DNA of 64,000 nucleotides, taken from the NCBI RefSeq assembly GCF_022045235.1, contig NW_027266270.1:11842001-11906000 (forward strand). The letters run 5' to 3'. The notes beneath the pieces are model-generated. The model did no database searches, was not told the DNA's origin, and was given only the letters and a program-made list of their open reading frames with translations. Shown here one piece after another: positions 1 to 64,000 of the stretch (its first letter is position 1; each line of letters opens with the position of its first letter). Made by a program: the position numbers and the translations under genes. The stretch is from Haliotis cracherodii (Eukaryota).

Positions 1-190
1 CCCACTCAGACACAGTATACTGACTCCGAGCCGACCAGTCCTTGTTTTAGCCCCTTAATGCCGAGCGTCAGACAGGGTAACATCAAGTACCATTTTTAAC
101 GTCTTTTGGTATGATGCGGCCGGGGATCGAACCCCGGACCTTCCGCTCTCTGGGCGGACGCTGTACTACTCGACCACGGAGGCAGTCCGC
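1..190 (-). mobile_element. SINE family C (tRNA head + Meta-like core), cut by the window edge
   Basis: Near-identical to 18341-18528. Minus strand has a B box GGTTCGATCC followed by ATACCAAAAGACGTTAAAAATGGTACTTG...GGCATTAAGGG. Confidence 0.9.
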
Positions 191-258
191 TGTATAAGAA
201 TTAGTGGAAGGGATTTGTTTACTACGTCTATATCAAGAGTGAGTGGGTATGACAAATG

Positions 259-413
259 CAGTTAACTACGGTTATAACGAACTCAAAGGGTCTACTGATT
301 TTAGTTCGTTGTAACCGTAGTTATAAGGATATATACAGCATAACTACAGCAAAAAGTCGGGACCAAGAAAGTAATTTCATTATATGCGTGTTCGTTAAAA
401 CCGTTGTGTACTG
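259..413. mobile_element. MITE-like element with CAGT...ACTG termini (Tc1/mariner/pogo-type)
   Basis: Left end CAGTTAACTACGGTTATAACGAAC vs reverse complement of right end CAGTACACAACGGTTTTAACGAAC, with TA at the right flank. Internal inverted repeat ACTACGGTTATAACGAACT / AGTTCGTTGTAACCGTAGT (18/19 match). Confidence 0.65.
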
Positions 414-550
414 TACAGCAATATTAGGGTGGGGATACCAGACATAGGCTTCACATATTGTGTCAATCTGGGAATGACGACATGTAGGTGTTCGAGTCTG
501 GACTACAAAACCTTTGGTCGATAGTGTGAGTTGGATGTCTTATGACTATA

Positions 551-749
551 TTTGTCGTAAAAGGCGACTAACGAGATCGAGTGGTCAGGCTCGGTCACTT
601 GGTAGATGCATGTCATCGTATCCCAACTGCGGGGATCGATGTTCATGATGTCAATCACTTGATTGTCTGGTCCAGACTAGATTATTTACAAACCAGCGTC
701 ATATATCTGGAATATTGCTGAGTGCGGCGTTAAACAACAAACAAACAAA
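551..749 (+). mobile_element. Short retroposon family D (no tRNA head), 5'-truncated copy
   Basis: TTGTCGTAAAAGGCGACTAAC...GGTCAGGCTCG...GGAATATTGCTGAGTGCGGCGTTAAAC(AACA)n, shared with copies at 22797, 26678, 30385 and 38370. Confidence 0.85.
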
Positions 750-838
750 TTATTGTAATCGCTGGTCCCAACGTTGGGTTGTCCTATAAGTATAGGGGTA
801 CTGCAAGCTGTTTTACCCTGAACCCCTACGACCTGATA

Positions 839-1303
839 GTGTGGGTCTTTGTGACAATATGGGTCTTTGTGACAATGTGAGTTTTTGTGACAATGTGGTC
901 TTGGTGACATTCTGGGTCTTATCGACGATGCGGGTCTTTGTGACAATGTGGGTCTTGGTGACAATGTGTTCTTGGTGACAAAGTGGTCTTGGTGACAATA
1001 TGAGTCTTGGTGACAATGTGAGTCTTGGTGACAATGTGAGTCTTGGTGACAATGTGGGTCTTGGTGACAAAGTGGTCTTGGCGACAAAGTGGTCTTGGTG
1101 ACAAAGTGGGTCTTGGTGACAAAGTGGTCTTGGTGACAATGTGGGTCTTGGTGACAAAGTGGTCTTGGTGACAATGTGGGTCTTGGTGACAAAGTGGTCT
1201 TGGTGACAATGTGGTCTTGGTGACAATGTGGGTCTTGGTGACAATGTGAGTCTTGGAGACAAAGTGGGTCTTGGAGACAATGTGAGTCTTGGTAACAATG
1301 TCT
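839..1303. repeat. Minisatellite, 16-18-bp unit GT(GG/GA)GTCTTGGTGACAA(T/A)
   Basis: Directly visible tandem array; source of ORFs 686-1464. Confidence 0.95.
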
Positions 1304-1839
1304 TCATCGCTGTCGACAGTGTGAGACCTTTTTACAGTGTGGAAAACAAGAATTGATTGAACATTAACTACCAGACCGTTGTACATGTTATTTTGAATAA
1401 TAATCTCTGCAACAGTGGGAGCTTTTAATTTATTTCGAAACCAGAACCTCATATCCAAGCACAATACGCTTGGAGCCGGAAGACTTATAATACTGCATTA
1501 GCGTCACAGGAAAGTCTTACAAGAGTCACGACAAATTCGTGTATCCAAATAAACCGGTAGGTTTGAATAACTCAATGATGTAGGTGATCTGTTGGTCGAG
1601 TTTACACTTTATAGATTCTTTCCTCAGGATTCACTTTATTTAAAAAGGATAATCTAAACGAAATAAAATGAAATATGACCAATCCTTTTCTCTCTCCTAT
1701 GTCTGATGGCAGCTCCAGAATTGAATGGGTTTGGGGCTTATATGAATATAAGTGGTTGGGTAGCCTAATGCTCATGTTTTCGCTTAACATACTAACACCT
1801 GGGGTTGATTCCCTACATGTTCCATGGGAATCTTTTTCG

Positions 1840-2065
1840 TTTTGGGTGTCGTCGAATGCGCCGAAATTCGCTGTGCAGAGTTTCGTCCCTAAGGCGTGCA
1901 GGAACTTATTCCGTTCGACCACATCATGTTTCTTACCCGTGCTCATGGTCGTAACATAAGAGCAAAACGTCTTAGACCTGCATCACATCGGGCTTTCCTC
2001 TCGCACCAAGCTGCCACGTCGTGATATAACTGTAATACTGTTCAAAACGGCGTTAAACCCAACTG
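1840..2065 (+). mobile_element. SINE family B, degenerate copy
   Basis: GCGCCGAAATTCGCTGTGCAGAGTTTCGTCCCT...GACCTGCATCACATCGGGCTTTCCTC...GTGATATAACTG...GGCGTTAAACCCAACT aligns to 20214-20483. Confidence 0.75.
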
Positions 2066-2265
2066 CCTCATATTCCACATCTCTTCGCCTTGGTGTCCCC
2101 CGCCATGATATTGCCTGAATACCTTTAAGCGCCGTACGGCTGATGTCGCTCTCTGTTAGGGAAAAACGTTAATTTAAACAACACATTTCAGTGTTTTACG
2201 TGTTTGTTATTATACTAAATAAACAATATTGCTGAGTTAAGCTAGAAATCGTTTCCTCGTGGCAT

Positions 2266-2597
2266 GTGTGAGTGAGTATGGTTTTACACCGCTTTCAGCA
2301 ATATTCCAGCCACATTACGGCGGATGAGTGAGTGAGTGTGTATAGTTTTACGCCGCTTTTAGCAATATTCCAGGAATATCACGGAGGGGTACACCAGAAA
2401 TGGGCTTCACACATTGTACCCATATCGGGAATCGGACCCGGGTCTTCGGCGTGGCGAGCGAATGCTTTAACCACTAGGCTACCCGACCGCTCCTACGGCG
2501 GATGACACAAGTAATTGGCTTTACACACATTAAACATGGGAATCGAACCTAGACGCGAAGGACGAACGCCATAACCATTAGGCTACCCCTCGCCCCG
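2266..2597 (-). mobile_element. Older SINE A copy interrupted by a younger SINE A (2328-2493)
   Basis: The inner copy is flanked by a perfect 12-bp TSD, TACGGCGGATGA (2316-2327 and 2494-2505). Removing it restores a continuous A element. Confidence 0.88.
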
Positions 2598-3228
2598 ACG
2601 CAGTATGAATCCTCAGCGTCTATACGAACAATTAATGAAAAGGTCCATTCAGAAATGAGTCCATGTCATATCAGAATGTTAAGAAACCCAACAACAAAGG
2701 AACCGCCATGCGATGTCTGTGAAGAGAAGTTCAGACACACCGTTAGATCTGGAACAGCTGCACTTACCAAACTAACCACGGGTCAAGTGGTCACTTCCTA
2801 TGATGAGACTTGGACTAGCTGACCTATATGTCTAAATCGGTACTCAGAGAGTAAGAACTGCGGTTAGACCGAATCACGATGACGGTTAACCGTTTTGAGG
2901 TCTGAAGGCGACCAGACCAGCCCAACTTGAAACTAATTTTCTCGACAATAAGACCGATCTGTCGAGATATCAAAGCAAGCAAAGACATGAAAATATATAT
3001 TAGCAGAACTTATAAAAATAGTATATTGGCAGTTCTCGTTTGATTAAGTTTGACATACAAGATAAAACACCTCAGCCAGCACATTATTGTGATATTCTAA
3101 TAAAAGAAAGTTAATGACCACCGTTCATTATTATTACTGCATATATTCTGTCATGCCATGAAAGATTAACTATATTAATATGATAGAATTAGTGCTCCTT
3201 AACATTTTTTTGTAGTCTTATAATGGTA

Positions 3229-3513
3229 ACGGGGTAACGGGCGGCCCAGTCGTCTAAGGCGCCGCGATTCGCTGTGCAGATTTGCGTCCCTTGGTCGCGC
3301 CAGAAACCTAGATTGTGGGTTCGAATCCCGGTTCGCCCCGATTATGTTTCTAGGTTTGTCAGCACAATACCCGTGCTCGTGGGTTTCACCGAAGTGGTAA
3401 ACGTCTGAGACCTGCATCACTTCTGGCTTTCCTCCCACATTAAGCTGGCACGCCGCGATATAACTGGAATACTGTTTAAAGCGGCGTTAAACCCAACTCA
3501 CTCGCTCACCCAA
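3229..3513 (+). mobile_element. SINE family B, full length
   Basis: A box GGCCCAGTCG, B box GGTTCGAATCC, V-like CGTGGGTTTCACC...GCTTTCCTCCCACA, shared tail; TSD TTATAAT(G/A)GTA. Confidence 0.9.
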
Positions 3514-3870
3514 TTATAATAGTACTACCTTTTGTGTTTGACATCATGTTTATTATTTGATAATGATCTTTCACGAATTATCCATGTTTCTAAAAAAACA
3601 CAAATATCGCGGTTTTCACGGAAACACGTGTAGCACGCATCCTATGCGATGTATGCCACGTGATTTAACGATGATCTCTCATTGGGCAAAAGTTTTTAGA
3701 TGTGCGTTGATTGTTCTTCCGACAATATCCATGGAAATCAAAAGTTATTATGCGTAAAAGAAATGGTGAGTCTGTGTAGGGTTTGTAATTAATTCTAAAA
3801 AATACAAGTTATTGCTGATAAAAGTGAAATGCAGATAACACGTACAAGACGTACTTCACCCAAGTCTATG

Positions 3871-4030
3871 GGTGGTCGGGTAGCCTAGTGGGTAAAGCGT
3901 TCGCTCGTCACGCCGAAGACCAGTGTTCGATTCCCGACATGGGTACAATGTGTGAAGCCCATTTCTGATGTCCCCCGCCGTGATATTCCTGGAATATTGC
4001 TAAAAGCGGCGTAAAACAATACTCACTCAC
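3871..4030 (+). mobile_element. SINE family A (tRNA-Asp-like head), full length
   Basis: TAGCCTAGTGG...CTCGTCACG...GTTCGATTCC, tail GATATTCCTGGAATATTGCTAAAAGCGGCGTAAAAC(ACTC)n; 15-bp TSD TCACCCAAG(T/A)CT(A/G)TG. Confidence 0.92.
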
Positions 4031-5624
4031 TCACCCAAGACTGTGCGAAAGAAACATGGCATTTATGACATACCGGGTTTTTTTATGTTTTCTCTTGTGC
4101 TTTCATCTTACCATTATGTTTTTAATTCAAATGCCTTAATTTTGAGAACAATTTGAAATATAGCGTTGTGAATATGCATTTATTATTAGGATTATGTCCC
4201 TTTCTACAATGATTGAGGACATTTCTGAAAAAAAAGGTATTTTATGATTACTGATTGCTGATTTCCAGGCCGGCAGTCATTAAAATATCGTCAAGAAATA
4301 GTATGCAGCCTGACAATCTGATTGATTAAATCTGACCCCATTAATACTTAAAACATTCAACAATAAAATCCAAATTTCTCCGCTTTTTCTCTGTGGCAGA
4401 TGATAAAAACCTCGAACAAAATTAGCAATATTAAACTTAGCGCTCAATCCGAACTTCGCAAAAACGCTTCAGGTTTTTAACTCTCCTTTTCGACTTTTTG
4501 CACAACCTGATGCCACCATTGCATGTCCAAGTCGAATTTAGGTTCGGGGGCCGTGCCTAAGTTCAGATTCAACCGAATTTGAGCCGCGACCGATGCGAGG
4601 CCGTATTAGCCGAACAAACTCAGCTCGCCATGTCAACTGTCAGAATTATTTACTGCGCGGAACAGTTCAAATTCCAAGTGTGTGCACTCAAAGGGGAGTT
4701 TTGTATCCTTGCGACCCGCAAATAAATTGCGGAAAGATACATCAGCCCCATGTGTTGGTGTCGCGGACAAATTTTGCCGTCTCAGGATAGTGGGCCATCG
4801 CCTTACTGCTCACAGAAATAAAATCTTCGAGTGGAAATTACATAAAATATTGCCTCTAACTCTGGTCTGACGTTTGGGATAGGGCTTCATTGGCGAGGGA
4901 GCGAAAGACTAAGGAATGGCAGATTTAATTTGCGAATTTCCTTGAAGAGAAATTAAGGGTTCGGGCGCGTGGAGATTGATATACATTTAGATGATAGAAT
5001 ATCTTCTTGCTCTCTCTTTTTATGCCCTCAATGAATTTGCAATAAATCAATGTCTTTTTCAACGGACCTTTAATATTTTCGAATCTAAATCCGATAAATT
5101 TTATTTAAAGGTGTTTAGCCATATAGAAATCAACGTGAATGAACGACCATGCTTTTTCTCTCGATGAAATAAATGGTGAGAGAATAAGACAGTTTGTAAC
5201 CATAAGAAAGATGTTTTAATGATATATTCGTTTGTGCGTTTTTATAACGTATTTGTTTGGGTTTTTTGTAAGGCATGGGTGAAACATGTGTTGTTATCTA
5301 AAACTGAAAGATTTCTTGAACACACATTACAACACGAAAATATTCCTACATGTTTATTTACGAAAGATTCTACACCGCAACGAAACAACTTTAAAGCATC
5401 CACATTAAAAGCAAAAATCTGGTTACACAAGTCAGATATACGACATTAGAATACCCTGAATTTGGATTATGATTAAATAGTGTCAAACCGTTTGGATGTG
5501 TTACATGCTTTCTGTGGCTCACAAATGTCTGAACTGTAGCGTTTGTAATGACAATATATATGAAGGCGTGAGAGTTTGGCCGACACAAGAAGGTTCAATG
5601 AACTCCTACAAGAGTCAATGCTTA

Positions 5625-6720
5625 ATTGTATTGCTGGTGTATATTGTTTATTGTATTGCTGGTGTATAGTGTTTATTGTATTGCTGGTGTATATTGTTTA
5701 TTGTATTGCTGGTGTATATTGTTTTATTGTATTGCTGGTGTATATTGTTTATTGTATTGCTGGTGTATATTGTTTATTGTATTGCTGGTGTATATTGTTT
5801 ATTGTATTGATGGTGTATATTGTTTATTGTATTGATGGTGTATATTGTTTATTGTATTGATGGTGTATATTGTTTATTGTATTGCTGGTGTATATTGTTT
5901 TATTGTATTGCTGGTGTATATTGTTTATTGTATCGCTGGTGTATATTGTTTTATTGTATAGCTGGTATATACTGTTTATTGTATTGCTGGTGTATATTGT
6001 TTATTGTATTGCTGGTATATACTGTTTATTGTATTGCTGGTGTATATTGTTTATTGTATTGCTGGTGTATATTGTTTATTGTATTGCTGGTGTATATTGT
6101 TTATTGTATTGCTGGTGTATATTGTTTTATTGTATTGCTGGTGTATATTGTTTTATTGTATTGCTGGTGTATATTGTTTTATTGTATTGCTGGTGTATAT
6201 TGTTTATTGTATCGCTGGTGTATATTGTTTTATTGTATAGCTGGTATATACTGTTTATTGTATTGCTGGTGTATATTGTTTATTGTATTGCTGGTATATA
6301 CTGTTTATTGTATTGCTGGTGTATATTGTTTATCTTATTGCTGGTGTATATTGTTTACTGCATCGCGGGTATATGTTGTTTATTGCATTGTTGGTATATG
6401 TTGTTTATTGAATTGCTGGCATATCTTTGTTTTGCTGGTATACATTGTTTATTGTATTACTTGTATATACTTTTGTTGTATTGCTGGTTCATATTGTTTA
6501 TTATATTGCTGGTTTATATGTTGTATGTTGTATTGCAGATATATATTGTTTGTTGTACTGCTGGTATTTGTTGTGTGTTTCATTTTTGTTATAAATTGTT
6601 TGTTGTACTGATGGTATAACGTGTTTGTTGTATTGCTGGTATATAATGTTTATTGCTTGCTGGTATATCTTGCTTATTGTATTGCTGGTATATGGTGTTT
6701 GTTGTATTACTGGTATATAT
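5625..6720. repeat. Minisatellite, 25-26-bp unit ATTGTATTGCTGGTGTATATTGTTT, decaying to the right
   Basis: Tandem array; source of the hydrophobic repetitive ORFs 5576-6619. Confidence 0.95.
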
Positions 6721-6780
6721 ATTGCTTGTTGATGTTATAGTTTAACCAATACTCGTCAATCATGAAGGAATTGTAGACAT

Positions 6781-7190
6781 ATGGAAGAAGTGGGAATATG
6801 ACGGGAATTAAGGATGTGATGTGGAAGAAGTGGAAGTATGACGGGAATAAAGGATGTGATAAGGAAGAAGTGGGAATATGACGGGAATAAAGGATGTGAT
6901 AAGGAAGAAGTGGGAATATGACGGGAATAAAGAATGTGATCTGAAAGAAGTGGGAATATGACGGGAATTAAGGATGTGATGTGGAAGAAGTGGGAATATG
7001 ACGGGAATTAAAGATGTGATGTGGAAGAAGTGGGAATATGACGGGAATAAAGGATGTGATAATGAAGAAGTGGGAATATGACGGGAATAAAGAATGTGAT
7101 ATGAAAGAAGTGGGAATATGACAGGAATTAAGGATGTGATGTGGAAGAAGTGGGAATATGACGGAAATAGAGGATGTGATAAGGAAGAAG
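6781..7190. repeat. Purine-rich minisatellite, 40-bp unit GTGGAAGAAGTGGGAATATGACGGGAATTAAGGATGTGAT (~10 copies)
   Basis: Exact 40-bp period visible. Confidence 0.95.
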
Positions 7191-8766
7191 TATCCGTATA
7201 ATGAGAATAAAGGATGAGATGTGAGAGAAGTTTCAACAATAGGATAGGATAAGGTAGACGTCGAAATCTGACGGGAATATAGGATTGAATGTTAAAGTTC
7301 AACTGATAGGAAGGAAACAGAACTAAAAGAGACAAATTGAAAGATGATGACGACGACGGCCACGGCGATGATGAAGATGATTCGTCGTGGCAAAGAGAAG
7401 TAGCAAATAAATGATAAATTTCAAACTGGAAGACAAGGTATTGAGGTAGATGTAAAACTGTATACATGAAAATGATAAAGTATCAAGGCAAACGACAAGT
7501 ATCAAGGTAATTTGAAAAGATATCAAGATACAAATTTTCAAATATAGATGTAAAGGGTACATTTTCAAGGTAAACTGTCAAGCATGAACACAAAGGATTA
7601 AATACCAAAGGTAAAGGTCTAAACCTCGAGATAAACGCTAACTGAACTTAAAATGGATATTTCTTTGGCAAAGCGAATATAATTTATTATTAACCTCAAT
7701 GTATAACACAGTTAAATTTCACTGAACACAAATGCTTAAACCTGAAGAAGGAGGTTTGCTTTCGTGTTTGTGATACCAAATTTGATGTCTTGGATCCAGC
7801 TAATGGAAAACCGCTATCTACATATTATCCGAATCTGGTTGAACATCGAAAAAACAGAATCTGGTTGTACAACGAAAAAAAAAACAATTGTGTGAAAAGA
7901 ATATCAATATTGTTTTCGAGGCAGCATGGTTTTGAAGTGGACTTGCTACGATGTTTTCATGTTTGTTTCTAAAGTTTAGACAAGTTTCTTCTCTCAGTCC
8001 GGTGGTATTTGAATAAGAGTATTCTGAGGTATAATACAACCTTTGCATGCATACATTTAAAGAGTTACTTACCGTCAATGGCGTTTTGTTTACGGGATAC
8101 ACATATGCATGGTAACATTGTACCATTTCATTTCAATGCGCTGACATCACCAAATATAGAAAAGTACGTTTTTTTGTAAGAGCAAAAAATGATTTAACAT
8201 GCACTGTGCCTAAAACACGTAGCGACAAAAAGTGTGTTGTGTATGACGTAGTGATCTACCATTGCGTTTCCGGCGCTGTTTGACCAGCGCACACTCGCGT
8301 ATATCAGCAAACGCTTAGACAAGCTTGAACAGCGTCGACTTTTAAACAGTCGTGAAAATAATTTCCTTCGAGAGAGTGTGAAAATATTAATCTGTTGAAA
8401 CAGCAGGGTTTTAGTGGCAAGGAACAACCGGCCATTCCATATAGACAAGACGATTTGTTAACACGTGGCATTCCCGTTTCCTATAGTGAAGAGGGGGGTT
8501 GGAGGTCTCAAGGCCGGGCGTCACGAATTCCGGCCGTTCCGGAACAAGTCTCGACTGATGGCCGCGAAGTCACAGAGCGGACGGTGGCTTGTGTCCCGAT
8601 TAATCACTACTAATGATACAAAGATACATTATAGTGTGTTGGACACGTGATGCTGCTGCTGATGTTGCTGATGCTGCTAACGATAACAAAAACATTAACA
8701 TTAACAATATATCGTAGTCCCAGATCTTCATTCGAAACGCAAGTCATTGTCGTCGTCATTTTCTTC

Positions 8767-8797
<31 letters not shown>

Positions 8798-8829
8798 GCA
8801 TCACATTCTTCGGCTTTCCTCAAGGGAAC

Positions 8830-8984
8830 CTGGGACGGTGGGGTGGCTTAGTAGTTAAAGCGTTTGCCGAAGACCCGGGTTCGATTCCCTACATGGGTAC
8901 AATGTGTGACGTCTATTTCTGGTGTCTCCTGTCGTAATATTGCTGGAATATTGTTAACTGCGTTAAACCATACTCACACACTCA
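8830..8984 (+). mobile_element. SINE family A, diverged
   Basis: GCCGAAGACCCGGGTTCGATTCCCTACATGGGTACAATGTGTGA...GCTGGAATATTG...CATACTCAC. Confidence 0.85.
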
Positions 8985-9019
8985 CTTGTCAGCGGATGAC
9001 CTCATATGTGCATAAAGTA

Positions 9020-9365
9020 CTATCATCATCGTCGTAATCAATACCGTCATCATCATAATTATCGTCATCCTCGTCATCATTACCGTCATCATCATAATTA
9101 TCGTCATCCTCGTCATCATTACCGTCATCATCATAATTATCGTCATCCTCGTAATCATTACTGTCATCATCATAATTATCGTCATCCTCGTCATCATTAC
9201 CGTCATCATCATAATTATCGTCATCCTCGTCATCATTACCGTCATCATCATAATTATCGTCATCCTCGTCATCATTACTGTCATCATCATAATTATCGTC
9301 ATCCTCGTAATCAATACCGTCATCATCATAATTATCGTCATCGTCGTCACCCCCACCATCATCAT
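9020..9365. repeat. 39-bp (CAT-derived) minisatellite; minus strand reads as poly-(DDDNYDDDGNDDE)
   Basis: Unit ATCGTCATCCTCGTCATCATTACCGTCATCATCATAATT, about 8 copies; a (CAT)n tract also lies at ~8768-8797. Confidence 0.9.
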
Positions 9366-10929
9366 CCCCTCTTAGCATCTTTACTTTAACTCTCCATATT
9401 GTACCATTCAATGCACTTCTTAATTTAGCTCTTACCAGAACAGCACATTGCCGGAATATTACTCTGTGAAAAAACCCTGATGAAATGTTTCCGAAAGTGC
9501 TTCAGTATATTTCTTTAGACTATAAAATATCTAAAAATACTTCTGCCTTGTTAAAGTGTACAATGTTCATGTATATATTTATCTTAAATGCTGAATGGGA
9601 TCTAAAGAGAAAACGTGAGCAGCTAATGTTACACTGTAAAAATATGTTTAGTGAAATCGGATTACAGATTCAAAGACTTCTATAGTTAACCAATAATGTT
9701 TATTTCCATTCTATTAGATTCGATATTTCATAATGAGTCACTTAATTTCCCTCGACGATTTTTATTAGCTGCTCAATCAAGTTAGAATAACAAACCGACT
9801 CATACATTGAATATAGTGTCATTGAGGCGGGGAGTTTCTCCTCATGACGACGTCTGTTTTTGTTTTTTTTTAAAATGAACCCTCGACCTTACACAGAATG
9901 GCTTTAGTTTTATAAGTAATTACTCCTTGGTGACTAACACCAGTGTTTCATTTAACTCATCCCATCACATGTAGTCATCCACAACGCTATCGCGCTGCCT
10001 GGGATTTTATCTGTACCAGCCACTGCTTCCGTCAACAGTAAACTGTAACCATGGATATCCCATTCAAGGGCGATAACCGCGTTCGTTCAAGCGTCTCTCT
10101 TCGCAAGCCATTCTGTAACAGTATCAGCCAACGCGTGGCGTCAACCCGATCGATAAGACGATAGCGGTCTTCTCTTTCGGAGCTGTAAAAACTCTATGCA
10201 TTTGCCATCAGGCCCAAAGCATGTTTAATAAAGAAAACGAGTGATAGACGCGCCTTGTAACCTATTTCAAGACAGGTTCGGGCACTCATTTTTACGCTCT
10301 CCTTGCTTTCGCGTTGTGTGTATACGTGTAGACGGCGCGTTGGGATTTGAAGCGAATATGTACATATAAAACGCCCGCTGCTGTTAGTCGTGACAGTCAG
10401 TGTAGTCGTCACAACTAGTCGGGACGTGTATGGCGGACGTGACAACCGGTTAACAGGATGCCAAATATTCACCTAACATTTTGAAGAATTAAGCGTTGTA
10501 TCAATTCACCAAATGAAAACGTCCAATGACTGGAAGAAATGATATATTTTCTGAAGATATGTCTGAGTGTCTGCCCTATGTCTGAGTATCTAGCACTTCT
10601 TGTGATAAAGGGAGGCTTGTCACGGCTGTCGAACCCCGCGAGTTTCTGCCTGGTCGAATTTGGTGTTAAGCAATCGGATTGTCCATTATGCTTGCAAGCG
10701 TCTGTCTTCTTGTGTCGGACTGACTGGATGTATTCATTACCCAGACAACTATCGCTGTATCACCTAAAGAGGCTGGTACCATCAACATTTGTTCAGGTTG
10801 ACGCGGGGGAGGTTTACAGACTCTGAATCCCAATGTTCCACTGTCTGTGTCTTCGTCCCGAGGTGTATGTTTATTTAACTATCGCAGTGTCCGTTTTTCC
10901 CGAATGTGTCTGCCAATTCGATGTTTGAG

Positions 10930-11790
10930 ATCATCCGCCTATCGTCTGTCCATGTGCGTCTGTCCGCTGTCTGAGAGTGTCTGTTTTTCCGCTGTCGTAG
11001 AGCATCCGTCTTTCCGCTGTCTGAGACCGCCCGTCTATCGTCTGTCCGCTGTCTGAGACCGTCTGTCTATCGTATGACCATGAGCGTCCGTCTGTCCGCG
11101 GTCTATGGGTCCGTCTGTCCACTGTCTGAAAGCGTCTGTCTATCGTCTGTCCACAGTCTGAGACCGTCTGTCTATCGTATGACCATGAGCATCTGTCTGT
11201 CCGTGGTCTATGGGTCCGTCTGTCCGCTGTCCGAGAGCGTCCGTCTATCGTCTGTCTGCTGTCTGAGACCGTCTGCCTCTCGTCTGTCTGAGGGTCCGTC
11301 TGTCCGCTGTCTGAGGGTCCGTCTATCGTCTGTCCGCAGTCTGAGAACGTCTGTCTATCGTATGACCATGAGCGTCCGTATGTCCGCTGTCTGAGACCGT
11401 CTGCCTCTCGTCTGTCTGAGGGTCCGTCTATCGACTATCCGCTGTCTGAGACCGTCTGCCTCTCGTCTGTCTGAGCGTCCGTCTTTCCGCCCGTCTGTTT
11501 TTCCGCTGTCTTAGAACATCCGTCTGTCCGCTGTCTAAGACCATTTGTCTATCGTCTGTCCGCTGTCTGAAAGAGTCTGTTTGTATGCGTCTAACGGTTG
11601 TTTGATGGTCCATCTATCCGCTGTCTGAAGGCATCTGCCTATCGTCTGTCCATTGGCGTCCGTGTGTCCGCTGACTGAGTACGTCTGTTTTTTCTGCTGT
11701 CTGGGGGCATCCGCCTATCGTTTGTCTACTGCCTGAGAGCGTTCGTCTTCCCGCTGTCTGAGAGAATATGTCCTTCCGCTGTCTGTCTTT
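10930..11790. repeat. Degenerate low-complexity tandem repeat built from CCGTCTGT / CCGCTGTCTGAG / CTATCGTCTGT modules
   Basis: Recurring short modules with longer duplicated blocks such as CTATCGTATGACCATGAGC (three times). Confidence 0.85.
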
Positions 11791-11897
11791 TGCTGTATGA
11801 GAGTGTCTGTTATTTGGTCAACCCTTTAAAGATTAATCCTGTTATACTTCAGAGAATCTCTATCACAATTAGACCACCATCACACTGTGAGAATAGT

Positions 11898-12118
11898 TAT
11901 ACGCCGTTCCCAACAACATTTTGCCAATATCACGTCAGAGGACACCAGAAATGGGCTCCAGGTATTATTCCGATGTGTGGTCTCGACCAAGGACCTTCAG
12001 CTAACACTTTAACCACGAGGCAACCCCACCGCCCAAAACTTTGAGAGCAGCGAGGTAGCCTAATGGTTAAAGCGTTCGCTCGTAACGCCTTCGTTCAGGG
12101 TTCGACTCCGCACATGGG
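11898..12118. mobile_element. Two diverged SINE A copies head-to-head (minus ~11898-12035, plus ~12046-12118); further fragment ~12260-12320
   Basis: GGACACCAGAAATGGGCT...TTTAACCACGAGGCAACCCCACCGCCC (minus) then GGTAGCCTAATGGTTAAAGCGTTCGCTCGT (plus). Confidence 0.75.
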
Positions 12119-12379
12119 TTAACGTCTGACGTGGGTGTTGGTGAACCTAATAAACACCTCGGCCTTCTGTAATAACCCACCGGATGTGTCGGTGTAACTG
12201 CAGCTCGAACCCCCTATAAGTACACTCCGGTTATGTCGATGTAACCACATCCTATATATGGTGGGCAAGCGGCCAAAGCGCTTGTCATCACGCCGAGGAC
12301 CACGTTCGATTCCCAACATCAATATATTTTAGGAAGACCACACGAGTGTGCAAAAACACACTAAATCATACAGTGAACC

Positions 12380-12410
<31 letters not shown>

Positions 12411-13476
12411 TATCATCATTATCATCTATTATAATTAAATTCAACATTCACTCCTATATTATAATCCCAAAAGATGATATTATTTCTGACATTTTGGAAC
12501 CCGACAATCCAGATTTAATTTCCGGATAAACGAGGTTTCATCGCATTCGTGATCACTCGTGTCATTCCGGAACAAGCCGAATGGCAACTCGGGGCTGGCT
12601 GGGTTCCATCTTTACCCACACGCAGACATGGCGAAAAGAACTGTAAACTTGAACTCACTGCGACATAAATAATTAAATTAATATTCGTATTTAATTAAAA
12701 GTCACTGTTTGTATTTACAAGATACAGCTGACTTGTTCAATTTAAGAAAATAACAAAAACAATCAAGTGTTCAGTGTGAGATTTTTAAAAATCTTAATTT
12801 TGAGGCAAATCACCCACCCTAACCAAAAAGCTTGCTTGTGAAAAGGTTGACCACCTTAAGGGTATTCTTTAAGAAAAGAAAAAGTCATCGTGCCATGGTA
12901 GCAATGTTATTAACACGACACACATCAGTAGCTTAAGGGTCAACACAGAGCAATGTCTTTTTCACTCGACTTGTTTTCAGACCGGTCTCTGGTCGAGATG
13001 CCGTTCATTTTCAGAGTAAAACTATGACGATTAGGGTTGTTCATTATTGACATGGACTGGGAATCCCTGGAAAGTTTATTTTGCCGGATAGAAAACTTGC
13101 AGACTAATCCTCATCCAGTAACTTAAAGAATTACGATTTTTATTCGACATCGAACTTTTAAACAGCTGGGATTTTGGCAATATTCATTTTGTTACGAAGC
13201 TTGCATGTTGATGTAACTTATATAAAAAGATACCCAAAAAGGCAATAAATATTGTATTTTCACACATAACATCAATAGACTGGGGAATGAATGATACAGA
13301 AGGGAGTACACATCACGTGACTATCAGAAAAAGAAAATAATGTTTAAAATAATACCCAAATATATTATCAATAAGGGTAAAAGAAGATATAAGAGAAACT
13401 GATTCTGTAAATTTCCTTTGGTGATTGCAAGCGTGATCTAATGAAAGTCGTACTGCCTGAGACAACAGGTTTTAAA

Positions 13477-36585: not shown

Positions 36586-38640
36586 TATGTTGCATGTAGC
36601 GTGCTCTTGTGCTATTGTAACCAAGATGTCATCACAATGGTTGCTTGAAGTGTGCTCTTGTACTATTGTAACCAAGATGTCATCACAATGTTGCTTGAAG
36701 TGTGCTCTTGTGCTGTTGTAACCAAGCTGTCATCACAATGTTGCATGCAGTGGGCTCTTGTACTATTGTAACCAAGGTGTCATCACAATGTTGCTTGAAG
36801 TGTGTTCTTGTACTATTGTAACCAAGATGTCATCACAATGTTGCATGCAGTGGGCTCTTGTGCTATTGTAACCAAGGTGTCATCACAATGTTGCTTGAAG
36901 TGTGTTCTTGTACTATTGTAACCAAGGTGTCATCACAATGTTGCATGCAGTGGGCTCTTGTACTATTGTAACCAAGGTGTCATCACAATGTTGCTTGAAG
37001 TGTGTTCTTGTACTATTGTAACCAAGGTGTCATCACAATGTTGCTTGAAGTGTGTTCTTGTACTATTGTAACCAAGGTGTCATCACAATGTTGCTTGAAG
37101 TGTGTTCTTGTACTATTGTAACAAAGATGTCATCACAATGTTGCATGCAGTGGGCTCTTGTACTATTGTAACCAAGGTGTCATCACAATGTTGCTTGAAG
37201 TGTGTTCTTGTACTATTGTAACCAAGGTGTCATCACAATGTTGCTTGAAGTGTGCTCTTGTGCTATTGTAACAAAGATGTCATCACAATGTTGCTTGAAG
37301 TGTACTCTTGTTCTATTGAAACCATGATGTCATCACAATGTTGCTTGAAGTTTGCTCTTGTACTATTGAAACCATGATGTCATCACAATGTTGCTTGAAG
37401 TTTGCTCTTGTACTATTGAAACCATGATGTCATCACAATGTTGCTTGAAGTGTGCTCTTGTACTATTGAAACCATGATGCCATCACAATGTTGCTTGAAG
37501 TGTGCTCTTGTACTATTGTAACCAAGGTGTCATCACAATGTTGCTTGAAGTGTGCTCTTGTACTATTGTAACCAAGATGTCATCACAATGTTGCTTGAAG
37601 TGTGCTCTTGTACTATTGAAACCAAGATGTCATCACAATGTTGCTTGAAGTGTGCTCTTGTACTATAGAAACCAAGATGTGATCACAATGTTGCTTGAAG
37701 TGTGCTCTTGTGCTATAGAAACCGAGATGTCATCACAATGTTGCTTGAAGTGTGCTCTTGTGCTATTGTAACCAAGATGTCATCGCAATGTTGCTTGAAG
37801 TGTGCTCTTGTACTATTGAAACCATGATGTCATCACAATGTTCAATGTAGTGTGCTCTTGTGCTATTGTAACCAAGATGTCATCACAATGTTGCTTGAAG
37901 TGTGCTCTTGTACTATTGAAACCAAGATGTCATCAGAATGTTGCTTGAAGTGTGCTCTTGTACTATTGTAACCAAGATGTCATCACAATGTTGCTTGAAG
38001 TGTGTTCTTGTACTATTGTAACCAAGATGTCATCACAATGTTGCTTGAAGTGTGTTCTTGTACTATTGTAACGAAGATGTCATCACAATGTTGCTTGAAG
38101 TGTGTTCTTGTACTATTGTAACCAAGATGTCATCACAATGTTGCTTGAAGTGTGTTCTTGTACTATTGTAACCAAGATGTCATCACAATGTTGCTTGAAG
38201 TGTGCTCTTGTACTATTGAAACCAAGATGTCATCACGATGTTGCTGGTAGCATGCTCTTGTACTATTGTAACCAAGATGTCATCACGATGTTGCTTGAAG
38301 TGTGCTCTTGTGCTATTGTAACCAAGATGTCATCACAATGTTGCATGTAGTGTGCTCTTGTACTGTTGTTTATTGGTTGGTTAACACCGCATTCAGCAAT
38401 ATTCAAGCTGTATGACGGCAGTCTCTAAATTATCAAGTCTGGACCATACAATCCAGTGCTTAAGCAATCATGAACATCGATCTACGCAATTGGGATACGA
38501 TGACATGCATCAACCAAGTCAGCGAGTCCGACCACCTAATCCTGTTGTACTATTGTAACCAAGCTGCCATCACAATGTAACAATTACAATGTTGCATGTA
38601 GTGTGCGCTCGTACTAGTCTAACAATGCTGCCATCACAAT
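36586..38640. repeat. Satellite, 50-bp unit TGTGCTCTTGTACTATTGTAACCAAGATGTCATCACAATGTTGCTTGAAG (~35 copies)
   Basis: Exact 50-bp period with no indels through most of the array; the last units are interrupted by a D element. Confidence 0.97.
38370..38544 (-). mobile_element. 5'-truncated family D element inserted in the 50-bp satellite
   Basis: TSD TTGTACT(G/A)TTGT at 38358-38369 and 38545-38556, which is a piece of the satellite unit. Confidence 0.85.
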
Positions 38641-39349
38641 GTGGCAATCACAGGGTCTAGTACAATGGTAACAGAGTTGTCATTGAGATGCAGTAATTAC
38701 GTGCCGTTACAATGTTGGGACAAATATGTCACTTGTTCCATTGGAACATGACGGAGTGTCAACATGGGAAAGTACAATGCCATGCAGTTGGCCAGAAGCC
38801 ACTTAAGGTCATCAGGATCCATCGGTGTCAAGCAGACTTGTTGGCTTCATGAACAACACTTTGCTTGCATCTGTCGAAAACATTCTTCCAATAAAAAGGT
38901 ACCTTATCCGTGGGGGCCCAGATACTAGTGAAACTATTTTCAATAATTCTAACTGAGCATAGTATTTGCTTCAACTGGACTGGCTAGTTTCTTTAATTTT
39001 CATTGTTTGTGATGGCGTTCATGGCAACATGACGTCATTGAATGCACGGATGACATTTAGGGAATATTACGTTACATCTTTCCACCAAAAGACAAACTGA
39101 GCTTATGTCTCGATTTGGTATCAGGAAACCCACATTTTTCTACATTTTCTCAGAAAAATAGACTATCGGTAACATTAAACAACCCACATTTAAACTTTGG
39201 GAATCATGAATTATCTGTCCCTGCTGATTTAATGTTGAAAAATTAATTCACTCTGGACAGATAACCTACAATTCCTCATAGCCTATTCCCCAAATAGAAT
39301 CCTTAAATTTTCCTTCTATTTATGCCTTCCTGGAAGCTTTTCTCTACAC

Positions 39350-39490
39350 CAAGGGCAGATCTAGCATTTTTAAAAAGGAGGAGTTCAAAATATCAAAATC
39401 TTTTCTCAGATAATTTTACTGCATGAGACATACATTTGGTTTTCAAAGAGTGGGGGTCTAGACCCCCTGGATCCCCTTGATCCCCTTATG
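39350..39490. mobile_element. Degenerate non-autonomous DNA transposon (CAGGGGCGGATCCAG...GGATCCGCCCCTG type)
   Basis: CAAGGGCAGATCTAGCATTTTTAAAAAGG...GGGGGTCTAGACCCCCTGGATCCCCTTGATCCCC resembles a common marine-invertebrate MITE layout (recalled). Confidence 0.4.
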
Positions 39491-39630
39491 TACACAATAT
39501 CAACATGTTCTCGTTCACTCCACAGAAATACTGATTCATTGCACAAAGAGTATTATTGCTCATGGTCCAGGCATACTCTACCTCATCACCATGCCTACAA
39601 CATCCATCACATGCTCACACATCGAAACTT

Positions 39631-39670
39631 TAAAAACAAACAAGAATGTGAGCTTGGTGCCTATTTTATT
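39631..39670 (-). terminator. Candidate polyadenylation signal with downstream GU/U-rich element
   Basis: Minus strand: AATAAA (39670-39665), a CA about 15 nt later, then TTCTTGTTTGTTTTTA (39646-39631). Confidence 0.5.
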
Positions 39671-42600
39671 ATTTGTATTATCATACAGACAGTAGTTTCT
39701 AGGTCCTGTTGCATATCTGTGAGATGGTCACATTGATCAGCACAATAACAACATACTATAGTACAGTGGTTTGGGGAAAGGTAGTTATATACCAAACATG
39801 GGCTACCTTCGCTTACAAATTGCTGCTGCACTGCTGCCTCTGATTGACCAATCAGAACGCTGCTGCATGCTACGACTTCGTCTCAAAATGGTTGACGAGT
39901 CATGGTCTATACTACAAAGCAAAAAAGCTTAACAAAAACAGTCTAAAAATAAGGTTGGATAAACTACTCAACCCATCTAAAATTGTCGCAGCTGGTTTTG
40001 CTTGAGAGGTTAAATTGCACCACAAAAGTTCACACGCTTTATGTAGAAATACAAACGACGGACAAACGATTGTATTGCACAATAATCCATTGTTTTGACA
40101 AAAATCAAGGTTCATGACTAGTTGCTGCAGTTGTCTGCGGCTTAATTTAAACTTGATTGGCTAATTCATGTTACATTAAATTCCCTATACATCATAAATG
40201 ATAAATTAGAACTTAGCACACACAGCTTGACAACCAGTACGGTATGAAATTCGTAATGCACCAGTTGAATTGTTTACACACATCACGTAAGGGAGACATT
40301 GCATATATTGCCAAAAAACATCAAATTACATGTCCATATTCAAACTCAAGAAATTAATATCTTAACACCAATTTTGAGCATTTCCAATAAAAAAAAATGT
40401 TGCTCAGTTTTCATAAAAACAATTACGATTAAATGAAAAATATTTTTTTAATTATTTTTTCAGATTGCGGAATGTTTGAATATGTACAAGTTCCGATGTT
40501 TTTTCTTCGTAATGACTCCCTTCTAAATAATCAACACAAAATTGAGAGTCATGTACACTTAAGTAACACTGCTTCCATATGAGTTATACAAACCTATACC
40601 GACATTGCAGAGAAAACCGTCCACTATTTAAATGCTGCCTTATGGTCTACGGTATTAACACTAAGGGGCATGATATGAACGCTGAATGGTAAATTTGGAA
40701 AAAAAGGCCTCATGACATAGTTTCAAATCATATGTGACCTTTGCACAGAAGAGATACAAAAGCTTCAGAATTCTTGATTCAAGAAGTAGCACTTATAGCG
40801 TATAAGTTATGAAATAAATATAACTTTGTTCATCATACGTTTAAAGAAATCTCAGATCTTCACTTAATGAGATTCTAAAGCATCTTCATCTGAACCAACT
40901 TCATAAACCAATTTGATAAAATGTTCTTTTAACAATAAATCAAACATTCATTAACATTAAACATGTTCGTGCCCTATCCACAAAAATATAACAATTTCAC
41001 ATTAAAATATATGAACCCAGAGTAATACCCTATATCATTTAGGACAGGATGATATGGTAAATGGATTTGTCATGGACAAACAATCAGCAAACTAAAGCTG
41101 CTACACATAGCAAATAAATACCACAGGAAGGCGATATGTTTTCTGGCGATGCCAAAGTTTGTCAAGATGGCGCAGTGGACACCCTCACAGATGGAACTCT
41201 GCGGCGAATACTCAAGCACTGTCGAGTCGCACCGCGGCACTGTGCAAGGACCCAGCCATTACGAGTTCCACATGTACGTACACCAGCATCTGGTATGTTC
41301 CCACACTGCCTGGTGTGATGTTCCACCGATATAATGTGTCCTTTTGTCCCCTTTCCATAGTTGCCAGAGCAGGCCCAGTCTCACACAAAACAAACACCGC
41401 TACAGCTAACACAACTCAGACGCAGGCAGGGAGACCCTCTCAACGGGGCATGCCTCCTCGTTGCCATGACAACACAATGGACGCATCCTCGTAAGGACGT
41501 ATCTTATATTTTTCTTGTTGAAAAAAACGTTTTATTACAAAAAATGTTTTTTGTTCATTCATGATAGTATTGGCATCTGAGTGAATTCAGATGGCATCAG
41601 ATCGTCTAACTATCAGATTTCCAGCTATACAAAGGGTCAAACATACATGTTCTCATGAACTACAGAGAGACAATTACATGGAGATTCATACCAATGTACA
41701 CATCTCAATGGTTTCTACTGGTGCAGTTATTAGCTACAGCAGCGGGCTAGAACAGCACGAGACAGTTTATATATTATATATTTATTTATAAATGCATCAA
41801 AACAACCGTACAGAAAACATACACTTAATAGAAACTGAGACGCTTTCTATGTACATATTGGACCCTGAATAGTGGGGTTGAATCGATGAATATGTATATT
41901 TATTGCATGGACCTTGGAAACACCTATCACGTAGTTTCCAGCTGACAAACGATCATGTGACATGGAATAAATAAATAAATAACTTAGTATACAACAAAGA
42001 AATACACCTCGGCCCTCTGGGGATTCAAATTTTCACCGAAACTGGTGCAGATTTTTTTTACATAACTTCAAATACACTGTACATGAAATTAACAATGTTC
42101 TATACTGTTGAGATGATTGCTTCGAGTCTCAGTAAATATATAGGTGGAATGGAAAAAGTCATGGAATGGATTTTATAAGATACATGAGCTTAATTGTTTT
42201 GAACCGATATCATTTTCATTTGCATGAAACTGTCACAAGATTCTTCCTATTGCTTAGAGAGAAAAGAAATGATCTAGATTTAGCACCATGGTGTTATTTT
42301 GTCCCTATTTCGCTTAACACTCGAAGTAACCATCGCTGGACTGAGATTTTTTCGTAATACGCAAACCTTGGTCATGGATTTCATAAAATGTCTATAAAAC
42401 ATAAATGATATATAAGATTCCACTCGCACATTATCATCTTGATCAAAATGACCAAAAAATACTTTGATGATCATAACAATACAATGAGCACAATCTGACA
42501 AATACTGAAAATCAGAACACAATTTCAACAAAATCAACCACAAAAAAAATAACTAAAAAATTAATTTATCATGATTATCTACACTATAAATGTGAAAAAT

Positions 42601-43357
42601 ATTGCACATTATCTGAACCTCCTTGCGATTCCGCAAAAAGTCTTTGTTTCCACAGAGCTCGTTAGACACTAACGAACTATACAATCAGACAGGTAATAGG
42701 GAGGCGCAATGAAATGACTAGTTCAATGGAATGATGAAAATGGGTATAAAACCTCTCTTGGCTCCATACAAATATGAATTGAGATATGATATGTCTCCGA
42801 ATGACCTATACGTCGCAATATGTATCAACTCCATGGGCATAATAACTGATTTGTCATCCAAAACAACTTGCAAACGATAATAGTAAAGCGATTGGTAAAT
42901 AGATTAGCAATAGCCAAAACAAAATATGAAGCACACAGGATGGATCTTCAGTGGTAATAATGTGTATGGTCTTGGACCATGTCTTTTTTTTAAATCAGAG
43001 GTTAAAACCAGATACCTTTCGGTATATGATAAATAAATAAATATAAAAATTTGGCTAGGACTTAGAGTCTGCAATACCTGATTTGTTAAGAGAAACAATA
43101 ATTTAAATTAAGGTCAATATTAAATTAAATAATTTACATAATCAACAGCTGATGGAATGTTGAAAACGAAGCAAAAATACAACTTAAATAGCAATAACAA
43201 ACTAAACATGTCGGTTGGTCTTTGGATTGCATCGAGCATGGCTATAGGACAACGACAATGACACTTCTGAGGTCATGATGACGAGAAAAGTAGTCCCGGC
43301 TCTGATGTATGAATCTATGAGAGCGAGCAAGGAGATCCACAATTGTGACATACATGG
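39650..43357 (-). other. Probable long 3' UTR of ONECUT
   Basis: Lies downstream of the TAA stop, is free of SINEs and satellites, and is T-rich on the minus strand. Best poly(A) signal is AATAAA at 39665-39670 (minus). Other AATAAA hexamers at 41531, 41781 and 41899 could give shorter forms. Confidence 0.5.
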
Positions 43358-43647
43358 TTAACTCTTCGTACACGAACTCGCACTTTCACGGTTGTTGTTC
43401 CCGTTATCGTCTTGCCACTTATCCAAAGACCTGCGTCGGGCATTCATGAAGAAGTTGGCTACTGTGCTCACTTCAAGTCCAAGTTGCTGTGCAATAGTAG
43501 CTTGCATCTCCTTCGACGGACGTTTTGTTTCCTTAAATATTGCATGAAGCGTACGGCGTTGAATATCTGTGAACACCAGTCGAGGTTTTTTTGGAGGTCG
43601 ATTTTCCTCTGGGGGCTTTTCTTGCTCTGCCTCTTTCCTCTTGCATG
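43358..43647 (-). CDS. ONECUT: ONECUT/HNF6 homeobox transcription factor, terminal coding exon (linker end + homeodomain + C-terminus)
   Basis: Minus-strand acceptor ttttcttccag|CA TGC AAG at 43648-43650. Phase-1 translation: (A)CKRKEAEQEKPPEENRPPKKPRLVFTDIQRRTLHAIFKETKRPSKEMQATIAQQLGLEVSTVANFFMNARRRSLDKWQDDNGNNNRESASSCTKS*. FFMN (F48/M50) is diagnostic of ONECUT homeodomains. ACKRKE, KKPRLVFTD, RRSLDKW and the C-terminal CTK match vertebrate ONECUT1 as recalled. The ORF-track start at 43576 is not a real start. Confidence 0.97.
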
Positions 43648-45227
43648 CTGGAAGAAAATTTCCAAAATCATAATTAGAGAAATCCTCACTAATATGAAAA
43701 TAAGAAATGACATTTGGGAAGAAATTAGATGCATCAATAAATGAACAGATACATATTTTTCAAGTCTAGAATAAAGATCAAGGGAGATAACCAAGGTAGG
43801 GGAAAATTCATATAATTATTAGCTCAGAATGGCTTTGGATTTAAGAACAAAATTTATTCGTCATTTTTCAAATGAAATATACCCTCACTATGGTACCTGC
43901 CTAGACTATATTTAATCCTGAGTGATTATTTCTCTATTAATTAGTTTATCAGAAGACATCTATTTTATAAGAGGCCACTTAATTACACAGTACCTCGAGC
44001 ATGGAAAGGCTTCGTCTTTGCAAGTCCACCTTTCCATGACTGAAAATATAACAGGCTGAGAATAGCCTTAACAGTTCCAATAATCAGATATTGGGTATCA
44101 TATCTTACTAAAAATGTCACATTCAATATTTTCTATAGTCATGTTTCTTTCTCCCTTTGGTGCTACAAGGCAAGCTGCTTCATGGAATACTGTTACTTTG
44201 CCAGAGTTACCTCCCTTTTGTGACTGCACTTTGTTAGTTAGCTCCACCGTTTCTAGGATACAGCTACGATTTATAGCCACAGAAATTACAGAGGGAAGTC
44301 TATCACCAATGAAATACACTTTATGAATAATGACGACCAGGTGTTAATTCTCAGTAAGGAAGATAAAACATGTCATATCAACTTTATTTCCATAACAAAA
44401 CATGACAGCATTAGCAGGAAAACTGATATTTTGTTTATAAACAGTTAGGATTGAATTTTTCAAAATGTTAAAAAATATTTCTGTGATCAGCATATTCAAT
44501 CCTTTGGGAAGAATGGAGTGACATTTTCATTTTCTTATGAGAAATTGCATGAATCTTTCTAAGAAATGCATAAAAGTTGGCGGGATCAGCGTCATGGTAA
44601 TGAGACTGTTATTTCCTAGCGTTGTGGTAACTGTAACCAGCTGTTACATAGTGCTAAACCCTCACATCCTTCTATCCTGGTGCTGCTGTCACATGGTCAA
44701 ATCATGACACTTACATTTCCATGGAAACAGGAACCCATACTTAGTTACAAATTACTCTTTAAACATAGCCTCTGTCATAGTATCAATGTCATGATGAAAC
44801 TGCTTAAAATCTATGTTTTTGTAAATCAATTACACATTTGTTAAGAAACTCAATATATTTTAGATGCTACTACTATGATAATGTCAATCTAACTTATCTG
44901 GTTACCTTATTTTTATGTCTAGTCAGGTATGCTAGAAATGACTTATTATGAGACATTGAGCTTATTGACCAAAACAATTCTAAGATGCATGCAAAATAGG
45001 AGGCAAAAGCGTGAAAACGCGGCACTTCAGCAAAAAATCAAGAACAGAAATCAAAAACAAAGTGCAGCTTCAATTAATCATCTAAAAACTTCACAGAATT
45101 CACAAACTCCAAGTTAGCTTTGCACCAGTGAGAATAAATACCATCATGCACAAAATTTGAGATGTTTTCAGGGTGGGTAGCAGGTAACAGCAGTTGCAGT
45201 GGCTGTTCCGGGGACCTCCCTACTCAC

Positions 45228-45305
45228 CTTGCGAGAAGCGTGGCTGCTGGCCAGGACCTTGGCCGGGGTAAGTTTGGGTGTGATAGGGCTGTGAGGAGGC
45301 TGTAC
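45228..45305 (-). CDS. ONECUT: Candidate 78-bp cassette exon of ONECUT encoding a 26-aa CUT-homeodomain linker insert (GTASSQPYHTQTYPGQGPGQQPRFSQ)
   Basis: Minus strand reads cctcctctatttcaacag|GTACAGCC...CTCGCAAG|gtgagta: a polypyrimidine-CAG acceptor and a consensus donor. Length is 78 = 26 codons, open in the phase 1-1 frame required by the downstream exon, and GC-rich relative to its flanks. Confidence 0.7.
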
Positions 45306-48300
45306 CTGTTGAAATAGAGGAGGACGTGTCTAAGAGCTCACTCCCAATGAGGTGGGTGGTTAAGGGAAGGACTTGCTCACCATTTCTTGGCTCATAATGT
45401 CCCTTCCATTTTCCCCCCCAGTGTTGGAATTAAACCTTCTTTTGCTATATTTCATTTCCAGTATTGGAATTCAAACTTTCAAACCATGTATTTAAATTTT
45501 GATATTACACATCCATGAAAATCAGGACGGTGATGTAATGATGAATCATGTCAGTTGGACTGATTTCAGTTCGGTGAAAAAGATCATAGGTATTACTACA
45601 GATGAAAACAGCCCTATACAACTGAGGAATGCGGTAACTGATTGCACTGAGACCAAGGAAAGATGAGCAGGCTATGTAATAAGCACACAAGCCAATAGGG
45701 GCACGATGCATGGCACCACATGAGGAACCCAAGGTGGATCACAATGTCAGTCTGGAATCAATTTTCTTAACTAAACACATTTTCCATTGCAGTTTTTTCC
45801 ACACTGTTACCTGTTTATCATAAATGGGATAGTCATCAACGCAAAATAGTGATCAGCAAATCATGAAATAAATGCATTAAATCAATATCGCAAAATATCT
45901 ATTGAACATAAAATGTGCGATAAATCAAAATTCAAAACTCTAACAATTGGAGCAGTCAAAATGATCTCTGTGCTGAAAACATAAGCATGTTTGCTAATTA
46001 CCCTGTATGTATCATGCATGTTGATGAAGATGAAGATACAGATGAAGATGAAGATGAAGGAAGGAGGAAGGAAGACGTGAGTCTTGTTAGATACAGCTTC
46101 ATAAATACACAACTAATCACCATCACAAGTATCATGCAACTGACCACAAAGTGACATCAACGAAATGAAAACGTCATGTACAACATCCGCTTTTGATCTG
46201 CCAATATTGATAAATGGGAACATTGCGATTTGGGCAAACCATGCTACATGAATCTTGTCAAAGTCGTAAAAGTATTACTCAATTTTCCTTGTTTTTCAGC
46301 AGGAAAATAAACACTGTCTATTGTTTGACCGGGCACTTAATAACATGTAGCCTTACCTAGCAACGTCAACTCTCATGGAATTTTCTCACCGTTGGCGGAC
46401 TTTAAACTCATCTTCGTACATTTATGACAGGGTTGCCCTCGTGGGTCAAAGCCTGCATTATTAATCAACTGCCTTATTTATAATGAAATAACTAGTATGT
46501 CACTTAAGCTTACAAAACACTGTCATTCCCTTATCTTCATGCATTGAAAAAATCTTAATAAATGGGAAATTATTACATCTTCGACCTTTTTTTTGTCCAT
46601 ATTTATCTGGTCTGGATCATGAATATACCATGGAAGTTCATTTAATCAGAAAAGTTGTATCTGCATGGCCAGTTGAATTTTTTAGTGCAATGTAAAGTGT
46701 TCATTTATCTAAGAGCAAGAATAAAAAATAAGACGAGATTGTATCAACAAGGATGGTCATGGCATTCTAAAAATGGGCAATACCCAGGATAACAAATCAC
46801 TTGTAGATAGCTTCCATTTAAACGTAAGTATGTGTGAGTCAATGTTTACAACTCTGTGTATATTTAGCCTAACAATTACATTTTGTCTGATCCTTGAAAA
46901 GAATTTCAAAGTACAATGCGTTATTCATCAACACTGTGTCAGTGACACTGTCCAATTGATGCAATATCATGGTGTGATCTCATTGCAAGAAGTGTCTTGA
47001 TAAACCAGGACTTAGCCATCTAACCCTACCACCCACAGCTCCGACTTAAACCAAACCATCAAAGTGTCTCAAATCTAAAATCAAAGCCATCTAGACAGAC
47101 TGGGAGACAAATAGACCACAAAGTTATCTGTCATGTTTCTCGTCCTGCTCCTAGGACGAGAGCTTCGGTCGCTAGGACATGTTCCAACAACGAAGGATGC
47201 CATGTCATCCTGGTAACGCCGGCATCTTCTGCCATGAATTCATAACCATAGAAAGTTTTGCTATGAAATTGAGAAAATGTGCCGTGTGGGCCTAACTAAT
47301 TAATGTTGGCAATGTGAGAGCAAATAGCCACACCTGTTTAGAAGGACATAAAATTGTCATGTTCCTGATCTTTGTGTCGAGGAGAGTGAGAAAACATCTG
47401 TAGCTGTGTGGGAAGTAGTATCTAGTTCCTTGTGAATGACATATACCACGGCCTTTCTCACACTGTTTACATTAAGTATCATTAAGATAAACACACTTAG
47501 ACCCCATTGTACAGATATCTATCGCCACATGTTTACCGTCTGGCCTAAAAAAACGTAATAACTGCTACAAACTCCTATTGAAATTGTTGCCCGAAAATAC
47601 TGGTTTGATAATAGCCTTGATGATATTTTTTCGATGAAACTTTCAAACAATCATTAGCTCTGAAGATAATACACACAGACTAATCTCCAATGCATCAGCA
47701 GAAGCTTGACAAATTCGCAGGAGTAATGTGATAAAATCTGGTGTTTTATTGATGGCAAACGCTGTGTTCCATTTACAACAAGGCATCACCAAACAGGCGA
47801 GGAGACAGCAATTGCAGGCCTAACTCAAACCGAAATAAATGGTCCACCCGTGTGCAAGGTTAAAAGAAAGCGATATATTGAAGTAAATAATTCACGCTTG
47901 GACAAAGAGACCAGATAGCAATGCACTACACAGTAATTGCATTGGGTCGTGGAGACAATAAAATAATATTCCTATTCAAACAGCCCTGTTAACGATATGC
48001 CTAGTCAGGTCTGTCTCTTGTAATTACATGAAAGAGGGGAAATCTTGGAAGGATGAACAAAATGGAGATGGGGGGAAAAAGTGGGCATTTTGTACGAGGT
48101 TAACGTAAGCTTGGCTATTAGCTGACGAGCTCCTGGCGAAATTGTACGGATCAAGTCCCGGTCACTCTGGTTAAATTTAACGTTGATTTTTTTCACTTCA
48201 TTTCCTCGAGACAAAAACAGGTTCTCTGGGCTCTTACAAGCAACGACAAGCTCTTTTAATGAAGCAAGTTCCTTCAGTGCGCACACACAGCTGTCAGTCC

Positions 48301-49460
48301 TGAATGGACCGTTGTCATGGTAACAATTTCTGAAAGAAGCTCAACGGTAGGCAACATGGCTGCTCCCAGGAAGGCGAAACAATACTGGCCTTGACGGAAC
48401 ATGCAAAAATTGCCTCTTAAATGATGACATTTCAACCAGTTATGACAGATTCCATGGAAAATAACCCACGTTATCATCATTGATGTAAAGTGCCTTTTTT
48501 CTAATGGAAAAGAATTTTAAAAATTGGTATAAAAGACGTTTTTCAATAGCACAACTGGGAATTTCAAATTCATTATGACATCCCTAAACAAAACTGGGAA
48601 GACGAAGAATGACTTAATCATCTTAACAAGTCGGAGCTACAAGCAAAACGTGTCTTCTGGCACCCTCCCTACCCACTATTTTTAAAACAATTCTCCATGG
48701 AAGCATCTTAAACAGAAATTGCCTTCTCAATATAGATTAACGGAACATTTTATGCCATTTCATTAAAAAGGCTAATGTTCAATACCAAGCTTTCACAAAA
48801 GTAATGTCAATCACAAAATGAAATAAATTTCAAAGCTCTCTCAATAGAAGCTTAATTGATGTCTAGTCAGATGCAGGCAAGAAACAATAGTGAGTATTTT
48901 TACGGGAAATTGAGGACGACATGTTATTGTGCAGCACATGTCTATCTGTCCAACCAAATAAACAAGAAGGCACTTGGCATTACAAGTCTCAACAGCTGAC
49001 TTATCATTCCAGTGATAATCTCCATATGGACAAGACATATTTGCATCTCTCACGCTGTTTCCATTTCATCAACAGACAATAACCTCATGCCTGCAAAAAC
49101 TGAATACATGCCTGACATTCATGAGCACTTTTAGACCACGCGACTGCTATTTCCCTACCAGAATATTGAAAAAAAACATTGAAAAGATTTATTGGAAGTT
49201 ATGAAAATAGCCTTGTAATCATATCAGCGTAATTATATACACAGCGACCCATCTGTTTCTGATGAAATAAATCAACACACTTACCATTATAAACCTGTCA
49301 CAGACGAAGGTAACAAATGGTTAGTATGCTCAATTTCATTATGCCTTCATGGGAGCTTTTATACATAACATATGCCCTATAGCGACACTTGATTCTGGCA
49401 CACTTCGTTTTTCTCAGTTTATTTTATAGTCGCAACATCAATCTTTGGTGCTCTTGTACA

Positions 49461-49793
49461 AGTGAGGTGTAAATTGGGTTTAAAGTTGCATCCAAGATTA
49501 TTGCACTTATATAGAGACATGCATGCACGTGTGTGTGTGGCTGCTTGTACTAGTCCGGGCTGTTGTCGATTCATAGTGCCAGCACACTGGGCTACCATGC
49601 TGCAGTTTAACATAAATACCCCACTCAGACGCAGGAAACTGACTCCGAGCCGACCAGTCCTTGTTTAAGCCCCTTAATGCCGAGCGCCAGACAGGGTAAC
49701 AACAAGTACCATCTTTTAACCCCTTTTGGTATGATGCGGATCAAACCCCGGACGTTCCGCTCTCTGAGTGAACACTAGACCACGGAGGTGGTC
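49461..49793 (-). mobile_element. SINE family C in the ONECUT intron
   Basis: Aligns to 18191-18528; perfect 12-bp TSD TGCTCTTGTACA (49449-49460, 49794-49805). Confidence 0.92.
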
Positions 49794-49856
49794 TGCTCTT
49801 GTACACACAACAAGCAGGCTATGTTATCGAAGTTACAATCACCATAGCCTTTAGAG

Positions 49857-50022
49857 TGAGTGAGTGTGTTTGGTTTTACGCCGCTTTTAGCACTATTCCA
49901 GCAATATAACGGCGGGGGACACCAGAAATGGGCTTCACACATTGTACCCATGTCGGGAGTCGAACCCAGGTCTTCTGCGTGACGAGCGAATGCTTTAACC
50001 ACTTGGCTACCCGACCACCCCT
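49857..50022 (-). mobile_element. SINE family A in the ONECUT intron
   Basis: Perfect 13-bp TSD ATAGCCTTTAGAG (49844-49856, 50023-50035). Confidence 0.93.
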
Positions 50023-53000
50023 ATAGCCTTTAGAGCACTTTGAACAACAGCACAATGGTCTCAAATTTTCAGAAGCGTGATACCAAGATGATTCTTGGAA
50101 TGGGATGTGGTATTGGTCATATCCAAAGACAGTTTTCATCCATATAGTATGTTACTTGGTGGTTTAAGGACCTCATGCTAATTTCCAGATTCTCGGATTA
50201 CATTATTGGCAAAGTCAATCATATTCTCTCCATTGAAGGGGAAATTCCCATACAACTCAATAGCCTCCCTGCCATGTGCGGTTTGTCAATAATCAGTGAT
50301 TACAATCAGCCAAGTTAATCCTGGCCAAGAGATTCATGTCAATTGACAACCACAGCTCCAACAATGATGGGTTTTACATGACATCTAAACATATCACTTT
50401 GGTAAGTCGAATTTCGGAAGAAATGTGCGAATCATTTGTTGGCAGTTATCACAGTTGAGGTAAAAAAGTTATTAGATGAAGGTGAGGATTGGTCTGTGAC
50501 TATTTGTTTATCTCTCATCGTTTAGCACTCGAGATCAATCTGGAAGTAGGATTAAGCTTAATTACGTTCAAGTTTTATGCGTTCGACATTCTCATCATTA
50601 ATGATTAATACTTATTGTATTTTATCAGCGAGTTTAGAGGAGGGGCTCGGAACAATTAAACACTGGATCAATTTGCTCAGCTTCGAGCTGAGTGATCGGG
50701 TTTCTCTGCGCAAACTCTGACCATACCAATGCAATTTACCGAGGGGTGGACTGCGTGACATGTGAGAGGTCTGTGTTGTGCTGGCAGCGCGTTGGGCAGG
50801 GGCTGAGGTCCAGGACGGGCTAAGCGATCTCGCCTCAAGCAGAGACTGCTAGAACAGCTGAGTATCTCCCAGGCTTAAGACAATAGCAAACAAGATCTCC
50901 CTCCCATCCTCTGTTTGTGCCTTTTCTTTCGGCCGATGGATTTATGGATTTTTCTCTCAACTCGGGGAGATCGGGGGAGATACTTAAGAACTTGTGCGAT
51001 CAATAACTGATTTCATTCATCTAGAAGGAAAAACTTGCCGATTTTTGTTTGCTCTTTGCTGACTCTGTGCGACCTTGCAGGCAGTAAAAACAGAGGCTTT
51101 CATCCCGGAGCATGCGCGTGAATAGCATGACGAGGCACCTCCCGCACCAGGTGACGGGTTCCCCCAGCATTACGTCAACCAGAATTGTTCCTTGGCTGCG
51201 GCCTGCTGCGATAACGGTCCGCTCGTCAAATATGTGCTCTATAAATTCTCCTCAACAATTCTCAAGAGCAAAATCTTCAGCAAAGGAAAGAATTGTTGAA
51301 ACACTTCAATGGAGAAAATGAAGTCTAAATCTGTCTCTTTTAATTTTGTTCCGTTACCTTCTTGTCAACACAGTTTCTATTGTGTTGCTGTGTTAAGTCA
51401 CTCACATCAAGCATCAGAGACATAAATAAACTTCAACCAGGGCCAATGGTTGGCTCCATTGCCAACTATGCTGCATGCAAGTCTGGACAATGGATGGAAA
51501 TTAGAAATGAGCCCCGCACACTAAGCCATCCTCTTTGTCTGCTTACTGTGTCAATGTTTAAAGAGAACTGGTTTCTATTTTGTATCTACGTTGGCGATGA
51601 TATTCACTATTTTCTCCAGCTTAGGTTAGCATGAATAAAACACTACAAACACCTTGCAAACGCACAAGCCATGAAGCAGTGAATAGATGCTTGAACAAAA
51701 AATATCCCTGGTTAACAAATTAATACTACAATGATCACCGCCAGCCACAATGGTTCGTCTTCAACTAACCAACAGCTCTCCAAGATAAATTACAACGCAG
51801 GCTCTCATCAATTTGCAACACCAGACACCATATCGGTCTGATGCCTATTTATAGCTTCATTAAATTCAAAACATTCTTCCAATAAAGAACCCAACAATAT
51901 TAATAAGCCTGTTTATATATCCAAGGCCTTTCAAAAACTAACACTTAAAAGCATAGGGAAACATGGCTGATGGAATCAATATCCAGTCTTAGTTTACAAT
52001 AAATCATGAGACTTGTACACGGTGCAGTATACAACCAGCAAGTCACATGGAATTGTAAGAGATGCTGTATAAGAAGATTCTGCCCGGACATCATATACTC
52101 AAAGGAGCAGATATAGTAATGCATCGTGGGTGTGGCCGATATGACTACTACTATTAGAGCTTTAATAATGGCATGTACAAGCCATATGCCCAACTCGTAA
52201 TTAAATCATTTTGCTACGTCCCAGCACGGCAGTGGCTTGGTTTTTATAACAGCCAATGTTCATGCTAATTTACTTTGGTAGAATAATTTTTCGAGAATTT
52301 GTATTAAATCGGCTTTATATTCCAGGGTTTATATTCTCAACATTTCCTGACAGGAGTTATAATATTAGATGTTCGTTGAAATACATCTGCCATGGAACAT
52401 AGGCATGTATGTGATACAGGAGCTAGAAAAGAGGCCAGTTATTCTGTGTGCAGATAAATTCTAAACAACAAAAATAAATGTAACTTAATAATTCCCTTAT
52501 AAAAATGTATTTTGCAGAATTCATTAAATCATTTCCTTAACTGCCATCCCCTTGGGCTTATTGGAAAATCAATGCACTGAAATGCCCGAAACAAGGAAAA
52601 GTCAAACTAAGAATGTCACACCCATGCACATATTCCTCAAAAAGGCAACAAGTGGTCTTAGTAAAGGCCCCTTTATCAATCTTGATTTCATTTTAACAAG
52701 TGTTGCATTTATTGGAATATTGACAACATAATTTGATACGTGCCTGGCCGACTGCTCAAGGGAACGTCCGGCCTCCAATCTTCAAAATGATTCTTTTTCA
52801 CATCAATCACTGGGAATGGTTCCTGCCATTGCACTTTGGACAGACGAAATAACTGTATTTACGCGCTTTCAGACAATTGTTACAAATGTGATTATAAATA
52901 GACCAACTCATAATTTGGCTGTGTGTTTACATTCAAATGTTATCAACATATTTTATAAAAGTACTGAAGCACTAGCTTTCCTATAAATTAATCAAACTCT

Positions 53001-53479
53001 TTTTCTTTACACAACATCGTACCATTTTACAACACAATTTTTCAATTAAACAACAACACACTTCTTGCCTCACACATCAGAACAACCATACAGACAGACA
53101 AAAGAAATGCCTCAAAATTTTCTAATCAACCCCATTTGAGGTCTGACCTCAGGAGGTCGCTGTGCAACAACATCGAAGTAGACCTTTGCAACACATATTC
53201 CCCTGATGAGTTAGGTTTAAAGTGGTTACATTTACTACAGCTCTTTCAAAATTTAATGATGTGTCACATCAGCTACCATCAAGTAAATTTGCCAGGGGAA
53301 TAGCATCAGTTTTCTCGACATTCTTTCATGTCTAAGCTTCAAAACAAAAAACATTTCACTATATTCGACAAGGGGCTGCGATGTATGTCAACGAAACCAC
53401 TGTGTCAAGCAATAGTTGAATAACCAATGAAGACAGTCGTATTGCTGCAATAAATGGATGAAATCAGCATACACCCTGC

Positions 53480-54200
53480 CCCAGCAAATCTCTTGGCATA
53501 AAACATTTTTCTTGAGTACTGCTAGGCACCGACCGAATCATCAGTGGAGTGGAAAGGCGAAGTGCATGAGCTTGCATTGTTTCTAACACTTGAATGGTTT
53601 CAGTTGGCACACCGAGCCAGGCAGGGAAGCTTAATCTCGTCATTACTGCAAGAGGCAAGTTTCAACCATCCTTCTCTTCAAACCGGTTCCTGGCTGGACT
53701 GCATTTTCGTACGCCTCATAAAGCTGTGCATTTATCTTAGACCAGCCTTCCTTTACCAGGGTGTGATTTAAAGGCTAGGAGACATATTAGCTGGAAGACA
53801 ACCTTCGATGGGGAAACTGGCTAGAGAATGGTGAACGGCTAGCACAAACGAAGGCTTATTCAGGTCGTTGCTTACAAAGCTTCTTTCTTGCTATGGAAAC
53901 GGTGAAACAATACTTAGCTATGGAGCCTGGGTTATTATAAACAACATGGCAGGATCTTTCTCAACCAGGTCATGAACAGGAAAAGGGTTGAGCACCAGAT
54001 GAGACATAGTAATTGCTCCTAGTTGAAAATGCTCAACTTTGGATATGGTATGTCCTGTATTTTCCCAGGCAGCACCGAGCCTTTCAGAATTTATTTGCAA
54101 AGAGAAAGCTAATTCAACGAAGTCTTCAGAACGCATAACCACTAATGCATGTTCCCGTCCAATTTTCCTGCAAAATGAAAGGCCTATGCTGGCTTAAGGA
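53480..54200 (-). pseudogene. Possible highly decayed LINE reverse-transcriptase remnant
   Basis: Minus-strand peptides in the expected order: ...CISGYA (YADD-like), LQINSERLGAAWENTGHTISK (LQ.DL..L..W....L.IN..K-like), SFPAWLGVPTETIQVLETMQAHALRL (Y..PVW.......LE.IQ..ALR-like). Broken by stops and frameshifts. Confidence 0.35.
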
Positions 54201-54726
54201 CGCATTGACATGGTGTGTTATTGCTGTGTTTAAATGCTTCAAGTACTCTCGGTATTCAGCTATATTTGCTTTGATTGTGAATAGAACATCGCCTATTACT
54301 CTCATCACAAGATTCGTTAGTTATCATGAACCATCCCTATCCAAAATAACACTGAAGGGAATACAAAAACTTCACTTTCATTCTCTTCATAAACCCGTAG
54401 CAAAGGAATCTTTCTCTTCCCTAGCAGTACAAAGCAATTAATTGTCTTTGTAAAATGAAGAAAATGAACATTTAACCTGAATTAATCCTTGCGATTTCAC
54501 TATATCAGGGCAATTGATCATAAATAACTCAAAAGAACCTGGGAATCAACCATTGGAAATGTGAACTTTTCAAACACAAGACTGTGAGATAGCCTTAGAT
54601 GACTAAACAAAGGTCAGTCCAAATCTACATAGTTACACATGCATGAAGATAATTACATTCTACTTCCGACTTCAAATAAAGCCGAGTTATGTCCCAATAA
54701 ACAGTAGGATCAATGATGCAAGAACG

Positions 54727-54820
54727 GAGTGAGAGAGTGAGTGAGTGAGTGAGGCTTTATTCCACTTTTAACCATATTCCACCAATGTCACACCAGGTCC
54801 TCCAGAAATGGGTTCACAGC
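54727..54820 (-). mobile_element. SINE A 3' fragment with (CACT)n tail
   Basis: (GAGT)n...CCACTTTTAACCATATTCCACCAATGTCAC...CCAGAAATGGG-TTCAC. Confidence 0.65.
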
Positions 54821-57800
54821 AAAACTAGATGTACAGGGAAGCTGTGGTGTAATAGGGAATCTTTAATACATGAACAACGCAGACTATCTGACTAACGTTA
54901 TCTCTTGTCACCGGCTGACGATATCTTGTCCACTTCCTTCAACACTGGGTACAAAAAAGCTGTCTGAGCTACCATAAAGCGATCAGGCTGAATACAAACT
55001 TACAGTAATTCCTTTCAAGTGGCAAGTTTTGCAATAGGAAAGCTTTGGAATGACTAAGACACTGGCCTGATCTGGAGGTCTGCTTTGAAAGAGCTAAACA
55101 TTCCTTCCTTGCATTGAAAGTTTTGTTTTAAGTTGATTGAAAATACCTTTTATCCTGAGCACAGTGATCAAAATTCCCCTCTTAAACCTGTTTCTATTTT
55201 CATAATTAATACACTGGGACACTACTTCACGATGAATAAACATCTGACAAATCTGTGATACAAACGTTAATATTTAATCTTACGTTGTAAGCACTGAGGA
55301 GAATATGTTGTCCAAAAGCATGTCCATAAGAGACAACGCCTTCATTTGAATAAAGGAATTCATTCAGGTACAAAGGCTCTTGGTAGTTGCACTGGTTTCC
55401 TGCAAGTTTTGTTTAATAAATATGCTTGGCTGTTTCCACATATGGTTCTAAGTTGAGTAACACAAATAGGAGGGTGGATGGTATTTGCTAGGGCTTGTTA
55501 AAAGCAGCTTGAAATAGCCCCATTAAGTAAACATGGACACCATGGACAAAAGGACAGACGGTCTAATTCCCAACCTTCGCTTCGTTAGAGGATAATGAGG
55601 AATGAGACAGAACTTTGTCAAGCCTGTCTAATGAAGTGGGATAAAATAAACATGTGAAGGGAATTTGAGAATTTAATCTTGAATTTTTCAGGGTTATATT
55701 TGAGTAGAAACTTGCCTCGAGGTTTCCCGTTGCAAGAGAAAGGGTCAGATTTTATATCCTCCAACGGTTTCAAGCCCACATATCCGAGGGTTTAATCAGA
55801 AATGTTACTTGTGAGTTATAGCAGACAAAAATTGGTTTGACACGAAACACAGTGACAAGCAAAAAAAGAGAGACACCAAGTCAAACCCTTACTTTTTTTC
55901 TTAAGTAACTTTCCATTTTCCTGTCAATCAAAACTTAACTCCGAAAAAAATAATAACAGTTTTTTTAACTTTGTGTAGAAATATATAAATCAGAGATATC
56001 CAATATACTACAAGTTGTTATATTTAGGAGCAAGTCTGTAGCAAAAGAAATAAATCTGATCGTCTAACTGTGTGATTTACATCAGGCAATAAATCCATTG
56101 GCAATTTCTGTGTCCGAGACACTTTCAATGGGATCACACTGACTATAACGAAGAGAATTAGGCTTCAAATATACTTGAGTGCCGCCTCAGCTTTAGTGCC
56201 ATCGCCAACCGAAATGCTACATATTTTGACAATCAAGCATGGTAATAAAGGTCCCCTAATTCAATATTCGCCTCCATAATAACGCTGGCGCGTCGACAAA
56301 GCCCAAACATGGCGCCCCCTACCTAAGGTCCCGACCTGGCCCCTCTCATTGAGAAACTACAGCAAAATTCCATTTGAGAAAATTTCAGTGAATGTCGGTG
56401 TTTCATACACTCCCTCTTGCACAGCGGCCATCAATTCATTTGAGTACGATGCAGCATCCCCTCTCATAGATAAGTCATAATTTAGGGCTGACCCTCTGAT
56501 GGCATCGTCACCTCGGGGACAGAGTTTTTCACTTACAAGGTTAGCTGCCCCAAAATAACACCCTGTTACCGTCTTTTTCTTGATGTTGTTTGGATATCAC
56601 TCATCACGAGCTGTCCGATGTGATTAATGAGTGAATGTATTTGCACATATTACTTGTCCCCAAGGGGCTGTAAAACGGATCTCACCACATACATCGGACT
56701 CTCTTGGAGAAATTGAGGAAAATGCTAAAAAGTTCTATGTGCTTTTTAAGATGAAGGGAATTTGTAAATCAAGCAGAAAGACGGCAATAGAAATGGCTTG
56801 AAAGCTTTACGAACGATGAATAAGGCTTGCGAAAACTGCTGCTGACATTTTCATACAAGTTCAGGACAATAACATTTACATGACCACGGCTACCAAGACT
56901 TTACGTGACCACCACAACCATGCACTTACACAAGGCTGGCTAACCATCATTCCCCACAACCATCAAGTTGAATGCCAGACCCAAGCTACTTTGCAATTTT
57001 CAATACGAGCTTGTGTATCTTAGAAAATTGAAAAAACTCTCATAAAAAGAATTGTCCAACTTTAATGGGAAAAGAAACTCAAACAATATAATTACCCTAC
57101 ATGGGGTCCCTTTTAAAAATAGTTTAAGAACAGAGAACTAAAAGAAAGGCTTTTTGGTAAAAATTCTGCTGAGGTGTCAAATGCGTTCATTCCTAATTTC
57201 TATTAATACTTCAAATTTAACACTTAATGATAAATTGTTGAAAAAGACCACCAAAGCTTTTCTGTCATTGTCAATATTCTTCGCTGCCTCTAAAACAAAC
57301 CAGCATCTTGCCCCAACAGCCCGCTCAGTGCTGCCTAATGGCTTCTGGATACCAAATCAACAAAGCATGACGTCTCATCTATCCAACTATGTAGCTCTCC
57401 ATATCAAATTCACTGTTTGAAATGCTATGCGAGTTCTCATCTCGTTCACTGGCTTTGTGCATGAGACGGGACAGGACTGAGACAATGCTTGTGAGTCTAA
57501 CGGCAGGTAGCCTCGCACCGAGACAACAAGGCTTAATGATGACATTCTGCGTCACTAACCCTGGCATCACGCTCGCTGTTTACAATAGACTATCTTGTGG
57601 GATTTGCTTAATTACTTGCTGCAATGTCCGTAAGTATCATCCACCATGCTGTCATGTGTGGCTGCACCTTCGTTTAGAGTGGCAAAGCAAATACACAAGT
57701 TGAAGAATGTGTTCTGCTTTCTATTCCATATGATAAGTTCCTTTGAAGTTGTGGCCATTCAGAACATAGTTCTACAATAATACTTAGGTTTGGTTGTATG

Positions 57801-60141
57801 CAGGAGGCAAATTTAGGTTTCATCAAACAGCTATAAATATTTCTCACCAAAGTCACATCATTGTGTTGACAAATGTGGCTCTTGCATCTTTTCGAGATTT
57901 TTACATGGAATAAATAGGACCATAAATAATGCTTGCTGCAACCTCTCAAAATACTAGCACTTGTCATTGCATAATATCACGCTACAATAAGAAAGGAAGA
58001 TGATAATATGCTGGTTGGAAAGTAGTATTTAACGTTAGCTAACGCGTCTTGTCTAGAACGGAAACAAACAGAAGCTCGGCGGCAACGTGTTATAGCATCC
58101 TCATATACTCAAACTGATCTGGCAGAGAGAATCCTTGATGACTTCAGAAAATGCCAGATATTCTCTCGATGCATATTACATTGTATAATGTGCTCCAAGC
58201 ACACACGTTGTGCGGAAACGGACCGCAAGAGTTCGGGCCCAACAGACGCCATGGTTCCCTTTCACTTGCTTACATTAGCCACAAAATTCTGTTTACTCTC
58301 CGAACAAACATTTTTCTTTTGCCGGATTCGGTCTAAAGCCCTCTTCATTAAATGGCACTGTGAAAATAACACACACTAATCCCTTGCTGTATGCTTACTG
58401 CTAACAGATAATCATGCTAGTTTAGAACACTTCACACTACTAAGGCGTTTTCATTCAAAACGAAACGATGTAATATTTGGCTGACCAGTGCAATGAAATT
58501 TTCAATATTGCAATGAGCGATTACAAATTCATCATTGCATCTTAAAGTCTAACTTGTAGTTTTCCAGAAAAGTAGAGAACAAAACCTCTAAATTAAAATA
58601 AGGAACTTTTTCTTCTTTTCTAGGCATTGCAATTTCGCATGTAATCCTGTTCCCGGCACCTAAATCACATGTTCTGTTTGTTCAATTTCATGGTATTACG
58701 TGGAATTCCTAAGATGTGACAAAAAATGACAATAGCTCCACTCTTATCTTCAGAGATAAAGAGAATTTTCATGAAGAAAATCATTTTTGAACTTTTTTTA
58801 TGCTCCCAAATTGATTTTTAAACAGTGGGAAGGGATAGCTGACTTTGTTCCTTAATGGATATATGTGCAGAAACCATGTGACAATAAACCTACGCCATTA
58901 AGAGCCCATTGAAACAGTCACATAAACAGTAATTAATTTAGATTCACTTATCTTCAATCACCAAGAAAAAATGGAGCATCTGTAAAACTTTTGTACATCA
59001 ATTCAGAAACTTGACAAGTTAAATCATGTACATGGACTTGTATGAAAATGCAGTTGGACACACACCATAAATTCAACTTAAGATGGCGAAATGAGAAGAT
59101 GATCAACAAGCTTTATGAAAACATCACACAACCATCCCGAACACTATCTGAAACAGTTTGGTGGAAGTCAGCAACGGTAAGCATAAACAAACAAATGAAG
59201 TACTATCCAGTGAAGATGGCCACAAAAAAATCCAACATTGAAATAAATTAGTGTAAGATAATTGGTAATAAACTCCCACTGCAGTAACAAGTACACATAT
59301 CTTAATATTTTAAGAAATTTTGACATGCCAGTGCAACATGCTTCTATTAAAACTTACATACCCAATCAATTCAAACAGTATCTACTTCGGGTTTTGTTGA
59401 ATGTACAAAAGACATTATTTAACAGATATTGTTTAAGATATATATACACTAATAATAAATCACCATTGAATCAACCTGACAGGTATTGGGGGAATCAAGT
59501 CCACTCACATGCGTCCAATTTTACATCATTTAATCCAGGCAATCTGGCAAGTTAAATACAAGATGTTTTTCATCATTTACCAACCAAACTCACTATTTGC
59601 CAGCCATAAGATAGGGTTTAGTTCAGACAACCCCATTCTATGCAGGATTAATTGGATCGTTGGCCAGAGCATATTAAAATCATTACATATGCGGGTATTT
59701 TTTAAATTTAAATGAGAAATGCAAATTAATATTAACACATACTGCATGTGACATTGTCTGTCATACGCAGATTAAAATTCATGTTATCTTAGTAACATAT
59801 TTTCCATTCCCATCATAAAGATCCCCAGAGAGGCAACCCCCCCTAAGGATAAATAATTGAAAGCATCAAATATTTAAAGATGGTTTAAACCTTTGGGCTC
59901 ACCAGGTCTGTCACAGTTCAGGGCATTTCCCTTCTGGTATGAAAGAGGCTAGGTGTAGCTTTATTATACGTGGCCTTGAATAATTAAGTAGTGTTTAACA
60001 TTTTGACATATGGTCCAAATACTGTTTAGGAGTGCCATACAAGGGAACCTATTTGAAATTTGAACATTAGTATCTTCATACTACAAGGCATCCTGGGGAT
60101 GATGACTGTGTTATGGTTCAAAATATCTGTACAGGCTGTCC

Positions 60142-60432
60142 CTGTCACTGTTGCCATGGTAATTCTAATCTTTCAAATTTTTGATTTCACAGGTGATGAG
60201 AATTAAACCAACAGAAATAATGTGGATCAAAATATGTGAAAAGGTTATGCTGTCACTGTTGCTTTGGTTATTCTAATCGTTCAAATTTTGTATATCACAG
60301 GTGATGAGGAATTCATCAATAAGAAATGTTGTGAATCAAAACATTTGTTAAGATTATTCTGTCACTGTTTCTATGGTAACCCTGATCTAGATCAAAATTA
60401 GGTGATGAAAAATTCATCAACAGATATGTTGC
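60142..60432. repeat. Three diverged ~108-bp tandem units, each starting CTGTCACTGTT(G/T)C..TGGT
   Basis: Unit starts at ~60142, ~60250 and ~60359; all share TCAAA...AGGTGATGA...AATT..CAA. Confidence 0.75.
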
Positions 60433-60773
60433 TACAAAAATATTTATACAGTAGCCTTCTACATGCTGAGGTAATTTTAACATATCAAATTTTGGACTTG
60501 CTTGGATTTTTCTCTCTACTTCAACCTGGCTGTTCGTCACCTGTCCAGCACCAACATCACGCAATTAACGACAATTGTCGCATGTTGACACAGTCTCGTC
60601 AGTAGCTGAGAGTTAATGACGACGCCCTTTGTCTGAAGCACTAATACATTTATCAAGGCTGGATCTCTGTACCAGATCGGGAAGGGTCCCTCTAGCCCCT
60701 CGGGCTGACAAACACTAGATTGGTGACGACAGGTGAAAAACACCACGCTACGCATTCAAAGAATGAGGCTCTA

Positions 60774-60940
60774 CAGGGGTGGATATACAAATTCATTTTT
60801 TAGAATTACCACCTATTCCTATGGTGTGTGTGCTTCCTATTATACATACAAGTTTTCCTTTCACATTACAGATAAGATATTTTAGTAAGGAAATTACTGA
60901 AACAAAGGGCTTAAACCAACAGTGAGATATACCACCCCTG
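60774..60940. mobile_element. Possible MITE with CAGGGGTGG termini
   Basis: CAGGGGTGGATATA ... ATATACCACCCCTG inverted termini; no clear TSD. Confidence 0.4.
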
Positions 60941-63169
60941 GCTGAACAGGGACAAGTATAATTTATGACTGGGTATATGAAACTACAGAGAAACAAACAT
61001 CTGTGTGAGGTTCAGGTAGTGCTTTTGAGGCAGGATAGGGCAATTGTCAATAAACAATAGACAGTACGAAACTCATAAATTATTCATATTTTAAAAACAA
61101 ATTGGGGATATCCTTTAAAAGTTTATCACTGAATTTCAAAACAAGAAATCAGAAAACGTTGCCCATAAAAATGGATTATTAACCTCAACTAATGCTACCA
61201 TGTACCTCATCATTTCACCATCTTCTCTCAAGATACGATCAAGGGCAGAAATTCTGCGAATAAACTTGAAAAAAGACCCAGATACATTTAAACCCAAAAC
61301 TAATCTATTGTGCTAACATTTGAGGAGAAGAGACATACATATATACATAGTGACACTATTTTTATGGAAATTGTATTAAATATACCCATTTTTGTTTCAT
61401 TTATCTTAAAACAGCATTACCCATTTGGGTGTTGGTTTACTCGATGTCCAGTGAGAGGCTAACACACCTTTACAAAGTAACCAGGCTTTAATTGAATGAC
61501 CTTAGTAAGTTGGGATTAATCTGACCACACTGGAAGTACTAAAATATTCAATATGGTTCTGTTCTACCATGACAAAGGGAGTCCCTTGATAGCCCCACAA
61601 TGGCCATCATTTGAAGCTTTGAGAGATAACAGGGAAGGTTTTATCCAATAACGTTTATATTATATCTAATATTCTGCTTTCATTTCAGAGACTTTTTCAT
61701 ATTCCATATGCATTTAATTATGCAACATAAACGTGCAATTCAATTCTTGTATTATTGGGGGTAATTGTATAAATTTGGATTACGGAAAAGGTACTGCGAT
61801 GTATTAGCTGCTAAATTCGAAGGACTACCATGGAATTGATTGTGTCAAATCTTTCATATTATTCAATAAAATATGGGATAAAATTCGGAATTTTTATTCG
61901 AAGTTGACAAAGAACCCAGACCTGCATCAACACTTTGTGAATTACTTCTGTGAAACAGTCATATACAGCTGTCTTAGGGATTAATACCACAAAACATGAC
62001 CAAGAAATGAAATCAAAACAAAAATGGGAAAAAAAACTACATAAAATGGGTATGTTTGTGCCTTGTTTGGATAGAAAATTGTGGTATTAAATGACAAATA
62101 ATCAAATGCCATGCTTTCCTGGAGGTTTCAAATTTCCCATTTCAGTTAGACACACTGGTGGGCACAGCAGGGGGACCCTGTGAGGCCAGGGGAGGAGAGG
62201 CTTCAAGAACCTCTACATTCCCAATAGGTCACAGGACAAATGTATACACAAATCTACAAGCTTCTTCAATTCAAATACTGAATGGGCAATAAATAGACAA
62301 TTTGACACGTTTTTTCCCTGTTCAGCCAAACAAGCAAGTGTTGGTATGAAATTAGCACCTGTATGGGGCAACTGACACAAGAAATTAGCGAGACCCTCGG
62401 TAAAAGTCAGCTCCTCTAACAGAAAGCTATTCCTGGGCTCCTTTCAGGCAGTCGGGCCTCCTTCTTGGGTCAGAACCAGCTGATAACCGACTCGGGGAAG
62501 GAAATTAACTCAACGCTCACATTGCCAAAAATTACATCTGTAGGCTGTAGGCTGTAGCGGTAGGGTGAGGTGGCATGCATAATTAATAGGTCAGGAGCAA
62601 GGCCTGACTCGACCCAATGTAGGGACCATACCACTGCACGGCACCAGCTTCCCCAGGCTGGCCCAACAAAGAACATGCTTGATGCTATACAATTCTCGCC
62701 TTAGTCATGCTATGTTCTCAACCCAACGAAAGCCGCTATAAGAAAATAAATTACTCAATCATCCCCTTGAGCCTGGTAATATGAATTGGCGAGGTGATTT
62801 TGCGCCATCTTTGTTTTACTCCATGTGCAGGCTTGCGATGCTTTCCACGAGGATAAATGTTCCGGGTTTTAAACCATGAGCTTAATCCCTCATCAATTCT
62901 CAGCCACGTTTAACATCGTTATAACAATTCCTGTTCACGATCTTTCTCGGGGCTGAGCGGGTTTAGTTTAAGTCAAAAGGTTTTACGTCTAACTGATTTT
63001 CAATACATTAAGAAAGATACTTGAATATTCTACATACAAAGGTCTACTGGCCATAAATAACTATCATCATCCAACACTCACTTCACCACTACATCTTGAT
63101 CAAAACATCATAATCCCTATTGACTGTGTCACCATCCCACTTGAATCACTGTCGCCTACTGACCGGATC

Positions 63170-63690
63170 ACTATCACCTGTTGACTATCATTAGCCCCTA
63201 TTCACTGTATCACTATCTCCTATTTGCCTTATCACTATCACCTATTCACATAATTCTAACTGCTATTTTCTGTATCACCATCTCCTATTCACTGTATCAC
63301 TATCTCCTACTGACTGCACCACTATCTCCTATTCACTGTATCACTATCGCCTACTGACTGCACCACTATCTCCTATTCACTGTATCACTATCGCCTACTG
63401 ACTGCACCACTATCTCCTATTCACTGTATCACTATCGCCTACTGACTGCACCACTATCTCCTATTCACTGTATCACTATCGCCTACTGACTGCACCACTA
63501 TCTCCTATTCACTGTATCACTATTGCCTACTGACTGCACCACTATCTCCTATTCACTGTATCACTATCGCCTACTGACTGCACCACTATCTCCTATTTGC
63601 CATATAACTATTTCCTATTCACTGTATCACTATCTCCTATTCCCCATTCCACTATCTCCTATTCACTGCATCATTATCTCCTATTGACTA
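63170..63690. repeat. Minisatellite: 22-bp subunits alternating as a 44-bp dimer (ACTATCTCCTATTCACTGTATC / ACTATCGCCTACTGACTGCACC)
   Basis: 44-bp period in the core (~63280-63595), with degenerate 22-bp monomers on both flanks. Confidence 0.93.
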
Positions 63691-64000
63691 CAGCTATTCA
63701 CATTTGCACAACAGCATACCTACCATTTATTCAGGATAACTTGACACCTCCTCAACATTAACACCCTATAAGTCCCCCTGCTCACTATTAACTGCAACAA
63801 TATTTCCATAGCCACATGTACTTTATTGCAAATAACACCTAACTATACAAAGTCATTACAACTAATAACAACAGTGACCAAATTTCCAATGTGATATCAA
63901 TAATAGAGAGAAGTGGCCAATATTCATGGCATATGACCATGTTCCTTTAAGTCCAAAGTTGAAAGACAGGCCGATCTTTCACACTGTGTAGAGACAATTG

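Follow-up and report, generated by a model that had tools for sequence, protein, structure and literature searches.

A conserved 26-residue cassette in the CUT-homeodomain linker of abalone ONECUT, with skipping predicted by gene models

Throughout the animal kingdom, neurons, sensory cells and cell types of the endoderm are specified by ONECUT factors, and the way in which a single ONECUT protein selects its sites is still under study. Our literature search for ONECUT linker isoforms returned none from molluscs or other invertebrates and only the cases of rat and skate. In the rat, HNF6 beta (491 aa) exceeds HNF6 alpha (465 aa) by 26 aa of the CUT-homeodomain linker, encoded by an exon of their own that is located between the exons of the CUT domain and the homeodomain (PMC11800625); an earlier note on the DNA studied here had rightly described such a linker insert from a separate exon. 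The little skate has an Onecut1 spacer isoform, LSOC1X2, with a spacer of 48 aa that current annotation shows in batoids only; read data revealed that the use of this spacer depends on the stage, and the one reporter tested is activated by either Onecut1 isoform (bioRxiv 10.1101/2025.07.30.667746).

The ONECUT gene of the abalone Haliotis cracherodii holds a comparable exon, hereafter exon A. Like the rat beta exon, it is a small separate exon of the CUT-homeodomain intron that adds 26 aa, without a frame shift, at RLA|ACKRKE, and like the skate exon it is a predicted-disordered spacer between the CUT domain and the homeodomain that is, going by gene models, alternatively included. It departs from the rat case in that all four abalone transcriptome runs mapped gave the inclusion form on assembly, the abalone intron holds at least four cassette exons, and the length of the exon is not fixed among gastropods; moreover, differences in DNA binding between isoforms are known for the rat only. 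The skate spacer, for its part, is 48 aa long against 26 aa in abalone, and has measured stage use and reporter activity. Closely related, too, are the RefSeq models of H. cracherodii (X1-X4), with counterparts in H. rufescens and H. asinina, which represent the same protein including the 26 residues, from the same locus or species. We found no publication on these Haliotis isoform models. The sequence of exon A is thus already in RefSeq, and it is its conservation across gastropods and the multi-cassette organisation of the intron that appear undescribed, so that the value of the present analysis lies in the comparative picture and not in a new annotation.

The window, i.e. the whole 64,000-nt stretch of genomic DNA that was analysed, contains the 3′ part of the gene on its minus strand. 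The coding part of the homeodomain exon (ACKRKE...TKS plus the stop codon) occupies 43358..43647, begins at 43647 (cag|CATGCAAGAGG) and matches the Pfam homeodomain PF00046 with E = 1.6e-12. It includes, in ...STVANFFMNARRRSLDKW, the atypical FFMNARRR in place of WFxNRR, with Phe48 and Met50, residues that we take to be defining for the ONECUT class. The CUT domain lies upstream, outside the window: a whole-genome scan with PF02376 gave a match of 121.9 bits at G000:C7:11917165-11917392 (minus strand, window-equivalent about 75.2 kb), and the exon that carries it ends in ...ATG TCA GCT CTT CGG TTA GCA G|gtaata (L001:1491; window-equivalent 75155; G000:C7:11917155). This end agrees with the phase 1 that had been assumed for the CUT exon, and the intron between the two exons is about 31.5 kb long, also in phase 1. 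The gene therefore has one CUT domain upstream of a homeodomain, which is the architecture of the ONECUT class, and the translation of its exon 1 is 100% identical to the Haliotis cracherodii protein named 'one cut domain family member 2-like'. The same scan yielded a single ONECUT-type CUT match in the genome; with one ONECUT gene detected in abalone, questions about isoforms are free of confounding by paralogues. Three other CUT matches lie within about 11 kb of each other on another chromosome (G000:C3:48019255-48030609), a cluster consistent with a CUX-type gene.

Exon A extends over 45305..45228 on the minus strand (78 nt, phase 1-1) and encodes GTASSQPYHTQTYPGQGPGQQPRFSQ. On the gene strand the locus reads cctcctctatttcaacag|GTACAGCC...TTCTCGCAAG|gtgagta, the first exon base being 45305 and the last 45228. 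The acceptor cctcctctatttcaacag (45306..45323) has a pyrimidine fraction of 0.76 and ends in CAG, and the donor gtgagta (45221..45227), which follows AAG in TCGCAAG|gtgagta, matches MAG|GTRAGT at 9/9 positions. Read in phase 1, the exon gives GTASSQPYHTQTYPGQGPGQQPRFSQ and then the A-CKRKE of the homeodomain exon, and with a GC content of 0.62 it stands out from its surroundings (about 0.37). The GC-rich 78-bp segment, its acceptor and donor and the open phase 1-1 frame that had been described from the letters are thus all seen in the window, and the distance of 1.6 kb to the homeodomain exon corresponds to an intervening intron of 1580 nt. The exon and its flanks occur as a single copy in the genome, which rules out a repeat or transposon origin. 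A structured-RNA reading of the region was likewise ruled out, with no Rfam family at gathering score on either strand in 42000-54000.

The DNA-binding region of the abalone protein aligns with that of rat HNF6alpha (PDB 2d5v) with E = 3.5e-87, across the RLAACKRKE junction, and human ONECUT2 structures likewise align end to end with the abalone CUT-homeodomain region. Genomic read-through ORFs from mammals run from intron sequence into A|CKRKE; these ORFs suggest that the acceptor position is conserved between abalone and mammals, and the vertebrate ONECUT intron appears to lie at the same RLA|ACKRKE junction. Because the DNA-binding region aligns across this junction and the acceptor position seems conserved, abalone exon A is therefore, in its architecture, a cassette of the HNF6-beta type. 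Both its 26-aa length and its insertion at the RLA|ACKRKE linker junction, as had been proposed, are seen in the reading frame of the exon and again in the RefSeq isoform X2.

Four sampled 31-mers of exon A were found in 18 sequencing runs, from 5 studies and under 5 organism labels. We mapped the assembled contigs of four of these 18 runs (X2, X7, X12 and X13, one per organism and study) to 42600-46000; the four were chosen for containing exon A, and contigs lose minor variants. The runs were labelled RNA as a guess, and it is the spliced joints that show their mRNA content. The joint 43647<->45228 is explicit in contigs of runs X7 (5.2 kb), X13 (5.0 kb) and X12, and in run X2 the same junction is given by reciprocal loose ends that overlap by 13 nt; the intron ends at this joint are CT..AC on the plus strand, that is GT..AG on the gene strand. 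Upstream of 45305, contigs of X7, X13 and X2 carry on with the last bases of the CUT exon (from L001:1494); their loose end is at 45308 rather than 45305 because the CUT exon and the acceptor both end in CAG. Exon A is accordingly a separate in-frame cassette exon inside the CUT-homeodomain intron, with the joint 45228->43647 explicit and CUT->45305 read from loose ends, and the transcript order CUT, exon A, homeodomain is directly observed. Both inclusion junctions that the earlier note had put forward for checking were in this way recovered from transcriptome contigs, CUT/45305 in three of the four runs and 45228/43647 in all four. The intron at 43740-45220 is uncovered in all four, except for one low-depth fragment of run X7, from which it follows that these runs contain spliced RNA. 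A break in a contig of run X2 was considered as a sign of a second isoform and dropped, since it does not fall where the branch of a skipping form would. Protein searches gave no transcript-derived abalone protein with exon 1 and no abalone transcript fragment with the homeodomain exon, the latter search returning almost only genomic read-through ORFs.

The earlier note had called the exon unannotated, which does not hold: it is already in RefSeq models of H. cracherodii (X1, X2 and X3), H. rufescens, H. asinina and H. rubra. The four H. cracherodii isoforms (XP_071100003-6) are automated RefSeq gene models. Isoform X1 (493 aa) has exon A together with a further 30-aa cassette, exon B; X2 (463 aa, XP_071100004.1) has exon A only and reads ...MSALRLA-GTASSQPYHTQTYPGQGPGQQPRFSQ-ACKRKE...; X3 (450 aa) combines exons A and B with a frame-shifting 46-nt exon and is without the homeodomain; and in X4 (437 aa) exon A is skipped. 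The 463/437-aa pair is also present in RefSeq for H. rufescens and for H. asinina, and Patella vulgata has an inclusion/skip pair of 457/437 aa. Skipping of exon A is at present a prediction of gene models, namely the 437-aa RefSeq models of three abalone species and Patella. The H. rubra model X1 includes exon A, like models of H. rufescens and H. asinina. Two H. rubra models, P0124 and P0157, have a frame change inside the homeodomain exon (...PPKKTTTGVHRYSTPYASCNI), which suggests an assembly indel and not biology.

Given a long intron, it could be asked whether exon A is a chance pseudo-exon that is never used, and the in-window part of the intron (43648-64000), some 20 kb, does contain 670 segments of 30-200 nt that are open, keep the frame and are bounded by AG..GT. 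Exon A is however the sole one of these that combines a 9/9 MAG|GTRAGT donor with a YAG acceptor and a tract whose pyrimidine fraction is 0.7 or more, and this splice-site control together with the spliced contigs of the four runs refutes the pseudo-exon; with RefSeq models of four abalone species that carry the exon and homologues across gastropods, we regard its chances as negligible. Exon A is a real, conserved linker cassette of abalone ONECUT. It is another matter whether it is ever left out. The exon could be constitutive in abalone and the 437-aa skip isoforms could be products of modelling, stemming for example from protein alignments of species whose annotated ONECUT has no insert. 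In the four runs, all contigs that extend as far as the homeodomain exon's 5′ end go on into exon A, the splice sites of the exon are very strong, and inclusion forms prevail among the transcript-derived mollusc entries (P0019, P0039, P0058 and P0142). On the other hand, skip models were made independently for H. cracherodii, H. rufescens, H. asinina and Patella vulgata, and contigs can show presence but not absence. The skip junction CUT|43647 was not present in contigs of the four runs, which were themselves picked for holding exon A, and given this choice of runs and the dropping of minor variants in contigs it does not follow that skipping is absent. We therefore consider constitutive inclusion rather unlikely, and prefer the reading of exon A as a cassette that can be skipped.

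Exon A is one of at least four cassette exons in the CUT-homeodomain intron, A and B being in frame and two others, C and D, frame-breaking. Exon B (52833..52744, minus strand) has 90 nt, is in frame, encodes VQWQEPFPVIDVKKNHFEDWRPDVPLSSRP and is used in RefSeq X1 and X3; it is known from these models, the read mapping having spanned 42600-46000. Its donor is GC and not GT (CAG|gcacgt). Haliotis shares with Nucella, Pomacea and Gigantopelta an upstream cassette that starts with VQW, VQC or VQL. Some 116 nt downstream of exon B, at 52628, there is a UGCAUG. Exon C (44039..43994, minus strand, 46 nt) is the frame-shifting exon of RefSeq X3, where its inclusion gives a truncated CUT-only protein that has lost the homeodomain; contigs of the four runs mapped gave no coverage of it. 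Exon D lies outside the window, on the minus strand (L005:1497-1569; G000:C7:11908008-11908080; window-equivalent 66008-66080). It has 73 nt, with the acceptor ttttacag| and the donor CAG|gtacat, and presents a TGA in the reading frame of the CUT exon. A contig of run X12 enters exon A from exon D (it maps to G000:C7:11908012-41) and not from the CUT exon, and the same D+A arrangement is found in the H. rubra X2 model (P0157), so exon D is probably a poison exon or part of an unproductive isoform. Pomacea isoforms X2 and X4 (P0133, P0134) have a frame-breaking exon of their own after exon A, non-homologous to exon C, which is a hint that the interval from exon A to the homeodomain exon is repeatedly used for unproductive splicing.

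In order to compare the linker among species, the segments between ALRLA and CKRKE were extracted from all retrieved proteins and those of gastropods were aligned with MAFFT. The inserts are GTASSQPYHTQTYPGQGPGQQPRFSQ in Haliotis (26 aa), GTAFQPFHMSPPNGNQSSPQ in Patella (20 aa), GSAFKPSSPTKSGYGQQGYMPE in Pomacea (22 aa), GSAFKPSSPNKPSYVQPQQSFMAE in Littorina (24 aa) and GSAFKPSQSPTKPGFVGQQSYIPE in Biomphalaria (24 aa). The gastropod exon A, directly before ACKRKE, starts with G[ST]A[FS]xP and ends with GQQx[YF]xx[EQ] over a length of 20-26 aa, and Ala344 and Pro348 are invariant in the 17 gastropod sequences; a similar segment is contained in the longer linker of Gigantopelta. The abalone copy is the most divergent among gastropods, with about one third identity to the Pomacea exon by eye. 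Identity within Haliotis is uninformative, because over the whole 463 aa a single residue separates the proteins of H. asinina and H. cracherodii. Exon A thus dates back at least to the gastropod ancestor. Bivalves, cephalopods, a chiton, nemerteans and Lingula likewise have annotated in-frame inserts at this junction, in which no sequence shared with the gastropod exon A was recognisable. Since the length of the gastropod exon is unfixed, its match to the 26 aa of rat HNF6-beta is most likely a coincidence. The equal length had been offered as ancestral, as convergent under a constraint on linker length, or as coincidental; only the last of these is favoured, and the other two are unlikely with homologues of 20, 22 and 24 aa.

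At the protein level, inclusion of exon A adds, between ...MSALRLA and ACKRKE..., 26 residues among which Gln, Pro, Gly, Ser, Thr and Tyr are frequent (6 Q, 4 P, 4 G, 3 S, 3 T and 2 Y), and the length of the tether is more than doubled. According to the gene models, skipping would give a protein of 437 aa instead of 463, and exon A may be combined with exon B (30 aa) or with the frame-breaking exons C and D. An AlphaFold2 run on a 17-sequence alignment yielded confident folds for the CUT domain (approximately 265-337) and for the homeodomain (approximately 389-448), and gave residues 338-388, among which exon A corresponds to 342-367, a pLDDT of about 30 and no secondary structure. The predicted disorder and the residue composition support the view of the exon A linker as a flexible, disordered tether. 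If rat HNF6 alpha/beta and skate Onecut1 can serve as an analogy, a longer tether may loosen the coupling of spacing and orientation between the CUT and homeodomain half-sites, and looser coupling may in turn alter site preference or binding kinetics; we infer an effect of exon A on DNA binding from the same analogy. Taking the evidence as a whole, we consider it quite probable that exon A is a genuine conserved linker exon, skippable according to gene models, whose longer tether would shift the preference for DNA sites or the kinetics of binding.

Exon A could instead act by its sequence and not by its length, through short linear motifs or Ser/Thr/Tyr phosphorylation sites, with the N-terminal G[ST]A[FS]xP and the C-terminal GQQx[YF] recruiting partners or regulating activity, a reading that is compatible with the spacer model. 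Both end motifs are kept across gastropod orders while the length ranges from 20 to 26 aa, and the exon, being Q/P-rich like many activation regions, is also predicted to be disordered; against this, the abalone copy has diverged the most, the motifs are not those of the inserts at the same junction in bivalves, cephalopods, nemerteans and brachiopods, and there is no known partner, so that we hold a sequence-based role to be possible but doubtful. As for origin, the sameness of intron, phase and length could be taken to mean that exon A and the rat HNF6-beta exon are orthologues, descended from a cassette of the bilaterian ancestor whose length of 26 aa has been conserved, and cassettes at this junction are indeed annotated in molluscs, nemerteans and a brachiopod and described in rat and skate. 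However, the insert varies between 20 and 26 aa within gastropods and reaches 48 aa in skate, and the inserts of different phyla have no recognisable common sequence, which makes such orthology very unlikely. It is also a long shot that the CUT-homeodomain intron of ONECUT is an ancient bilaterian splicing hub, with the rat, skate and lophotrochozoan spacers all derived from one ancestral alternatively spliced cassette; if this were true, the in-frame exons A and B and the poison exons C and D would, in single-copy genes, stand in for the three vertebrate paralogues. The persistence of the cassette in gastropods and its recurrence in other lophotrochozoans, rat and skate suggest that the linker tether is a recurrent control point in evolution, which would concern the length or the content of the tether between the CUT domain and the homeodomain.

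With regard to the regulation of the cassette, two UGCAUG motifs of the Rbfox type (45150-45145 and 44993-44988, minus strand) follow the exon A donor downstream, at distances of 78 and 235 nt. Two within 300 nt compare with an intron background of 0.64 per kb (about 0.2 expected), which is weak statistical evidence. UGCAUG downstream of an exon is the classical arrangement for inclusion promoted by Rbfox, and the motifs could accordingly be imagined to mediate a Rbfox-type, probably neuronal, promotion of exon A inclusion; we take this putative regulation as a lead and not as a finding.

The mapped contigs also bear on the transcript beyond the linker. The 3′ UTR of ONECUT is long: contigs of runs X7 and X13 cover 42600-43357 continuously and extend below 42600. 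Over this interval run X13, which has a different species label, shows 38 letter differences and 14 gap positions, and exon A is identical in all runs. Two positions in the homeodomain exon differ between the window and the transcriptomes, 43613 with C in 4/4 runs and G in the window, and 43610 with G in 3/4 runs and T in the window; both changes are synonymous and fall in the third positions of linker Pro codons (CCC CCA on the gene strand).
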